This document shows positions 1 to 64,000 of a DNA stretch of 64,000 nt, in pieces. Each line of letters starts with the position of its first letter. Position 1 is the stretch's first letter. This DNA comes from an uncultured delta proteobacterium. GTDB taxonomy: Bacteria > Myxococcota > Myxococcia > Myxococcales > Anaeromyxobacteraceae. Location of the stretch: the NCBI GenBank assembly GCA_963814585.1, contig CAWFDF010000010.1, positions 136,394-200,393 of the forward strand, given 5' to 3'. The position numbers were made by a program, and so were the translations under genes. The notes beneath the pieces are model-generated. The model did no database searches. It saw only the letters and a program-made list of their open reading frames with translations, and was not told where the DNA came from.

Positions 1-524
1 TCGAAGAGGATGCCGGCCCGGGGCGCCATGTTGTGGGCGCCGCTGCTCAGCATGACGACGCGGCCATCCTCCGCCAGCCGGTCGAGCAGGCCGGTGACGA
101 GGATGAAGTGGCCGACGTGGTTGGTGAGGAGCTGCAGCTCGACGCCGAAGGCCTGCTCGCGCCTCGGCGGCGCCATGATCCCGGCGTTGCAGACGAGGGC
201 GTCGAGCGAGAAGCCGCCGCGCCTCACCGCCTCGACGCAGGCCCGCACGCTGGCCGGGTCGGAGAGCTCGCACGCCAGCGGCACGGCCCGCCCGCCGGCC
301 CCGGCGCACGCCGACCGCGCCTTCTCCAGGGTCCGCGCCGTGCCGAGCACCGTGGCGCCGCGCATCGTGAGCACCCGCAGGGACTCGAGCCCGAGCCCGG
401 AGCTGCAGCCGGTGACGAGGACGGTCTTCCCCTCCAGGGAGAGCCCCGCGGTGACCTCCTCGGCGGTGGAGCCGTAGCCGAAGCCGCTCGGCCCCTTCCC
501 CTTGAGGTGCTGGTACAGCGACAT
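1..524 (-). CDS. SDR family NAD(P)-dependent oxidoreductase (retinol dehydrogenase-like), 3' end beyond window
   Basis: Not in ORF track. Manual translation from ATG 524: MSLYQHLKGKGPSGFGYGSTAEEV...VLVTGCSSGLG...LVCNAGIM (TGxxxGxG and NAG motifs). SD AAGGAGGAG upstream. Confidence 0.85.
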   Translation of the reverse strand, partial: MSLYQHLKGKGPSGFGYGSTAEEVTAGLSLEGKTVLVTGCSSGLGLESLRVLTMRGATVLGTARTLEKARSACAGAGGRAVPLACELSDPASVRACVEAVRRGGFSLDALVCNAGIMAPPRREQAFGVELQLLTNHVGHFILVTGLLDRLAEDGRVVMLSSGAHNMAPRAGILF

Positions 525-747
525 GTGCTCCTCCTTGGCCCGAGGGCCGGCACCGGCCCGGGGGCACGGTCCCCCTTCCGACGGCGCCAGGTGATACTTC
601 GGCTCAACTCGCCGCGCCACCAGAGGGTCCTCGAACACCCGCCTCCCGGGAGTCATCGGCGGTATCCTGGGGCCATTTCCTGGACTCCCATCCCGCCACC
701 CCTTATCCATGAGTTGAATCCATCGAACCCGGAACAGGTGACTCCGC

Positions 748-951
748 GTGACCGAGCTGCTCTCAGCCCTGAAGACCATGGGCGTCGTCCTGGGGATCTG
801 GACGCTGGTCTCGGTCGTGGGAGCGCTGCTGCTGATCCCCTGGTTCCGGGCCCGGGCCCGCGCCAACGAGGCGCTCGCGCGGCGCGATCGGAGCGCCGAC
901 TGGGCCAGCGCCGCCCACCCGGACGACGGGCGCAAGATCGCCGACCGCTGA
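748..951 (+). CDS. small single-pass membrane protein, 67 aa
   Basis: Hydrophobic N-terminal helix followed by a charged tail; GC3-biased codons. Confidence 0.6.
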   Translation: MTELLSALKTMGVVLGIWTLVSVVGALLLIPWFRARARANEALARRDRSADWASAAHPDDGRKIADR

Positions 952-970
952 ACCCGGATCGGCCGCCCCG

Positions 971-1354
971 TCAGTGCCGGAGCGGCGGATCGCCGGCCGC
1001 GGTCCTCACCCGGGCCAGGATCCCGTCGAGCTTCACCTCGGCCTTGGGGATGTACCCCTGCACGCCCAGCAGCTCGGCCTCCCACTCGTAGCCGTAGGCG
1101 GAGAGGATCAGCACCGGGATCCCGGCCCAGCGAGGCTCGGCGCGCATCCGCTCGATCACGCCCCAGCCGTCGATGCCCGGCATCTTCAGGTCGAGCAGCA
1201 CCAGGCCGGGCGCCTCGCCCTCCAGCCGGAGCAGCGCGTCCTCGCCGCTGGCGGCCTGCTCGACCGGGTAGCCGGCCTGTGCCAGCACCTCGCAGAGCGC
1301 GGTCCGGAAGTCCTCGTCGTCGTCCACCACCAGGATGTACTGGCCCGGCGTCAT
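971..1354 (-). CDS. stand-alone response regulator receiver protein
   Basis: ILVVDDD, VLLDLKMP (phospho-Asp), ILSA and YIPK motifs; ATG overlaps the DHH gene stop (ATGA). Confidence 0.9.
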   Translation of the reverse strand: MTPGQYILVVDDDEDFRTALCEVLAQAGYPVEQAASGEDALLRLEGEAPGLVLLDLKMPGIDGWGVIERMRAEPRWAGIPVLILSAYGYEWEAELLGVQGYIPKAEVKLDGILARVRTAAGDPPLRH

Positions 1355-2316
1355 GTGGTCTCCGCGCCGAGCACGGTGGCGAGCTCGGCGCCGATGCGGC
1401 GGGCCTCGTCGCCCTGCCCCGGTGACAGCGTCACCGCCCCCACCACCGGGTGTCCGCCGCCGCCGTAGCGCTGGCAGAGCGCGCCGATGTCGTGGGTGCG
1501 CGGCACCTGCGGCCACGGGTTGGAGCCGACCGAGATCTTGGTCCGCCTCGGATCCTCGGAGACCACCACCGTGTAGCGGGCCTCGGGGAAGAGGTCGTAG
1601 GAGATGAACTTGTTGGTGCTCTCCAGCCCGGTGCCGAGCAGGTCGACCCGGACCACCCCGCGCTCCACCCGGGCCAGCCGCCGGTAGAGCGCGATGGCCT
1701 CCTGGTGGCGGGCCAGCAGCGGCGCCAGCGGCTCGGCGGCCCAGGGCTGGGCCACGATCCAGCCCAGCGGCCGGTGGCGCATGGCCTCGATGATCCGGTC
1801 GGGCAGCGCCGGGTCGTGGGAGGCCTCCAGCAGCGTCATCAGCCTCAGCGCCGGCTCCTCCAGCCGGACCGCCGTGGCGGCCGACGGGAAGCGGGCGGCG
1901 TCGATGATCTCCGCCCAGTGGACCAGCTCCTCGAGCCCCTCTCCCTCCCAGCCGAACTGGGCGCGCAGCGTGCGGGAGATGAAGCCGGTGCAGGAGGGCG
2001 CCCGCGGATCCCAGAACTGCTGGGGCGAGCGGCGCGCCTCGTAGGTGGCCTGGTCGGCCGCCGACAGGAAGGCGCTGGCGTGGTGGTCGAACCACCAGTG
2101 GAGCCCGGGGTCGGCCGAGTAGCGGAAGTCGACGCAGGCGTTGAGCGGCCCGGAGAAGGCGTCGGCCGGGAACGGATCGCCCTGCCGGTGGGCCATGGGC
2201 CGGTGGACCACGCCGCCGAGCCGGGCGCCCTCGCGCTCCGTCATGAAGCGGCCGAGGATGGCGGCCGAGGCGCAGCCGTCGAAGCAGTTGCCGTGATACA
2301 GGATCGTCAGGTGCAT
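1351..2316 (-). CDS. DHH family phosphoesterase (DHH/DHHA1)
   Basis: YHGNCFDG, CVDF, WFDHH and GGGGH motifs. Confidence 0.85.
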   Translation of the reverse strand: MHLTILYHGNCFDGCASAAILGRFMTEREGARLGGVVHRPMAHRQGDPFPADAFSGPLNACVDFRYSADPGLHWWFDHHASAFLSAADQATYEARRSPQQFWDPRAPSCTGFISRTLRAQFGWEGEGLEELVHWAEIIDAARFPSAATAVRLEEPALRLMTLLEASHDPALPDRIIEAMRHRPLGWIVAQPWAAEPLAPLLARHQEAIALYRRLARVERGVVRVDLLGTGLESTNKFISYDLFPEARYTVVVSEDPRRTKISVGSNPWPQVPRTHDIGALCQRYGGGGHPVVGAVTLSPGQGDEARRIGAELATVLGAETT

Positions 2317-2451
2317 CGTGGCGGGCAGCATAGCGGCAAGCCGGTGCGGGCACCGAGCGGTCGTCGAGGGGCGCCCCACCGGGGCCAGCGCCCCCTCCCG
2401 AGTCCCCTCCAAGTAGCGGCCCGCCAGCCCCGCGAGTAGACTCGCCGGGGC

Positions 2452-3417
2452 ATGGACGCCATCCGGGTCGGGGCCCTCCTCGATGACAAGAACTTCGACC
2501 TGCGGCTGACCCTGGTGGCCGGCAAGCAGGGGCTCTCGCGCCGCATCTCCTCCACGCGCATCCAGAAGCCCGGGCTGGTGCTGGCCGGGTTCACCGAGTA
2601 CCTGCACGGCGAGCGGGTGCAGATCTTCGGCAACACCGAGATGAGCTTCCTCTCCACCCTCCCGATCGAGCGGGTGCGCGAGGCCATGCGCCGCTTCTTC
2701 GAGGAGGACGTGGCCTGCCTGGTCGTCACCAAGGGCCTCCAGCCGACCCCGGAGATGATCGCCGCCGCCGAGGAGTCGGCCGTGCCGCTGTTCCGCACCA
2801 ACCACGTCTCCTCGGTCTTCATCGAGCAGATCCAGGGCTACCTCGAGGACGTGCTCACCGCCCAGACCTCGATGCACGGCGTGCTGCTCGACGTCTTCGG
2901 CGTCGGCATCCTGCTGCTCGGCAAGTCGGGCATCGGCAAGAGCGAGATCGCGCTCGACCTGGTCATGCGCGGCCACCGGCTGGTGGCCGACGACATCGTC
3001 GACGTGAAGCGCCGGATGCAGAAGGCGGTCTACGGCGCCGGCTCCGAGATCATCAAGCACCACATGGAGATCCGCGGCCTCGGCATCATCAACATCAAGG
3101 ACCTCTTCGGCGTCGCCTCGATCCGCGAGCGGAAGAAGATCGAGATCGTGATGGAGCTGGTGGAGTGGGACCCCAGCGTCGAGTACGACCGGCTCGGGGT
3201 CGAGGACCGCAAGTACCGGATCCTCGACGTGGAGATCGCCATGCTGGTGGTCCCGGTCCGACCGGGCCGCAACATGACCACCATCATCGAGGTGGCCGCC
3301 CGGAACCACCTGCTCAAGCAGCAGGGGCACCACTCGGCGCTGGAGTTCCAGGAGCGCCTCAACCGGGCCATCGCGCTCTCGCCGGGCGCGCGTCCGGAGG
3401 AGTCGGACGTCGAGTGA
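2452..3417 (+). CDS. hprK: HPr(Ser) kinase/phosphorylase
   Basis: HGVLLDV, Walker [32 protein letters not shown]. Confidence 0.97.
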
Positions 3418-4301
3418 TCCCCGCCCCGCCCCCCCTCGCCGCCACCCGGCTGGTGATCCTCACCGGGGTGTCCGGCTCGGGGAAGTCGACCGCGCTCCGC
3501 GCCCTCGAGGACGCCGGCTTCTACTGCGTCGACAACCTGCCCATCGTGCTGCTGGAGAAGCTGCTGCAGCTCTCCGGCCACACCGCCGGCGAGGTCTCGA
3601 GCATCGCCGCGGTGGTGGACGCCCGCGACGTCCGCTTCCTGCCCGAGGCCCCGCGCATCATCGGCGAGCTGCGTGGGCTGGGCGTCGACCTGACCGTCCT
3701 CTTCCTCGACGCCAGCGACGAGTCGCTGGTGCGGCGCTACTCGGAGACCCGCCGCCGCCACCCGCTCTCGGGCGCGGCCGGCACCGTGGAGGAGGGGATC
3801 GCGGCGGAGCGCCAGGCGCTGGCCGGCCTGCGAGCGGTGGCCGACGAGGTGGTCGACACCAGCAGCCTCAACGTCCACGATCTGAAGCGGCTGGTGGGCA
3901 AGCGCTTCGCCTCCGGCGAGGGGGCCAAGCTGGGCGTGACGGTGGTCTCCTTCGGCTTCCGCTATGGCATCCCGGCCCACGCCGACCTGGTGCTCGACGT
4001 CCGCTTCCTCCCCAACCCGTACTTCGTCCCGGAGCTGAGGACGCGCGTCGGGACCGAGCCGGAGGTCCGCGACTTCGTGCTCTCCCAGCCCGACACCCAG
4101 GGCTTCCTCGACCGGCTCTACGACTTCGGTGGCTTCCTGCTGCCCCGCTACAAGGCCGAGGGGAAGAGCTACCTGACCATCGCCATCGGCTGCACCGGCG
4201 GCAAGCACCGCTCGGTGGCCATCGCCGCGGAGCTGGCGCGGCGGCTGGAGGCGGCCGGCCAGGCGGTTCGCCTCTGGCATCGAGACATCGAGAAGGAGTA
4301 G
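3414..4301 (+). CDS. rapZ: RNase adapter RapZ (YvcJ/YhbJ family)
   Basis: [55 protein letters not shown] overlaps the hprK stop. Confidence 0.95.
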
Positions 4302-4315
4302 GTTCCCGCCCCGCC

Positions 4316-4729
4316 ATGGTCGGACTCGTCGTCGCCACGCACGGACAACTGGCCGCGGAGCTGCTCCGCACGGCCGAGGGCATCGTCGGCCCGGTACCCA
4401 GCGGCGCCGCCGTCTCCGTCGACGCCTCCACCTCGGTGGAGGAGGCGCGGGCGCGCCTCGCCACCGCCATCCACAAGGTGGGGGCCGACGGCGACGGGGT
4501 GCTGGTGCTCACCGACATGTTCGGCGGCACGCCCGCCAACCTGGCGCTCACCTTCCTCGACGAACAGATCGAGGTGGTCACCGGCGTCAACCTGCCCATG
4601 CTGATGAAGCTGGCCAGCAGCCGCAACAACGGGCTGAAGGCGGCGGCCGAGCTGGCGACGGCCCAGGGGCAGAAGAACATCACCCTGGCCAGCGCGCTGC
4701 TGCGCGCCAGCGTCGCAGCGAAGCGCTGA
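4316..4729 (+). CDS. PTS mannose/fructose family EIIA component
   Basis: VVATHG (phospho-His), LTDMFGGTPAN, TGVNLPML. Confidence 0.93.
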   Translation: MVGLVVATHGQLAAELLRTAEGIVGPVPSGAAVSVDASTSVEEARARLATAIHKVGADGDGVLVLTDMFGGTPANLALTFLDEQIEVVTGVNLPMLMKLASSRNNGLKAAAELATAQGQKNITLASALLRASVAAKR

Positions 4730-4741
4730 GCCGGGGGCCCC

Positions 4742-5236
4742 GTGATCGCCCTGGTCCGCGTCGACAACCGGCTGCTCCACGGGCAGGTGCTCGAGGCCTG
4801 GATGCCGGTGCTCCGGGCCACCGAGGTGGTGGTGGCCGACGACGAGGCGGCGCTGAGCCCGCTGGCGCGCGCCGCCATGACCCTCTGCGTTCCCTGCGAG
4901 ACGCCGGCCCGCATCGAGCGGATGGCGGCGGTCGACTTCGCCGCCCTGGCGGCCTCGAGGGCCACCGTGCTGCTGCTGGTGCGCGACGTGGCCGGCCTGG
5001 TCGAGGCGACGAGGCGCGGGCTGACGCCGGCCCGGGCGCCCCGGCTCAACCTCGGCAACGTCCACTTCGCCATGGGGCGACGCCCCGTCACCCCCTCGGT
5101 CTTCCTCACCGCCGAGGAGCTGGGGGAGCTGAGGGTCCTGGCGGCGGCCGGGTTCGCCATCGAGGCCCGGGCCATCCCGACGGACGAAGGGTACGGGCTG
5201 GACGAGCTCGAGCGCCGGTACGCCGCCGCCCGATAG
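4742..5236 (+). CDS. PTS mannose/fructose/sorbose family EIIB component
   Basis: RVDNRLLHGQV phospho-His motif, LNLGNV. Confidence 0.92.
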   Translation: MIALVRVDNRLLHGQVLEAWMPVLRATEVVVADDEAALSPLARAAMTLCVPCETPARIERMAAVDFAALAASRATVLLLVRDVAGLVEATRRGLTPARAPRLNLGNVHFAMGRRPVTPSVFLTAEELGELRVLAAAGFAIEARAIPTDEGYGLDELERRYAAAR

Positions 5237-5254
5237 GCTACACTCCACGCCACC

Positions 5255-5950
5255 GTGGGCTATCTCCTGCTCGGCATCGTGGCCGGCCTCGCCGCCGTGG
5301 AGCGCAAGGGCTTCCTGCAAGCCATGCTCTCGCGCCCCATCGCGCTGGCCCCGCTCACCGGCCTGGCGCTGGGCGACCTGGCCGGCGGCCTGGCGGTGGC
5401 GGCGCCCCTGGAGCTGCTCTGGCTCGGCGCCGTCAACCTGGGCGCGGCCCTGCCGGTCCACGAGGCGCTCGGGACGGTGGTCATCGCCGGCGGCGCGGTG
5501 CTGGCCGGGCAGGAGCTCGGGACCGGCGTGACCCCGGCCACCGCGGTGGTGGCCCTGCTGGCCGGGGCGCCGCTGGCATTGCTGGGGCGGCGGGCCGATC
5601 GCTTCGTCGAGGTGGCCAACGAGCGGCTGTCGCTCTTCGCCGAGGAGACGCTGCGCCGCCACCACCCCCACGCCGCCGTCCGGCTCAACCTGGCCGGGCT
5701 GGCCATGCCTTTCGCCATCGCGGCGGCGCTGGCGCCTGCCGGTGCGCTGCTGGCCGCCGAGCTGGCGGTCCGGCTGCTCCGTGCCGCGCCCACCCTCGAC
5801 GGCCCGCTCCGCATCGGCTGGCTGGCCTTCTGCGGCCTGGCCTGCGCCGCGGGCGCCCGGGCGCTGCGGGCACGGCGGGCCACCGTCATCTTCGGCGTGA
5901 GCGCGGCGGCCGCCCTGCTCGTCGGCCTGGGACTGCGGGCGACGCCATGA
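5255..5950 (+). CDS. PTS mannose family EIIC component
   Basis: Hydrophobic; MLSRPI...LELLWLG...GAALP motifs; operon position. Confidence 0.85.
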   Translation: MGYLLLGIVAGLAAVERKGFLQAMLSRPIALAPLTGLALGDLAGGLAVAAPLELLWLGAVNLGAALPVHEALGTVVIAGGAVLAGQELGTGVTPATAVVALLAGAPLALLGRRADRFVEVANERLSLFAEETLRRHHPHAAVRLNLAGLAMPFAIAAALAPAGALLAAELAVRLLRAAPTLDGPLRIGWLAFCGLACAAGARALRARRATVIFGVSAAAALLVGLGLRATP

Positions 5951-6720
5951 CCATCCGCTTCCGCACCAGGGCCCATGTCTTCTGGCGCTGCCTCTTCCTG
6001 CAGGCGGCCTGGAACCGGCGCGGCATGCAGAACCTCGGCTTCGCCTATGCCATCGAGCCCGCGCTCGACGCGCTCTACGCCGATCCGGCCAGGCGGGAGG
6101 AGGCGCTGGCCCGCCACCTCGGCTTCTTCAACTGCCATCCCTACATGGCGGCCGCCATCCTCGGCGGCGCCATCCACCACGAGGAGCGGGTGGCCGCCGG
6201 GGAGGAGCCGGGGGCGGCGCCGCTCTCCTACAAGGCGACGCTGCAGGGGCCGCTGGCGGCGCTCGGGGACGGCTTCTTCTGGACCGCGCTGCGCCCGTTC
6301 TTCGGCGCCCTGGCGGCGCTGGGGGCGCTGGTGGCCGGCTGGCCGGCCATCGCGGTCGCGGTGGTGCTCTACAACCTCGTCCAGTTCTCCCTGCGGGCCG
6401 CCCTGTTCCGCGCGGGCTACCAGCAGGGCGACGCCGTGGTCGGGATCATCGCCCGGCTGGCGCTGCCCCGCGTGGCCGACCGGCTGCGGGCGGCCGGCGT
6501 GGCGCTCTGCGGCGCGGCGGCCGCGGCGGTGGCGCTGCAGGTCGGCGCCGGGCTGGCCGGGACCGGGGCGGCGGCGGCGTCCCTGGTGGTGGGCTCGGCG
6601 GCGGGCGCCGGCTACCTGGCGCTGGCCCGGGGCACGCCGCTCCTCCCGGCCGCCTACCTGGCGGCGGTGCTCGGGACCGTGGTGGCGGCCGTGGCCGGGT
6701 GGGACGGGGGGCCCTGGTGA
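5947..6720 (+). CDS. PTS mannose family EIID component
   Basis: LQAAWN..GMQNLGFAY, HLGFFNCHP, GPLAALGDGFFW. Confidence 0.92.
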   Translation: MTIRFRTRAHVFWRCLFLQAAWNRRGMQNLGFAYAIEPALDALYADPARREEALARHLGFFNCHPYMAAAILGGAIHHEERVAAGEEPGAAPLSYKATLQGPLAALGDGFFWTALRPFFGALAALGALVAGWPAIAVAVVLYNLVQFSLRAALFRAGYQQGDAVVGIIARLALPRVADRLRAAGVALCGAAAAAVALQVGAGLAGTGAAAASLVVGSAAGAGYLALARGTPLLPAAYLAAVLGTVVAAVAGWDGGPW

Positions 6721-6986
6721 GACTGGAGCAGGCCTTCACCGTCGTCAACCCGCTGGGGCTCCACGCCCGGCCAGCCTCGCAGCTGGTGCAGATCGCCAAC
6801 CGGCACGCCTGCGAGGTGCTGATCGTGAAGGACGGGACTTCCGTCAACGCCAAGAGCATCATGGGCGTCCTCACCCTGGCGGCGGCGCGCGGCTCCAAGC
6901 TGACGGTGGTGTGCGAGGGCGGGGACGCCGAGGCGGCCATGGCGGCCATCGGCAAGCTGATCGAGGCAGGCTTCGGAGAGCGGTAG
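6717..6986 (+). CDS. ptsH: phosphocarrier protein HPr
   Basis: GLHARPA (His15) and NAKSIMGVL (Ser46); GTG overlaps the EIID stop. Confidence 0.95.
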   Translation: MRLEQAFTVVNPLGLHARPASQLVQIANRHACEVLIVKDGTSVNAKSIMGVLTLAAARGSKLTVVCEGGDAEAAMAAIGKLIEAGFGER

Positions 6987-7011
6987 CACCTTCCCAGGGC
7001 TGGGGCACCAC

Positions 7012-8802
7012 ATGGCGGCCGGAACCACCACCTTGAACGGCATCGGCGCCTCGCCCGGCATCGCCATCGGGCGCTGCTGGCCGGTCGACCGGCGCAAGGT
7101 GCGGACGCCCAAGCGGCGGCTCGGCCCGGACGAGATCGAGCCGGAGCTGGCCCGCTTCCAGGTGGCGCTGGAGACCTCGGACCGGCAGCTCGACGAGGTC
7201 CGCCGGAAGGTCACGGTGACGGAGGGCAGCGGCGCCAGCGAGCACATCGCCATCATCGACATCCACCGGCTCATGCTCAAGGACGAGATGCTGGTCCTCG
7301 AGGTGCAGAAGCTGATCCGCGAGGAGCGGCTCAACGCCGAGTGGTCGATCAAGCGGGCGGTCCGCAAGATCAAGGGCGCCTTCTCCGCCGACGCCGACGA
7401 GTATTTCAAGGAGCGCCGCGCCGACGTCGACTACGTGGGCGAGCGGATCATCAAGAACCTGCTCGGCCAGCAGGTGGATGTCGAGGAGCTGCCGCCGGAG
7501 GGGGCCATCATCGTGGCCCACGACCTGACCCCGGCCGACACCGCGCTCCTGCTCCACGAGCGGAAGGTCGGGGCCTTCGTCACCGACGCCGGCGCCAAGA
7601 CCAGCCACACCGCCATCGTGGCCCGCGCGCTCGAGGTGCCGGCGGTGGTGGCGGTGGGGCGCATCACCGCCCTGGCCGACAAGGGCGACTGGATCATCGT
7701 CGACGGCACCCGCGGCGTGGTGATCATCCACCCGACGCCGGGCGAGCGCGCCGACTACGAGGCGGCGCGCGAGCGCTTCCACGTCCACGAGCGCGAGCTG
7801 CTCCGCACCCGCGAGCTGCCGGCCACCACGCAGGACGGGGTCACCGTCAAGCTGGCCGGCAACATCGAGTTCGCCGAGGAGGTCCCCAGCCTGCTCAACC
7901 ACGGCGGCGAGGCGGTGGGCCTCTACCGGACCGAGTTCCTCTACCTGCAGCGGGACCGGCTGCCGACCGAGGAGGAGCACTACCAGGACTACCGGCGGGT
8001 GCTGGAGGCGCTGGCGCCACGCCCGGTCACCATCCGCACCTTCGACCTCGGCGGCGACAAGCTGCCGGCCGGGTTGAAGGCCCACTCCGAGAACCCGGCC
8101 ATGGGGCTGCGGGCCATCCGCTACTGCCTGCGCCAGCCCGACATGTTCCGCAGCCAGCTGCGGGCGCTGCTGCGGGCCTCGGTCCACGGCCAGCTCCGCC
8201 TCATGTTCCCCATGATCTCGGGCGTGGCCGAGGTGCGGGCCGCCCGGAAGATCCTCCTGGAGGTCCGCGACGAGCTGGCCGAGGAGGGGCTGGATCGGCC
8301 CTTGCCGCCGGTGGGGATCATGATCGAGCTGCCCAGCGCCGCCCTGATGGCCGACCGGCTGGCGCGCGAAGTGGACTTCTTCAGCATCGGCACCAACGAC
8401 CTCATCCAGTACACCATCGGCATCGACCGGCAGAACAAGGACGTCGCCTACCTCTACCGGCCGCTCCACCTCTCGGTGCTGCGGCTCCTCAAGCAGATCT
8501 GCGACGCCGGCCGCGAGGCCGGCATCCCGGTCTCGATGTGCGGCGAGATGGCCGGCGAGCCGCTCAACGTCCTGGTGCTGCTCGGGCTGGGCGTCACCGA
8601 GTTCTCCATGAACGGGCCCTCCATCCCGCTGGTGAAGAGGGTGGTGCGGGCGGCGCGAGCCGAGGACGGGCGGGCCCTGGTGGCGCGGATGCTGGCGCTG
8701 ACGCAGGCCGACGACATCGAGCGCGAGGTGCGCGACGAGATGAATCGGCGCTTCGGCTCGCTCATGGAGCACGATTCCCGGGTGGGGCCGGTCTCCGGCT
8801 AG
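7012..8802 (+). CDS. ptsI: PEP-protein phosphotransferase, enzyme I
   Basis: TSHTAIVAR, GLYRTEFL, RTFDLGGDK, FFSIGTNDLIQY, CGEMAG. Confidence 0.97.
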   Translation: MAAGTTTLNGIGASPGIAIGRCWPVDRRKVRTPKRRLGPDEIEPELARFQVALETSDRQLDEVRRKVTVTEGSGASEHIAIIDIHRLMLKDEMLVLEVQKLIREERLNAEWSIKRAVRKIKGAFSADADEYFKERRADVDYVGERIIKNLLGQQVDVEELPPEGAIIVAHDLTPADTALLLHERKVGAFVTDAGAKTSHTAIVARALEVPAVVAVGRITALADKGDWIIVDGTRGVVIIHPTPGERADYEAARERFHVHERELLRTRELPATTQDGVTVKLAGNIEFAEEVPSLLNHGGEAVGLYRTEFLYLQRDRLPTEEEHYQDYRRVLEALAPRPVTIRTFDLGGDKLPAGLKAHSENPAMGLRAIRYCLRQPDMFRSQLRALLRASVHGQLRLMFPMISGVAEVRAARKILLEVRDELAEEGLDRPLPPVGIMIELPSAALMADRLAREVDFFSIGTNDLIQYTIGIDRQNKDVAYLYRPLHLSVLRLLKQICDAGREAGIPVSMCGEMAGEPLNVLVLLGLGVTEFSMNGPSIPLVKRVVRAARAEDGRALVARMLALTQADDIEREVRDEMNRRFGSLMEHDSRVGPVSG

Positions 8803-8851
8803 GCGGGGTGGCCCTCCGCTGGCGCGGATGCCCGGCGGGTCGTCCGCCATG

Positions 8852-8881
8852 TTGACAGGTACGCTGGCGGGCGCTTAGGTT
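8852..8881 (+). promoter_or_regulatory. sigma70-type promoter for metK
   Basis: TTGACA (8852-8857), 18-bp spacer, TAGGTT (8876-8881). Confidence 0.6.
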
Positions 8882-8914
8882 GCGTCCCTTTCGAGCCTTC
8901 CAGGGAGCAGCCCC

Positions 8915-10066
<1,152 letters not shown>

Positions 10067-10132
10067 CCGCGACCTGTTCGCCTGCGGCCCTGCGGTGGGC
10101 CCTCGGGCTTGATCCGCAGGGGGCATCCAGTG

Positions 10133-10150
10133 TATCCGTTCACCCGGATA
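10133..10150. promoter_or_regulatory. palindromic operator TATCCG-N6-CGGATA, probable SahR autoregulatory site
   Basis: Perfect 6-bp inverted half-sites ending 5 nt before the ArsR-methyltransferase ATG. Confidence 0.55.
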
Positions 10151-10155
10151 TAGCG

Positions 10156-11133
10156 ATGAATGCCGCGACCGCCAGCGCCACCCGCCGCCACCTCGCCCTG
10201 CTGGGCTGGATGGACGGGCTCGCCGACCAGACCCGGCTCCGGCTGCTGCGGGTGCTGGAGCGCGAGGAGCTCTCGGTGCAGGAGCTCTGCGAGGTGCTGC
10301 GGCTGCCGCAGTCGACGGTGTCGCGCCACCTGAAGACGCTCTCGGGCCAGGGCTGGCTGGCCTCCCGGCGCCAGGGCACCGCCACCTTCTACCGCTTCGC
10401 CGACGCCGCCGATCCCGGGGCGCGCCGCCTCTGGAAGCTGGCCCGCGCCGAGACCGACGGCTGGGCGGCGGCGGAGCAGGACGAGGCGCGGCTGGAGGCC
10501 CGGCTGCGGGCGCGGCGCGAAGGGGCGGAGGAGTTCTTCGCCGGCGCGGCGCTGGAGTGGGAGGCGCTGCGCGCCGAGGCCTACGGGCTGCGCTTCGAGC
10601 GCGAGGCGCTGCTCGGGCTGCTGCCGCCGGAGCTCGCCGTGGCCGACCTCGGCTGCGGCGCCGGCACGCTCACCGCGGCGCTGGCGCCCCACGTCGGCCG
10701 GGTCATCGGCGTCGACCAGTCGGCCGCCATGCTGCGCGTGGCGCGCCGCCGCCTCTCCGGCTTCGACAACGTCGAGCTGCACCGGGCCGGCCTCGAGGCG
10801 CTGCCGCTCCCCGCCGCCAGCTGCGACGCGGCCCTGCTGGTGCTGGTGCTCACCTACGTGCCCGAGGTGGCGGCGGTGCTCTCCGAGGCGGCCCGCATCG
10901 TCAGGCCGGGCGGCCGCCTGGTGGTGGTGGACCTGGCCCGTCACGGCGACGAGACCTTCGCCCGCCGGCTCGGCCAGGTCCGCCTCGGCTTCGCCCCCGA
11001 CGAGCTCGCCCGCGCCTTTGCCGCCGCCGGCCTCGCCGCGCCGTCGGTCCGCCCGCTGCCGCCCGAGCCCGGGGCCCGCGGCCCCGCCCTCCTCATCGCC
11101 ACCGCCCGGCAGCCCGCCGGGCCCCACCGCTAG
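10156..11133 (+). CDS. sahR: ArsR-family HTH + SAM-methyltransferase-fold regulator (SahR-like)
   Basis: N-terminal ArsR ([17 protein letters not shown]) plus DLGCGAG motif; lies between metK and ahcY. Confidence 0.85.
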
Positions 11134-11165
11134 ACCGAAGCCGCACGAACCCAGGAGAAGACCCC

Positions 11166-12617
11166 ATGGCCGCAACCAGGAAGCCCGCGAAGCTCGAGTA
11201 CCAGGTCAAGGACATCACCCTCGCCGACTGGGGGCGCAAGGAGCTCGAGCTGGCGGAGAAGGAGATGCCCGGCCTGATGGCCATCCGCAAGCAGTACGGC
11301 AAGCGGAAGCCGCTCCGGGGGCAGCGGATCACCGGGTCGCTCCACATGACCATCCAGACCGGCGTGCTCATCGAGACGCTGGTGGCGCTCGGCGCCAGGG
11401 TGCGCTGGGCCTCGTGCAACATCTTCTCGACGCAGGACCACGCCGCGGCCGCCGTCGCCGTGGGCCCGAGGGGGACGGCCAAGGCGCCGGCCGGCGTGCC
11501 GGTCTTCGCCTGGAAGGGCGAGACCCTGGAGGAGTACTGGGAGTGCACCGACCGGGCCCTCGACTTCGGCAACGGCCTCGGGCCGACGCAGATCGTCGAT
11601 GACGGCGGCGACGCCACCCTGCTGATCCACAAGGGCGTGGAGTTCGAGGCGGCCGGCAAGGTCCCCAGGGCCGGCCCCGGCGACTCGGAGGAGTACGCCG
11701 TCATCCTCGGCCTGCTGGGCCGCACGCTCGAGGCCACGCCCAGGCGCTGGACCAAGGTGGCCGCCGCCTGCGCCGGCGTCACCGAGGAGACCACCACCGG
11801 CGTCCACCGGCTCTACGAGATGGAGAAGAAGGGGCAGCTGCTCTTCCCCGCCATCAACGTCAACGACTCGGTGACCAAGTCGAAGTTCGACAACCTCTAC
11901 GGCTGCCGCCACTCGCTGGTGGACGGCCTCAACCGCGCCACCGACGTGATGCTGGCCGGCAAGCTCTGCGTGGTGCTGGGCTACGGCGACGTGGGCAAGG
12001 GCTGCGCCCAGGCGCTCCGCGGGCAGGGGGCCCGGGTGGTGGTGACCGAGATCGACCCCATCAACGCGCTGCAGGCGTCGATGGAGGGGTACCAGGTGGT
12101 CCGGGTGGAGGACGTGGTCGCCAAGGCCGACGTCTTCGTCACCGCCACCGGCAACCTCGACGTGCTCACCGTCGACCACATGAGGAAGATGAAGGACTGC
12201 GCCATCGTCGGGAACATCGGCCACTTCGACAACGAGATCGACATGGCCGGCCTGAAGAAGGTCACCACGCGGGTGAACATCAAGCCGCAGTACGACGCCT
12301 TCGTCTTCCCGGACGGGCACCGCGTGCTGGTGCTGGCCGAGGGGCGACTCCTCAACCTGGGCTGCGCCACCGGCCACCCCTCCTTCGTGATGTCCAACTC
12401 GTTCACCAACCAGTCGCTGGCCCAGATCGAGCTGGCGGTGAACCGGAAGGCCTACGACAAGAAGGTCTACACGCTGCCCAAGCACCTCGACGAGAAGGTG
12501 GCGGCGCTCCACCTCGGCCAGATCGGGGCGCGGCTGACCCGGCTGACGCCGAAGCAGGCCGCCTACCTCGACATCCCGGTGAACGGGCCCTTCAAGCCGG
12601 ACAGCTACCGGTACTAG
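11166..12617 (+). CDS. ahcY: adenosylhomocysteinase
   Basis: [49 protein letters not shown]. Confidence 0.98.
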
Positions 12618-12687
12618 GCCAGAGGCCTGGGGGGCGACACCTCGACCCCGTGGCGGCGGACCGCGGCGGAGGGTAAAGTCCCCGCTC

Positions 12688-13470
12688 GTGCTCACCTTCA
12701 CCAACCTGCACAAGGCCTACGCCGCCACCGTCGCTGTCGAGGACCTCTCCCTGCGGGTGGAGCCGGGCGAGATCCTCGGCCTGCTCGGGCCGGGCGGCGC
12801 CGGCAAGTCGACCACGGTCCACCTCGCGTTCGGGTTGCTGCCCCCGGACTCCGGCACGGTCAGCGTCGACGGCCTGGGCCCGCCCACCGACTCCAGGGTG
12901 CGGCGCCACCTCGGGCTGGCGCCCCAGGCGCTGGCCCTCTACGCCGACCTCACCGGGGAGGGGAACCTGCGCTTCCTGGGGCGGGTCAACGGCCTGACCG
13001 GGCGAGCGCTCGACGCCCGCGTCGAGTGGGCGCTCGACTTCGCGGGGGTGACGGACCGCCGGCACGATCTGGTCGGCGCCTACTCCGGCGGCACGCAGCG
13101 CCGGCTCAACCTGGCGGCGGCGCTGCTGCACCAGCCCCAGGTGCTGCTCCTCGACGAGCCCGCCGCGGAGGTCGATCCCCGGTCGCGCGACGCCATCCTC
13201 GAGCGGGTCCTCGAGCTGAAGCGGGGCGGCCTGACGGTGCTCTACGCCACCCAGTCCGTGGAGGACGCGGAGCGGCTCTGCGACCGGGTGGCCATCCTGG
13301 ACCACGGCCGGGTCCTGGCGCTCGACAGCGTGCCCAGGCTGCTGCGTGCCCACGGCGCCGCGCCCACCCGGCCGAAGGCCGAGGCCCGGGCCGCGGAGAC
13401 CGACGTGGCGCGGGCCGACCTGGCGCAGGTCTTCACCAGCCTCACCGGCCGGAGGATGCAGGACGCCTGA
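12688..13470 (+). CDS. ABC transporter ATP-binding protein (ABC-2/DrrA-like), orphan with degenerate motifs
   Basis: GPGGAGKST, YSGG, LLLDEP; H-loop reads ATQ; no adjacent permease. Confidence 0.85.
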   Translation: MLTFTNLHKAYAATVAVEDLSLRVEPGEILGLLGPGGAGKSTTVHLAFGLLPPDSGTVSVDGLGPPTDSRVRRHLGLAPQALALYADLTGEGNLRFLGRVNGLTGRALDARVEWALDFAGVTDRRHDLVGAYSGGTQRRLNLAAALLHQPQVLLLDEPAAEVDPRSRDAILERVLELKRGGLTVLYATQSVEDAERLCDRVAILDHGRVLALDSVPRLLRAHGAAPTRPKAEARAAETDVARADLAQVFTSLTGRRMQDA

Positions 13471-13511
13471 GCGCTCCGGCGCGCGGCGGCACGGGGCACC
13501 AGGGAGACGCC

Positions 13512-14105
13512 ATGGCCACCCTCGAGTTCTTCTACGACTTCGTCTCTCCCTACAGCTACCTGGCCTCGACCCGCGTCGAGGCCATCGCCGCCCGCACCGG
13601 GGCCACGCTCCGCTGGCGGCCGTTCCTGCTGGGCGCGGTCCACAAGGCCACCGGCAACCGCGCGCCGCTGGAGGTGCCGGCCAAGGGGCGCCACATGTGG
13701 GTCGACCTGGACCGCTGGGCGGGGCGGCTCGGCGTCCCGCTGAGGCGCCCCGAGCCCTTCCCGTTCTCGTCCATGCTGGCGCTCCGGTCGGCCCTCGCCG
13801 CCGAGGCGGCCGGGAAGCTGGTGCCCTACACCCACGCCGTCTACCGGGCGCGCTGGGCCGACGGGCGGGACATCGCCGATCCCGCGGTGCTGGCGGCGGT
13901 GGCCTCCGAGGCCGGGCTCGACGGCGCCGCGGTGGTGGCGGCGGCGCCGGGCCACAAGGAGGCGCTGGCGAGGCAGACCCAGGAGGCCATCGATCGCGGC
14001 GCCTTCGGCGCGCCGGCCTGCTTCGTCGGCGACCAGCTCTTCGTCGGCAACGACCGGCTCGACTTCGTCGAGGAGGCGCTGCGGGCCGCGGCCCGCCCCA
14101 CCTGA
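13512..14105 (+). CDS. 2-hydroxychromene-2-carboxylate isomerase / DsbA-like (GST kappa) protein
   Basis: EFFYDFVSPYSYLA, RPFLLG, GAFGAP, FVGNDRL. Confidence 0.9.
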   Translation: MATLEFFYDFVSPYSYLASTRVEAIAARTGATLRWRPFLLGAVHKATGNRAPLEVPAKGRHMWVDLDRWAGRLGVPLRRPEPFPFSSMLALRSALAAEAAGKLVPYTHAVYRARWADGRDIADPAVLAAVASEAGLDGAAVVAAAPGHKEALARQTQEAIDRGAFGAPACFVGDQLFVGNDRLDFVEEALRAAARPT

Positions 14106-14148
14106 TCGTTTGTCCCTCGACCCGCGGTCGGGGTAGGTTCCGGCCCGC

Positions 14149-14982
14149 ATGTCGCTCCTCTCAGCCATCCTGCTCGGCATCATCCAGGCGGCCACCGAGT
14201 TCCTCCCGGTCTCCTCCACCGCCCACCTGCTGATCTTCGGTGAGCTGATGGGCCAGTCGCTGGAGGAGCCGCACTTCCGCGCCTTCGTGGCCATCATCCA
14301 GTCCGGCACGGCGCTGGCGGTGATCGTCTACTTCCGCCACGACATCTGGAAGATCCTGCGCGGCTCCATCGCCGCGCTGGCGCGGGGCACGCCGCTGGCC
14401 ACGCCGGAGGCCCGGCTCGGCTGGCTCATCGTCCTCGGCACCATCCCGGCCGCGGTGCTGGGCAAGCTGCTCGAGCGCCGCATCGAGGCGCTCGGCAACT
14501 GGGTCATCGCCGGATCGCTGGTCTTCCTCGGCGTGGTGCTGTTCGTCGCCGAGCGGCTGGCGCGCCACGTCCGGTCGGTCGAGTCGGTCGGCGTGAAGGA
14601 CGCCGTGCTGGTGGGCCTGGCGCAGGCCTGGGCCCTCATCCCCGGATCGTCGCGCTCCGGCAGCACGCTCACCATGGGGATGCTGCTCGGCTTCACGCGG
14701 GAGGCGGCCGCCCGCTTCTCCTTCCTGCTCTCCGTCCCCATCATCATCGCGGCGGGCGCCTACAAGCTCTGGAAGGAGCTGCCCCGGCTGGCTGGCGCGC
14801 CCGAATGGCAGCAGGCCACCGCGGTGGCCACCCTGGTCTCCTTCGCCGCCGGCTACCTGGTCATCGGCTGGCTGCTCGGCTGGCTCCGGACCCGCCCGAC
14901 CTACCTCTTCGTCGCCTGGCGCATCGCCGCCGGCCTCGCCGTCGCCATCCTCATCTCGGTGGGCGTGCTCCCGGCGTCATGA
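14149..14982 (+). CDS. uppP: undecaprenyl-diphosphate phosphatase
   Basis: [33 protein letters not shown]. Confidence 0.95.
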
Positions 14983-15569
14983 ACCTCGCCGAGCTGGAGG
15001 CCGCCCTGGCGGCCTGGCGGCCTCGGCCCTCACCCATCGAGCGGGTCCCGGCCCGGCACTGGCCGGAGGGGGGCTTCGGCGAGGCGGCCGTGCTGGTGCC
15101 GCTCCACGAGGAGGACGGGGTGGCCAGCGTGCTCCTGACGCTGCGGCGCACCGACCTGCGCCACCACGCCGGGCAGGTGAGCTTCCCGGGTGGCCGGCTC
15201 GATCCCGGCGAGGCGTCGCTGGACGCGGCGCTGCGCGAGGCGCGGGAGGAGGTCGGGCTGGACCCGTCGAGGGCGCGCATCCTGGGGCGGCTCTCGGAGA
15301 CCGTCGTGCTCCAGTCCGCCAATCGCTTGACGCCGTGGGTGGCTTCGGTGCCATATCCCTTCCCATACGCGGCGTCGCCGCGAGAGGTGGAGGCCATCTG
15401 GCACGTCCCGATTCCGGCGCTGCTGGCGCCCGGAGTCCACCGCACGCAGGTTCACCGGTTCTACGGGATCGACGTGGACGTTCACTACTACGAGGTCGAG
15501 GGCCGGACGATCTGGGGCGCCACGGCCCGGGTCCTCTCCGAGCTGATCGAGGTCTGGAGCGCGGGATGA
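14979..15569 (+). CDS. Nudix hydrolase, CoA pyrophosphatase family
   Basis: [16 protein letters not shown], Nudix box [17 protein letters not shown]. Confidence 0.92.
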
Positions 15570-16648
15570 AGATCTTTCCGGTGATCATGGCGGGCGGGTC
15601 GGGGACGCGGTTCTGGCCGATGTCTCGCCGGGCCAGGCCGAAGCAGTTCCTGCCGCTGGCGGGCGACCAGCCGCTGCTGACCGCCACCGTCCGCCGCCTG
15701 CCGCCGCTGGCGAAGCCGGCCGACACCTACGTGGTCTGCGGGCCGGCCCACGCCGCCGCCGCCAAGAAGCTGGTGAGGGAGCTGCCGGCGAGGAACTTCA
15801 TCGTCGAGCCGTGCGCGAGGAACACCGCGCCGTGCGTGGGGCTGGCCGCCCTCCACGTGGCGGCACGCCAGAAGCACGGCATCGTCGCCATGCTGCCGGC
15901 CGATCACCACATCGCCCGCCCCGAGGCCTTCCGCGAGGCCATCGCCGAGGCGGCCCGGCTGGCCGAGCAGGGGCACATCGTCACCATCGGGATCCGGCCC
16001 CACGCCCCGGAGACCGGCTACGGCTACCTGAAGGTTGGCGCCAGGCTGCCCGGCAAGGCCAAGGGACGCAGCCAGGCCCACAAGGTGGAGCGGTTCGTCG
16101 AGAAGCCCGACGTGGTGACCGCGGCCCGCTACCTCGCCGACGGCCACTACCTGTGGAACTCGGGCATCTTCGTCTTCCGCGCCGACGTCATCCTCGAGGA
16201 GATCCGGCGCGTCATGCCGGTGCTGGGTGAGCAGCTGGATGCCATCCAGCAGTCGATCGGCACCCCCGGCTACCAGCGGACCCTGGCGCGCGTCTTCCCC
16301 GACTGCCCCTCCATCTCCATCGACTACGGCGTCATGGAGAAGAGCCAGAAGATCGTGGTGGTGCCGGCCGACTTCGGCTGGAGCGACGTGGGCAGCTTCG
16401 CGGCGCTCCCCGAGGTGCGCCAGACCGACCACCTCGGCAACGTGGCCGAGGGCGACGCGCTGGTGATCGACGGCCGCAACAACGTGGTCATCGCCACCGG
16501 CGCCCGGCCGGTGGCGGTGGTGGGGCTCGACGACGTGGTGGTGGTCGACGCCGGCGACGCCATCCTGGTCTGCCGGAAGTCGCGGGCCCAGGACGTCCGC
16601 AAGGCGGTCGACGAGCTGGCGCGGCGCGGCCGCGACGAGGTGCTCTAG
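15566..16648 (+). CDS. manC: mannose-1-phosphate guanylyltransferase
   Basis: [47 protein letters not shown]. Confidence 0.95.
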
Positions 16649-18018
16649 TGTCCGGGGTGAATCCGGTCGTCTTCCGGGAGTACGACATCCGCGGCGTGGC
16701 GGGCGTCGACCTCACCGAGGAGACCGTGGGGCTGGTGGCGCGCGCGCTGGGCACCAGGGTCCGCGCCGCCGGCGGCCAGGTGGTGGTGGTGGGGCGGGAC
16801 GTCCGGCTCTCCAGCCCGGCTTTCCACGGCCAGGTGGTGGCGGGGCTCACCGCCACCGGCTGCGACGTGGTCGACCTCGGCGTGGTCCCGACGCCCCTGG
16901 TCTACTTCGCGGCGCAGACCATGGCCGTGGACGGGCTCTGCATGATCACCGGCTCGCACAACCCGGCCGACTACAACGGGATGAAGATCGGGGTGGGCCC
17001 GACCACGCTCTACGGCGAGGCCATCCAGGAGATCCTGCGGATGGTGCAGCAGGGCCGGTTCGCCAGCGGGCAGGGGAGGGTGACGGCGCACGACATCGTC
17101 GCCCCTTACCAGGACCGCGTGGTGGGGAACATCCAGCTCGGTCGCCGCCGGCTCAAGGTGGTCATCGACGCCGGCAACGGCACCGGCGGCGTCGCCGTGC
17201 CCATCTTCCAGCGGCTCGGCGTCGAGGTGGTCCCGCTCTTCATCGAGCCGGACGGCCGCTTCCCCAACCACCACCCCGACCCCACCGTGGAGAAGAACCT
17301 GGAGCCGCTGAAGCGAGCGGTGCTGGAGACGCGCGCCGACCTCGGCATCGCCTACGACGGCGACTCGGACCGGGTGGGCGCCGTCGACGAGAAGGGGCAG
17401 GTGCTGTGGGGCGACCAGCTCATGATCCTCTTCGCCCGCGCCATCCTCGCCGAGGTGCCGGGGGCGGCCATCGTCGCCGAGGTGAAGTGCTCCTTCACCC
17501 TCTACGACGACATCGCCAGGCGCGGCGGCCGCGGCATCATGTGGAAGGCCGGCCACTCCCTCATCAAGGCCAAGATGAAGGAGGAGCACGCCGAGCTGGC
17601 CGGCGAGATGAGCGGCCACATCTTCTTCGGGAACCGCTGGCTCGGCTTCGACGACGGCATCTACTCGTCGGCGCGCCTCGTCGAGCTGGTCAGCCGCACC
17701 GACCGGCCCCTGTCGACCCTGCTCGGTGACGTGCCGCGGACCTTCAGCACGCCGGAGCTGCGGGTCGACTGCCGGGAGGAGATCAAGTTCGAGGTGGTGC
17801 GCCGCGCCCAGGAGTTCTTCAAGCAGGGCTACCAGGCCATCACCGTCGATGGCGTGCGGGTGGTCTTCCCCGACGGCTGGGGGCTGGTGCGCGCCTCCAA
17901 CACGCAGCCCATCCTGGTGCTCCGCTTCGAGGCCGTCACCGAGCCGCGGCTGGCGGAGATCCGGAGGCTGGTCGAGGATCGGGTCGGCGCCATCATCGCG
18001 GAGCTCGGCGGTCCGTGA
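16648..18018 (+). CDS. phosphomannomutase/phosphoglucomutase (AlgC/ManB-like)
   Basis: FREYDIRG, TGSHNP, DGDSDR, GEMSGH, RASNTQP. Confidence 0.95.
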   Translation: MSGVNPVVFREYDIRGVAGVDLTEETVGLVARALGTRVRAAGGQVVVVGRDVRLSSPAFHGQVVAGLTATGCDVVDLGVVPTPLVYFAAQTMAVDGLCMITGSHNPADYNGMKIGVGPTTLYGEAIQEILRMVQQGRFASGQGRVTAHDIVAPYQDRVVGNIQLGRRRLKVVIDAGNGTGGVAVPIFQRLGVEVVPLFIEPDGRFPNHHPDPTVEKNLEPLKRAVLETRADLGIAYDGDSDRVGAVDEKGQVLWGDQLMILFARAILAEVPGAAIVAEVKCSFTLYDDIARRGGRGIMWKAGHSLIKAKMKEEHAELAGEMSGHIFFGNRWLGFDDGIYSSARLVELVSRTDRPLSTLLGDVPRTFSTPELRVDCREEIKFEVVRRAQEFFKQGYQAITVDGVRVVFPDGWGLVRASNTQPILVLRFEAVTEPRLAEIRRLVEDRVGAIIAELGGP

Positions 18019-18998
18019 CGGCCCGGCTCGCCCTCGGCGTCGACCTCGGCGGGACCAACGCCCGCGCGGCGCTGGTCGATCCGGCGAGCGGCGTGGTGGT
18101 GGCGGCCCACAAGGTGCGCCACGTCGAGCGGTCTCCGGAGGCGGTGGTGGCGACCATCGCCGCCGCGGTCCGCGAGGTGGCCAGGGCGGCCGGTGTCGAG
18201 GTGGCCGGGCTGGGGGCGGCCGGCGTCGGCGTGGCCGGCCAGTGCCTGGGCAGCACCGGCACCGTCCTCAACGCCCCCAACCTGGGCTGGCGCGACGTCT
18301 CGCTCGGCGAGCCGCTCCGCGCCGCGCTCGGGCTGGAGGTGCGGGTGGTCAACGACCTCTCGGCCGCGGCGTGGGGCGAGCTGCGCTTCGGGGCGGCGCG
18401 CGGTGTCGACGACGCGGTGCTGGTCTTCGTCGGCTCGGGCGTCGGCTCGGGCCTCATCCTCGGGGGCCGGCTCCACGAGGGTGGGCGGGGCGTGGCCGGG
18501 GAGCTCGGGCACATCAAGGTGGCGCCGCGCGGCGCGACGCCGCGGCGCTGCGGCTGCGGCGAGTGGGGTTGCCTCGAGGCCTACGCCGGCGGGATGAACC
18601 TGGCGGCGCGGCTGCGCGACGAGGTGGCCGCCGGGAAGGCCGGCGGCGTGCTGGCGGCGGCCGGCGGCGAGCCCTCCGCGCTGTCGGCCTCGGCGGTGGA
18701 GGCGGCCTACGCCGCCGGCGACCCCTACGCCCGGGAGCTCTGGGCCGAGGTCGGCGAGCTGATCGGCACCGCCTGCGCCAACGTGGTGACGCTGCTCAAC
18801 CCGCTGAGGCTCGTCCTCGGCGGCGGCGTGCTGCTGGGCTGCGGCAACCTGGAGCGGATCGTGCGCGCGCACGTCGCGGATCGCGCGCTGCGAGCGGCCC
18901 GGAGCGGACTCGAGGTGCGGCGCTCCCAGCTCGGCGACGACGCCGGCGTGGTGGGCGCGGCGCTCCTCGGCGCGGCGCGACACTCGCACCAGAGGTGA
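18015..18998 (+). CDS. ROK family sugar kinase (glucokinase-like)
   Basis: GVDLGGT, VVNDL, GELGH, CGCGEWGCLE zinc motif. Confidence 0.92.
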   Translation: MTARLALGVDLGGTNARAALVDPASGVVVAAHKVRHVERSPEAVVATIAAAVREVARAAGVEVAGLGAAGVGVAGQCLGSTGTVLNAPNLGWRDVSLGEPLRAALGLEVRVVNDLSAAAWGELRFGAARGVDDAVLVFVGSGVGSGLILGGRLHEGGRGVAGELGHIKVAPRGATPRRCGCGEWGCLEAYAGGMNLAARLRDEVAAGKAGGVLAAAGGEPSALSASAVEAAYAAGDPYARELWAEVGELIGTACANVVTLLNPLRLVLGGGVLLGCGNLERIVRAHVADRALRAARSGLEVRRSQLGDDAGVVGAALLGAARHSHQR

Positions 18999-19114
18999 GA
19001 TCGACCGCCCGATCCGATCACGGTCCGTGAAATCTGGCATCCGGAGGCGCTGGACCCATCCGGATCGTGCTGAGGGGAGCATGGATCGAGTGATCGATTT
19101 TCTCTTCGGCTTCC

Positions 19115-19143
19115 TTGACGGGATCGATCGCGCTTTGTAACGT
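19115..19143 (+). promoter_or_regulatory. sigma70-type promoter for the Lys-rich micro-ORF (and possibly rqcH)
   Basis: TTGACG (19115-19120), 17-bp spacer, TAACGT (19138-19143), in locally AT-richer DNA. Confidence 0.7.
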
Positions 19144-19205
19144 GCATCCACATTGTCCATTCGTGAGTCACTCATGAAGTGAATGGACGTTCCGAGGAGG
19201 GAACT

Positions 19206-19271
19206 ATGGCTGCCAAGAAGAAGGCCGTGAAGAAGGTTGCGAAGAAGAAGACCGCCAAGAAGAAGAAGTAG
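19206..19271 (+). CDS. 21-aa lysine-rich micro-protein MAAKKKAVKKVAKKKTAKKKK
   Basis: Below ORF-track cutoff. SD GAGGAGGG just upstream of ATG, promoter upstream, terminator downstream; 12 Lys, all AAG. Confidence 0.8.
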   Translation: MAAKKKAVKKVAKKKTAKKKK

Positions 19272-19298
19272 CGATCGGTTCAGCAGCAGAGTGGTGCC

Positions 19299-19329
19299 GC
19301 GGCCGCCTTCGGGCGGCCGCAGCTTTTTT
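19299..19329 (+). terminator. intrinsic terminator / possible attenuator
   Basis: GCGGCCGCC-TTCG-GGCGGCCGC 9-bp stem with a UUCG loop, followed by AGCTTTTTT. Confidence 0.85.
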
Positions 19330-19338
19330 GGGAGCCGC

Positions 19339-20790
19339 ATGTCGCTGACGGCGGTCGAGCTGGAGCTGGTGGTGGGGGAGCTGCAGGCGCTGCGCGGCGC
19401 GCGCGTCGACGCCGTGCGCGTCCACGCCGAGCGCGCCCTGACGCTGGAGCTGCACGGGCGCAGCGAGGCCGCGCTCCTGCTCCTCTGCGCCGAGCCCGAG
19501 GTGACCCGGCTCCACGTCAGCACCGTGCGCCCGGTCCAGCCCGCCAGCCCCTTCGCCTGGCAGGCACCGCTCCGCCAGGCGCTGGAGGGATCGCGGCTCG
19601 AGGCGCTGGAGCTGCAGGCCGGGGATCGGGTGGTGACGCTGCGCTTCGAGCGGGCCGGCGGCCGGGTCCAGCTGGTGGCGGAGCTGACCGGCCGCCACGG
19701 CAACCTCCTCCTCGTCGACGCCGGGGGCGTGGTCCGCTTCATGGCGTCGCGCGTCGCCGAGCCGGGGCGGCGCCTGGCCCCGGGCCTGCCCTGGACGCCG
19801 CCGGCGGCGCCGCGAGGTGAGCGGAGGGCCGGACCGCGCTTCGAGCCGGTGGCCGGCGCTTCCTTCCCCTGGTCCCTGGCGGTCGAGCGCCGCTACGCGG
19901 CGATCGAGGCGGAGCGGACGCTGGTCGAGGCGCGCCGGCGGCTGCGCGAGCCCTTGCGCGCGGCGCTGGCCCGGTCGAGGCGGGCGCTGGAGAGGCTGTC
20001 GGACGAGGCGGCCCGGGTGCCGGCGGCCGAGGCCGACCGGCGCGCCGGCGACCTGCTCAAGGCCAACCTCCAGGCCGTGACGCGCGGAGCCCGGGAGGTG
20101 ACGCTGACCGAGTGGACCGCCGACGGACCGGGCGAGGTGCGGGTGGCCCTCGACCCGGCGCTCACCCCGCGCCAGAACATGGAGCGCTTCTACCGGCGCT
20201 TCAAGCGGATCGCCGAGAGCGCGGCCCGGGTCGAGGCGCGGGCCGGCGAGGTCCGCGCCAGGCTCGAGGCCGTCGGGGCGCTGCTGGAGCGCGTCGACGG
20301 TGCGCCCCTGGAGGAGCTGCCGGCCATCGAGCGCGAGGCGAGGCGGCTGGCGGCCGGGCCACGGCCGGCGGCGAGGCCGCGCCGGCCGCGGGAGCAGGCC
20401 TCGCTGCCCTACCGGACCTTCCGCTCGGTGGCCGGCCTGGCCCTGCTGGTGGGGCGCGGCGCCGCCGAGAACGACCAGCTCACGCGGCGCGTGGCGCGCG
20501 GCAACGACCTCTGGCTCCACGCTCGCGGGCTGGCCGGCGCCCACGTGATCATCCGCCTCGGCGGCCGGGAGGCCGACCAGGAGTCCCTCCTCGACGCCGC
20601 CCACCTGGCGGTCCACTTCTCCGACGCCCGCGGGGAGCCGCAGGTGGAGGTGGCCTGCACGCGGGCCAAGTACGTCCGCAAGGGGCGCGGCGCGGCCCCC
20701 GGCGCCGTCACCTACAGCCAGGAGCGGATGCTCCACCTCCGCACCGAGCCGGCGCGGCTGGCCCGGTTGCTGGCCGAGGAGGCGCCTTGA
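19339..20790 (+). CDS. rqcH: NFACT family protein (RqcH/Rqc2/FbpA-like ribosome quality control factor)
   Basis: NFACT-N GDRVV and ELTGRHGNLLL, coiled region LDPALTPRQNMERFY, NFACT-R VGRGAAENDQLT...DLWLHARG..GAHV. Confidence 0.88.
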   Translation: MSLTAVELELVVGELQALRGARVDAVRVHAERALTLELHGRSEAALLLLCAEPEVTRLHVSTVRPVQPASPFAWQAPLRQALEGSRLEALELQAGDRVVTLRFERAGGRVQLVAELTGRHGNLLLVDAGGVVRFMASRVAEPGRRLAPGLPWTPPAAPRGERRAGPRFEPVAGASFPWSLAVERRYAAIEAERTLVEARRRLREPLRAALARSRRALERLSDEAARVPAAEADRRAGDLLKANLQAVTRGAREVTLTEWTADGPGEVRVALDPALTPRQNMERFYRRFKRIAESAARVEARAGEVRARLEAVGALLERVDGAPLEELPAIEREARRLAAGPRPAARPRRPREQASLPYRTFRSVAGLALLVGRGAAENDQLTRRVARGNDLWLHARGLAGAHVIIRLGGREADQESLLDAAHLAVHFSDARGEPQVEVACTRAKYVRKGRGAAPGAVTYSQERMLHLRTEPARLARLLAEEAP

Positions 20791-21584
20791 CGGTGGACCG
20801 GGCCGCCGCCCACGATGGCGGGACCGTGGACGCGCGCGAGGTGCACCGGCAGCTCCAGCTCTTCGACGGCCGCCACCTCGGCCGGGAGGAGCGGGTGGCG
20901 GGGGCGCGCCGGATCGCCGACGAGATGGCCGGCTCGCTGGGGGAGCCGGTCAAGCTCACCGTGCACGACAACCGCTCCACCATGGTCTCCTTCCGGCGTG
21001 TCGGCGGCGGCCTGCACGTTCGCCTGCACCACATGTTCCTCGAGGCGCCCGGCGAGGTGCTCCGGGCCCTGGCCGCCTTCGCCGGCACCGCCCGGGGCGC
21101 GACGGCGAGGCGCCGCGAGGCGAGCCGGCGCATCGACCGGTTCGTCCGCGACCGGCGGGACCGGATCGGCGCGCCGAGGGTGGGGCGGCTGCAGCCGCGC
21201 GGGCGGGCTCACGATCTCGGCGCCCTCTTCGACCGGCTCAACGCCAGCGAGTTCGGCGGCGCGGTGCAGGCGCGCATCGGATGGGGCGCGGTGCGGCCGG
21301 GGCGGCGCCGGCGCACCGTCAAGACCGGCGTCTACCTGCACGAGGCCCGGGCCATCCGCATCCACCCGACGCTGGACCGCCCCGAGGTGCCCGAGTTCTA
21401 CGTGGCGGCGGTGGTGTTCCACGAGATGCTCCACCAGGTGGTGCCGGTGCACGAGCGCAACGGCCGGCGGGTGGTCCACGGCGCCGAGTTCCGGCGCCGG
21501 GAGCGGGCCTACGCCGACTACCAGCGGTCGCGCGACTGGGAGAAGGCCCACCTCGGCCTGCTGCTCTCCTCGCCGGATCGCTGA
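20787..21584 (+). CDS. SprT-like zinc metalloprotease domain protein
   Basis: FHEMLH (HExxH), LFDRLN..F, HGAEFR; TTG start overlaps the rqcH stop (alternative GTG at 20826). Confidence 0.75.
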   Translation: MTVDRAAAHDGGTVDAREVHRQLQLFDGRHLGREERVAGARRIADEMAGSLGEPVKLTVHDNRSTMVSFRRVGGGLHVRLHHMFLEAPGEVLRALAAFAGTARGATARRREASRRIDRFVRDRRDRIGAPRVGRLQPRGRAHDLGALFDRLNASEFGGAVQARIGWGAVRPGRRRRTVKTGVYLHEARAIRIHPTLDRPEVPEFYVAAVVFHEMLHQVVPVHERNGRRVVHGAEFRRRERAYADYQRSRDWEKAHLGLLLSSPDR

Positions 21585-21659
21585 GCGTTCCGGCCGCGGG
21601 GAGCGGGTCCCCCGGGCCAGGTGCGGGCGTGGCCCCGGGGGGCATGGCATCATGCCTCG

Positions 21660-23612
21660 ATGCGACGCTGCGCCCCGCTCCTCCTGATCGCCGCCGCCGG
21701 GTGCCTGACGGCCCGCGGCACGGCCGACCAGCCGGTGATCACGACGGTCGAGCTGCGCGGCGTCCGGAGCGTCGACCGCTCGCAGCTCCGGGAGAAGCTG
21801 GCGACCCGCGCTTCCAGCTGTTTCATCACCTGCGACGTGGCCCACCTCGACCGGCACGAGCTGGCCGATGACGCGCTCCGCATCGCCGCCTTCTACAAGG
21901 AGCGCGGCCGCTACCTGACCGGGGTGCTGGAGCCGGAGGTCACCGACGACGGCGAGGGGCGGGTGCGGGTGCGGTTCGTGGTGAACGAGGGGCCGGAGGC
22001 GAAGGTGACGGGGCTCACCACGCCCGGGCTGGAGGCGGTGCCCGAGGCGGCCCGCGCCCTGGTCCGCCCCGCGCTGAGGGTCGGCTCCGTCTTCACCATG
22101 GAAGCCTACGACGGGATGCGCACGCAGCTGCTCGGCGCGCTCCGCTCCACCGGCTGGCCGCTGGCCGAGGTGAACCAGCGGGCACGCGTCCACCCGGACC
22201 TCCAGCGGGTCGACGTCACCTACGCCATCTCCCCGGGCCCCCGGCTCAGGTTCGGAGCGCTGCAGGTGACCGGCACGGCCCAGGTGCCGCCCGGCAAGGT
22301 GACGGAGCAGGCGACCCTGGAGCTGGAGCGAGGCGCCCTCTTCGACGAGCGCGCCCTGGTGCGCGCCCAGACCCGGGTCTTCAACCTGGGCGTCTTCGCC
22401 AGCGCCCGCATCGCCACCGGCCACCCCGACCTCGAGCGCGGGGAGGTGCCGCTGGTGATGAGCGTCCAGGAGGCTCCCTTCCAGACCCTGCGGGTCGGGC
22501 CGGGGATCGCCTTCCAGACCACCCGCTGGGAGGCGCAAGGCCTGGCCACCTACACCCACCGCAACTTCCTCGGCGACCTGCGCAAGCTCCAGGTCCACCT
22601 CCAGGCCGGCTACGCCTGGATCCCCACGCCGTTCAGCCCCGACCAGCAGGGCCTGGTCGGCCGGCTGACGGCCTCCCTCGACCAGCCGGGCACCTTCGGC
22701 CCGCGGGTCGACCTCGCCACCCAGGTGGGCGGGGAGCGATCCATCGAGCAAGGCTACGCCTACTGGGCGGTGCGGGCCCGGGTGGGGACGCCGCTGCGGC
22801 TCGCCAGCCGGTGGAGGCTCCTGCCCACCTACAACATCGAGAACTACTGGGTCGACGCCGGGTTCGACCCGGCCGACGGATCCACGCCGCCGCAGCTCCA
22901 GAACTGCAACGCCAGCCGGATCTGCCTGCTCTCCTACTTCGAGCAGCGGATCACCTGGGACGGGCGCGACGACCCGGTCGACACGCACCGCGGCCTGGCG
23001 GCGGGGTTGACGGTGCAGGAGGGGTTCCGGATCGGCTCCAACGGCTACGACTACCTGCGCGTGTCGCCCGAGGTGAGCTTCTACGTCCCGCTCGGCTGGC
23101 GGACCGTGCTGGCCGGCCGCCTCCGCGTCGGCGGGCTGGTGCCCATCAACGAGACCGGCCCCGCCTCCATCGTCGCCCTCTTCACCTCCGGCGGCTCCAC
23201 CACCGTCCGCGGCTACGGCACGCAGCGGCTCTCGCCCATGGTCCTGCAGGACGACCTGTGGGTGCCGACCGGCGGGAACGGGGTGGTGGAGCTCTCCCTG
23301 GAGCTCCGCCAGAAGCTGAGCGGGGCGCTCGGCGCGGTCTTCTTCGTGGACGTGGGCAACGTCTCGGAAGCCTCTGGCCAGCAGAAGGAGTGGCTGAATG
23401 CGCTCACCCTGTCGAAGCTCCAACCCACGGCCGGGCTGGGCCTGCGCTACCGCACGCCGTTCGGGCCGGTCCGGATCGACGTCGGGTTCCGCCTGCCCAC
23501 CGACCTCCGCCCCGACATCCCCTTCGAGGATCGCTTCCCGGCCGTTCCCGGCAGCTCCGGCCACAGCGAGCCGCTGATGGCGTTCCACCTGACCCTGGGC
23601 GAGGCCTACTGA
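21660..23612 (+). CDS. tamA: Omp85 family outer membrane protein, TamA/TamL-like
   Basis: POTRA-like region, SGGSTTVRGY, GLGLRYRTPFGPVRID, C-terminal LGEAY; N-terminal lipobox AAGC; directly upstream of tamB. Confidence 0.85.
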   Translation: MRRCAPLLLIAAAGCLTARGTADQPVITTVELRGVRSVDRSQLREKLATRASSCFITCDVAHLDRHELADDALRIAAFYKERGRYLTGVLEPEVTDDGEGRVRVRFVVNEGPEAKVTGLTTPGLEAVPEAARALVRPALRVGSVFTMEAYDGMRTQLLGALRSTGWPLAEVNQRARVHPDLQRVDVTYAISPGPRLRFGALQVTGTAQVPPGKVTEQATLELERGALFDERALVRAQTRVFNLGVFASARIATGHPDLERGEVPLVMSVQEAPFQTLRVGPGIAFQTTRWEAQGLATYTHRNFLGDLRKLQVHLQAGYAWIPTPFSPDQQGLVGRLTASLDQPGTFGPRVDLATQVGGERSIEQGYAYWAVRARVGTPLRLASRWRLLPTYNIENYWVDAGFDPADGSTPPQLQNCNASRICLLSYFEQRITWDGRDDPVDTHRGLAAGLTVQEGFRIGSNGYDYLRVSPEVSFYVPLGWRTVLAGRLRVGGLVPINETGPASIVALFTSGGSTTVRGYGTQRLSPMVLQDDLWVPTGGNGVVELSLELRQKLSGALGAVFFVDVGNVSEASGQQKEWLNALTLSKLQPTAGLGLRYRTPFGPVRIDVGFRLPTDLRPDIPFEDRFPAVPGSSGHSEPLMAFHLTLGEAY

Positions 23613-23614
23613 TC

Positions 23615-27952
<4,338 letters not shown>

Positions 27953-27975
<23 letters not shown>

Positions 27976-29119
27976 GCCGCGCCGCCGCGGCCTCCCGCCA
28001 GAGCGCGGCGGCGATCCAGGCGGCCAGCACCAGCCAGAGCCCGGTCCGGAGGAGCTCGCTCGGCTTCACCAGGGTCTCGACGAACCAGGGCTCCCAGTCG
28101 CGCGCCCGCACCTCGAACTCGAGGTGGTAGTCGGCCACCGAGGCGGCGGTGAGGGCGGCGAAGAGCCAGCCGGGCGCCGCCACCAGCGCTCCGGCCAGGA
28201 AGCCGTAGAGCGCGTACTGCGGGCTCCAGACCTTGTTGAGCGCGATCCAGCTCACCAGCACCAGGGCCGTGCCGAGGCGTGCGGCGCGCGCGGCGTCGCC
28301 ACCGCCCCGGCCACAGCGCCAGCAGCCGAGCAGGGCCAGCAGCCCGGTCAACGCCACCGGCCCGAGCGAGGCGAGGTCGAGCCAGCGGCCGCCCGGGCCG
28401 CCCAGGGCGTGCCACACCGAGTTCTCCGCGCCGCGGGCGGCGTTGAAGCGGAAGAACCAGCTCCAGCCGTCGAAGGCGAGGAGCGCCAGCGGCAGGTTGA
28501 CCGCCAGCAGCACGCCGGCGGCGGCGGCGCTCCAGCGCAGCAGCGGGCGCCGGCCCGAGACGGCCAGCGCGCCGAGGACGGCGGGGGCCAGCGCGGCCGG
28601 GAAGAGCTTGGCGGCGGTGCCGAGGCCGGCCAGCACGCCCGAGCCCGCCGTGCGGCCGCGCGAGAGGGCCAGCAGCGAGCCGGCGATGAGTGCGATGGGG
28701 ATGCAGGTCCCAGTTGAGGAAGGCGTAGTACGCCAGCGCCGGCGAGGCGGCCAGCCACCAGGGCCTGGCGCCGGGCAGGTGCGTGGAGGGCCCAGAGGGC
28801 GACCCCGAGGCAGGCCGTCAGGAGGAGCGCCGTGGCGGCCAGGTAGAGCGCCGGCCCGCCCGGCAGGAGGCTCGGGCAGCCAGAGCGCCAGGCCGAGGAG
28901 CGGCGGGTACTCGATCCGATCCTGGAGGTAGGGGAGCGGGTGGGCGCCGCCCAGGTAGCGCGGCGAGTAGAGGCTGAGGAGGTCGCTGTAGCTGTGGTGC
29001 TCGAAGGCCCAGCGCCAGTAGTCGGGCCCGACCGCGCCGAGGCCGCGGGCCACGTTGGCGAGCCCGAGCGCCAGCCAGAGCAGGCACAGGGCGGCGACGG
29101 CGAGGCGGGGGCGGCTCAC
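27953..29119 (-). CDS. glycosyltransferase family 87 / DUF2029-like polytopic membrane protein, three compensating +1 insertions near 28700-28875
   Basis: YSD, IEYPPL, (N)WDL, GTAAKLFP, NKVWSPQY motifs; the garbled middle reads as TM helices after removing three single bases. Confidence 0.75.
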
Positions 29120-29173
29120 GCGGCGGGACGCTAGCACGCGTCCCGGTGAGCCGGGGTAGCATGGCCGGCACCG

Positions 29174-29803
29174 ATGATCTCGCTCGAGGAGGTCACCAGC
29201 GCGCTCCAGCGCGCCGTCGACATGACCGGCCCCCTCGCGCCGTTCCTGCTCTTCGGCGCTGCCTTCATCGAGTACGTCTTCCCGCCCTTCCCGGGCGACC
29301 TGCTGGTGGTGCTGGGGGCGTGGTACGCGGTGCACGGTGAGCTCTCCTGGCCGGTGGTCTTCGCCGCGGTGACCGGCGGCGCGGTCGCCGGGGCGTGGGT
29401 GGACCACCGGCTCGGCGCCTGGCTCGGCCAGCGGCTGGAGCACAGCCCGGTCGCGGCCAGGGTGCTCAGCCGGGAGCGGCTGGCCCGGTTCGAGGCGGCC
29501 TACCGGCGGTGGGGCTCGTGGCTGCTGCTCCTCAACCGCTTCTTCCCCGGCGTGCGAGGCTTCCTCTTCCTCGCCGCCGGCGCCTCGGGCATCCCGCTGG
29601 CGCGGACGCTGCTCCTCGGGGGGCTCTCGGCGGCCGTCTGGAACGGGCTGCTGCTGGCGGCCGGCGCGCTGGTGGCCACCAACCTCGGCGAGCTGGTGAC
29701 GCTGGTGGACCGCTACATGCGGACGGCCGGAGCGCTCCTCGTGGTGGCGGCCGGCATCGCCCTGGCGCGGGTGCTCTGGAGGCGCCGGCGCCGGGGGCCG
29801 TGA
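29174..29803 (+). CDS. DedA family membrane protein
   Basis: IEYVFPPFPGD, RWG..LLLLNRFFPGVR, AGASG. Confidence 0.9.
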   Translation: MISLEEVTSALQRAVDMTGPLAPFLLFGAAFIEYVFPPFPGDLLVVLGAWYAVHGELSWPVVFAAVTGGAVAGAWVDHRLGAWLGQRLEHSPVAARVLSRERLARFEAAYRRWGSWLLLLNRFFPGVRGFLFLAAGASGIPLARTLLLGGLSAAVWNGLLLAAGALVATNLGELVTLVDRYMRTAGALLVVAAGIALARVLWRRRRRGP

Positions 29804-29838
29804 CCGGAGCGGCACGGGCGCTCGCCGCGACGAGTCGT

Positions 29839-30996
29839 TCAGGTGGCCTGGCCGGCCAGGTAGCGCAGCAGCGCCTGGGCCTTCGGCACCAGCGAGCCGA
29901 GCTCCACCCGCTCGTCCCGGGTGTGGTACCCGGAGCCTCGCGGCCCGAGCCCGTCGATCGACGGGACGCCGATGGCGCCGGTGGTGCAGGCGTCGGAGCC
30001 GCCGCCGACCAGGGGCGCCTCGCCGGAGCCGAGGCCGCTCTGCCGCTGGCAGGCGCCGTAGGCCTCCGCCAGCGCCGCCGACGCCGGCGTCCTCTCCAGC
30101 GGCGCGCGCCAGGAGGTGGGCTCGAGCTCGAGCCGCGTCCCCTCCACCGCCGCCTCCAGGCAGGCCGCCCGCAGGGCCTCCACCAGCCGCTCGCCGTCGG
30201 CCTCGGTGAGGAAGCGCAGGTCCACCTCGCACTCGGCCCGCTCCGGGACGGTGTTCTTGCTGGTGCCGCCGCGGATCGTGCCGACGCTGACGGTGAGGCC
30301 GCGCTCCCGCACCGTCAGCCGCTGCGCCCGATCGACGAAGCGGGCCAGCGCCCAGATGGCGTTCCTCCCCTTCTCGGGCTCGTTGCCGGCATGGGCGGCG
30401 ACGCCGTGGGCGGTGACGCGCACGGCGGCGGTCCCCTTGCGCCGCGTCACCAGCACGTCGCCCGCGCGCCCCGACTCGAAGACCAGGGCGGCCCGGGCCC
30501 CGGCCGCCAGCCGCCGCAGGTGCGGCTGGGACGACGGCGAGCCCACCTCCTCGTCGGAGACCAGGAGCCCCGCGATCGGCACGCGGGCCACCAGCCCGGC
30601 GCGATGGGCCGCGGCCAGGCCGAACAGCATCACCGCCAGGCCGCCCTTCATGTCGAAGGCGCCCGGCCCGTGGCCGTGGTCGCCCTCGACGCGCCAGCCG
30701 GAGAAGCTGCCGGGTGGGAAGACCGTGTCGGTGTGGCCGACGAGGAAGGTGGGCGCGCCGGGGCACGGGCCGCGGAAGGCCAGGTGCGGCCCGAAGGGCG
30801 GCGCGGCGATCCGCTCGGTGGCGAGCCCCAGCGCCGAGAGCTCCGGCTCCAGCAGCCCCACCACCTGCTCGACGCCGGCCGCGTCGCCGCTATGAGAGTC
30901 GAGGAGGACCAGCTCCGCCACCAGCGCCTCCAGCGCCCCGCGCTGCAGGTCGAGCCAGGCGAGGGACTGGGAGACGGAAGCGAAGGTGCTGTCCAT
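29839..30996 (-). CDS. M20 family metallopeptidase (carboxypeptidase G2/ArgE-like)
   Basis: GHTDTVF, GPGAFDMKGG, SDEEVGS, AHAG, GGGSD, YHT. Confidence 0.9.
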   Translation of the reverse strand: MDSTFASVSQSLAWLDLQRGALEALVAELVLLDSHSGDAAGVEQVVGLLEPELSALGLATERIAAPPFGPHLAFRGPCPGAPTFLVGHTDTVFPPGSFSGWRVEGDHGHGPGAFDMKGGLAVMLFGLAAAHRAGLVARVPIAGLLVSDEEVGSPSSQPHLRRLAAGARAALVFESGRAGDVLVTRRKGTAAVRVTAHGVAAHAGNEPEKGRNAIWALARFVDRAQRLTVRERGLTVSVGTIRGGTSKNTVPERAECEVDLRFLTEADGERLVEALRAACLEAAVEGTRLELEPTSWRAPLERTPASAALAEAYGACQRQSGLGSGEAPLVGGGSDACTTGAIGVPSIDGLGPRGSGYHTRDERVELGSLVPKAQALLRYLAGQAT

Positions 30997-31022
30997 TCAG
31001 CGGTCCGGTATAAGTGCCTTCC

Positions 31023-32094
31023 ATGGCCACGGGCAAGCGCTACCGGGCCGCGGTGATCGGCGGCTCCGGCTACGGCGGCGCCGAGCTGATCCGCCGGCTC
31101 CTCATCCACCCCGACGTCGAGCTGGTCCGCGTGGCCTCGGTCGACTTCGTCGGCGAGCCGCTCTCGGCGGCCGACCCGGCGCTGGAGCAGGTGACCGAGC
31201 TGCGCTTCGAAGGGGATGGCGCCCGCCGAGGCGGCGCGCGGCGTCGACGTGGTGCTGCTCGGCCTGCCCCACACCGTGGCGGCGGCCAAGGTGCCCGAGC
31301 TGGCGGCGATCCCCGGCCGTGAAGGATCGTCGACATGAGCGGCGACTTCCGCCTCAAGGACGTGGCGGCCTACCAGCGCTGGTACCGGCACCAGCACCCC
31401 TGCCCGGCGCTGGTCGCCGACTTCGTCTACGGCCTGCCGGAGCTGAACCGGGAGCGGCATCGCGCGGCGCCCGCCTCGTCGCCTCGCCCGGCTGCTTCGC
31501 CACCACCATCGAGCTCGTGCTCCTGCCGCTGGCCCGGGCCGGGCTGCTCTCCGGCGTGGTCCACGTGCAGGGGATCACCGGCTCGTCGGGCTCGGGCGTG
31601 GCGCCCTCGGCGGGGACGCACCACCCGGTCCGCGCCGGCAACCTGAAGACCTACAAGCCGCTCGAGCACCAGCACGTGCCGGAGGTCGACCGAGACGCTC
31701 ACCCAGGCCGGCGGCGCGCGACCTGCAGCTCCGCTTCGTGCCGGTCTCGGCGCCGCTGGCGCGCGGCATCTTCGCCACCGGCTTCGTCGAGCTGCCCGAG
31801 ACGTGGACGCAGGAGCGGCTCGACGCCCTCTACCGGGAGCAGTACGCCGGCGAGCCGTTCGTGCGCGTGCCCCGGAGGCGGCTGCCGGAGGTGGCGGCCG
31901 TCTCGGGCTCCAACTACGCCGAGGTCGGGGTGGTGGCCGGCGCCGCGCACCGGGGCACGCGCACCGTCACGCTCCTCGGCGCCCTCGACAACCTGGTCAA
32001 GGGTGGTGCCGGCCAGGCCATCCAGAACATGAACATCATCCTCGGGCTCGACGAGCGGGCCTCGCTGGCCGACCCGGGGCCGTGGCCGCCATGA
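31023..32094 (+). CDS. argC: N-acetyl-gamma-glutamyl-phosphate reductase, about 7 apparent single-base insertions
   Basis: GGSGYGGAELIR, DMSGDFRL, VYGLPELN, ASPGCFAT, DNLVKGGAGQAIQNMN spread over three frames. Confidence 0.9.
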
Positions 32095-32907
32095 AGACCA
32101 TCGTCATCAAGCTGGGCGGGGAGATCGTCCAGTCCCCGGAGCTCGACCTCATCGCCGCCGACCTGCAGGACCCTGGTGGACGGGTGGCACCGCGTGGTGA
32201 TCGTCCACGGCGGCGGGCCACAGGCCAGCTCGCTGCAGAAGCGGCTCGGCCTGGAGACCCGGATGATCGCCGGCCGGCGCTACACCGACGCGTCCACCCT
32301 CGACGTCATGAAGTACGTGCTGGCCGGCCAGCTCAACGTCGACCTCTGCGCCCGGCTGCTGTCGCGTGGCGTGATGCCGGTGGGGCTGCACGGGGCCTCT
32401 GGCCACGTGGTGCAGGCGGTCCGCCGGCCGCCCAGGGTGATGCAGGGCGCCGGCCCGGAGCCGGTCGATCTCGGGCTGGTCGGCGACGTGACCGGCTTCA
32501 ACCTGGCGCTGCTCGGCGACCTGTGGGAGCGCCGCTACGTGCCGGTCATCGCCTGCCTGGGCTGCGACCGGAGCGGGCAGGTGCTCAACATCAACGGCGA
32601 CACGGTGGCGAGCCAGCTGGCCGGCGCGCTGAAGGCCGACGCGCTGGTGCTGGTCACCTCCACGCCTGGCGTGCTGCGCGACGTGAAGGACCCGTCGAGC
32701 CGGCTGCCGCGGATCGGCCTGACCGAGTTCGAGCGGCTGGTGAAGGACGGGACCATCTCCGGCGGCATGATCCCCAAGCTGGAGGAGTCGTTCGCCATCC
32801 TCGCCGGCGGCGCCCGGAGCGTGGTCGTCATCGGCGCGCTCGGGCCCGGCGACCTGGCCCGGGCGGTGCTGGAGCCGGGGAGCGCCGGCACCGTGCTGGA
32901 GCCGTAG
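32091..32907 (+). CDS. argB: acetylglutamate kinase, one apparent +1 frameshift near 32167
   Basis: MKTIVIKLGG, VHGGGPQ, DLGLVG, NINGD, SGGMIPKL. Confidence 0.92.
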
Positions 32908-33049
32908 CGGCGCCGGGGCCCGTCCCCCGCCGCCGCGGCGGAGGCGCCGCCGCGGACGCCGCTCCCGCGGAGGAATCGTCGCGCCCCCCGCCGCGGGCCT
33001 ATCCCGGCCGCGGCCCCGGACGCAGGATGGCGCCCGGGGGAGGCCCGCC

Positions 33050-34294
33050 ATGTCCGAACGCCGGACGCCGTCGCCGCAGACGCTCATCTTCGAGAAGGGG
33101 TACGACCCGCAGCGGTCGGAGGGCGCGGCCGTGCCGCCGGTCTTCCGCACCTCCACCTTCATCTTCAAGAAGGCCATCGAGGGGAAGCGGGCCTTCGAGC
33201 TGGCCTACGGGCTCCGGCAGCGCGAGCAGGGGGAGAGCCCGGCGCTCATCTACACGCGGGTCAACAACCCCAACAGCGAGATCCTCGAGGACCGGGTGAC
33301 GGCCTGGGACGGCGCCGAGGCCGCGGCGCTCTTCTCCTCCGGCATGGGGGCCATCTCCAGCACCTGCCTCACGCTGCTCCGGCCCGGCGACACCATCCTC
33401 TTCTCGGATCCCATCTACGGCGGCACCGAGTACCTGTTCCGCAAGCTGCTCCCCGAGTTCGGCGTCCGCACCGTGCCGTTCCCGGCCCGCGCCGGCGAGC
33501 CCGAGCTGGCCGCGCTGGCGGCGGCGAACCCGGGAACGCGGGTCATCTTCCTCGAGTCCCCCGCCAACCCGACCATGGAGCTGTGCGACGTGCCGGCGGC
33601 GCGGCGGGTGGCCGACTCGCTCTCCACCGCGGGGCGGCCGGTGCTGGTGCTCATCGACAACACCTTCCTCGGTCCCATCTTCTCGCAGCCGCTCCGCCAC
33701 GGGGCCGACGTGGTGCTCTACTCGGCCACCAAGTTCTTCGGCGGCCACTCGGACCTGGTGGCCGGCCTGGCCATGGGGCCGGCCTCGATCATCGACCAGG
33801 TGCGCGCCACCCGGACCATCCTCGGCTCGATGTCGGATCCCGACACCGCCTGGCTCATCCACCGGTCGATCGGCACGCTGCAGCTCCGCATGGAGCAGCA
33901 GCAGGCCAACACGGCCCGGCTGGTGAAGCTCCTGCAGGGGCACCCCAAGGTGACGCGGGTCTGCTACCCCGGGCTGCCGGAGATGGGGGAGCGCCAGGTG
34001 GCGCTCTGGAGGGAGCAGTGCACCGGCGCCGGCAGCCTGGTGAGCTTCGACGTGAAGGGCGGCGAGGCCGAAGCCTACCGGGTGCTCGACGCCGTGGAGC
34101 ACATGCGGCTGGCGGTGAGCCTGGGTGGCATCGAGACCCTGGTGGAGCACCCGTGGTCGATGACCCACGCCGACATGACGCCGGAGCAGAAGCTGCACGC
34201 CGGCTTCGGGCCGGCCATGATCCGGCTCTCGGTGGGGCTGGAGGATCCGGCCGACCTGGCCGACGACCTGGAGCGGGCTCTCGAGAAGGTGTGA
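33050..34294 (+). CDS. PLP-dependent trans-sulfuration enzyme (methionine gamma-lyase / cystathionine gamma-synthase family)
   Basis: YTRVNNP, FSSGMGAI, ESPANPT, DNTF, YSATKFFGGHSD, AVSLGG, IRLSVGLED. Confidence 0.92.
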   Translation: MSERRTPSPQTLIFEKGYDPQRSEGAAVPPVFRTSTFIFKKAIEGKRAFELAYGLRQREQGESPALIYTRVNNPNSEILEDRVTAWDGAEAAALFSSGMGAISSTCLTLLRPGDTILFSDPIYGGTEYLFRKLLPEFGVRTVPFPARAGEPELAALAAANPGTRVIFLESPANPTMELCDVPAARRVADSLSTAGRPVLVLIDNTFLGPIFSQPLRHGADVVLYSATKFFGGHSDLVAGLAMGPASIIDQVRATRTILGSMSDPDTAWLIHRSIGTLQLRMEQQQANTARLVKLLQGHPKVTRVCYPGLPEMGERQVALWREQCTGAGSLVSFDVKGGEAEAYRVLDAVEHMRLAVSLGGIETLVEHPWSMTHADMTPEQKLHAGFGPAMIRLSVGLEDPADLADDLERALEKV

Positions 34295-34321
34295 TGGCGC
34301 CGCCTGCCGGCGGCGGCGGGG

Positions 34322-35179
34322 CTAGAAGTGGTACATGGCCGCGACGGCGCCGGAGAAGATCGACCACGGCTCGTTGCCGCGCAGGGTGGAGAAGCCCCAG
34401 CTGCGCGTCGAGCGCTCGATCGCCCCGACGCTCGAGCTGACGCTGTCGTAGTTGAACCTCGCCCCCAGGCTGGCCTCGATGGCCAGCTGGGGGAGGCCGA
34501 TGAAGCCGAAGAAGATCTCGAAGCCGGCCCGGGCGCCCACCCGCGCCGACCAGCCGTCGTAGGTGGTGATGACGGTGCCGGTGAGGGCCGGGATGGTCTC
34601 CTTGGCCCAGATGACGTCCACCTCCGGGACCAGCTCGAAGACGGCGTGCTTGTGGAGGGTGATGGCCAGCGGCAGGCCGGCGTGGAGGCCGAAGCCGCTG
34701 GTGGAGGGCCCGTCGCTGGTGGTGAGCGTCCCGGTCTGCGGCTGGGTGATGCTGCTGCGGGTGTAGTTGAGCCCGACGCCGAGGTCGAGGCCCCAGTTCC
34801 GGAAGGGTCCGAGCGGCGCGGTGGTCCAGCGGCGAAGGCCGAGCGTGTAGATGGTGAGCGGGATGGGGGCGGCGCCGCCGGTGTTGGGGAACTCGAAGGG
34901 CTGGGTGTTGAAGACCACCAGCGCCCAGGTGCCCATGGCCCTCGCTCCATCGCCGTCGTCGCGCGCGGCGGCCCGGGCCGGCGCGGGCGGGGGAGGAGGG
35001 AGTGGGACGGGAGCGGCAGCGACGGCAGGAGCGGGGGCGGGGGCGGCGGCGGGAGCGGCGGGGGCGGGCGCCGCGGGAGCGGGCGCCGGAGGGGTCCGCT
35101 TCACCTGGGCCTGGGCAGCGGCGGCGGCGGCGAGCGACAGCGCTGCGGCGACGGATCGGACGATGGGCGACAGGTGCAT
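34322..35179 (-). CDS. predicted outer membrane beta-barrel protein with Pro/Ala-rich linker
   Basis: Signal peptide ending AQA, PAPAAP linker, alternating beta strands, C-terminal YHF. Confidence 0.7.
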   Translation of the reverse strand: MHLSPIVRSVAAALSLAAAAAAQAQVKRTPPAPAPAAPAPAAPAAAPAPAPAVAAAPVPLPPPPPAPARAAARDDGDGARAMGTWALVVFNTQPFEFPNTGGAAPIPLTIYTLGLRRWTTAPLGPFRNWGLDLGVGLNYTRSSITQPQTGTLTTSDGPSTSGFGLHAGLPLAITLHKHAVFELVPEVDVIWAKETIPALTGTVITTYDGWSARVGARAGFEIFFGFIGLPQLAIEASLGARFNYDSVSSSVGAIERSTRSWGFSTLRGNEPWSIFSGAVAAMYHF

Positions 35180-35323
35180 GCCGGGCCTCCGTGAAGTTGA
35201 ACGGGACAATCTGTCGTCGCCATCGCGGCGCCGCAAGGGAGTGGAAGTGGGCGGAGGTGCGCGGATTCCTCATCGTCCAGGGAGGCCACCCCATGGAGGT
35301 TCCGCGTTCGACGTGGCCCGGGC

Positions 35324-35908
35324 GTGACGCGCCGCCTAGGCTTCATCGCTCTGGAACCGATCCGGCCGAGAGGCGTCCTGCGCCGAACCTTCCGCCCCGG
35401 GCGCGCCGTGGCGCCGGCCGCGCCGCGAGCGCCGCTCCGGTGGGCGCTCCTGCTCGCGCTGCTGGCGGCCTGCGGAGGCGCGAGCCCCGAGCCCGAACTG
35501 CCGGCCGAGACCTGTCCCATCCCGGTGGCCATCGCCGCCCCGACCTTCTCCGGCAACGTCCTGCCCATGTTGCGAAGCACGTGCGGGGCCGCCGACGGCG
35601 CCACCTCCTGCCACGGCAAGTCGTCGCCGGCCGGGCACGTCTCCTACGCCGTCTCGCTCACCGCCGCCGAGGTCCACGCCAACTTGGTGGGCGTCGACCC
35701 GTCGAGCGCCCCGCTGGGCGCCGGCTGGAAGCGGGTGGCGGCCGGCGACGTGGCCCACTCCTGGCTCATCGAGAAGATCACCCGCGACGACCCCGGCGGC
35801 ACCGGCCAGGCCTTCGGAAACCGCATGCCCCTCGGCCTGCCCAACCTCTGCGCCCCGACCGTCCAGACCGTGAAGGCCTGGATCGAGCGGGGTGCCCTGA
35901 ACGAATAG
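35324..35908 (+). CDS. lipoprotein with c-type cytochrome-like domain (CX8CH), start uncertain
   Basis: Lipobox LAAC; CGAADGATSCH, RMP, WIERGA pattern. Confidence 0.65.
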   Translation: MTRRLGFIALEPIRPRGVLRRTFRPGRAVAPAAPRAPLRWALLLALLAACGGASPEPELPAETCPIPVAIAAPTFSGNVLPMLRSTCGAADGATSCHGKSSPAGHVSYAVSLTAAEVHANLVGVDPSSAPLGAGWKRVAAGDVAHSWLIEKITRDDPGGTGQAFGNRMPLGLPNLCAPTVQTVKAWIERGALNE

Positions 35909-35930
35909 CTCGAACCACCAGGAGGCGACC

Positions 35931-37582
35931 GTGGCCGACCTCGCCCCCATCGACGCCTGGACCGCCGACGACGTCCTCCACTTCGCGCGGCGCGCCGGCT
36001 TCGGCCTCTCGCCGGAGGCGGCCGCGGCGCTGGCCGGCCAGGCTCCCGGCGCCGCCATCGACGCCTGGGTGGACGGCACCGGCGTGGACCTCACCGCCTT
36101 CGACGCGGCGCTGGCCCACGCCGACCCGGTGGACGAGCCGCAGCGCGGCTCCGCGCCCGACCTGGCGCCGGCGGTGGCCGGGCCGCACCGCTACCTGGTG
36201 GACGGCGCCGACGCCTGGCGCAACGACCTGGCGCGGGCCCAGGCCTACCTCGCCTTCCGCATGCAGTACGCCCCCCATGCCATGCCGGAGCGGATGGCGC
36301 TCTTCTGGCACAACTTCTTCGCCACCGGGCACGCCAAGGTGGACAGCACGGCACTCATGCTGCAGCAGGTGGAGACGCTGCGCGCCAGCGGCCTGGCCCG
36401 CTTCGCCGACCTGCTCACGGCGGTGTCCAAGGACCCGGCCATGGCGCTCTGGCTCGACTCGGTCCGCAACCGGGCCGACGGGTCCAACCTGCCCAACGAG
36501 AACTACGCGCGCGAGGCCATGGAGCTCTACTCGCTGGGGGCCGACAACGGCTACAACCAGCAGGACATCACCCAGCTGGCCCGCGCCCTCGCCGGCTGGA
36601 GCTTCACGGTGCGCGAGGCCGACCTGGTGCGCGATCCCACCAGCGCCACGCGCCGGGTGGCCGCCCGCGGCACCTTCCGCGTCTACGACGGCTCGCCGGT
36701 GAGCGGGGAGTACCGCTGGGACAATCTCGGCGCCGCCACGCCGCCCACGTCGCTGCCCAACCGGCGCGGCAACGGGGCCGTCACCTTCCTCGGCCAGGCC
36801 TTCCCCGACATCGGGGTGGCCGCCCCCGGGCTGGAGAAGGGCGAGGACGTGCTCCGCTCCATCGTCTCCTCGCGCGGGACGCAGGCCGCCCAGTTCCTGG
36901 CGCGCCGGCTGGTGCTCCACTTCGTCACCGGCGCCCCGGTCCAGGCCGACCTCGACCAGGTGGCCACGCTGATCCAGGTCGACGCCGGCTTCGACCTGCG
37001 GGTGGCGCTCAGGTCGCTGCTCAAGAGCCGCTGGTTCTTCGACCCGGCCAGCCGCTTCGCCCTGGTGGAGGGGCCGGTCTCCTGGGCGGTGCGCGCCGCC
37101 CGGGCGCTCGGCCACGACCTGGCCTCGGCCGACGCAGGCACCGCCGCCGCCAACCGCTTCCCGGCCTGGGCGCAGCTGGTCTCCACCTTCGACTTCGCCG
37201 GGATGCGCCTGCTCAATCCGGCCGGCCCCAACGGCTGGCACGAGGACCTGGCCTGGCTCAACTCCAACACCGTCCGCTACCGGACCAAGCTGGCCTCGGC
37301 GCTGGCGCTCGGCGAGACCTTCACCCAGGGTGGCACGGCGCGCGCCCTGGTGCCCACCGACGTGGCGGCCTGGTTCCCCACCGCTCCCACCACCCCGCAG
37401 CAGGTGCTCGACCGGGTGATGGCGCTGCTGCAGCCGGCCCCATCCCGGCGGCGGTGCAGGCCGACTGGCTGGCGCGGCTCTGGCCCGCCGGGGCCGCCTT
37501 CGCCTGGGACGCCGCCGCCCAGGCCGGCGCCCGGCAGCTGGCCTTCCTGGTCCTCTGCTCCCCCGCCGGCCAGCTCTACTAG
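35931..37582 (+). CDS. DUF1800 family protein, one apparent -1 frameshift near 37440
   Basis: RRAGFG, ERMALFWHNFFATG, DPAMALWLD, PNENYAREAMELYSLG; C-terminus ...LVLCSPAGQLY in shifted frame. Confidence 0.88.
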
Positions 37583-37593
37583 GAGAGATCGCC

Positions 37594-38934
37594 ATGGCCC
37601 TCACCCGCCGCCGCTTCCTGCAGGGCATGACCGCCGCCGGCGCCGCCGCGCTGGGGCTCCCCGGCTGCGCGCCCGAGGACCGGGTGCTCGAGCCGGCCCT
37701 CCCACGCCCGCAGAAGCCCATCCTGGTCGTCGTCAACCTCGACGGCGGCAACGACTTCCTCAACATGCTGCCGCCCACCGCCGGGCGGAACCGCTCGGTG
37801 TACGAGCAGCGGCGACCCACCCTGGCGGTGCCGGCCGCGCAGCTCGTCGAGATCGGCCAGGGCGCCGGCCTGAACGCCGACTTTTCCGGCATGAGCCTGC
37901 TCTCGGACCGGGGGCGGGTGGCCTGGATCCCCGGCATCGGCATGAACAACCCCAACCTCTCCCACTTCGTCTCCACCGACCTGTGGGGCCAGGGCTCGGC
38001 CCAGCCGGCCGGCACCGGCTGGCTGGGGCGCTTCGCCGAGACCGCCTTCGCGCCGGCCGGCGACGTGCTGCGCGGCATCTCGGTCACCAACGACCTGCCG
38101 GTGATGCTGCGCGGCCAGGCGCGCAGCTTCGTCTCCATCACCGGCTCGAGCGGCTTCGTCTACCCGGCCTCGCTGCGCAATGGCCGGCTCGGCGCCCCGT
38201 GGGACGCGGCGCTGCTGCAGGCCGGCTTCGACGTCGCGGCGACCACGGCCAGCCCCGGCGGCCCGCCCGGCTACGCGGTGGCGGCGCAGGTGAGCAAGTC
38301 CTTCCTCGAGGCCACCCGCAGCTTCGGCGTGGACGGCACGCTGCCCGCCCGCACCCCGTCGGTGCCCTACCCGGGCGAGGCGGCCTACCCGCTGCGCCGG
38401 CTCGACGGCGGCGCGCTCTCCAGCGGCCTGGCGCGCCAGCTCAAGCTGGTGGCGCAGATGATCGCCAGCGGCGTCGACGGCGAGATCTACTTCACGCGGG
38501 TGGGCGGCTTCGACACCCACGCCAACCAGGCCGTCGACCACGCCAACCTGATGCGGGCGGTGGGCGGCGCCATCTCCGCCTTCTACGACGACCTGGCCTC
38601 GATCGGGACCGCCAGCGGAAACGCCCAGGACCGGACCATGATCCTGGCCTGGAGCGAGTTCGGCCGGCGCGTCCAGCAGAACGACAACGGCACCGACCAC
38701 GGCACGGCCGGCCTGGCCTTCTGCGTGGGGCGCGGGGTGAAGGGCGGCTTCTACGGCGCCTACCCCGACCTCGCCGACCTCGACGGCAACGGCAACCTGC
38801 GCTTCACCGTCGACTACCGCAGCCTCTACGCCACCACGCTGGAGCGCTGGCTGGGACTGGGGGCGGCCGAGACCGACGCCCTGCTGGCGCAGGGGGCGGC
38901 GGTGCCGCCGTATCCGAGGCTGGGGTTCCTGTAA
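37594..38934 (+). CDS. DUF1501 family protein, Tat-exported, possibly lipoprotein
   Basis: TRRRFLQ Tat motif plus LPGC, LDGGND, GGFDTHANQ, SEFGRR, GTDHG, TVDYRSLY. Confidence 0.92.
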   Translation: MALTRRRFLQGMTAAGAAALGLPGCAPEDRVLEPALPRPQKPILVVVNLDGGNDFLNMLPPTAGRNRSVYEQRRPTLAVPAAQLVEIGQGAGLNADFSGMSLLSDRGRVAWIPGIGMNNPNLSHFVSTDLWGQGSAQPAGTGWLGRFAETAFAPAGDVLRGISVTNDLPVMLRGQARSFVSITGSSGFVYPASLRNGRLGAPWDAALLQAGFDVAATTASPGGPPGYAVAAQVSKSFLEATRSFGVDGTLPARTPSVPYPGEAAYPLRRLDGGALSSGLARQLKLVAQMIASGVDGEIYFTRVGGFDTHANQAVDHANLMRAVGGAISAFYDDLASIGTASGNAQDRTMILAWSEFGRRVQQNDNGTDHGTAGLAFCVGRGVKGGFYGAYPDLADLDGNGNLRFTVDYRSLYATTLERWLGLGAAETDALLAQGAAVPPYPRLGFL

Positions 38935-38971
38935 GGTCTCGGCCAGGGACAAGGACCGGAGGGGATCGACC

Positions 38972-39268
38972 ATGGCGCGCGAGACGACGGCGGCCCCGGG
39001 GTGGTCGGGAGGCCTGCTGCTGCTGACCCTGCTGGTGGTGGCCGCGAGCGGCTGCGCGCACCAGCCGCCGCCGGTGCTGCCCGGGGTGCCGGGCTTCTTC
39101 TCCGGCCTGCTCCACGGGTTCCTCATCCTGGTGAGCCTGGTGGGGAGCATCTTCACCGACGTCCGGGTCTACGCCTTCCCGAACTCGGGGTTCTTCTACG
39201 ACCTCGGCTTCGCCATCGGCGCCAGCGCCATGCTGGGCGGCGGCGCGCACACGGCGCGGCGGCGTTAG
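38972..39268 (+). CDS. small membrane protein / lipoprotein, unknown function
   Basis: ASGC lipobox, GFFSGLLHG...YDLGF hydrophobic pattern, SD GGAGG. Confidence 0.75.
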   Translation: MARETTAAPGWSGGLLLLTLLVVAASGCAHQPPPVLPGVPGFFSGLLHGFLILVSLVGSIFTDVRVYAFPNSGFFYDLGFAIGASAMLGGGAHTARRR

Positions 39269-39285
39269 TGCCGCGCCTGGACCGC

Positions 39286-39474
39286 TCAGAGCTCCCCGGC
39301 CCGCATCCGCTGCCAGATCTCGCGGCGCTCCGGGCTGAGGAAGTCGGAGGTGAGCCTCCAGGCGTCGTGGAGCCAGCGGAGCTTCTGCTCGGGCGTGAGC
39401 GCGAGGTAGGCGCGCAGCTCGTCGTCCGTGTGGTGGTGAGAGAAGCCTCGGGTGGCGCCGTCAGCGCTGGCCAC
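39286..39474 (-). CDS. 62-aa hypothetical protein (LTPEQKLRWL-type small protein)
   Basis: Very strong SD; helical small-protein sequence. Confidence 0.65.
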   Translation of the reverse strand: MASADGATRGFSHHHTDDELRAYLALTPEQKLRWLHDAWRLTSDFLSPERREIWQRMRAGEL

Positions 39475-39571
39475 GGATCACCTCCTGGACGCGCCGCAGC
39501 TCGTCCACGCCGGGAGCTGAGCAGGGTGGCGCCTGGCCTGCCCCCCGCCCGGTCGTGGTACGGATCCGGCC

Positions 39572-40743
39572 ATGACCCCAGCCGCCGAGTGCTCCCGCCG
39601 CGTCGCCGCCCTCCAGGAGGCGCTGGCCGCCCGCGGGCTGGACGGGGCGCTGATCCTCCAGGCCGTCGACGTCCTCTGGCTCTCGGGAACGCGCCAGAAC
39701 GCGGCCCTGTGGGTGCCGGCCGGGGGAGAGCCGGCGCTGCTGGTGCGCAAGAGCCTGGAGCGGGCCCGGTCCGAGAGCCCGCTGGCGCGGGTGCTGGCGT
39801 TCCCGCCCTCGAGGGAGCTGGCCGGCGTGATCGGCGCGCGCGCGGCGCCTCGGCCTCACGCTCGACGTGGTGCCGGTGGCGGTGCAGCAGTTCTGGAGCA
39901 AGGCGCTGCCGGGCGTCGAGTGGACCGACGTCTCCATGGTGGTGCGCGAGCTGCGCAGCGTGAAGTCGGCGTGGGAGCTCACGCAGATGCGCGCCCCGGC
40001 CCGGCTCCTCTCCGGCGTGCTCCGCGAGCTGCCGTCCTTCCTGCGCCCGGAGCTGCGCGAGGTGGACGTGGCCGCCGAGATCGAGGTGCGGATGCGCCGG
40101 GCCGGCAACGAGGGGAGCCCGCGGGTGCGCGGCCTTCAACCAGGAGTTCTTCATGGGGCTGGCCCTGGCCGGCGGCTCGGCCGGCGCGCCCAGCTACTTC
40201 GACGGGCCGGTCACCGGCCGCGGCCTCTCGCCCTCGTCGCCGCTGGGTGCGTCGGTCGAGCCCATCGGCCGCGACGTGCCGGTGCTGCTCGACTACACCG
40301 CCATCACCGGCGGCTACATCACCGACATGACCCGCATCGCCGTCTGCGGAACGCTGGCGCCGGAGCTGCGGCGCGCCTTCGACGTGGCGCGGGCCATCCA
40401 GGACGTGGTCGCGGCCGGCCTGGTGCCCGGCGCGGTGCCGAGCCGGCTCTTCGCGCTGGCGCGGGAGCGGGCCGAGGCCGCCGGGCTCGGCGACCGGTTC
40501 ATGGGGCCGCCGGGCGCGCAGGCCCGCTTCGTCGGCCACGGCATCGGCATGGAGCTCGACGAGGTGCCGGTGCTGGCGCCCGGCTTCGACGCGCCGCTGC
40601 GCGCCGGCATGACCCTGGCCGTCGAGCCCAAGTTCGTCTTCCCCGGCCTGGGCGTGGTCGGCATCGAGAACACCTTCGCGGTGGGCGAGGGCGGCGGCGA
40701 GCGGTTCAGCGACCTGCCCGACGACCTGATCGCGGTGGGGTGA
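39572..40743 (+). CDS. M24 family Xaa-Pro peptidase, two apparent +1 frameshifts near 39845 and 40130
   Basis: LRSVKSAWE, LLDY..GYITDMTR, GHGIGMELDE, AVEPK, GIENT. Confidence 0.88.
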
Positions 40744-40820
40744 TCCCGGGAGTCGGCAGGCGGCGGCCCGTGCCGGCACTCCCGGCCGCGCGCGAGCCCG
40801 GCCAGCGCGCCGACGCGAGC

Positions 40821-41396
40821 TCAGCGCGCCAGGGCGAAGGAGAGCTCGAGCAGGGCGTCGGCCCGGCAGCGGACGGAGCGGCGCTCCAGCCGGAAGCCGC
40901 GCCGCTCGACGCGCACCTCGACCTCCTGGCCCGGGGCGCAGTCGACCGTGGTCACGATGGGCGTCTCCCCGACCTCGCTCCCGTCCACCAGCACGCGCGC
41001 GCCCGGCGGGGTCGACTCGACCGAGAGGCCGAAGCCCACGAACGGCGCCACCCGCTCCCCGTCCGCGGTGGCGCGGGCCTGACGTGGCGCGAAGGTCGTG
41101 GACGCGGCCAGGTTCCGCTGCTGGAGCCGCGCCGCCTCCAGCCCGGCTGCGCCGGCGGCCTCGATCTGGGCCGGGCTCGGCGCCTCGGGGAGGCGCGGAG
41201 GCGCAGGCGCGCCGGCCGGCCCCGCGGCGCCATCGGGCGCGGCGAGGGAGAGGCCGGCAGGAATGGCGGGGCGCCCGGTCCGGAGCCGCTCCAGCACCCA
41301 CGGCATGGCTGCGGCCGCCAGGACCAGGGGAGCCACCAGCAGGATGGCCCTGCGGGTGAAGCGTCCGGCAGACGGGGTGCGGTCGTCGAGCGCCAT
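40821..41396 (-). CDS. membrane-anchored PEGA domain protein
   Basis: N-terminal TM helix; LSVESTPPGARVLVDG..VGETP. Confidence 0.8.
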   Translation of the reverse strand: MALDDRTPSAGRFTRRAILLVAPLVLAAAAMPWVLERLRTGRPAIPAGLSLAAPDGAAGPAGAPAPPRLPEAPSPAQIEAAGAAGLEAARLQQRNLAASTTFAPRQARATADGERVAPFVGFGLSVESTPPGARVLVDGSEVGETPIVTTVDCAPGQEVEVRVERRGFRLERRSVRCRADALLELSFALAR

Positions 41397-41559
41397 GCTC
41401 GCCGAGCGTAGCAGACGCCGGGGAGCGACGGCGTCCCCGGTGTGCCGCCCGACGCCGGGCGCCCGGGACGCCTGCCGTGACGCCAACCGGCCGTGGACCT
41501 CGCTCCAAGGCCGGTCGCTCCGCGAGCCTCGCCGGAACTCGTCTAGAATGTCGCGCCCC

Positions 41560-43057
41560 ATGACGCCCGCTCGCCTCGCCCGGTCGGCCGCCCCCGTCGC
41601 GCTGCTGCTCTACGTGCTCGGCCTCTACGCGGCCACCGCCCTGCTCCAGGACGGCCTCTTCGAGCGCGACGGCTACTACCACGCGCGGCTGGCGCAGCTC
41701 CTGCCGGAGCGCGGGCTCTCCCGGACCTTCCCGTGGACCCAGCTGAGCACCTGGAAGGACGGCTACTGCGACAAGGAGATCCTCTACCACGCGGCCATGG
41801 CCCCGCTGGCGCGGCTCGGGCCCGAGCCAATCCTCGGCGCGCGCCTCCTCTCGGTGCTGCTGGCGGTGGCGGTGGTGGCGACGCTGTTCCTCCTGCTGCG
41901 CGCCCACGGCGTGCCGTGGCCGGCCTTCTTCGCGGCCCTGCCGCTGGCGGCCGGCGGCCTGTTCCTGGCCCGGCTGGGCATGATCCGGTCGCACGTCCTG
42001 AGCATGCTGCTGCTGCTGGTGGGGGTGCACCTCATGCTGCGGCGGCGGTGGCGCGGGCTGCTGGTGCTCGGCTTCGCCTACGCCTGGTGCTACACGGTGC
42101 CCTTCGTCCTGGTGCTCACGGCGGCCCCGTTCGCGCTCGGCGCCTGGCTCGGGAAGGGCGGGCTGGACTGGCGGTCGGTGCTGGCGGCCGGGGCCGGGGC
42201 GGTGCTCGGGCTGGTGGTGCACCCCTACTCGCCGCTGACGCTCGAGACCTTCCTCACCCTGGTCCAGATCCTCCGCATCGGGCTGGCCGGGGCGAGGCAG
42301 TCGGGCTTCGAGCTGGGCAACGAGATCTACCCGTACCCGCTGCCGGTCTTCTTCGACATCTACCCCGCCATCGTCATCGGCGTCCCGGTGCTGGGGCTGG
42401 TGGCGGCGGCGCGCTGGCGCCGGCTCTCGGCGGAGGCCACCGGCATGCTGGCGGCCTCGGCCTTCTGGCTCGCCATGACCACGGCGTCGGCCCGCTTCGT
42501 CGAGTACCTGGTGCTGCTGCTGGCGGTGGCCGCCGCCCTGGTGGCGCGCGACCTGCGGCGCGAGCCGGGCGCCCTGTCGGCGTGGCTCGGCCGGGACCGC
42601 TGGCGGCGCTGGGCCGGCGCGCTGCTGGCGCTCGGCCTGCTGGCCGGCTTCCACGCCCGCTCCATGAGGTTCTACGTCCACTACCAGTCCAAGGCCGCGC
42701 CGCCGCGCTTCTTCGACGGGGCCGGGGCCTGGATGGCGCGCCACCTGGCGCCGGGCGAGACCGTCATCAACCTCTACTGGGACGACTTCCCCGACCTGTT
42801 CTACTCGGCGCCGCGCCAGCGCTTCCTGTGGGGGCTGGACCCCACCTTCAGCCTCCGCTTCGACCCCGAGCGCGCCATGCTGCTGGAGCGCACCCGCCGC
42901 GGCGACGTCGCGCCCGATCCCGCCCTGCTGGCCGAGACCTTCCAGGCGCGCTACCTGGTGCTCCGCGCCAGCCGGGACGCCTACCCGGCGCTGCGGGTCC
43001 GCCCCTCGCGCGAGGTCTACCGGGACGATCTGGCGGTGGTGTACCGGCTCGGGGTAG
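41560..43057 (+). CDS. polytopic membrane protein, GT-C glycosyltransferase-like; 3' end uncertain
   Basis: Many TM segments, DGYYHARLA. A TAG at 43055-43057 lies one base out of frame after GGGG; otherwise the ORF runs to 43365 into the convergent lysE gene. Confidence 0.7.
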
Positions 43058-43208
43058 CCCGCGCGCGGCCCTGGCCATGGGCCATCGTACCGCGCCCTCT
43101 CCCGCCGCCACCCGCCCCGTTCACGGTGCGCCTCCGTCCGCTCGCACTTCGCCCATGGTGTGGGCGCCGGACGAGCCTGGCCAGGTCGACCGGCCAGGGA
43201 GAAGGCGG

Positions 43209-43814
43209 TCACCCCAGCACCGCCCGCCCGAGCTGCGTCAGGCCGAGCAGGAGGAAGGCCGCTGCTGAGACCCCGGCCAGCGCGCGAGCCACGCCCGGCC
43301 CGAGCCGGCCCACCGCGCCGAAGAGGATCAGCAGCGCGGCGTTGGTGGAGACGAGCGAGAGGTAGAAGCCGGCCAGGAAGGCCGCCGCGCCGCCCGGCGC
43401 CTCGCGCAGCGCCACCGCCAGGGTGGGGCCTCCCACCAGGCTCCAGAAGATCCAGACGTTGGGGTTGGTCAGGTTGACCAGCACGGCGCTCCAGAAGCCG
43501 CGGGTGGGCGCGGCGACCTCCTCGCCGGCGGGGCGCGGCGGCCGCAGCAAGTCGCGCACACCGGTGGCGCCCATCCAGACCAGCAGCCCGCCGCCGGCCA
43601 CCTGCAGGGCGGTGAGGAGGCCGGCCGGCAGGCCGGAGAGCGCCAGCAGGCAGGCCAGGATGACCGCCGGGTCGGAGACCAGCGGCACCAGCGAGAGGTG
43701 GAGCGAGCGGCGCGGGCCGACCCGGGCGGCGCTCTGCAGCAGGAAGGCCTGGAACGGACCCGGCGAGGCGGCCGCCGGGAACCCGAGGCCGAGCCCCTGG
43801 AGGAGGAGGAACAC
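43209..43814 (-). CDS. LysE family translocator
   Basis: ASPGP, LVSD, VNLTNPNVWIFW motifs; hydrophobic. Confidence 0.85.
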   Translation of the reverse strand: MFLLLQGLGLGFPAAASPGPFQAFLLQSAARVGPRRSLHLSLVPLVSDPAVILACLLALSGLPAGLLTALQVAGGGLLVWMGATGVRDLLRPPRPAGEEVAAPTRGFWSAVLVNLTNPNVWIFWSLVGGPTLAVALREAPGGAAAFLAGFYLSLVSTNAALLILFGAVGRLGPGVARALAGVSAAAFLLLGLTQLGRAVLG

Positions 43815-43847
43815 GACGAGAGGTATGCCCCGCCCGCGGCGGCGCGT

Positions 43848-43875
43848 CGAGTGGCGCGCCGAGTGGCGCGCCGAG
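43848..43875. repeat. 12-bp direct tandem repeat CGAGTGGCGCGC x2.3
   Basis: Read directly, upstream of lysE. Confidence 0.7.
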
Positions 43876-43986
43876 GAGGCCGGGCTCCGGGGAACCGCTC
43901 CCGGTGGACGATCGCTGGCGTGGCGCCCGGGGGCGGCCGCGGGGCATCGGGCGCCCGGGCGGGTGTCACGTTTCCACCGACCGCCG

Positions 43987-44057
43987 CTCCACGAAAGGGG
44001 TAAAGATGTCGGAGGGCGTCGGCAGGCGCTCCCCCAACCTGCCCTCCACGAAAGGGG
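43987..44057 (+). repeat. 14-bp direct repeat CTCCACGAAAGGGG x2 in the 5'-nucleotidase leader
   Basis: Copies at 43987-44000 and 44044-44057. Confidence 0.8.
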
Positions 44058-44063
44058 AATCGC

Positions 44064-46076
44064 ATGCTCCGCCACAGGATGTTCGCCGCCGGGGCCATCG
44101 CTCCGCTGCTCATGGCCGTGCTCGGCCTCACGGGCTGTCCGGACGACCCCAAGGAGCATCGCCTCGCCGTGCTCTTCACCACCGACGAGCACTCCCACGT
44201 CTTCGCCATCGCGCCGGAGGTGGACGACTGGCCGATGGCCACCACCGCCGGCACCGGCGCCCTGGTGGGCGGCATGGCCCGCCGGGCCCGCCTCATCGAG
44301 CAGCAGAGGGCGGCCATGAGCGACACCGTGGTCCTCTCCTCGGGCGACTCCACCCAGGGCACGCTGGCCACCGTCCCCTTCGCGCTCGCCAACTTCGACC
44401 TCCAGCTCATGAAGGCCATGGGCTACGACGCCGTCGCCCTCGGCAACCACGAGTTCGACCAGACCCCGGTCGGGCTGGCCATGGCGGTGGGCGCCGCCAC
44501 CGGCGCCGGCAGCGTCGGGGCGCCGCAGCTGGTGCTCACCAACCTGAAGTTCAGCGCCGCCAGCGCCTCGGACGACACCCTGGCGGCCCTCTACGGCGCC
44601 GGCAAGGCCATCGCACCCTCCCACGTGGTCACCACGCCGGGCGGGTACAAGGTCGGCGTGGTGGCCGCCATGGGGCTCTCGGCCGCAGCCGACTGCGCCC
44701 CCTTCGCCGCGCCGGTCACCTTCACCGACGGGAATCCGACCTCCTCCGGCAACGCGCTGGCGGCCATCGTCGCCCAGGTCCAGCCGGCCGTGGACGCCCT
44801 GCGCAACGGCTCCCAGGTCGACGTGGTGGTCCTGCTCAGCCACGGCGGCGTGGGCGAGGGGATGGTGGGCATGGAGGACGAGGCGCTGGCGGCCCGCCTC
44901 ACCGGGGTCGACCTGGTGCTGAGCGGCCACAGCCACGCTGCCGCCCAGCCGGTCCGCCACGTCAACGACCCGACCGGCCACAGGGTGGCGCTCCTGCAGA
45001 CCAGCCCCTACGGCGCCAAGCTGGGCCGCGCCGAGCTGGTCTGGCTCGACGGCGACCGGCCCCGCGTCGACACCGATCCGGCACGGACCACCTACCTGGC
45101 GGTCGACGACCGCGTCATCCCCAGCACCAACCCGACCGTCACCGGCCTGATCGCCGGCCTGGTCAACGCGCTGGAGGTCAGCGCCACCGGGCCGTCCTTC
45201 CTGGAGCAGACCCTCTACGCGGTGCTGGGCACGCCGGTGGCGCACGACACGGCCAACCCGGGCAAGCTCTACTTCTACCCGCTCGGCCACGCCGCCTTCC
45301 CGGTGCGCGGGACCGGGACCGGCGAGTCCAACATGCTCAACCTGGACACCGACGCCATGCTGGCCGCGGCCAACACCTTCGGCGGTCCCACCCAGGTGGC
45401 GCTGCAGGCCCGCGGCGCGATGCGCGCCGACTTCGCGCCAGGGGAGACCGGGGTGCTCTCCTTCGCCGACGTCTACCGGGCGGCGCCGCTCGGCCTCGAC
45501 CCGACCGACGGCACCCCGGGCTACCCGGTCCTGCGCTTCCTCATGGCCAGGGCCGAGCTGCGCGCGGCGCTGGAGGGGACGCTGCTGATGAACCTGCAGA
45601 ACCCGGACTACTACGTCTCCCCGGCCGGCCTGAAGGTCACCTACGACCGGACCCGGAAGATGTTCGACGCCACCAACCCGGCCGGCCTCGGCTGGATCAC
45701 CTACATGGCGACGGTGGACGCGGCCGGCCTGGAGACGCCCTTCTACGACACCTCGCTCTCCGCCGCCGGCTGGCTCAGCCCGACCGGCCCGACCGGCGTC
45801 ATCCCGGTCACGGCGACCTACCAGCTGGGCGCCTTCGCCGCCTCGCTCGGGATCAAGCCGCGCAACCCGAGCACCGGGGCGCCGGTGGAGCCGGCCGACC
45901 TGCACACCCTGATCGTGCGGCGGCCGGGCGGAAGCGCGGTCAAGGACCACCAGGCCCTGGCCAGCTACGTCGCCTCGATCTGCGCGGGAAACGCGGGCGA
46001 GCTGCCGTCGCGCTACGACGACGCCACCACCACGCTGCCGCGCCGGATGGTCTGCACCGGCGCCGACTGCCCCTGA
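44064..46076 (+). CDS. bifunctional metallophosphatase / 5'-nucleotidase lipoprotein
   Basis: LTGC lipobox; DEH, GD, LGNHEFD, LSH, GHSH metallophosphoesterase motifs. Confidence 0.9.
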   Translation: MLRHRMFAAGAIAPLLMAVLGLTGCPDDPKEHRLAVLFTTDEHSHVFAIAPEVDDWPMATTAGTGALVGGMARRARLIEQQRAAMSDTVVLSSGDSTQGTLATVPFALANFDLQLMKAMGYDAVALGNHEFDQTPVGLAMAVGAATGAGSVGAPQLVLTNLKFSAASASDDTLAALYGAGKAIAPSHVVTTPGGYKVGVVAAMGLSAAADCAPFAAPVTFTDGNPTSSGNALAAIVAQVQPAVDALRNGSQVDVVVLLSHGGVGEGMVGMEDEALAARLTGVDLVLSGHSHAAAQPVRHVNDPTGHRVALLQTSPYGAKLGRAELVWLDGDRPRVDTDPARTTYLAVDDRVIPSTNPTVTGLIAGLVNALEVSATGPSFLEQTLYAVLGTPVAHDTANPGKLYFYPLGHAAFPVRGTGTGESNMLNLDTDAMLAAANTFGGPTQVALQARGAMRADFAPGETGVLSFADVYRAAPLGLDPTDGTPGYPVLRFLMARAELRAALEGTLLMNLQNPDYYVSPAGLKVTYDRTRKMFDATNPAGLGWITYMATVDAAGLETPFYDTSLSAAGWLSPTGPTGVIPVTATYQLGAFAASLGIKPRNPSTGAPVEPADLHTLIVRRPGGSAVKDHQALASYVASICAGNAGELPSRYDDATTTLPRRMVCTGADCP

Positions 46077-46144
46077 CGAACGCCTCGCCGGACCGGCCCT
46101 GGCCGCGGCCCACGCGGCCCGGACGCCGGCCCGCGCCAGGCGAG

Positions 46145-46182
46145 GAGCCGTCGGATCGCCGGGCCCCGGCGATCCACGGTTC
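46145..46182. terminator. strong hairpin between convergent genes, possible bidirectional terminator
   Basis: GGATCGCCGG/CCGGCGATCC perfect 10-bp stem plus flanking pairing; no U-tract. Confidence 0.4.
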
Positions 46183-46200
46183 AGCCGCGGGACCGGGTGG

Positions 46201-46734
46201 CTAGAACGGCTTCCACTTCAGCTTGGCGCCGACGCTGACCTTGACCGTGAAGACGGCCGGCTGCGCGTCGGTGGTGCCCGAGGCCACCACGGAGAACTTC
46301 CCGGAGCCCTTCAGCACGTTGTTGAGGAACTCGTCGAGCTGCGCCGAAGGGGCGAGGGCGATGGACGACCCGACCGAGATGGGGATGTCGGTCCAGGTGC
46401 CGACGAGGACGTCCTGCGAGGCGTCGGTGGCGCCCTCGGGCCGGAACGACGCCGTCCCGGAGCCGGTGGTGGCCACGTTGCCCACCCCGACCACGGTGAT
46501 CTCGGCGTCGGCGGCGACGACCTGGATCGAGTCGATGTGCGAGCGCTGCTTCCAGGCCTTGGGGGCGTCGGCGGCCAGGTCGACCGTCTTCACGCCGCTC
46601 CACGAGGTCGCGGTGGCGTTCACGTCGAAGGAGCGGGAGACGTCGAAGTCGACGGTGCCGCCGCAGGCGGCCAGGGTGGCGGCCGCGGCGAGCGCGACGG
46701 GGAGACGAAGGGACTGCGCGACTGAGCGGTTCAT
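46201..46734 (-). CDS. hypothetical beta-rich lipoprotein
   Basis: LAAC lipobox; SD GAGGAGG. Confidence 0.8.
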   Translation of the reverse strand: MNRSVAQSLRLPVALAAAATLAACGGTVDFDVSRSFDVNATATSWSGVKTVDLAADAPKAWKQRSHIDSIQVVAADAEITVVGVGNVATTGSGTASFRPEGATDASQDVLVGTWTDIPISVGSSIALAPSAQLDEFLNNVLKGSGKFSVVASGTTDAQPAVFTVKVSVGAKLKWKPF

Positions 46735-46878
46735 GATTCCTCCTCGGCGGAACCAATCCGCCAGCCGATCAAGATACTCTCTCCGCCGCTTCGGGGCGTG
46801 ACACTCCGACAGGCCCCGTTGGGATTCCCCGGATCACGGGACAGGTGGGATGTGGGGGCAATGGAGGGCGTCACGCAC

Positions 46879-47472
46879 ATGAGCGACACCCCGCGCCGAG
46901 ACTTCGAGGCCAGCTACCTGAGCGGCGACGCGCCCTGGGACATCGGCCGGCCCCAGGCCGAGATCGTGGCCCTGGCCGAGGCCGGACTCATCACCGGGTC
47001 GGTCCTCGACATCGGCTGCGGCACGGGCGAGAACGCCCTCTACCTGGCCGGGCGCGGCCACGCCGTCTTCGGGCTCGACGGGTCGGCCACCGGCATCGAG
47101 CGGGCCCGCCAGAAGGCCGCCGAGCGGAGGCTGCCGGTCCAGTTCCACGTCTGGGACGCGCTGGAGCTGGGGCGCCTGCGCCAGCGCTTCGAGACCGTCA
47201 TCGACGTCGGCCTCTTCCACGTCTTCGACGACGCCGACCGGCGGCGCTACGCCGGGTCGCTCGCCGAGGTGACCGCGCCCGGCTCCGATCTCTTCATCCT
47301 CAACTGGTCCACCGAGGAGCCGCCCGGCCCGGGGCCGCGGCGCGTCAGCGAGGACGAGATCCGCGAGGCCTTCCGCACCCTCTTCGCCACCAGGGAGGTC
47401 AAGCCGGCCGGCTTCGAGCGCCTTGGCGGGCCCCCGGCGAAGGCGCTGCTGGCCCGGTTGACCAGGATGTAG
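46879..47472 (+). CDS. class I SAM-dependent methyltransferase
   Basis: APWDIGRPQ, VLDIGCGTGENA, VIDVGLFH. Confidence 0.9.
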   Translation: MSDTPRRDFEASYLSGDAPWDIGRPQAEIVALAEAGLITGSVLDIGCGTGENALYLAGRGHAVFGLDGSATGIERARQKAAERRLPVQFHVWDALELGRLRQRFETVIDVGLFHVFDDADRRRYAGSLAEVTAPGSDLFILNWSTEEPPGPGPRRVSEDEIREAFRTLFATREVKPAGFERLGGPPAKALLARLTRM

Positions 47473-47583
47473 TGCCCCGCTCGCCTCGCCGGGCCCGCGG
47501 CGCCCAACCGGACCGAGGAGGGGCGCGCCAGGAACCGGCGGGTCGAGCCGATCGAGCAGTGAGCCGATCGGCGGATGGCCCGG

Positions 47584-48399
47584 TCACGGCTCGGCCGGCC
47601 GCCAGGCCCCCACCTCGACCAGCACGCGCCAGGTGTCGCCTTCGCGGACCTCGACCTGCAGGAAGCCGCCCGCCTCGCGGGCTCCGTCGAGGAGCAGCCC
47701 GGCCGAGGCGGAGAGCCGCTCGTCGGCGGAGAGCACCTGCTGCAGCGGCCGGCGCGCCGCCCGCGCCGACCCGGGCGGGAGCGGCGAGTCGGAGGCGTCG
47801 AACAGCACCCGGAGCTTCCCGTCGGGCTGCCGCTGCCAGATGGTGACGTAGCGGCCGGTGGCGGGTGGGCCACCGCCTGCGGGCGTGAGGGTCCAGCCAC
47901 CGCGGGTCATGACCAGGTCGCCCGCCCCGGTGGCGCGGGCCTCGTCGGGCGCCCAGGCCAGCGTCGGGCCGCCGGGAGCGAGCAGGGGGCCCCAGTCGAT
48001 GCAGATCGCCGCCACCCCCATGGCCACGCCGTCGTGGCTCACGAAGACGGCATCGGCGGCGAGGAACGCGGCGAAGGCCCGCTCGTCGTGCGCCGCCGAG
48101 GCGGCGGAGAAGGCCAGGTCGGCGGCGCGGGCCTGGGCCTCGGCCTGCTCGGGAGCGACGGCCGGGACATCGCTCCCCAGGGTCGGGCGTGGCGCAGCCT
48201 GGCCGGAGGGCGCCCGCGATGGCGCGGGGGGGACGCCGGGCGAGGGTGGCCTGGCTGGGCTCGCCGGAGTGGCCGGCGCGGCTCCCGTGACCGGCCCGGC
48301 CGGCGGGGCGGCGCCCGGAGGCGGGGCGGCCGCCTTCCCGGTGGCGCAACCGGCGAGCAGGGCGGCGAGCAGCGGGGCGAAGCGCGGTCGAAGCGTCAC
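47584..48399 (-). CDS. lipoprotein with NTF2-like (DUF4440/SnoaL) domain
   Basis: LAGC lipobox, Pro-rich linker, GRYVTIWQRQPDG..RVLFD. Confidence 0.8.
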   Translation of the reverse strand: MTLRPRFAPLLAALLAGCATGKAAAPPPGAAPPAGPVTGAAPATPASPARPPSPGVPPAPSRAPSGQAAPRPTLGSDVPAVAPEQAEAQARAADLAFSAASAAHDERAFAAFLAADAVFVSHDGVAMGVAAICIDWGPLLAPGGPTLAWAPDEARATGAGDLVMTRGGWTLTPAGGGPPATGRYVTIWQRQPDGKLRVLFDASDSPLPPGSARAARRPLQQVLSADERLSASAGLLLDGAREAGGFLQVEVREGDTWRVLVEVGAWRPAEP

Positions 48400-48416
48400 G
48401 GCGGCACCTCCCGGGT

Positions 48417-49442
48417 TCAGGCGAATGGGATGAGGTGGAGCGTCTCGCCGGGCCTGGCGCCGAGCAGCCGCGCCGCCTGCTCCGGCAGGGCGATCCGGCC
48501 AGCCGCCACCCGCGCCGGCGTTCGCACCGCCCGGAACCGGTTCGGGCCGCGCGGCAGCGTCCTGGCCACCAGGCCCCCGGGGGCGTCGCCGCGCAGCGGG
48601 GCGGCCTCGAGCGTGGCGGCCAGGTAGGCCTTCACCGGCGCGATGGAGGCCAGCGGCGCCTCGTAGTGCGGACCTCCGTCGAACGGATCGATCCGGTGGA
48701 CGTAGCCGAAGCCGATCCGCGCGAGCATGTCCTGCACCGGCTTCGCCTTCTTCCCCACCGCGCCCAGGGTGCGGCGCGCCGCCTGGGGCAGCAGGTTGGC
48801 GTAGACGTCGAAGGGCGGGAAGAGCTGCTGGATGAACTCCTTGTTCTCGCGCGAGAGCCTGTCGGCCGCCTGGTAGTCGAGGCCGGTGAAGTTGCGGCCG
48901 AAGGCCTCCCAGAAGGCGCTCTGGCCGCCGGCCGTGAGCGGCCCCATCAGCTCGGCCAGCACCGTCTCGCGGAAGCGGCGAGGGTGCATGGCCAGGTAGA
49001 GGAAGCGCACGAAGGAGAGCTGCTTGCCGGCCTTCTCGGCGCTGCGGCGCGCACCGGGCCGGACCACCAGGCCGCCGATCTCGGTCGGCCCGTCGAAGTG
49101 GTAGCCGAGCGAGAGCAGGGTGTGGCGGAAGTGACGGTCGAGCGTGGAGGAGTAGTGCTCCTTCTCGGTGACGGTGAAGAAGGTGCAGGGCGACTCGTGG
49201 GTGCCATGCTTGGCGATCACCATCGAGGTGCCGACCAGCCGGCCGGTCCGCGGCGCCTCGGCCACGAAGACGTAGGCGCGGTCCAGCGGGTCCTCGATCC
49301 GGCCCGTGAAGCTGGCGATGGAGCGGCCGACGATCTGGCCGAGCGCGCGCGGGTCGTCGGGCAGGTTGACCGAGTCGAGCTCGGCCGCCAGCGAGGCCAG
49401 GCTGGGCAGGTCGCTCCGCTGGGCGTCTCGCAGGAGGAGCAT
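48417..49442 (-). CDS. astA: arginine N-succinyltransferase family protein
   Basis: [42 protein letters not shown]. Confidence 0.88.
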
Positions 49443-49468
49443 GGAAGGGAGGAGTATCATGCCCCACC

Positions 49469-49918
49469 ATGCGAGCGGTGGTGCAGCGGGTCAGCCGGGG
49501 CGAGGTGCGGGTCGATGGGCGGCCGGTCGGTGCCGTGGGGAAGGGGCTGGTGGTGCTGCTGGGGGTGGCCCGCGACGATGCCGAGGCCGACGCCCGCGCC
49601 ATGGCCGACAAGCTGGCCGAGCTGCGGATCTTCGAGGACCAGGCCGGCAAGATGAACCTGGCCCTGGCCGAGGTCGGCGGCGGGCTGCTGGTGATCTCGC
49701 AGTTCACGCTCCTGGGCGACGCTCGCAAGGGGAACCGGCCCGGCTTCACCGACGCCGCGCCACCGGAGGTGGCCGACGCCCTCTACCAGCGGACCTGCGC
49801 GCTGCTGCGCGAGAAGGGACTGCCGGTGGCCACCGGCGTCTTCCGCGCCGACATGGCGGTCGAGCTGGTGAACGAGGGGCCGGTCACCATCCTGCTCGAC
49901 ACCCGCCGGCTCTTCTAG
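49469..49918 (+). CDS. dtd: D-aminoacyl-tRNA deacylase
   Basis: [24 protein letters not shown]. Confidence 0.97.
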
Positions 49919-50097
49919 TGCCGCGCCCCAGGCAAGATGACGTGACGAGAGAGCCGAGACCGAAGCGAGGCTGGCGCCCGAGGAGGGAGCAGCGGAAGCG
50001 TAGCAGCGCTACGCTGAGCAGCGGACCGACGAGGCCGCCTGCCGCAGCGAGAGGATCGGCTCTCGCAGTAGGCATCTTGCCTGGGGCGCGGCACTAG
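49915..50097. mobile_element. 183-bp MITE-like palindromic element
   Basis: Perfect 25-bp terminal inverted repeats with CTAG at both ends, nested internal inverted repeats, no transposase. Confidence 0.75.
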
Positions 50098-52298
50098 GGG
50101 TTCGCCGGTGCCGGCGGCTCACCGCCCAGCTGCTGCCAGAGGAAGGTGTAGCCGAGCGCGGTCATGTGGGCCACCTGCCTGTTGTCGGCCGCGCCGCCGT
50201 GGCCGCCCTCGACGTTCTCGTAGTACTGGGCCGGCTGTCTCGACTCCATGAGGCGGGCCATCATCTTGCGGGCGTGACCGGGGTGGACCCGGTCGTCGCG
50301 CGTCGAGGTGGTGAAGAGGGTGGGCGGGTAGCTCACCCCGGGCTTGAGCTGGTGGTAGGGCGAGAAGCCCTCGATGAAGGCCCACTCGGCCGGATCATCG
50401 GGGTTGCCGTACTCGCCCATCCAGCTGGCCCCGGCCAGCAGCAGGTGGTAACGGCGCATGTCGAGCAGCGGCACCTGGCAGACGATGGCGCCGAAGAGGT
50501 CGGGGCGGCGCACCAGCATGTTGCCCACCAGCAACCCGCCGTTGCTGCCGCCCTGCGTGCCGAGCCTGCTCGGGCTGGTCACCCCGCGGCGGACGAGGTC
50601 CTCCGCCACCGCGATGAAGTCCTCGTAGGCGCGCGGCCGCCGCTCCTTCAGGGCCGCCTGGTGCCAGGGCGGCCCGAACTCCCCGCCGCCGCGGATGTTG
50701 GCCACGGCGTAGACGCCGCCCCGCTCCAGCCAGGCGGCGCCGACCATGGCGCCGTAGGAGGGCACCACGCTCACCTCGAAGCCACCGTAGCCGGAGAGCA
50801 GGGTCGGGTTCTGGCCGTCGAGCCTCAGGCCGGTGCGCGAGACCTGGAAGTAGGGGACGCGGGTGCCGTCGGCCGAGACCACCTCGTGCTGGGCGACCTC
50901 CAGCCCGGCGGCGTCGAAGAGGTCCGGCAGCTGCTTCAGCTTGACCGGCGCGGGCCCGCCGGCGGTGCCGATCAGCAGCGAGGTGGGCGTGGTGTACCCG
51001 GTGACGGTCATGAAGTAGTCGTCCGACTCGTCGGCGTCGATGGGCTCGACGCCCACCGTGACCAGCTCGGGCGCGCCCCGGAGTGGCTGCCGCTCCCAGC
51101 CACCGGGCCCGGGGGTGAGGAGGTCGAGGCGGCTCCGGACGTTGTCGAGCACGTTCACCAGCACGTGGTGGCGGGTCGGGGTGAAGGAGACGAGCGCGGC
51201 GCGCTCTCCGGGGGCGAAGAGCAGGTCGAAGTCCCGGTCGCCGGCCAGGAACCTCTCCAGGTGGATGGCGAGCAGCGCGCCGGAGGGCCAGGTGCGGGGA
51301 CCCGTCGTCCAGTCGTCGCGAAGCTGGAGGAAGAGCCACTCGCGGAAGACGCTGGCCTCGGCGCTGTCGGGCTTCGCCACCTGGATGGCCCGGCCGCCGC
51401 GCAGGAGGTAGAGCCGGCTGGTGTAGAAGGTGATGGTCCGCTCCACGAGCTCGCGCTCGAAGCCCCGGGTCAGGTCGCGCCAGCCCGTGACCGCCACGTC
51501 GTCGGCCGTCCCCTCGTGGACCAGCACCGCCTCCTCCAGCGGCGTGCCGCGCTTCCAGCGCTTCACCAGTCGGGGATAGCCGGAAGCGGTGAGCGAGCCG
51601 GCGCCGAAGTCGGTGCCCACGAAGACGGTGTCGTCGTCGATCCAGGCCACCCGGCTCTTGGCCTCCGGCAGCGTGAAGCCGCCCGGGACGAACGCCTTCT
51701 CCTCCAGGTCGAACTCGCGCGTCACCGTGGCATCGGCGCCCCCGCGCGACAGCCTGACCAGGCAGCGCCGGTAGAGCGGCTTCAGGCAGGTGGCGCCGTG
51801 CCAGACCCAGTTCTCCCTCTCGGCCGCGCCGAGCGCGTCGACGTCGATGACCGCCTCCCAGGCCGGCTCGGCCGTGCGGTACGACTCGAGCGTGGTGCGG
51901 CGCCAGAGGCCGCGCGGGTTCCGGGCGTCCCTCCAGAGGTTGTAGTACCAGCGCCCCAGCTTCTCGACGTGGGGGATGCGGTCCCTGGAGTCGAGGATGG
52001 CGAGCAGCCGCCGCTCCAGCGCGGCGAAGCCGGGCGAGGCGTCGAGCACGGCGGCGCTCTCGGCGTTGCGGGCCCGGGCCCAGGCCAGCGCCTTCTCGCC
52101 CTGCACGTCCTCCAGCCAGAGGTAGGGGTCATCCGGCGTCGGTGCGATCACGGCAGGCGGGGAGGTCATGACGGTGGTCGAGGCCGGGGCGGGGGGCGGC
52201 GGCGCGGCGCCGGTGGGCGGGGCGGCCGCCAGGAGGAGGAGGACGGCCGCCTGGACGATGCGGGCATGGACGTTCCAGGGGCTGCGGGGCCCGGGCAT
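50094..52298 (-). CDS. prolyl oligopeptidase (S9A), probably secreted; start uncertain
   Basis: DPYLWLED, GYGGF, NIRGGGEFG, GGSNGG nucleophile, DDRVHP, GGH. Confidence 0.93.
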   Translation of the reverse strand: MPGPRSPWNVHARIVQAAVLLLLAAAPPTGAAPPPPAPASTTVMTSPPAVIAPTPDDPYLWLEDVQGEKALAWARARNAESAAVLDASPGFAALERRLLAILDSRDRIPHVEKLGRWYYNLWRDARNPRGLWRRTTLESYRTAEPAWEAVIDVDALGAAERENWVWHGATCLKPLYRRCLVRLSRGGADATVTREFDLEEKAFVPGGFTLPEAKSRVAWIDDDTVFVGTDFGAGSLTASGYPRLVKRWKRGTPLEEAVLVHEGTADDVAVTGWRDLTRGFERELVERTITFYTSRLYLLRGGRAIQVAKPDSAEASVFREWLFLQLRDDWTTGPRTWPSGALLAIHLERFLAGDRDFDLLFAPGERAALVSFTPTRHHVLVNVLDNVRSRLDLLTPGPGGWERQPLRGAPELVTVGVEPIDADESDDYFMTVTGYTTPTSLLIGTAGGPAPVKLKQLPDLFDAAGLEVAQHEVVSADGTRVPYFQVSRTGLRLDGQNPTLLSGYGGFEVSVVPSYGAMVGAAWLERGGVYAVANIRGGGEFGPPWHQAALKERRPRAYEDFIAVAEDLVRRGVTSPSRLGTQGGSNGGLLVGNMLVRRPDLFGAIVCQVPLLDMRRYHLLLAGASWMGEYGNPDDPAEWAFIEGFSPYHQLKPGVSYPPTLFTTSTRDDRVHPGHARKMMARLMESRQPAQYYENVEGGHGGAADNRQVAHMTALGYTFLWQQLGGEPPAPANP

Positions 52299-52371
52299 CA
52301 TAGCGGAGGGACCGGGCCTGGCCACCGGGAGCGTGCCTTGACATTCCGGCCTTCGGACGCAGGCTGGAGGC

Positions 52372-52707
52372 TTGAGCTTCCAGCGCGACTACGTCCTCCG
52401 GGCCATCGAGGCCTTCGCGAAGGCGCTGGCGGCCATCGTGGCCCTGCGCCTGGACGGCCAGACCGAGACGGCGCGGCACGAGATCGACCGCGTCGCGCGT
52501 GGGCTCATCGGCGCCGACCTCGCGCTGATCGACGCCGTCGGCCTCGAGGCCGTGGCGGCCCAGGTGGACGGGCGGGAGAACCTGGCTCGGCTGGCCACGT
52601 TGCTCGCCGAGCGGTCCGAGGTGGAGCGGGCCGGCGGTGACCTGGCCGCGGCCACCAGGTGGGCCGAGCGGGCGGAGACGCTGCGGGCCCGCGCCCTCGG
52701 GGCGTGA
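52372..52707 (+). CDS. hypothetical helical protein (DUF6483-like)
   Basis: TTG start after GGAGG; QRDYVLRAIE N-terminus; TTGACA upstream at 52338. Confidence 0.7.
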   Translation: MSFQRDYVLRAIEAFAKALAAIVALRLDGQTETARHEIDRVARGLIGADLALIDAVGLEAVAAQVDGRENLARLATLLAERSEVERAGGDLAAATRWAERAETLRARALGA

Positions 52708-52803
52708 TGGCGCCGCTCGCATGGCTGGAGCCTTGCTGCGTCGCGAGGTGGAAGCCCGCAGGGTGCGCCTCGCGCCCACCTCGGCGCACCTCGCCCGGCG
52801 GCG

Positions 52804-52847
52804 TGTGACGCCCATCACTGCCCTCGCCGAGGTGGCGGTGGCATGCT
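52804..52847 (+). promoter_or_regulatory. CRP/FNR-type box plus extended -10 (class II-like promoter)
   Basis: TGTGA-cgccca-TCACT at 52804-52819; TG-g-CATGCT at 52839-52847. Confidence 0.5.
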
Positions 52848-52874
52848 CCGCGAGTCCTTCCAGAAGGAGCGCCC

Positions 52875-53870
52875 ATGAAGAAGCTCGCCGCCCTCGCCGC
52901 CACCATGCTGGTCACCGCCTGTGGCCAGGATCTGAAGCCGGAGGAGATCCGCCACGCCATGCCGGCGGCGAGCGTCCTCACCATCACGGCGCCCAACCCG
53001 AACGGCGCCACCGGGAAGTTCGCAGCCGAGGGCGATCCGCTGCTGGCGGTGGCTCCCGCGCCGGGCGGCCCCTCGCCGCTGGCGGTCTCGTCCTGGCTCT
53101 TCGCCACCGCCGTGAACGGCGGCGTCTTCTGGACCCTGGCCCCCATCGCCTGGTTCACGCAGGTGGTCCCGCCGACGAGGTGCGACCCGGACGCCTGCAC
53201 CTGGGGACCCGGCAGCGGCGCCGCCGACCTCAACGTCTGGACGCTGGTGGTGGCCAGGAACGGCGACGCCTTCGACTACTCGCTCTCTGGCGCGCCGAAG
53301 TCGACCGGCGGCACGCGCCCCGTGACCGTCATCGCCGGCCGCGCCTGGGCGGGCACGCTCCCCAATCGCGGCCACGGCGGGTTCGAGGTGGACTTCGACT
53401 CGGCCTGGGCCGGGCTCGATCACGCCGCCGGCGAGGTCCAGCAGGACTTCGGCAGCCTCACCGTCACCTATGACGCCCGTACCGACCTGGTGCTGCTGGC
53501 CACCTTCCTGAACGCCCGCAACGGCGACGATCCGGGGGTCGATCCGGCCAGCCCGAACCGGCTCAACGCCGCCTACGCCTTCCAGGCCAGCGCGGCCGGC
53601 GGCGACCTGCAGGTCGGCTGGCGGACGCTGCCGGTCGGGGCCACCGAGCAGACGGCCGCCCTCCACACCCGCTGGCTGGGCGCCGGGAGCAGCGCCGGTG
53701 GCGGCCGCGCCGACGCCGCGGTGACCACGCCGGGCGCCAGCCTGGCCTTCTCGGAGTGCTGGGACGGCCCCCCCGGCTACGCGATGACCTTCGACGGGCT
53801 CCACGGCACCGGCCTGGAGAGCGCCTGCGTCTTCCCCACCGCGGCGCCGCCGACCATCACCATTCCGTAG
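52875..53870 (+). CDS. hypothetical lipoprotein
   Basis: MKK...VTAC lipobox, SD AAGGAG, paired Cys. Confidence 0.8.
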   Translation: MKKLAALAATMLVTACGQDLKPEEIRHAMPAASVLTITAPNPNGATGKFAAEGDPLLAVAPAPGGPSPLAVSSWLFATAVNGGVFWTLAPIAWFTQVVPPTRCDPDACTWGPGSGAADLNVWTLVVARNGDAFDYSLSGAPKSTGGTRPVTVIAGRAWAGTLPNRGHGGFEVDFDSAWAGLDHAAGEVQQDFGSLTVTYDARTDLVLLATFLNARNGDDPGVDPASPNRLNAAYAFQASAAGGDLQVGWRTLPVGATEQTAALHTRWLGAGSSAGGGRADAAVTTPGASLAFSECWDGPPGYAMTFDGLHGTGLESACVFPTAAPPTITIP

Positions 53871-53888
53871 TCGGGCCTGCCCGTCGGC

Positions 53889-54641
53889 TCACTCCCGCGC
53901 CACCCAGGTGGTCCGGGCCCGGGCCAGCTCCTTGCCGTCCTCCTCGCGCACCACGGCGTGGAGCCGGGCGCCGTCGCCGCCGGGCACGGAGCGGGAGCGG
54001 ACCTCCTGCCCCAGGAAGGCCTCGGCCAGGAACTGCACGTCGAGCGAGGCCAGCCGGCGCTCGCGCCAGTCGGCCTCCTCCACCGCCTCGACGGCCCAGC
54101 CGACGTAGCTCGACGCGGTGACGTGCCGGTTGACGTCGATGTCGGCGTAGCGGACCTGGAAGCGCCGCTCCAGCGTCGGGGTCGCGGGCGTCGGCCCCGC
54201 GAGCGCGGGGAGCGGCGCCGCCTCGACCGGCAGGACGTGCTCGGTCTGGGCGCGGCGCTCGGGCGGCAGCAGCCGGTCCGGGCGGCTGGGCCGGCGGGTG
54301 GCCAGGTCCATCACGTACCAGGTGGTGAGCGCCCGCCCCACCACCGCCCCGTCCCGGAGCACGCGGAAGTCGCGCAGGGCCGCCAGGCGGTCGATCCCCG
54401 ACGGCCAGGTCTCGACCGTGAGCGTTTCGCCCAGGCGCAGGGGCGCGTCGAGCACCACCCGCTGCCGCGCCAGCACCCAGGTCAGGCCCAGCGCGTTGAG
54501 CCTGGAGAGTCCGAAGTCGAGCGACTCGGCGGAGCGGCCGGCGGCGTCCTGCAGGTAGCCGGACAGCGCCGCCGGCGCGAGGAGGCCGAAGGCGTCGGCG
54601 TCGAAGCGGTGGACCGTGAAGGTGGCGCGGGTGACCTCCAC
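53889..54641 (-). CDS. acyl-ACP thioesterase (double hotdog fold)
   Basis: YLQDAA, WVLAR, VETWP, RYADIDVNRHV. Confidence 0.88.
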   Translation of the reverse strand: MEVTRATFTVHRFDADAFGLLAPAALSGYLQDAAGRSAESLDFGLSRLNALGLTWVLARQRVVLDAPLRLGETLTVETWPSGIDRLAALRDFRVLRDGAVVGRALTTWYVMDLATRRPSRPDRLLPPERRAQTEHVLPVEAAPLPALAGPTPATPTLERRFQVRYADIDVNRHVTASSYVGWAVEAVEEADWRERRLASLDVQFLAEAFLGQEVRSRSVPGGDGARLHAVVREEDGKELARARTTWVARE

Positions 54642-54657
54642 GGGCGCCCCTGGGCCG

Positions 54658-55785
54658 CTAGCCCCGCTTCGCGAACTCGCCCATGAAGCCGGCCAGCTCG
54701 TCGATCCAGGCGGGCTCCACCGCGTTGTAGGCGGAGACGCGGATGCCGCCGACCGAGCGGTGGCCCTTCAGGCCCACCATCCCCCTGGCCTTGGCCTCCT
54801 TGACGAACCGCTCCTCGTCCGCCTCGCTGGGCAGCCGGAAGACCACGTTCATCACCGAGCGGCTCTGCTTCTCCACCGGGCAGCGGTAGAAGCCGGGGTT
54901 GGCGTCGATGGCGCCGTAGAGCACGCCGGCCTTGGTGCGGTTGCGCGCCTCCATGGCGGCGAGGCCGCCCAGCCCCTTCAGCCAGGCCAGCACGTTGCGG
55001 ATCATGTAGATGCCGAAGGTGGGCGGCGTGTTGTAGAGGGACTTGTTCTCGGCCGGGGTGCGGAACTGGAAGATCTTGGGGATGTCCTTGCGCCCCTGCT
55101 CGATGAGCGCCTTGGCCACCACCATCACCACCACGCCCGACGGGCCGATGTTCTTCTGGGCTCCGGCGTAGACCAGGCCGAACCTCGAGACGTCGAACTT
55201 CTTCCAGAGGAAGTCGCTCGACATGTCGGCGACCAGCGGCACGCCGCCCGTCGCCGGGAAGGCGCGCGCCGCGTCGACGTCGAACTCCACGCCGTGGATG
55301 GTCTCGTTGGACGTGAGGTGCAGGTAGGCGGCGCCGTCGGCGGCCTTCACCTCGGTGGGGGCGGGCGCGCGGACGTAGCTCTTCTCCTTGCCGTCGCCGG
55401 TGCCGGTGGTGCAGGCCACCCGGGCGGCGCCGCCCAGCATGGCGGTGGCCAGCTTGGCCTCGGAGACCGCCTTCTCGCTCCAGGCCCCGGTCACCACGTA
55501 GTCGGCGCTCCCGCCCTTCGGCACCAGGTTCATGGGGATCTGCGCGAACAGCTGCGAGGCGCCGCCCTGCACGAAGAGCACCTCGTGGGTGTCGGGGACG
55601 GCCAGCAGCTCCTTGAGGAGGGCGATGGCCTCGTCGTGGCAGGCCTCGTACTCCTTGCCGCGGTGGCTGTGCTCCATCACCGACATGCCGCTCCCGGCGA
55701 AGTCGAGGAACTCCTGGCGGGCGCGCTCGAGGGCGGGGAGGGGGAGCGCGGCGGGTCCGGCGTTGAAGTTCTTCACGCGGTTCAC
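54658..55785 (-). CDS. serC: phosphoserine aminotransferase
   Basis: [49 protein letters not shown]. Confidence 0.97.
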
Positions 55786-55881
55786 GGGACACCTCGAGGG
55801 TGGGAGGGAGTGGGGGCCATTCTAGGAGAATCGGCGGCGGGCTACCATGCGGCCAGCCGACCCATCCGAGGAGCCCGCGCC

Positions 55882-56772
55882 ATGTCCACCGACCGCCCGC
55901 GCCGCAGCGCCCTCTACCTGCCCGGCTCCAGCGCCCGCGCGCTGGAGAAGGCCCGGACCCTCGACGCCGACGTGCTGCTGCTCGACCTGGAGGACGCGGT
56001 GGCGCCGGCCGCCAAGGTCGAGGCCCGGCGGCTGGTGCTGGCGGCCGTGGCGGCGGGCGGCTTCGGGCCGCGCGAGGTGGTGATCCGCGTGAACGGCGAG
56101 GGCACCAGCTGGGGCGCCGACGACCTCGCCGCTGCGGCCCGCAGCGGCGCCGACGCCGTGCTGCTGCCCAAGGTCGAGTCGCCGGAGGCGGTGACGCGGG
56201 CGGAGCGCGCGCTCCGCGCGGCCGGTGCGCCCGACGGCCTGGCCCTCTGGGCCATGATCGAGACCGCGCGAGGCGTGCTGGCGGCCCCCTCCATCGCCGC
56301 GTCGAGCCGCCGGCTGGCCTGCCTGGTGGCCGGGACCAGCGACCTCGTCAAGGACCTGGGCGCCCGGCACACCGCGGGGCGCACCGAGGTGCTCACCAGC
56401 CTGGCGCTGGTGGTGCTGGCGGCGCGGGCCCACGGCCTCGACTGCCTCGACGGCGTCCAGCTCGACCTCGACGACGAGCCGGGCCTCGAGGCGTCGTGCC
56501 GGCAGGGGCGCGACCTCGGCTTCGACGGCAAGACGCTGATCCACCCGAGGACCATCGCCGCGGCCAACCGGCTTTTCGCCCCCACCGAGGCCGAGGTCGA
56601 CGCGGCCCGCCGGATCCTGGTGGCGCACGCCGAGGCCGAGTCGTTCGGGCACGGGGTGGTGGTGGTGGACGGGCGGCTGGTCGAGGCGCTCCACGTCGAG
56701 GCGGCCCGGCGCCTGCTCCGCCTGGCCGACGCCGTCGCGGCGCGCCAGGGATCGGGCGGCGCGCCGCGGTGA
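55882..56772 (+). CDS. CoA ester lyase (CitE / malyl-CoA lyase, HpcH/HpaI family)
   Basis: RRSALYLPGS, DLEDAV, IET, GFDGKTLIHP. Confidence 0.92.
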   Translation: MSTDRPRRSALYLPGSSARALEKARTLDADVLLLDLEDAVAPAAKVEARRLVLAAVAAGGFGPREVVIRVNGEGTSWGADDLAAAARSGADAVLLPKVESPEAVTRAERALRAAGAPDGLALWAMIETARGVLAAPSIAASSRRLACLVAGTSDLVKDLGARHTAGRTEVLTSLALVVLAARAHGLDCLDGVQLDLDDEPGLEASCRQGRDLGFDGKTLIHPRTIAAANRLFAPTEAEVDAARRILVAHAEAESFGHGVVVVDGRLVEALHVEAARRLLRLADAVAARQGSGGAPR

Positions 56773-56832
56773 CGGGGTGGGCACGCCGACCTGGGCGCCC
56801 CGCGCCAGGCGATCGCCCCCTGCCGAGTCCGG

Positions 56833-57687
56833 CTACGGCTTCCCCTCCAGGGCGTTGCGCTGCAGGAAGGCGGCCGGCATGTGCACCTGGTGGCAGGGCA
56901 TGCAGCTCATCTCGTTGACGTCGTTGAAGAGCGGCGTGTACTCGGAGACCTGCTTCTCGCCGCGGCGGAGCAGCCCGCCCACCTTGAACAGGCGGGCCTT
57001 CACGCTGGAGTCGATGAAGTACTGGCGCGGCTGGTCGTGGCAGTTGGAGCAGAGCTGCTCCATCGTCGAGAAGCGGTCCATCAGCCGCTGATAGGCCTCC
57101 CGGGCCTCGGCGAACTGCCCGGACTCGACGTCGGCGCGCACCGCGCCGAGGCTGCTGGCGAGGTCGAGCATGAGCTGGTGGAAGGTGACCTCCTCGCCGC
57201 CGGACTGGACCACGGCCGCGGCGAAGTTGCCCCAGCGGTACTGCGCCTGGACCTGGAACATGTGGCGGGCGTGGCAGCTGGTGCAGGAGTTCTCGAAGCG
57301 GCTGACGATCTTGCGCCGGGTGGCCACGTCCGCCTTGGCGGCCACGGCGCTCTCCAGCTCGTCGAGGACGTTGGTCTTGAAGTAGGGCTTCCACGACGGC
57401 ACCATGGCGCCGACCTTGGCCATCTGCTCGCGCAGGCTCTTCACCGCGATCCTGGTGCGCTCGGGGTCGTTGCGGAGCGCGGCCGTGGTGGCCGCCCCGG
57501 TGCGCATGCCCAGCTCGAGCATGGCGCGGGTGTAGGCGTGCCCCTCCTTTCCACCCTTGAAGTGCGGATCGAGCTCGGCCGTGGGGATGCCGGTGTCCAC
57601 CGGCGCGGCCTCCGCCGGGGCGGACCAGGTGGTGAGTGCTGCCAGGAAGATCGCGCCGACGTGCTGCCGCCCGAGGACCTGCGCCAT
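56833..57687 (-). CDS. periplasmic triheme c-type cytochrome, helical c'-like domains
   Basis: Signal peptide ending AEA; CTSCH, CSNCH, CMPCH; SD GGGAGG. Confidence 0.85.
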   Translation of the reverse strand: MAQVLGRQHVGAIFLAALTTWSAPAEAAPVDTGIPTAELDPHFKGGKEGHAYTRAMLELGMRTGAATTAALRNDPERTRIAVKSLREQMAKVGAMVPSWKPYFKTNVLDELESAVAAKADVATRRKIVSRFENSCTSCHARHMFQVQAQYRWGNFAAAVVQSGGEEVTFHQLMLDLASSLGAVRADVESGQFAEAREAYQRLMDRFSTMEQLCSNCHDQPRQYFIDSSVKARLFKVGGLLRRGEKQVSEYTPLFNDVNEMSCMPCHQVHMPAAFLQRNALEGKP

Positions 57688-57906
57688 GCCAGCCTCCCGC
57701 TTCCGTGGAGAGTCGTTTCTCAATCGTGACCCGAGTGGGTGCGCTTTGGTGGCGCAATTGCCTGGCAGCCCCAATGGGGTCCGCCCGTAAGGACGACCCG
57801 CCGGAACCGGGAATCGGGCCGCCTCCAGCACGCGTCGCCGGGCCGGGGCCGGCAGCAGCAACCTGCCGCGCCGGCCTTCCACCGCTGATAAGATGACGGG
57901 TCCGTC

Positions 57907-58344
57907 ATGCGAGGAATCCGAGGCGCCACCCAGGCCGCTGCCAACACCCGCACGGCCATCGAGGAGGCCGTGGTCGAGCTCTGCCAGGAGCTGACCCGGC
58001 GCAACGGGATCGAGGCCGACGAGATCACCTGGGCCATCTTCACCGTGACCCACGACCTCGACGCCGACTTCCCGGCCCGCGGGGCACGGATGCAGGGCTG
58101 GCACCAGGTCCCGATGATCTGCTCCCAGGAGATCCCGGTGCCCGGCTCCATGCCGCGGGTGATCCGCGTGCTGCTCCACGTCGAGACGCGCGGCACCCCG
58201 CACCACGTCTACCTGCGCGGCGCCCAGGCGCTCCGCCCCGACCTCCACCACGGCGTACCGTTCGTGAACCCGCCGCCGGCCTCGAGGCCGAAGCGGCGCG
58301 CCGCGAAGCCCGCCAGGGCGCCGCGCGGCCGGAGCGGCCGTTGA
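57907..58344 (+). CDS. aroH: chorismate mutase, AroH class
   Basis: MRGIRGAT, FTVTHDLDADFPA, IRVLLH, HVYLRGAQALRPDL. Confidence 0.95.
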   Translation: MRGIRGATQAAANTRTAIEEAVVELCQELTRRNGIEADEITWAIFTVTHDLDADFPARGARMQGWHQVPMICSQEIPVPGSMPRVIRVLLHVETRGTPHHVYLRGAQALRPDLHHGVPFVNPPPASRPKRRAAKPARAPRGRSGR

Positions 58345-59186
58345 GCGGGCTCCCGCGACGGCTCGGCCTGGTCGGACTCGGCCTGATGGGGAGCGCGCTG
58401 GCCCGGGCCGCGCGCGCGGTCGACCCGGGGCTGGCCATCGTCGCGGTCGAGCCGCGCGATGACCACCGGAACCTGGCGCTCGACGACCGGGTGGTGGACG
58501 AGGCGGCCTCGGTGCCGGGCCCGCAGCTCTCCGGCTGCGACCTGGTGGTGCTCTGCACGCCGGTGGCCGCCATCGAGGGGCTGCTGGGGCCCGTGGCGCG
58601 ACTCCTCGCCGACGGCGCGGTCCTCACCGACGTCGGCGGGGCCAAGGAGGCGCTGGTCCGCGCCGCCGCGACCGAGGTCCGGACCGGGGTGGCCTTCGTC
58701 GGGGCCCACCCCATGTTCGGCGGTCACGGCGGCCCGTCCGGTGCGGTCGCGGCGGCGGGGCGGTGGCGCGGCGGCACCGTCGCGGTCTGCACCGACGGCG
58801 ACGCCGGCGCGGTGGCGAAGGTCGCGGCCTTCCACGAGGCGCTGGGGGCTCGCGTCGTCCGCTGCACCGCCGCCGAACACGACGCGGCCGTGGCCATGGT
58901 CTCCCACCTGCCATACCTGGTGGCCAGCGCGCTGGCGGCCACCGCGGCGCAGGCCGGCCCGCTGGCCCGGGCGCTGGCGGGACCCGGCCTGAAGGACACC
59001 ACCCGGCTGGCCGAGTTCCCCTTCGACATCCAGGGCGAGGTGGCGCGTCGCAACGCCCACCTGCCGGCCGCGGCCGCCAGGCTGCAGGCGCAGCTGGCCA
59101 CCCTCCTGGCGGCCGTCACCGCCTCGCCCGAGGCGGCGCGGGCCGCCCTGGAGCGGGCGCGGGCCGCGCGCGAGGAGCTGTTTTGA
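58341..59186 (+). CDS. tyrA: prephenate/arogenate dehydrogenase
   Basis: [39 protein letters not shown]. Confidence 0.9.
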
Positions 59187-60472
59187 AGGGTCCCCTGACC
59201 TGCCACCGCCGCGGGCCGCTGCGCGGCGCCATCGAGGTGCCGGGGGACAAGTCGATCTCCCACCGCGCCATCCTCTTCGGCGCGCTGGCCAGCGGGGAGA
59301 CCCGCGTCACCGGCCTGCTCGACGCCGAGGACGTCCACTCGACCCGCCAGGCGGTGGCCCGGCTCGGTGCCGGGGTGCGCGTGGAGGGGCGCGAGGTGGT
59401 GGTGACGCCGGCCGAGGCGCTGCGCGAGCCCGACGACGTCATCGACTGCGGCAACTCCGGCACCTCGCTGCGCCTCCTGGCCGGGGTGCTGGCCGGCCTG
59501 CCGGGGCTGTCGGTGCTCACCGGCGACGCCTCGCTGCGCCGCCGCCCGGTCCGCCGGGTCATCGAGCCGCTCCGCCGCATGGGGGCCGACCTGGTCGCCC
59601 GCGACGGCGATCGCCTCCCGCCGCTGGTGATCCGCGGCAGGCCGCTCACCGCCGCCCGGCACGAGCTGGCCGTGGCCAGCGCCCAGGTGAAGAGCGCCAT
59701 CCTGCTGGCCGGCCTGCGCGCCGATGGAGAGACCATCGTGGTCGAGCCGGAGCGCTCGCGCGACCACACCGAGCGGATGCTGCGCGGCATGGGGGTGCCG
59801 GTCCGCGTCGACGGGCTCACCGTGGCGGTGACGCCGGCGCGGCCGAAGGGGACCCGCGTCGACGTGCCTGGCGACATCTCCTCGGCCGCCTTCTTCCTCT
59901 GCGCCGCGGCCGGCCTGCCCGGCTCCGAGGTGACGGTCCGCCACCTGGGGGTCAACCCGACCCGCACCGGCCTCCTCGACGTGCTGCGCGCCATGGGGGC
60001 GGAGGTGACGGTGGCCGGCGAGCGCGAGGTGGCGGGCGAGCCGCGCGCCGACGTGACGGTGAAGGCCGGCCGGCTCGAGGCCACCGAGATCCGCGGCGAG
60101 ATCATCCCGCGGCTCATCGACGAGCTGCCGGTGCTGATGGTGCTGGCGACGCAGGCCCGCGGCCGCACCGTGATCCGCGACGCCCGGGAGCTGCGCGTCA
60201 AGGAGTCGGACCGGCTGGCCGCCATGGGCGAGACGCTGGCGGCGGCGGGCGCGAAGCTGGAGCTCTTCGACGACGGCTGCGCCATCGAGGGCCCGGTCCG
60301 GCTCCACGAGGTCTCGGTGAAGACCCGGCTCGACCACCGCATCGCCATGTCGATGGCGGTGGCCCAGCTCTTCGCCGGGGAGCCGGTCCACCTCGACGAC
60401 GTCTCCTGCATCGCCACCAGCTTCCCCTCCTTCTTCGAGCGGCTCGACGCCCTCTGCGTGGAGCCGGGTTGA
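59183..60472 (+). CDS. aroA: 3-phosphoshikimate 1-carboxyvinyltransferase (EPSP synthase)
   Basis: [43 protein letters not shown]. Confidence 0.97.
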
Positions 60473-61317
60473 TCGGGGGGCGCACCGCGCTCTACGGCGT
60501 GGTGGGCTGGCCGGTCGGCCACAGCCTGTCGCCGATCATCCAGAACGCCGCCTTCGCCTTCCACCAGCTCGACGCGGCCTACCTGGCGCTGCCGGTGGAG
60601 CCGGAGTCGCTGGAGACGGCGCTGCGCGGCGCCCACGCGCTCGGCTTCCAGGGGCTCAACGTCACCATCCCGCACAAGCAGGCGGCCGCCGCGCTCTGCC
60701 GCTCGCTCGACCCGGTGGCCACCGCCTGCGGTGCCGCCAACACGCTGCGCCGGACCGGGGACGGCTGGGAGGGCTTCAACACCGACGCCACCGCGCTGGC
60801 GCAGCTGCTCGATGGCGCCGGGGTGCGGGCCGGCGCGACGGCGCTGCTGGTGGGCGCCGGCGGCGCGGCGCGCGCCGCCGGGTGGGCCGTGCTCAGGATC
60901 GGGGCCAGGCTGCAGGTGGCGGCCCGCCGGCCCGAGCAGGCCGCGGCGCTCTGCGCGGCGCTGGCCGGGGCGGTGGGGCCGGGAGGGTCCGCGCCCGGGG
61001 TGGTGGCCTGGGCCTCGCTGGGCACGGCCTGCCAGTCCGCCGACGCGGTGCTGAACGGCACCAGCGTGGGCCTCCCCGGCAGGCCGGCGGCGCTGCCCGG
61101 CGTCTCCTTCCACGCCGGGCAGGTGGCGCTCGACATGGTCTACGGCGACTCGGCCTTCGTCCGCGACGCCGATGCTGCCGGCGCCCGGGTGGTCCGCGGC
61201 GAGGAGCTGCTGGTGCGCCAGGGGGCGCTGGCGTTCAGTCTCTGGACCGGCCGGCCCGCCCCCGAGGCGGTCATGGCCGCGGCGCTGCAGGCCAGGCCCG
61301 AGGGGAGTCACCGATGA
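60469..61317 (+). CDS. aroE: shikimate dehydrogenase
   Basis: [32 protein letters not shown]. Confidence 0.95.
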
Positions 61318-62459
61318 CGCTGCGCTATCTCACCGCGGGTGAATCACACGGGCCGGGGCTGTGCGCCATCGCCGAGGGCTTCCCGGCCGGCGTGACCGTC
61401 GACTTCGCGCGGGTCGACGCCGAACTGGCCCGCCGCCAGAAGGGCTATGGCCGCGGCGGCCGGATGAGGATCGAGCGCGACTCGGCCCAGTTCCTGGCCG
61501 GGCTGCGCGGCGGCGTCACCACCGGCGCGCCCATCGCGCTGGTCATCTGGAACAAGGACCACGAGAACTGGAAGGAGCTGGTCAGCCCCTACGCCCGCGG
61601 GGGCAAGAAGTTCACCCAGGTGCGGCCCGGCCACGCCGACCTGGCCGGCTCGCTCAAGTACGGCTTCGACGACGCCCGGGACGCGCTGGAGCGGGCCAGC
61701 GCCCGGAACACCGCCACGCTGGTGGCGCTGGGCGCGCTGGCGAGGTCCCTGCTGTCCACGGTCGGCGTCACCGTCAGTTCCAGGGTGGTGGCCATCGGCC
61801 CGGCCCGGCACGAGGTGGGGGCGCCGCCGACGCCCCGGCAGCGCCAGGCCATCGAGGCCTCCGAGTTCCACGTCGACACGCCCGAGGCGGAGGCGGGCAT
61901 GCGGGCGGTGGTCGACCGCGAGCGGGAGCGGGGGGCCTCGGTGGGCGGGCTGGTCGAGGTGTGGGCCGAGGGGCTTCCCATCGGGCTCGGCAGCCACGTC
62001 CACCCGGACCGCCGGCTCGACGCCCGCCTCGGCCAGGCGGTGCTGGGCGTGCAGGCCATCAAGGCGGTGGAGATCGGTGACGGCACCCGGGTGGAGTGGC
62101 CGGGCGACCAGGTCCACGACGCGCTCTACCACTCGAAGGAGCGGGGCTTCTTCCGGGAGACCAACCGGGCCGGCGGGCTGGAAGGCGGCATGACCAATGG
62201 CAGCCCGCTCCGGGTCCGCGCCTACATGAAGCCCATCCCGACCATGCTCACGCCGCTGCCCTCGGTCGACCTCGCCACCCGCCAGCCGGTGCAGGCGCGC
62301 TACGAGCGGAGCGACGTCTGCGCCGTGCCGGCCGCCGCGGTGGTGGTGGAGGCGGTGGTGGCGTGGGAGCTGGCGTCGGCGCTGCTGGAGAAGTTCGGCG
62401 GCGACACGCTGGACGACCTGAAGCGGGCGCTGGAGGCCTATGGCGCTCGGATCCGGTGA
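61314..62459 (+). CDS. aroC: chorismate synthase
   Basis: [39 protein letters not shown]. Confidence 0.97.
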
Positions 62460-62928
62460 GCTGCTGGCGCTGACCGGCATGATGGCGGCGGGCAAGTCGA
62501 CGGTGGCCCGCGCCCTGGGCGCCCGGCTCCACCGTCAGGTGGTCTCCACCGACGCCATGCTGGAGGCGCGCTTCGGCAAGCCCATCGCGCGCATCTTCGC
62601 CGAGGACGGCGAGCCGGCCTTCCGCGCCGCCGAGCGGGCCATCATCGAGCGGCTCGACGGCGGGCTGGTGGTGGACCTGGGCGGCGGGGCCTTCTGCGAC
62701 CCGCTGAGCGCGGCGCGGCTCCTCGAAGCCGGCAAGGTGGTCTTCCTCGACGTCTCCGCCGCGGAGGCCGCCCGGCGCATGGCCGGCGGCCGTGGCCGCC
62801 CGCTGGCCGCCACCTGGGAGGCGCTCCACGCCGAGCGGTTGCCCAGCTACCGGCGCGCCCACCTCTCCGTCGCCGTCGACGGCCTCTCCGCCGACGAGAT
62901 CGCCACGCGAGTCCTGGAGGCGCTGTGA
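62440..62928 (+). CDS. aroK: shikimate kinase
   Basis: [27 protein letters not shown]. Confidence 0.92.
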
Positions 62929-64000
62929 AGCAGCCGACCCTCGTCCTCGCCGCCCGCCAGGGCGAGCACCGCTACCAGGTCCACGTCGGCTCCGGCGCGC
63001 TCGGGCCGCTCCCCGCGCTGGCCGGCGCGCACGACCGCGTCGCCGTGGTCACCTGCGCGCGGGTGGCCCGCACCCCGGCCGGGAGGCGGGCGCTGGCCGC
63101 GCTCCGGACCACCGGCCGCATCGCCGGGGTGGTGCTGCTCCCCGACGGCGAGCGGGGGAAGACGCTGGCGCAGCTGGAGCGCGCCGCCGGCAGGCTGCTG
63201 GCGGCGGGGCTGACCCGGCGCAGCCTGGTGGTCTCGATCGGCGGCGGCGCCGTATCCGACGCGGCCGGCTTCCTGGCCGCCACCTTCATGCGCGGCATCC
63301 CGTGGGTAGTGGTGCCGACCACGCTGCTCGCCATGGTCGACGCCGCGCTGGGCGGCAAGACCGCCGTCAACTTGCCCCGCGCCAAGAACGCGGTCGGCGC
63401 CTTCCACCCGCCGGCGGCGGTGCTGGCCGACCCGCGGGCCCTCGACACGCTGCCGGAGCGGGAGCTGCGCTCGGGGCTGGGCGAGGTGGTGAAGTACGCC
63501 CTGCTGGAGCCGGCCCTGCTGGGCCGCGTCTCCGCCACCGGGGCCGGTCGCCCTGGCGCCGAGCTGGTGGCCGCCTGCATGGCCGCCAAGCTGCGCGTGG
63601 TGGAGGCCGATCCGACCGAGCGCGGCGCGCGGGCGCTGCTCAACCTCGGCCACACCTTCGGTCACGGCGTCGAGGCCGCCGGCCGCTTCTCCCGCTACAC
63701 GCACGGCGAGGCGGTGGGGCTGGGCCTGGTCTTCGCCTTCCGGCTGGCGGCGCAGCTGGGCCGGGTCGGGCCGCTGGCGGTGGCCGAGGCCGAGGCGGCG
63801 GTGGCGGGGGCGGGGCTGCCGACGCGGCTGCCGCTCCGGCAGGCGCGGCGGGCGGCGGCGCTCATGGTCCACGACAAGAAGCGCACGGCCACCGGGTTGC
63901 GCTGGGTGCTGCCGCGCCAGGTGGACGGCGCCCGCTGGACGGTGGAGTGGGGCGTCGAAGCCGGCCCGCAGGCGGTGTCGGCCACGGTGGCAGAGCTCGC
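62925..64000 (+). CDS. aroB: 3-dehydroquinate synthase, 3' end beyond window
   Basis: Manual translation: PDGERGKT, IGGG, PTTLLAMVDAALGGKTAVN, KNAVGAFH, LNLGHTFGH, HGEAV, DKK. Confidence 0.95.
   Translation, partial: MKQPTLVLAARQGEHRYQVHVGSGALGPLPALAGAHDRVAVVTCARVARTPAGRRALAALRTTGRIAGVVLLPDGERGKTLAQLERAAGRLLAAGLTRRSLVVSIGGGAVSDAAGFLAATFMRGIPWVVVPTTLLAMVDAALGGKTAVNLPRAKNAVGAFHPPAAVLADPRALDTLPERELRSGLGEVVKYALLEPALLGRVSATGAGRPGAELVAACMAAKLRVVEADPTERGARALLNLGHTFGHGVEAAGRFSRYTHGEAVGLGLVFAFRLAAQLGRVGPLAVAEAEAAVAGAGLPTRLPLRQARRAAALMVHDKKRTATGLRWVLPRQVDGARWTVEWGVEAGPQAVSATVAEL

Follow-up and report, generated by a model that had tools for sequence, protein, structure and literature searches.

The window analysed here, a stretch of 64,000 nucleotides from an uncultured delta proteobacterium of the Anaeromyxobacteraceae, contains on its forward strand a short open reading frame (ORF) rich in lysine and alanine, an intrinsic terminator, and the genes for RqcH and a SprT-like protein. 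A predicted sigma-70-type promoter consists of the -35 hexamer TTGACG (19115-19120) and, 17 nt 3' of it, the predicted -10 hexamer TAACGT (19138-19143), the sole TAnnnT in 19100-19340; a strict promoter scanner gave this TTGACG-17-TAACGT pair no score. Transcription would start near 19150. A 5' leader hairpin (19155-19188), whose arms are preserved in many loci of the family and whose role is probably stabilising, is followed by a strong Shine-Dalgarno (SD) sequence (GAGGAGGG, 19194-19201) and by the Lys/Ala microprotein ORF MAAKKKAVKKVAKKKTAKKKK (19206-19271; 21 aa, 12 of them Lys). The original prediction called this ORF poly-Lys, which is too strong a term: the longest Lys run is 4 residues here, and of 87 orthologues 73 have a longest run of 3. 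The ORF stop and the stem of the terminator are 27 nt apart in the window. The core stem-loop (19299-19320; 9 GC pairs, a UUCG loop, -20.3 kcal/mol) is extended by two extra pairs out to 19296/19323 and followed by a U6 tract (19324-19329), which gives the GC-rich hairpin and U-tract of an intrinsic terminator; the number of hairpins (1 observed, 0.7 +/- 0.9 in shuffles) means that a lone hairpin is not itself beyond chance. A spacer of 9 nt (19330-19338) with GGGAG and without a promoter pattern leads to the ATG of rqcH (19339-20790; 483 aa), and 35 nt 3' of rqcH lies the gene for a SprT-like HExxH protein (20826-21584), with which rqcH is probably co-transcribed. The predicted succession of promoter, ORF, 27 nt, terminator, 9 nt with GGGAG and rqcH start was found with all its parts in place, and the window has no Rfam match at gathering thresholds.

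The rqcH product, an NFACT homologue, scores 160.8 bits against Pfam NFACT_N and 47.4 bits against NFACT-R (both over the Pfam cut-offs), matches B. subtilis RqcH with an E of 2e-41, and retains the DR (96-97), E115 and D-x-W-x-H motifs, whose residues are required in RqcH according to the available text of 10.1101/2020.09.03.281279. Judged by its domains and its DR/DWH motifs, it is a member of RqcH/Rqc2 (NFACT), with a putative Ala-tailing activity. It shares with B. subtilis RqcH/Rqc2 (PDB 7aqc_R) the NFACT-N, coiled-coil and NFACT-R parts and the DR, E(IM) and DWH motifs, and differs from it in length (483 against 570 aa): it is about 86 aa shorter, with the gap between NFACT-N and the coiled coil; Pfam positions 165-282 are unmatched, and the HhH-bearing stretch appears to be mostly absent. 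The shortened RqcH is also found in one family of the phylum (f12) in which the Lys/Ala ORF is absent in 16 of 16 genomes, and the idea that the peptide substitutes for the missing RqcH segment was therefore ruled out. The SprT-like protein scores 23.8 bits, slightly below the cut-off of 25.6. Rescue factors have been tabulated for 72 Myxococcota genomes (PMC11633108), and nothing on their gene context was found in the available text of that paper.

Linkage of the ORF to rqcH across genomes

In our survey rqcH was located in relatives, and the upstream DNA was read for a fetched subset of the matched genomes; three loci without upstream flank (L016, L020 and L274) were left out of the linkage count. 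Kin genomes are not independent, and the counts are given as descriptions, not as statistical tests. The linkage proposed in the original prediction is borne out: the Lys/Ala ORF, together with its hairpin, stays upstream of rqcH in 96 of the 112 genomes examined within the order, by family in 41/41 (f1, the family of the window), 1/1 (f2), 5/5 (f3, two by hand), 2/13 (f4), 37/42 (f6), 9/9 (f8) and 1/1 (f9). Elsewhere in the phylum the same holds for 20 of 43 genomes, found in f14 (14/15, one by hand), f16 (3/3), f20 (2/2) and f10 (1/1); the ORF is absent from this position in f12 (0/16), in f18 (0/3, two starts being uncertain), in f13, f23 and f24 (0/1 each), and in seven records with Planctomycetota, Planctomycetia or Acidobacteriota in their titles. 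Its conservation shows that the arrangement is not a product of chance: the ORF lies upstream of rqcH in 41/41 genomes of the family and the hairpin core is present in all 41.

Several loci depart from the common plan. In L257 the ORF has its 318-aa form, its stop overlaps the rqcH start, and the terminator is absent; in L282 and L121 an unrelated membrane-protein gene has been inserted 3' of the hairpin and before rqcH; and an insertion of ~180 nt 3' of the hairpin is tolerated in L006. The wider neighbourhood was examined in 20 linked loci from 7 families, picked for having the Lys/Ala ORF: sprT lies within 6 kb in 13 of them, and ROK/PMM genes in 1.

A search with a pattern of the start motif, which recovers 66 of the 87 known ORFs and found the linked controls in 3/3 cases, was run on 40 genomes, in two of which a linked copy, truncated or interrupted by a gap, came to light; no stand-alone copy of the ORF was found in the 35 unlinked genomes. 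A second pattern gave many matches in 10 unlinked genomes, and in the 80 loci examined no stand-alone copy was among them: these matches either lay within other proteins, as tails or other parts, or came from a small basic family of another kind. Lys/Ala tails are attached to many unrelated myxobacterial proteins.

The microprotein family and its expression

Across the positional family the length of the ORF spans 18-318 aa (f1 18-42 aa, f16 20-23, f8 25-36, f6 26-82, f3 194-202, f14 62-318), and the 21-aa form of the window is among the shortest. Short and long forms are not alignable and are tied together by position, promoter, N-terminus and hairpin. The 69 distinct peptides start with MA(A)KK (positions 2-5 are A/A/K/K in 60/55/65/66 of them), the C-terminus is free, with a final K in only 32/69, and length tracks the number of Lys/Ala-rich repeats that the orthologues contain. 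The 21-aa peptide has no Pfam or NCBIfam match. Two forms of 200 aa pass the cut-off of 40 for Pfam HC2 (PF07382), with 46.4 and 55.6 bits, by matches that rest on low-complexity composition; 8 of 10 tested orthologues fall below this cut-off and all 10 below the NCBIfam cut-offs, and by score the microprotein is not a member of HC2. An exact look-up of 9 ORF versions in a collection of 15 billion proteins found none of them. The ESM Atlas contains the 79-aa version, the first match probably being the cluster of that very protein, named automatically; a cluster with HC2, at 0.88 in the same resource, is a lead only.

Seven genomes carry ORF DNA identical to that of the window, with RqcH proteins 77-84% identical to the window's. 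Fourfold sites that vary among the seven number 0/8 in the ORF, 18/48 in HU and 24/42 in rqcH, and 0 in the first 8 of HU. The orthologues have the sequence profile of what would be a strongly expressed low-complexity polycation gene, its length drifting with repeat number. Translation of the ORF is deduced from SD and conservation.

The sigma-70 pattern TTG[AC][CA]n-16..18-TAnnnT occurs within 170 nt upstream of the ORF start in 80 of the 87 loci with a complete ORF, and between the ORF start and rqcH the full pattern occurs in 0/87. A strong SD (a duplex of -6 kcal/mol or better) precedes the ORF in 87/87 loci versus 24/75 for rqcH, the latter count leaving out 12 uncertain starts. The claim that no promoter fits between terminator and rqcH thus held in the window, where 19144-19340 contains no TAnnnT, as well as in the 87 loci; since the pattern is missing from this interval throughout, read-through is the likely route to rqcH, on which its expression probably depends. 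The link may have been maintained for lack of an rqcH promoter that could move with the gene. It is very unlikely, in our view, that rqcH merely stands behind an independent gene and has a weak promoter of its own, served by an alternative sigma factor or giving a leaderless start. Such a promoter could be sought in the TAnnnT found 4-18 nt before the rqcH start in 6/87 linked loci or in the TTGACC-16-TACCGT that precedes rqcH in three unlinked f4 genomes, and it would suit the insertion tolerated behind the hairpin in L006; yet the missing -10 and full patterns argue against it, as do the 33/87 loci in which the rqcH start follows the stem at a distance of just 7-20 nt.

RNA data come from three stranded raw runs of one study, condition not given, which were mapped on a relative with the 79-aa form (G114). 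Mean sense depth over the ORF is 2602, 2160 and 3650 in the three runs, with no differing letters listed; over rqcH it is 42, 55 and 26, against an antisense background of 35, 51 and 23. The rqcH signal is therefore at most 0.7-2.5% of that of the ORF raw and 0.1-0.3% after background subtraction, and over the first 300 nt of rqcH it is 0.2-1.2%, background-subtracted. Read 5' ends accumulate 17-26 nt downstream of the corresponding -10, read 3' ends pile up just before the hairpin, where depth collapses, and no pile of read starts before rqcH is among those listed, a further point against a promoter there. G114 thus shows an abundant, discrete monocistronic RNA and a steep step, in which termination and processing with a stabilised 5' part look alike. 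The depth picture, from a relative and not from the organism of the window, fits a constant leak and an attenuator in the off state equally.

The constancy of the pair also suggests an alternative in which the basic protein is a partner of ribosome quality control (RQC), an RNA-binding polycation acting on the 50S subunit, tRNA or RqcH, kept in one operon with rqcH because of this partnership and made in large excess. No neighbour of rqcH is more persistent than the ORF (in loci chosen for the ORF), the ORF was not found alone in the 35 unlinked genomes, and the start/stop overlap in L257 is consistent with coupling; in addition, RqcH occurs in the absence of RqcP and YlmH in 33% of Myxococcota (available text of 10.1101/2024.03.03.583159). 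We regard this partnership as unlikely. Neither the 21-aa nor the 79-aa peptide gave anything significant in a PDB sequence search, the short RqcH of f12 does without the ORF, so that the peptide is not a simple replacement, and an RNA excess of 40-fold or greater poorly fits a dedicated cofactor. The Lys/Ala tails on many unrelated proteins point to generic nucleic-acid affinity instead, and the genomes that lack the linked copy represent few independent lineages.

Terminator conservation and the competing fold

Apart from a single loop base, 41/41 loci of the family share one 20-nt hairpin core, whereas the HU terminator has 27 hairpin forms in 30 genomes of the family. Such conservation would be expected if a protein, such as RqcH or an anti-termination factor, used the hairpin as a sequence-specific binding site and controlled read-through independently of peptide translation; the stem base CGGCC..GGCCG also recurs in most other families, and in f8 the hairpin is retained without a U-tract. 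We nevertheless consider such a site highly improbable. Among 85 terminator-like sites of this genome, 13 have the base motif; in the HU terminator, too, the stem base is largely kept, and the variation lies at an apex that the compact tetraloop stem does not have; and outside f1 both loop and stem differ.

The distance from the ORF stop to the stem is 23-39 nt in f1 (median 27), 21-42 in f6 and 10-16 in f8, overall 10-42 nt. As controls, HU has 16-57 nt (median 23) in 30 genomes of the family, and 24 other terminators of this genome have a median of 30.5 nt. The spacing is therefore ordinary and holds nothing distinctive; a slight influence of ribosomes is possible, because in E. coli a ribosome at a nearby stop codon suppresses termination and efficiency is maximal only beyond ~30 nt (available text of PMC4824070).

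The pairing of 7 bp between 19223-19229 and 19298-19304, proposed earlier as a weak anti-terminator, exists and forms part of a larger interrupted helix of 18 bp that had been missed. In this alternative helix codons 1-8 (strand 19208-19229) pair with the whole hairpin (19208-14/19312-18, 19217-20/19307-10 and 19223-29/19298-304), at 0.5-2.0 kcal/mol above the best fold; it arises because Ala codons meet the GGC-rich stem and Lys codons meet the CUUC loop. In the window it is competitive, and so stronger than had been claimed, but it is unconserved and matched by recoded controls. P(terminator) is below 0.7 in 10/41 loci of the family and 2/44 others (two mis-called loci, L023 and L025, having been dropped), with values of 0.13-0.63 in the seven genomes with identical ORF DNA, and for the window 32/150 synonymous recodings and 23/150 codon-order shuffles compete as well or better. 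By geometry, stalling on Lys 4-6 would place the ribosome over the anti-terminator strand and so promote termination, which is the reverse of the proposed logic, and only ribosome-free RNA would open the terminator.

Three features of attenuators can be compared with the locus. The first, a promoter-less gene preceded by a short ORF that has a promoter before it and a terminator after it, is there. The second, an alternative fold conserved beyond chance, was not found when 85 loci were examined and the window was compared with two sets of 150 controls; the third, control codons or an arrest motif that are conserved and keep a constant distance to the hairpin, was not found among the orthologues of the ORF. 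In leader peptides, the position of the control codons is fixed with respect to the hairpin. Of 1428 Lys codons across the orthologues 1419 are AAG, AAG being the genome default as well (64/64), and AAG slows output less than AAA (available text of PMC9207662). Judged by the second and third features, which are defining ones, the locus lies outside the attenuator class. The original prediction had the Lys-rich leader act as a sensor, and this is not supported, given the length range of 18-318 aa, the variable C-terminus, the ordinary spacing and the unconserved competing fold; further against it are L257, which has no terminator, and L282 and L121, where an unrelated gene intervenes.

A more general form of attenuation would have the terminator open when the ORF is ribosome-free or when ribosomes queue at its end, turning rqcH on when few active ribosomes are available; in this genus, codons 1-8 of an RNA free of ribosomes could pair with the entire hairpin. 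The deep linkage of ORF and rqcH, the lack of an rqcH promoter pattern in 87 loci, the near-best alternative fold with its low P(terminator) in seven genomes, the invariant hairpin core, and the near-background rqcH signal in G114, as expected of an off state, are all consistent with it, and ribosomes can lower termination at less than ~30 nt (PMC4824070, in its available text). We still judge this form quite unlikely, and an attenuator reading of the locus unlikely as such: the fold competes in few loci, and recoded controls of the window often compete as well, ORF length is free and no stall motif is conserved at the C-terminus, AAG is the less slowing lysine codon (if also the default one), the spacing is no shorter than that of HU, and the arrangements in L257, L282 and L121 speak against it.

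A probable basic-protein gene upstream of rqcH and its known parallels

Starting from the conserved anatomy of the locus and from the drop in RNA level observed in one relative, we hypothesize with moderate confidence that an H1-like microprotein gene with a strong promoter and an ordinary terminator is followed by rqcH and sprT, which a leak supplies at low dose. Most likely the ORF is an independent small gene, strongly expressed, whose basic product is a disordered Lys/Ala polycation resembling a histone H1 tail and reduced to 21 aa. It would be transcribed strongly from a housekeeping sigma-70 promoter and loaded through its strong SD, and its transcript would be ended by an ordinary intrinsic terminator; the peptide is presumably translated, and may bind nucleic acid (nucleoid, RNA) or polyphosphate non-specifically. 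As the promoter-less distal part of the ORF's unit, rqcH and sprT would be fed by a small and largely constitutive terminator leak, in a ratio of 40:1 or more.

Some observations run against this reading: that no stand-alone copy was found in the 35 unlinked genomes, unexpected for an autonomous nucleoid protein; the invariant hairpin core; and the ORF's fourfold sites, 0/8 of them varying. These observations, with the ORF DNA identity, keep a cis-acting or RQC-linked role alive. The retention of the ORF-rqcH pair across most myxobacteria is so far unexplained, as is the invariance of the hairpin core. It is conceivable, if doubtful, that an ancient myxobacterial module ties the Lys/Ala microprotein gene functionally to RQC, either by ribosome loading that gates rqcH read-through or by a polycation that acts on 50S-RqcH. 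Gating would be the first transcriptional control of bacterial RQC, and gated read-through or a peptide that binds the RQC complex would add a new layer to ribosome rescue; with constitutive read-through, what is left is a tidy operon observation.

The gene pair itself is real, widely conserved and apparently undescribed. In the available literature nothing was found that connects rqcH with an attenuator, or with an ORF for a basic or H1-like product. The locus brings to light a basic microprotein gene that occurs through much of a bacterial phylum, is transcribed at a very high level and is for the most part missing from annotation; it suggests that H1-like polycations can shrink to ~20 aa, and points to a likely route for the expression of rqcH in myxobacteria, a gene whose regulation was found undescribed in the literature.

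Three groups of known systems resemble the locus in part. The attenuators trpL, pheL, hisL and pyrL, in which transcription attenuation is ribosome-dependent, and the uORFs of vmlR and toiL share with it the order of promoter, short ORF, terminator and promoter-less downstream gene. Of these toiL (PMC12121999, available text) is the nearest uORF precedent, and in the antibiotic-sensing uORFs the downstream gene acts on ribosomes, as rqcH does here. Unlike them, the locus has no fixed ORF length, stall codons, C-terminal motif or conserved anti-terminator; its stop-to-stem distance is ordinary, and its downstream gene is unrelated to Lys supply.

The histone H1-like proteins, namely Chlamydia Hc2/HctB (PF07382/NF038052), those of Burkholderia and Bordetella (NF038053) and Pseudomonas AlgP, have Lys/Ala/Pro/Thr repeats and a repeat-set length in common with the microprotein family, and the length of Chlamydia Hc2 itself varies by Lys-rich repeats (available text of PMC2848022). 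The product here differs in having 21 aa and no model match, in a DNA binding that is only putative, and in orthologues of which none tested reaches the NCBIfam cut-offs; a linkage to rqcH was not found described for H1-like proteins in the literature searched.

In the E. coli operons rpsU-dnaG and rpsO-pnp, an internal terminator lowers expression behind the gene for a small abundant protein. The locus has the same components: a strong promoter, a small and abundant basic protein, a leaky terminator and a distal gene at low dose, with a step down that is 40-fold or more in G114. It differs in that the first gene encodes an uncharacterised low-complexity microprotein instead of a ribosomal protein, and in that the distal gene is rqcH.

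Genomic setting of rqcH and its leader

Upstream of rqcH (19339-20790, forward strand) lies a block comprising BacA/UppP, Nudix, mannose-1-phosphate guanylyltransferase, PMM/PGM and ROK kinase genes (14149-18998), which is conserved within the window's family and was not found adjoining rqcH outside it. At five other loci (L110, L126, L131, L136 and L139) the gene directly before rqcH is one that we take to resemble ndk; the record titles of four of these name Planctomycetota or Planctomycetia, and that of the fifth an uncultured bacterium. The leader hairpin upstream of the Lys/Ala ORF (19155-19188) has 8-bp arms and is kept across many loci of the window's family; in other families the matching position is occupied by hairpins that differ from it. 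Elsewhere, the window carries a tRNA-Thr(GGT) gene (54261-54346, reverse strand).

Variation between the Lys/Ala ORF and rqcH

In family f8 (loci L181-L192), the hairpin following the ORF lacks a U-tract and is only 10-16 nt away from the stop codon, where it could lie within reach of the terminating ribosome. At locus L257 (genome G179) the Lys/Ala gene takes a 318-aa form, its stop codon overlapping the start of rqcH; no terminator separates the two genes. An unrelated membrane-protein gene of ~160-170 aa sits between the hairpin and rqcH at L282 and L121. Inserts 100-180 nt long, possibly repeat elements, separate the ORF stop from rqcH at L006, L199 and L025, and some of them contain strong hairpins.

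Other Lys/Ala tails and small basic ORFs

H1-like Lys/Ala tails or leaders have been added to many unrelated myxobacterial proteins (L341, L344, L352, L369, L375-L377, L382 and L330), presumably including an Obg-like GTPase, a protein encoded before nadC, and SRPBCC-like and SWIB-like proteins. Beyond the window, its genome (G000) contains three further small basic ORFs, of 43 aa (C8 547500, reverse strand), 20 aa (C12 36245, forward strand) and 35 aa (C14 420483, reverse strand), the last having a 37-aa look-alike in genome G075 (L391).

RqcH protein architecture

Myxococcota RqcH proteins are about 470-520 aa long. Positions ~165-280 of Pfam NFACT_N have no match in the window's RqcH or in the RqcH of other families, whether or not the Lys/Ala ORF is linked to the gene; in B. 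subtilis RqcH this region carries the HhH motifs.

Follow-up and report, generated by a model that had tools for sequence, protein, structure and literature searches.

Results

A lysine-rich micro-gene with its own expression signals

The window, by which we mean the whole 64,000-nucleotide stretch of DNA analysed, carries at 19206-19271 on the forward strand a 21-aa open reading frame (ORF), running from ATG to TAG, with 12 lysines and no aspartate or glutamate (2,211 Da and a charge of about +12 after presumed removal of the initiator methionine). Upstream lies a ROK-family sugar kinase gene (18015-18998, forward; Pfam ROK, 3e-60) that ends a GMP/PMM/ROK run and is a constant neighbour in part of the family only, the upstream genes being different in other genera. 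Downstream lies a gene of the NFACT/RqcH ribosome quality-control family, here called rqcH (19339-20790, forward; Pfam NFACT_N, 6e-47, and NFACT-R), whose product matches NCBIfam RqcH_arch at 5.5e-31, under that model's cut-off. The micro-ORF is preceded by the Shine-Dalgarno (SD) sequence GAGGAGGG at 19194-19201, and its lysine fraction of 0.57 is the highest among 305 SD-ATG ORF matches of 10 to 49 aa in the 4.34-Mb genome, the runner-up having 0.40. It is followed by an intrinsic terminator (19299-19329, forward), in which a 9-bp GC stem with a UUCG loop (19299-19320) runs into a U run; the scan returned one terminator against 0.2 expected from shuffles. The rqcH start is 10 nt beyond the U run, and no separate rqcH promoter was seen. 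The ORF, its lysine content and lack of acidic residues, its SD and its UUCG terminator are all as the original prediction described them. That prediction also remarked that all 12 lysines are encoded by AAG, and the count is correct; we dropped it as a signal because AAG accounts for 99.0% of lysine codons in the genome's long ORFs, which gives 12 out of 12 a probability of 0.89.

A GATC-rich region (18999-19143; 8 GATC in 145 bp) ends in a putative promoter of the housekeeping-sigma type (19115-19143, forward), with a -35 element TTGACG, a 17-bp spacer and a -10 element TAACGT. The pattern is present in 52 of 52 loci of the family (shuffles: mean 1.9, maximum 6) and also precedes ORFs of the same genome that we take, from their N-termini, to be housekeeping genes. 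The earlier description of this promoter as near-consensus holds less well, in that it matches only 8 of the 12 bases of the E. coli consensus and was missed by an E. coli-type promoter scan, which called no site. Transcription is predicted to start near 19150. The putative leader would fold into two hairpins, P1 (19155-19188, forward) and P2 (19189-19204, forward), the latter holding the SD in its loop and 3′ arm. Across 30 loci chosen because they share this leader type, P1 is paired in 97.9% of cells, with two-sided change in 3 of its 8 pairs, and P2 in 98.7% of cells, with two-sided change in 1 of 5 pairs; together these give 98.2% of cells and 4 of 13 pairs, figures that are inflated by relatedness. 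P1 probably stabilises the mRNA. An anti-SD-like run lies immediately 5′ of the SD in 46 of 52 loci, a count that has no shuffle control.

Conservation beside rqcH and a continuum of lengths

With RqcH as the anchor, we collected the DNA 5′ of rqcH from 102 genomes of the phylum, a hand-picked and non-random sample with one locus per genome, from which rqcH matches without a known start were excluded; none of the conclusions depends on the unpublished genome G153. A locus was scored positive if a lysine-rich, acid-poor ORF ended at most 700 nt from rqcH. Such a Lys/Ala-rich ORF immediately precedes rqcH in 69 of the 102 genomes and is missing from the other 33. Its presence varies by family: 25 of 25 genomes in f1, 28 of 37 in f6, 4 of 5 in f3, 2 of 13 in f4 and 0 of 9 in f12, while the other ten families together contribute 10 of 13. 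Family f1 we infer to be the Anaeromyxobacteraceae, whose members are the closest named relatives. The conservation check that the original prediction proposed for the rqcH junction in relatives thus came out in its favour, with the ORF intact in all 25 genomes of this family. The length of the product changes with family, from 18 to 42 aa in the Anaeromyxobacteraceae and 27 to 82 aa in f6 to about 200 aa in f3 and 129 to 230 aa in f14.

Within the Anaeromyxobacteraceae, merging identical loci and including named records, which we assigned by title or identity, gave 52 loci; L093, which did not pass the start filter, is not among them, nor are loci on short contigs. The 52 loci encode 41 different peptides of 18 to 42 aa, from all of which D, E, N, Q, H, F, W, Y, C and L are missing. 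Between the ATG and the terminator, AAG triplets number 662 in frame versus 9 out of frame, and the stop codons are TAG (34) or TAA (18) and never TGA, which accounts for 61% of stops genome-wide. The core of the terminator stem is kept in 52 of 52 loci, 25 to 51 nt past the stop. The window peptide is identical in 8 genomes of the same family, and the DNA of the micro-ORF is unchanged across the 6 genomes compared. Taken over all orthologues, the pooled composition is K 35%, A 32%, T 12%, P 5%, R 5% and D+E 1%. No residue is conserved past the first five, and the repeats begin at residue 2 to 5 in 78 of 78 loci; counted as basic plus other residues, their units are 2+3 (151), 2+2 (141) and 3+2 (122), the window peptide being mostly 3+2. 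The gap between ORF and rqcH is enlarged in some genomes by insertions of 100 to 500 nt; those at L006 and L041 (about 100 to 180 nt, between terminator and rqcH) have the look of inverted repeats and are possibly REP- or MITE-like.

The micro-ORF is a real and conserved gene. It is very probably translated, and its product is probably very abundant. Since they share a locus and form a continuum from 18 to 230 aa, the micro-peptide and the long H1-like repeat proteins can be regarded as one gene, and the 21-mer is, judged in this way, what this Lys/Ala-repeat gene of myxobacteria has become at its shortest, by contraction. Orthology of the long and short forms is proposed from position, start motif and composition, not from alignable sequence.

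Database searches returned little. Of 10 orthologous peptides, none had an exact match in a 15-billion collection, and homologue searches gave one match for a 79-mer and one, at E = 7, for a 41-mer. The ESM Atlas contains both orthologous peptides queried and RefSeq calls a 240-bp gene, so the longer forms are not wholly unannotated. A scan of metagenome contigs with the start motif returned at least 120 stretches, and the DNA of 80 was examined. Of the 82 matches listed in these 80, 39 were closed lysine-rich ORFs of 12 to 34 aa in DNA of 40 to 69% GC with varied neighbours; because the pattern itself selects for lysine starts, the scan speaks to breadth and not to frequency. A 12- to 13-aa oligolysine ORF ending in histidine recurs on metagenome contigs (L230, L242, L244, L250, L256, L259, L272, L281-L284 and L292), and in 11 of these 12 loci its neighbours include a hydantoinase B gene, a MerR gene or both. 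Two lysine-rich micro-ORFs stand in tandem within 200 to 330 nt in L251 and L290. Proteins of 68 to 71 aa that start with the same lysine-rich M-A-T/A-K-K tail occur in L203, L204, L208, L209, L210, L246 and L289, and we presume from their look that they are histone-fold-like.

The Myxococcus xanthus orthologue and its transcript levels

In M. xanthus the corresponding gene is MXAN_6302 (MXAN_RS30530; 240 bp, 79 aa), which lies 97 bp 5′ of rqcH (MXAN_6301). The C-terminal 79 residues of ABF86753.1 (Q1CYU6) of strain DK1622 are the same, without a difference, as the 79-aa ORF of locus L124, and this identity, the length and the 97-bp gap indicate that ABF86753.1 is MXAN_6302. The gene has been labelled 'hypothetical', 'conserved hypothetical' (131 aa) and, in an older RefSeq table and an Atlas cluster, 'excinuclease ABC subunit A'; the 131-aa start of ABF86753.1 is probably mis-called. 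Compared with the window peptide, the predicted product is longer and has a short Ala/Pro/acidic tail, and the two have locus position and composition in common.

Transcript data are available for growth and for development. In the growth libraries (Table S1B of PMC9548883), MXAN_6302 is at 11,892 to 22,197 FPKM in 10 libraries and takes fourth place in a table apparently sorted by level, with ssrA, rnpB and rplL above it. Its mean of 16,706 FPKM compares with 17,845 for rplL, and it exceeds rqcH, at 23 to 31 FPKM, by 429- to 772-fold (PMC9548883). From 0 to 2 h it rises 1.08-fold versus a median of 2.1-fold for 16 ribosomal protein genes, with which it correlates at r = 0.49 (p = 0.15, indicative only, as the replicates are non-independent); in the same libraries the ribosomal protein genes correlate among themselves at r = 0.73 to 0.99 (PMC9548883). 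In development, as tabulated for 0 to 96 h in PMC6791715, its levels are 6,425, 5,344, 6,253, 5,480, 2,303, 1,521 and 1,387 RPKM, that is, 5,300 to 6,400 RPKM through 0 to 24 h and a fall of about 4.6-fold by 96 h. In that dataset rplL rises late and correlates with MXAN_6302 at r = -0.67, and the ratio of MXAN_6302 to rqcH, about 135-175 at 0 h, has dropped to 15-26 at 72 to 96 h, the rqcH counts being below the paper's own filter. MXAN_6302 is among the most highly transcribed genes of M. xanthus and stands outside the ribosomal regulon.

A predation supplement lists MXAN_6302 once, in its FPKM sheet, and not in its differential-expression sheets. Other M. xanthus sources added little. The supplements of PMC10313047, in which no protein table surfaced, yielded no proteomic evidence for it, those of PMC8844925 held no match to rqcH or Q1CYU6 terms, and it is absent from the searched files of PMC11980068. 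The accessible parts of PMC11257542 and of the preprint 10.1101/2025.09.11.675593 do not mention the gene, and the literature searched, in which few subscription journals are covered, contained no description of MXAN_6302, MXAN_RS30530 or Q1CYU6 or of the link to rqcH.

For the genus of the window itself, near-identical metatranscriptome contigs among those listed cover 19123-19291 (X1), 19172-19328 (X2) and 19176-19338 (X3) at a depth of about 3. The comparison covered 4 of 23 runs; the runs were picked via this stretch, contain fewer than 0.2 of its words and may include DNA; X1 begins 27 nt 5′ of the predicted transcription start, and most of the depth in the bin belongs to lysine-rich genes of other organisms. 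We take these contigs as a weak hint of a transcript in this genus.

A GATC cluster at the promoter

Nowhere else in the genome are GATC sites as dense as the 8 in 18999-19143; the three clusters that come closest, with 7 each, are in coding sequence. The promoter region has 6 to 8 GATC in all 10 loci of the same genus, and a GATC lies within the -35/-10 spacer in 50 of the 52 family loci and is missing from Myxococcus-like loci. Dam (PF02086) was not found in the window's genome (92% complete) or in any of 8 genomes of the genus, and PF02086 scores above its cut-off in 6 of 41 family genomes; as the domain is not conserved, we rejected Dam as the reason for the cluster. The one PF01555 methylase found has no assigned specificity. 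The array is possibly an operator for some regulator.

Comparison with known basic proteins

The closest resemblance is to the stand-alone H1-like repeat proteins, chlamydial Hc2 (HctB), Bordetella BpH1 and their Burkholderia counterparts (NF038053), which likewise consist of Lys/Ala/Thr/Val/Pro repeats with few or no acidic residues. According to the accessible part of PMC2848022, Hc2 is 165 to 237 aa long, is built of pentamers of two basic residues and three of Ala, Val, Thr or Pro, binds both DNA and RNA and varies with the number of its repeats, and BpH1 is dispensable and expressed by growth phase. The rqcH-linked family is similar in that its size (18 to 230 aa, with pooled D+E of about 1%) would vary by in-frame gain and loss of repeats and, as with BpH1, in its growth-phase expression. 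Its commonest unit is two basic plus three other residues, with 2+2 and 3+2 close behind. The family differs from the Hc2/BpH1 type in the late-development fall of its transcript and in its fixed place beside rqcH, and the 21 aa of the window contrast with 165 to 237 for Hc2 and 149 to 231 for the Burkholderia proteins; only the orthologues of 194 to 230 aa fall within the Hc2 range. Model scores are low: the 21-mer matches none of PF07382 (cut-off 40), NF038052 (cut-off 135) and NF038053 (cut-off 80), and in each case 4 of 11 orthologues do so, at 17 to 27 bits, at 15 to 19 bits and at up to 31.2 bits (L114), respectively. Overall the orthologues score 13 to 31 bits versus cut-offs of 40, 80 and 135, and the long ones match only H1-like or other K/A-repeat models, all under cut-off. 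Such low-complexity matches reflect composition and not descent. The gene resembles the Hc2/BpH1 type in the composition and repeat behaviour of its predicted product and is not a member by model scores. Among its ESM Atlas neighbours are HC2-bearing clusters (20 to 21% of members).

Chlamydial Hc1 and Pseudomonas AlgP and PhaF carry a lysine-rich tail on a folded or dimerising N-terminal domain, whereas the rqcH-linked family is tail only, with no domain match. The likeness to Hc1 and to the AlgP and PhaF tails lies in a disordered Lys/Ala/Pro polycation, reported in the available portions of PMC11894788 and PMC2848022 to bind DNA; the C-terminal DNA-binding tails of AlgP and PhaF are of the KPAA type (PMC11894788). 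In the window's genome, one query found no histone-fold gene, and four matches to the HU/IHF family are present. A second H1-like tail of about 70 aa, rich in Lys/Arg/Ala, forms the C-terminus of an ORF on the minus strand of contig C14 near 382500. An Arg/Lys-rich ORF of 43 aa on the minus strand of contig C8 near 547500 is preceded by a strong SD and followed by a hairpin, and may encode another unannotated small basic protein. The H1-like domain of myxobacterial CarD is another DNA-binding Lys/Ala/Pro polycation tail. Very short, very basic and highly expressed proteins that gene callers easily miss are also found in ribosomes (eL41/eS32, bTHX and bS22), and these have a near-fixed length and conserved arginine or aromatic positions, neither of which the rqcH-linked family has. 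The 21-mer itself has no PDB match at E<=10 and no Pfam or NCBIfam match, a weak search for a low-complexity query of 21 aa.

Discussion

The micro-gene beside rqcH raises the question of what so short and so basic a product would do. The original prediction offered a minimal nucleoid-condensing peptide, a ribosome-associated peptide and a leader peptide. We regard as probable that the product is an abundant, disordered Lys/Ala polycation resembling an H1 tail that would bind, and may condense, DNA or RNA; of the three options the condensing peptide is the one favoured, because the same-locus orthologues are Lys/Ala/Thr/Pro repeat proteins of 58 to 230 aa.

A role directed at the ribosome or at RNA, in which rRNA or mRNA is the ligand and the peptide is either a small ribosomal protein of the eL41, bTHX or bS22 kind or a counter-ion for RNA in bulk, modulating translation, would make the link to rqcH functional. 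The age of that linkage (69 of 102 genomes), a transcript on a par with rplL and the report that RNA binding is stronger for Hc2 than for Hc1, and that Hc2 is a repressor of translation (PMC2848022, in the part available), all point this way. A pocket-filling ribosomal protein, however, would not be expected to range from 18 to 230 aa with nothing conserved past the first five residues; the 21-mer has no PDB match and the 79-mer only one to a histone tail (E = 0.96), and MXAN_6302 is uncoupled from the ribosomal protein genes in growth (r = 0.49, p = 0.15) and runs opposite to rplL during development (r = -0.67). With lengths that differ 13-fold and such expression, a stoichiometric ribosomal role is unlikely, and the ribosomal peptide of the original prediction is disfavoured. 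Loose RNA binding is less affected by this evidence, and we consider the RNA-directed explanation as a whole unlikely. Partnership with polyphosphate or another polyanion condensate, in which the peptide, like the AlgP tail, coats polyphosphate granules and ties them to the nucleoid, fits the composition, and the accessible part of PMC11894788 describes both the AlgP KPAA-repeat tail and nucleoid-embedded polyphosphate granules in M. xanthus. Against it, AlgP has a structured N-terminal domain that the Lys/Ala family lacks, the neighbourhood examined holds no ppk or granule gene, and expression peaks in growth and early development, not in late starvation; we judge this partnership quite improbable.

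The locus also has the layout of an attenuator, a short ORF rich in one amino acid followed by a terminator before a gene, so that slow or failed translation of poly-lysine could alter read-through and tune ribosome rescue through rqcH. The 10-nt spacing to rqcH, the lack of a visible rqcH promoter and the developmental shift in the ratio of the two transcripts (about 135-175 to 15-26) suit such a leader, and it is because of this shift that we keep it in view, although the rqcH counts behind it failed the filter of PMC6791715. Folds of naked RNA break the terminator (probability <0.5) in 5 of 52 loci, and in the window its probability is 0.08 in a slightly longer fold versus 0.91 when the 3′ end is 3 nt shorter, a result that is not robust. 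Over the 52 loci, however, the mean terminator probability is 0.886 for real and 0.883 for codon-shuffled ORFs, which reveals no selected antiterminator, and with a ribosome covering the ORF it is 1.0 at every one of the 52. The 13-fold variation in ORF length, the insertions of 100 to 500 nt before rqcH, the 33 of 102 rqcH loci without an ORF and the presence of rqcH within 600 nt of just 1 of the 39 similar metagenomic micro-ORFs among the matches listed also speak against a leader, which we hold to be very improbable. That the abundant RNA is itself functional, or that the ORF is untranslated, would accord with its structured leader and with the invariance of its fourfold sites, none of 8 varying among 6 genomes of the genus compared with 32 to 37% in genes of the rplA/rplJ/rplL region (P of about 0.03 to 0.05) and 66% in rqcH. 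Conserved structure is nonetheless confined to the leader and terminator, 18900-19450 has no Rfam match at E<=1, and 41 different peptides in 52 loci retain the frame, the SD, the Lys/Ala composition and TAA or TAG stops, which leaves a small RNA extremely improbable. Least credible is an exported cationic antimicrobial or predation peptide. The high positive charge and the predatory habit of the phylum would suit one, but the peptide has no signal peptide, aromatic residue or leucine, no transporter gene is its neighbour, and MXAN_6302 is absent from the differential-expression sheets of the predation supplement.

Under the H1-tail reading, the stand-alone gene would be expressed constitutively and very strongly from a unit of about 180 nt comprising a 5′ hairpin, a strong SD, the ORF and the terminator. 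Translation and loss of the initiator methionine would yield a 20-residue peptide of charge +12, which may bind phosphate backbones without sequence specificity, neutralise their charge and bridge DNA duplexes, and probably also RNA and polyphosphate, thereby aiding nucleoid compaction or phase separation. Repeat number, from 18 to 230 aa, would set valency and leave function unchanged, and rqcH would be a long-standing neighbour whose low expression comes from read-through or from a promoter of its own, and not the target of the peptide. Some observations count against this reading. The late fall of the transcript is opposite to the behaviour of Hc1 and Hc2, which act at the condensed stage, and the transcript levels are those of a 79-aa orthologue from a different family. 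Four HU/IHF-family matches are already present in the genome, and a 20-mer may be too weak a binder to condense DNA unless it oligomerises. Sequence alone does not distinguish DNA, RNA, the ribosome and polyphosphate as the main ligand.

New here are the length continuum, the M. xanthus orthologue with its expression data and the GATC cluster at the promoter. We speculate, tentatively, that many prokaryotes make a hidden class of ribosomally synthesised oligolysine peptides, 12 to 45 aa long, which belong to the most abundant products of their genes, act as encoded equivalents of polyamines or H1 tails for chromatin and RNA, and escape both gene callers and tryptic proteomics; such peptides and the long H1-like proteins would be a single gene that grows and shrinks, and MXAN_6302 would then be an overlooked major component of the M. 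xanthus nucleoid that declines with sporulation. Trypsin would reduce such a peptide to fragments too small for standard proteomics, and in the literature searched one of the most transcribed protein genes of M. xanthus appears unstudied. The genetics of M. xanthus make the gene testable, which bears on similar micro-genes in uncultured lineages that are not testable in their own hosts, and the natural series from 18 to 230 aa at a single locus raises the question of how short a functional H1 tail may be.
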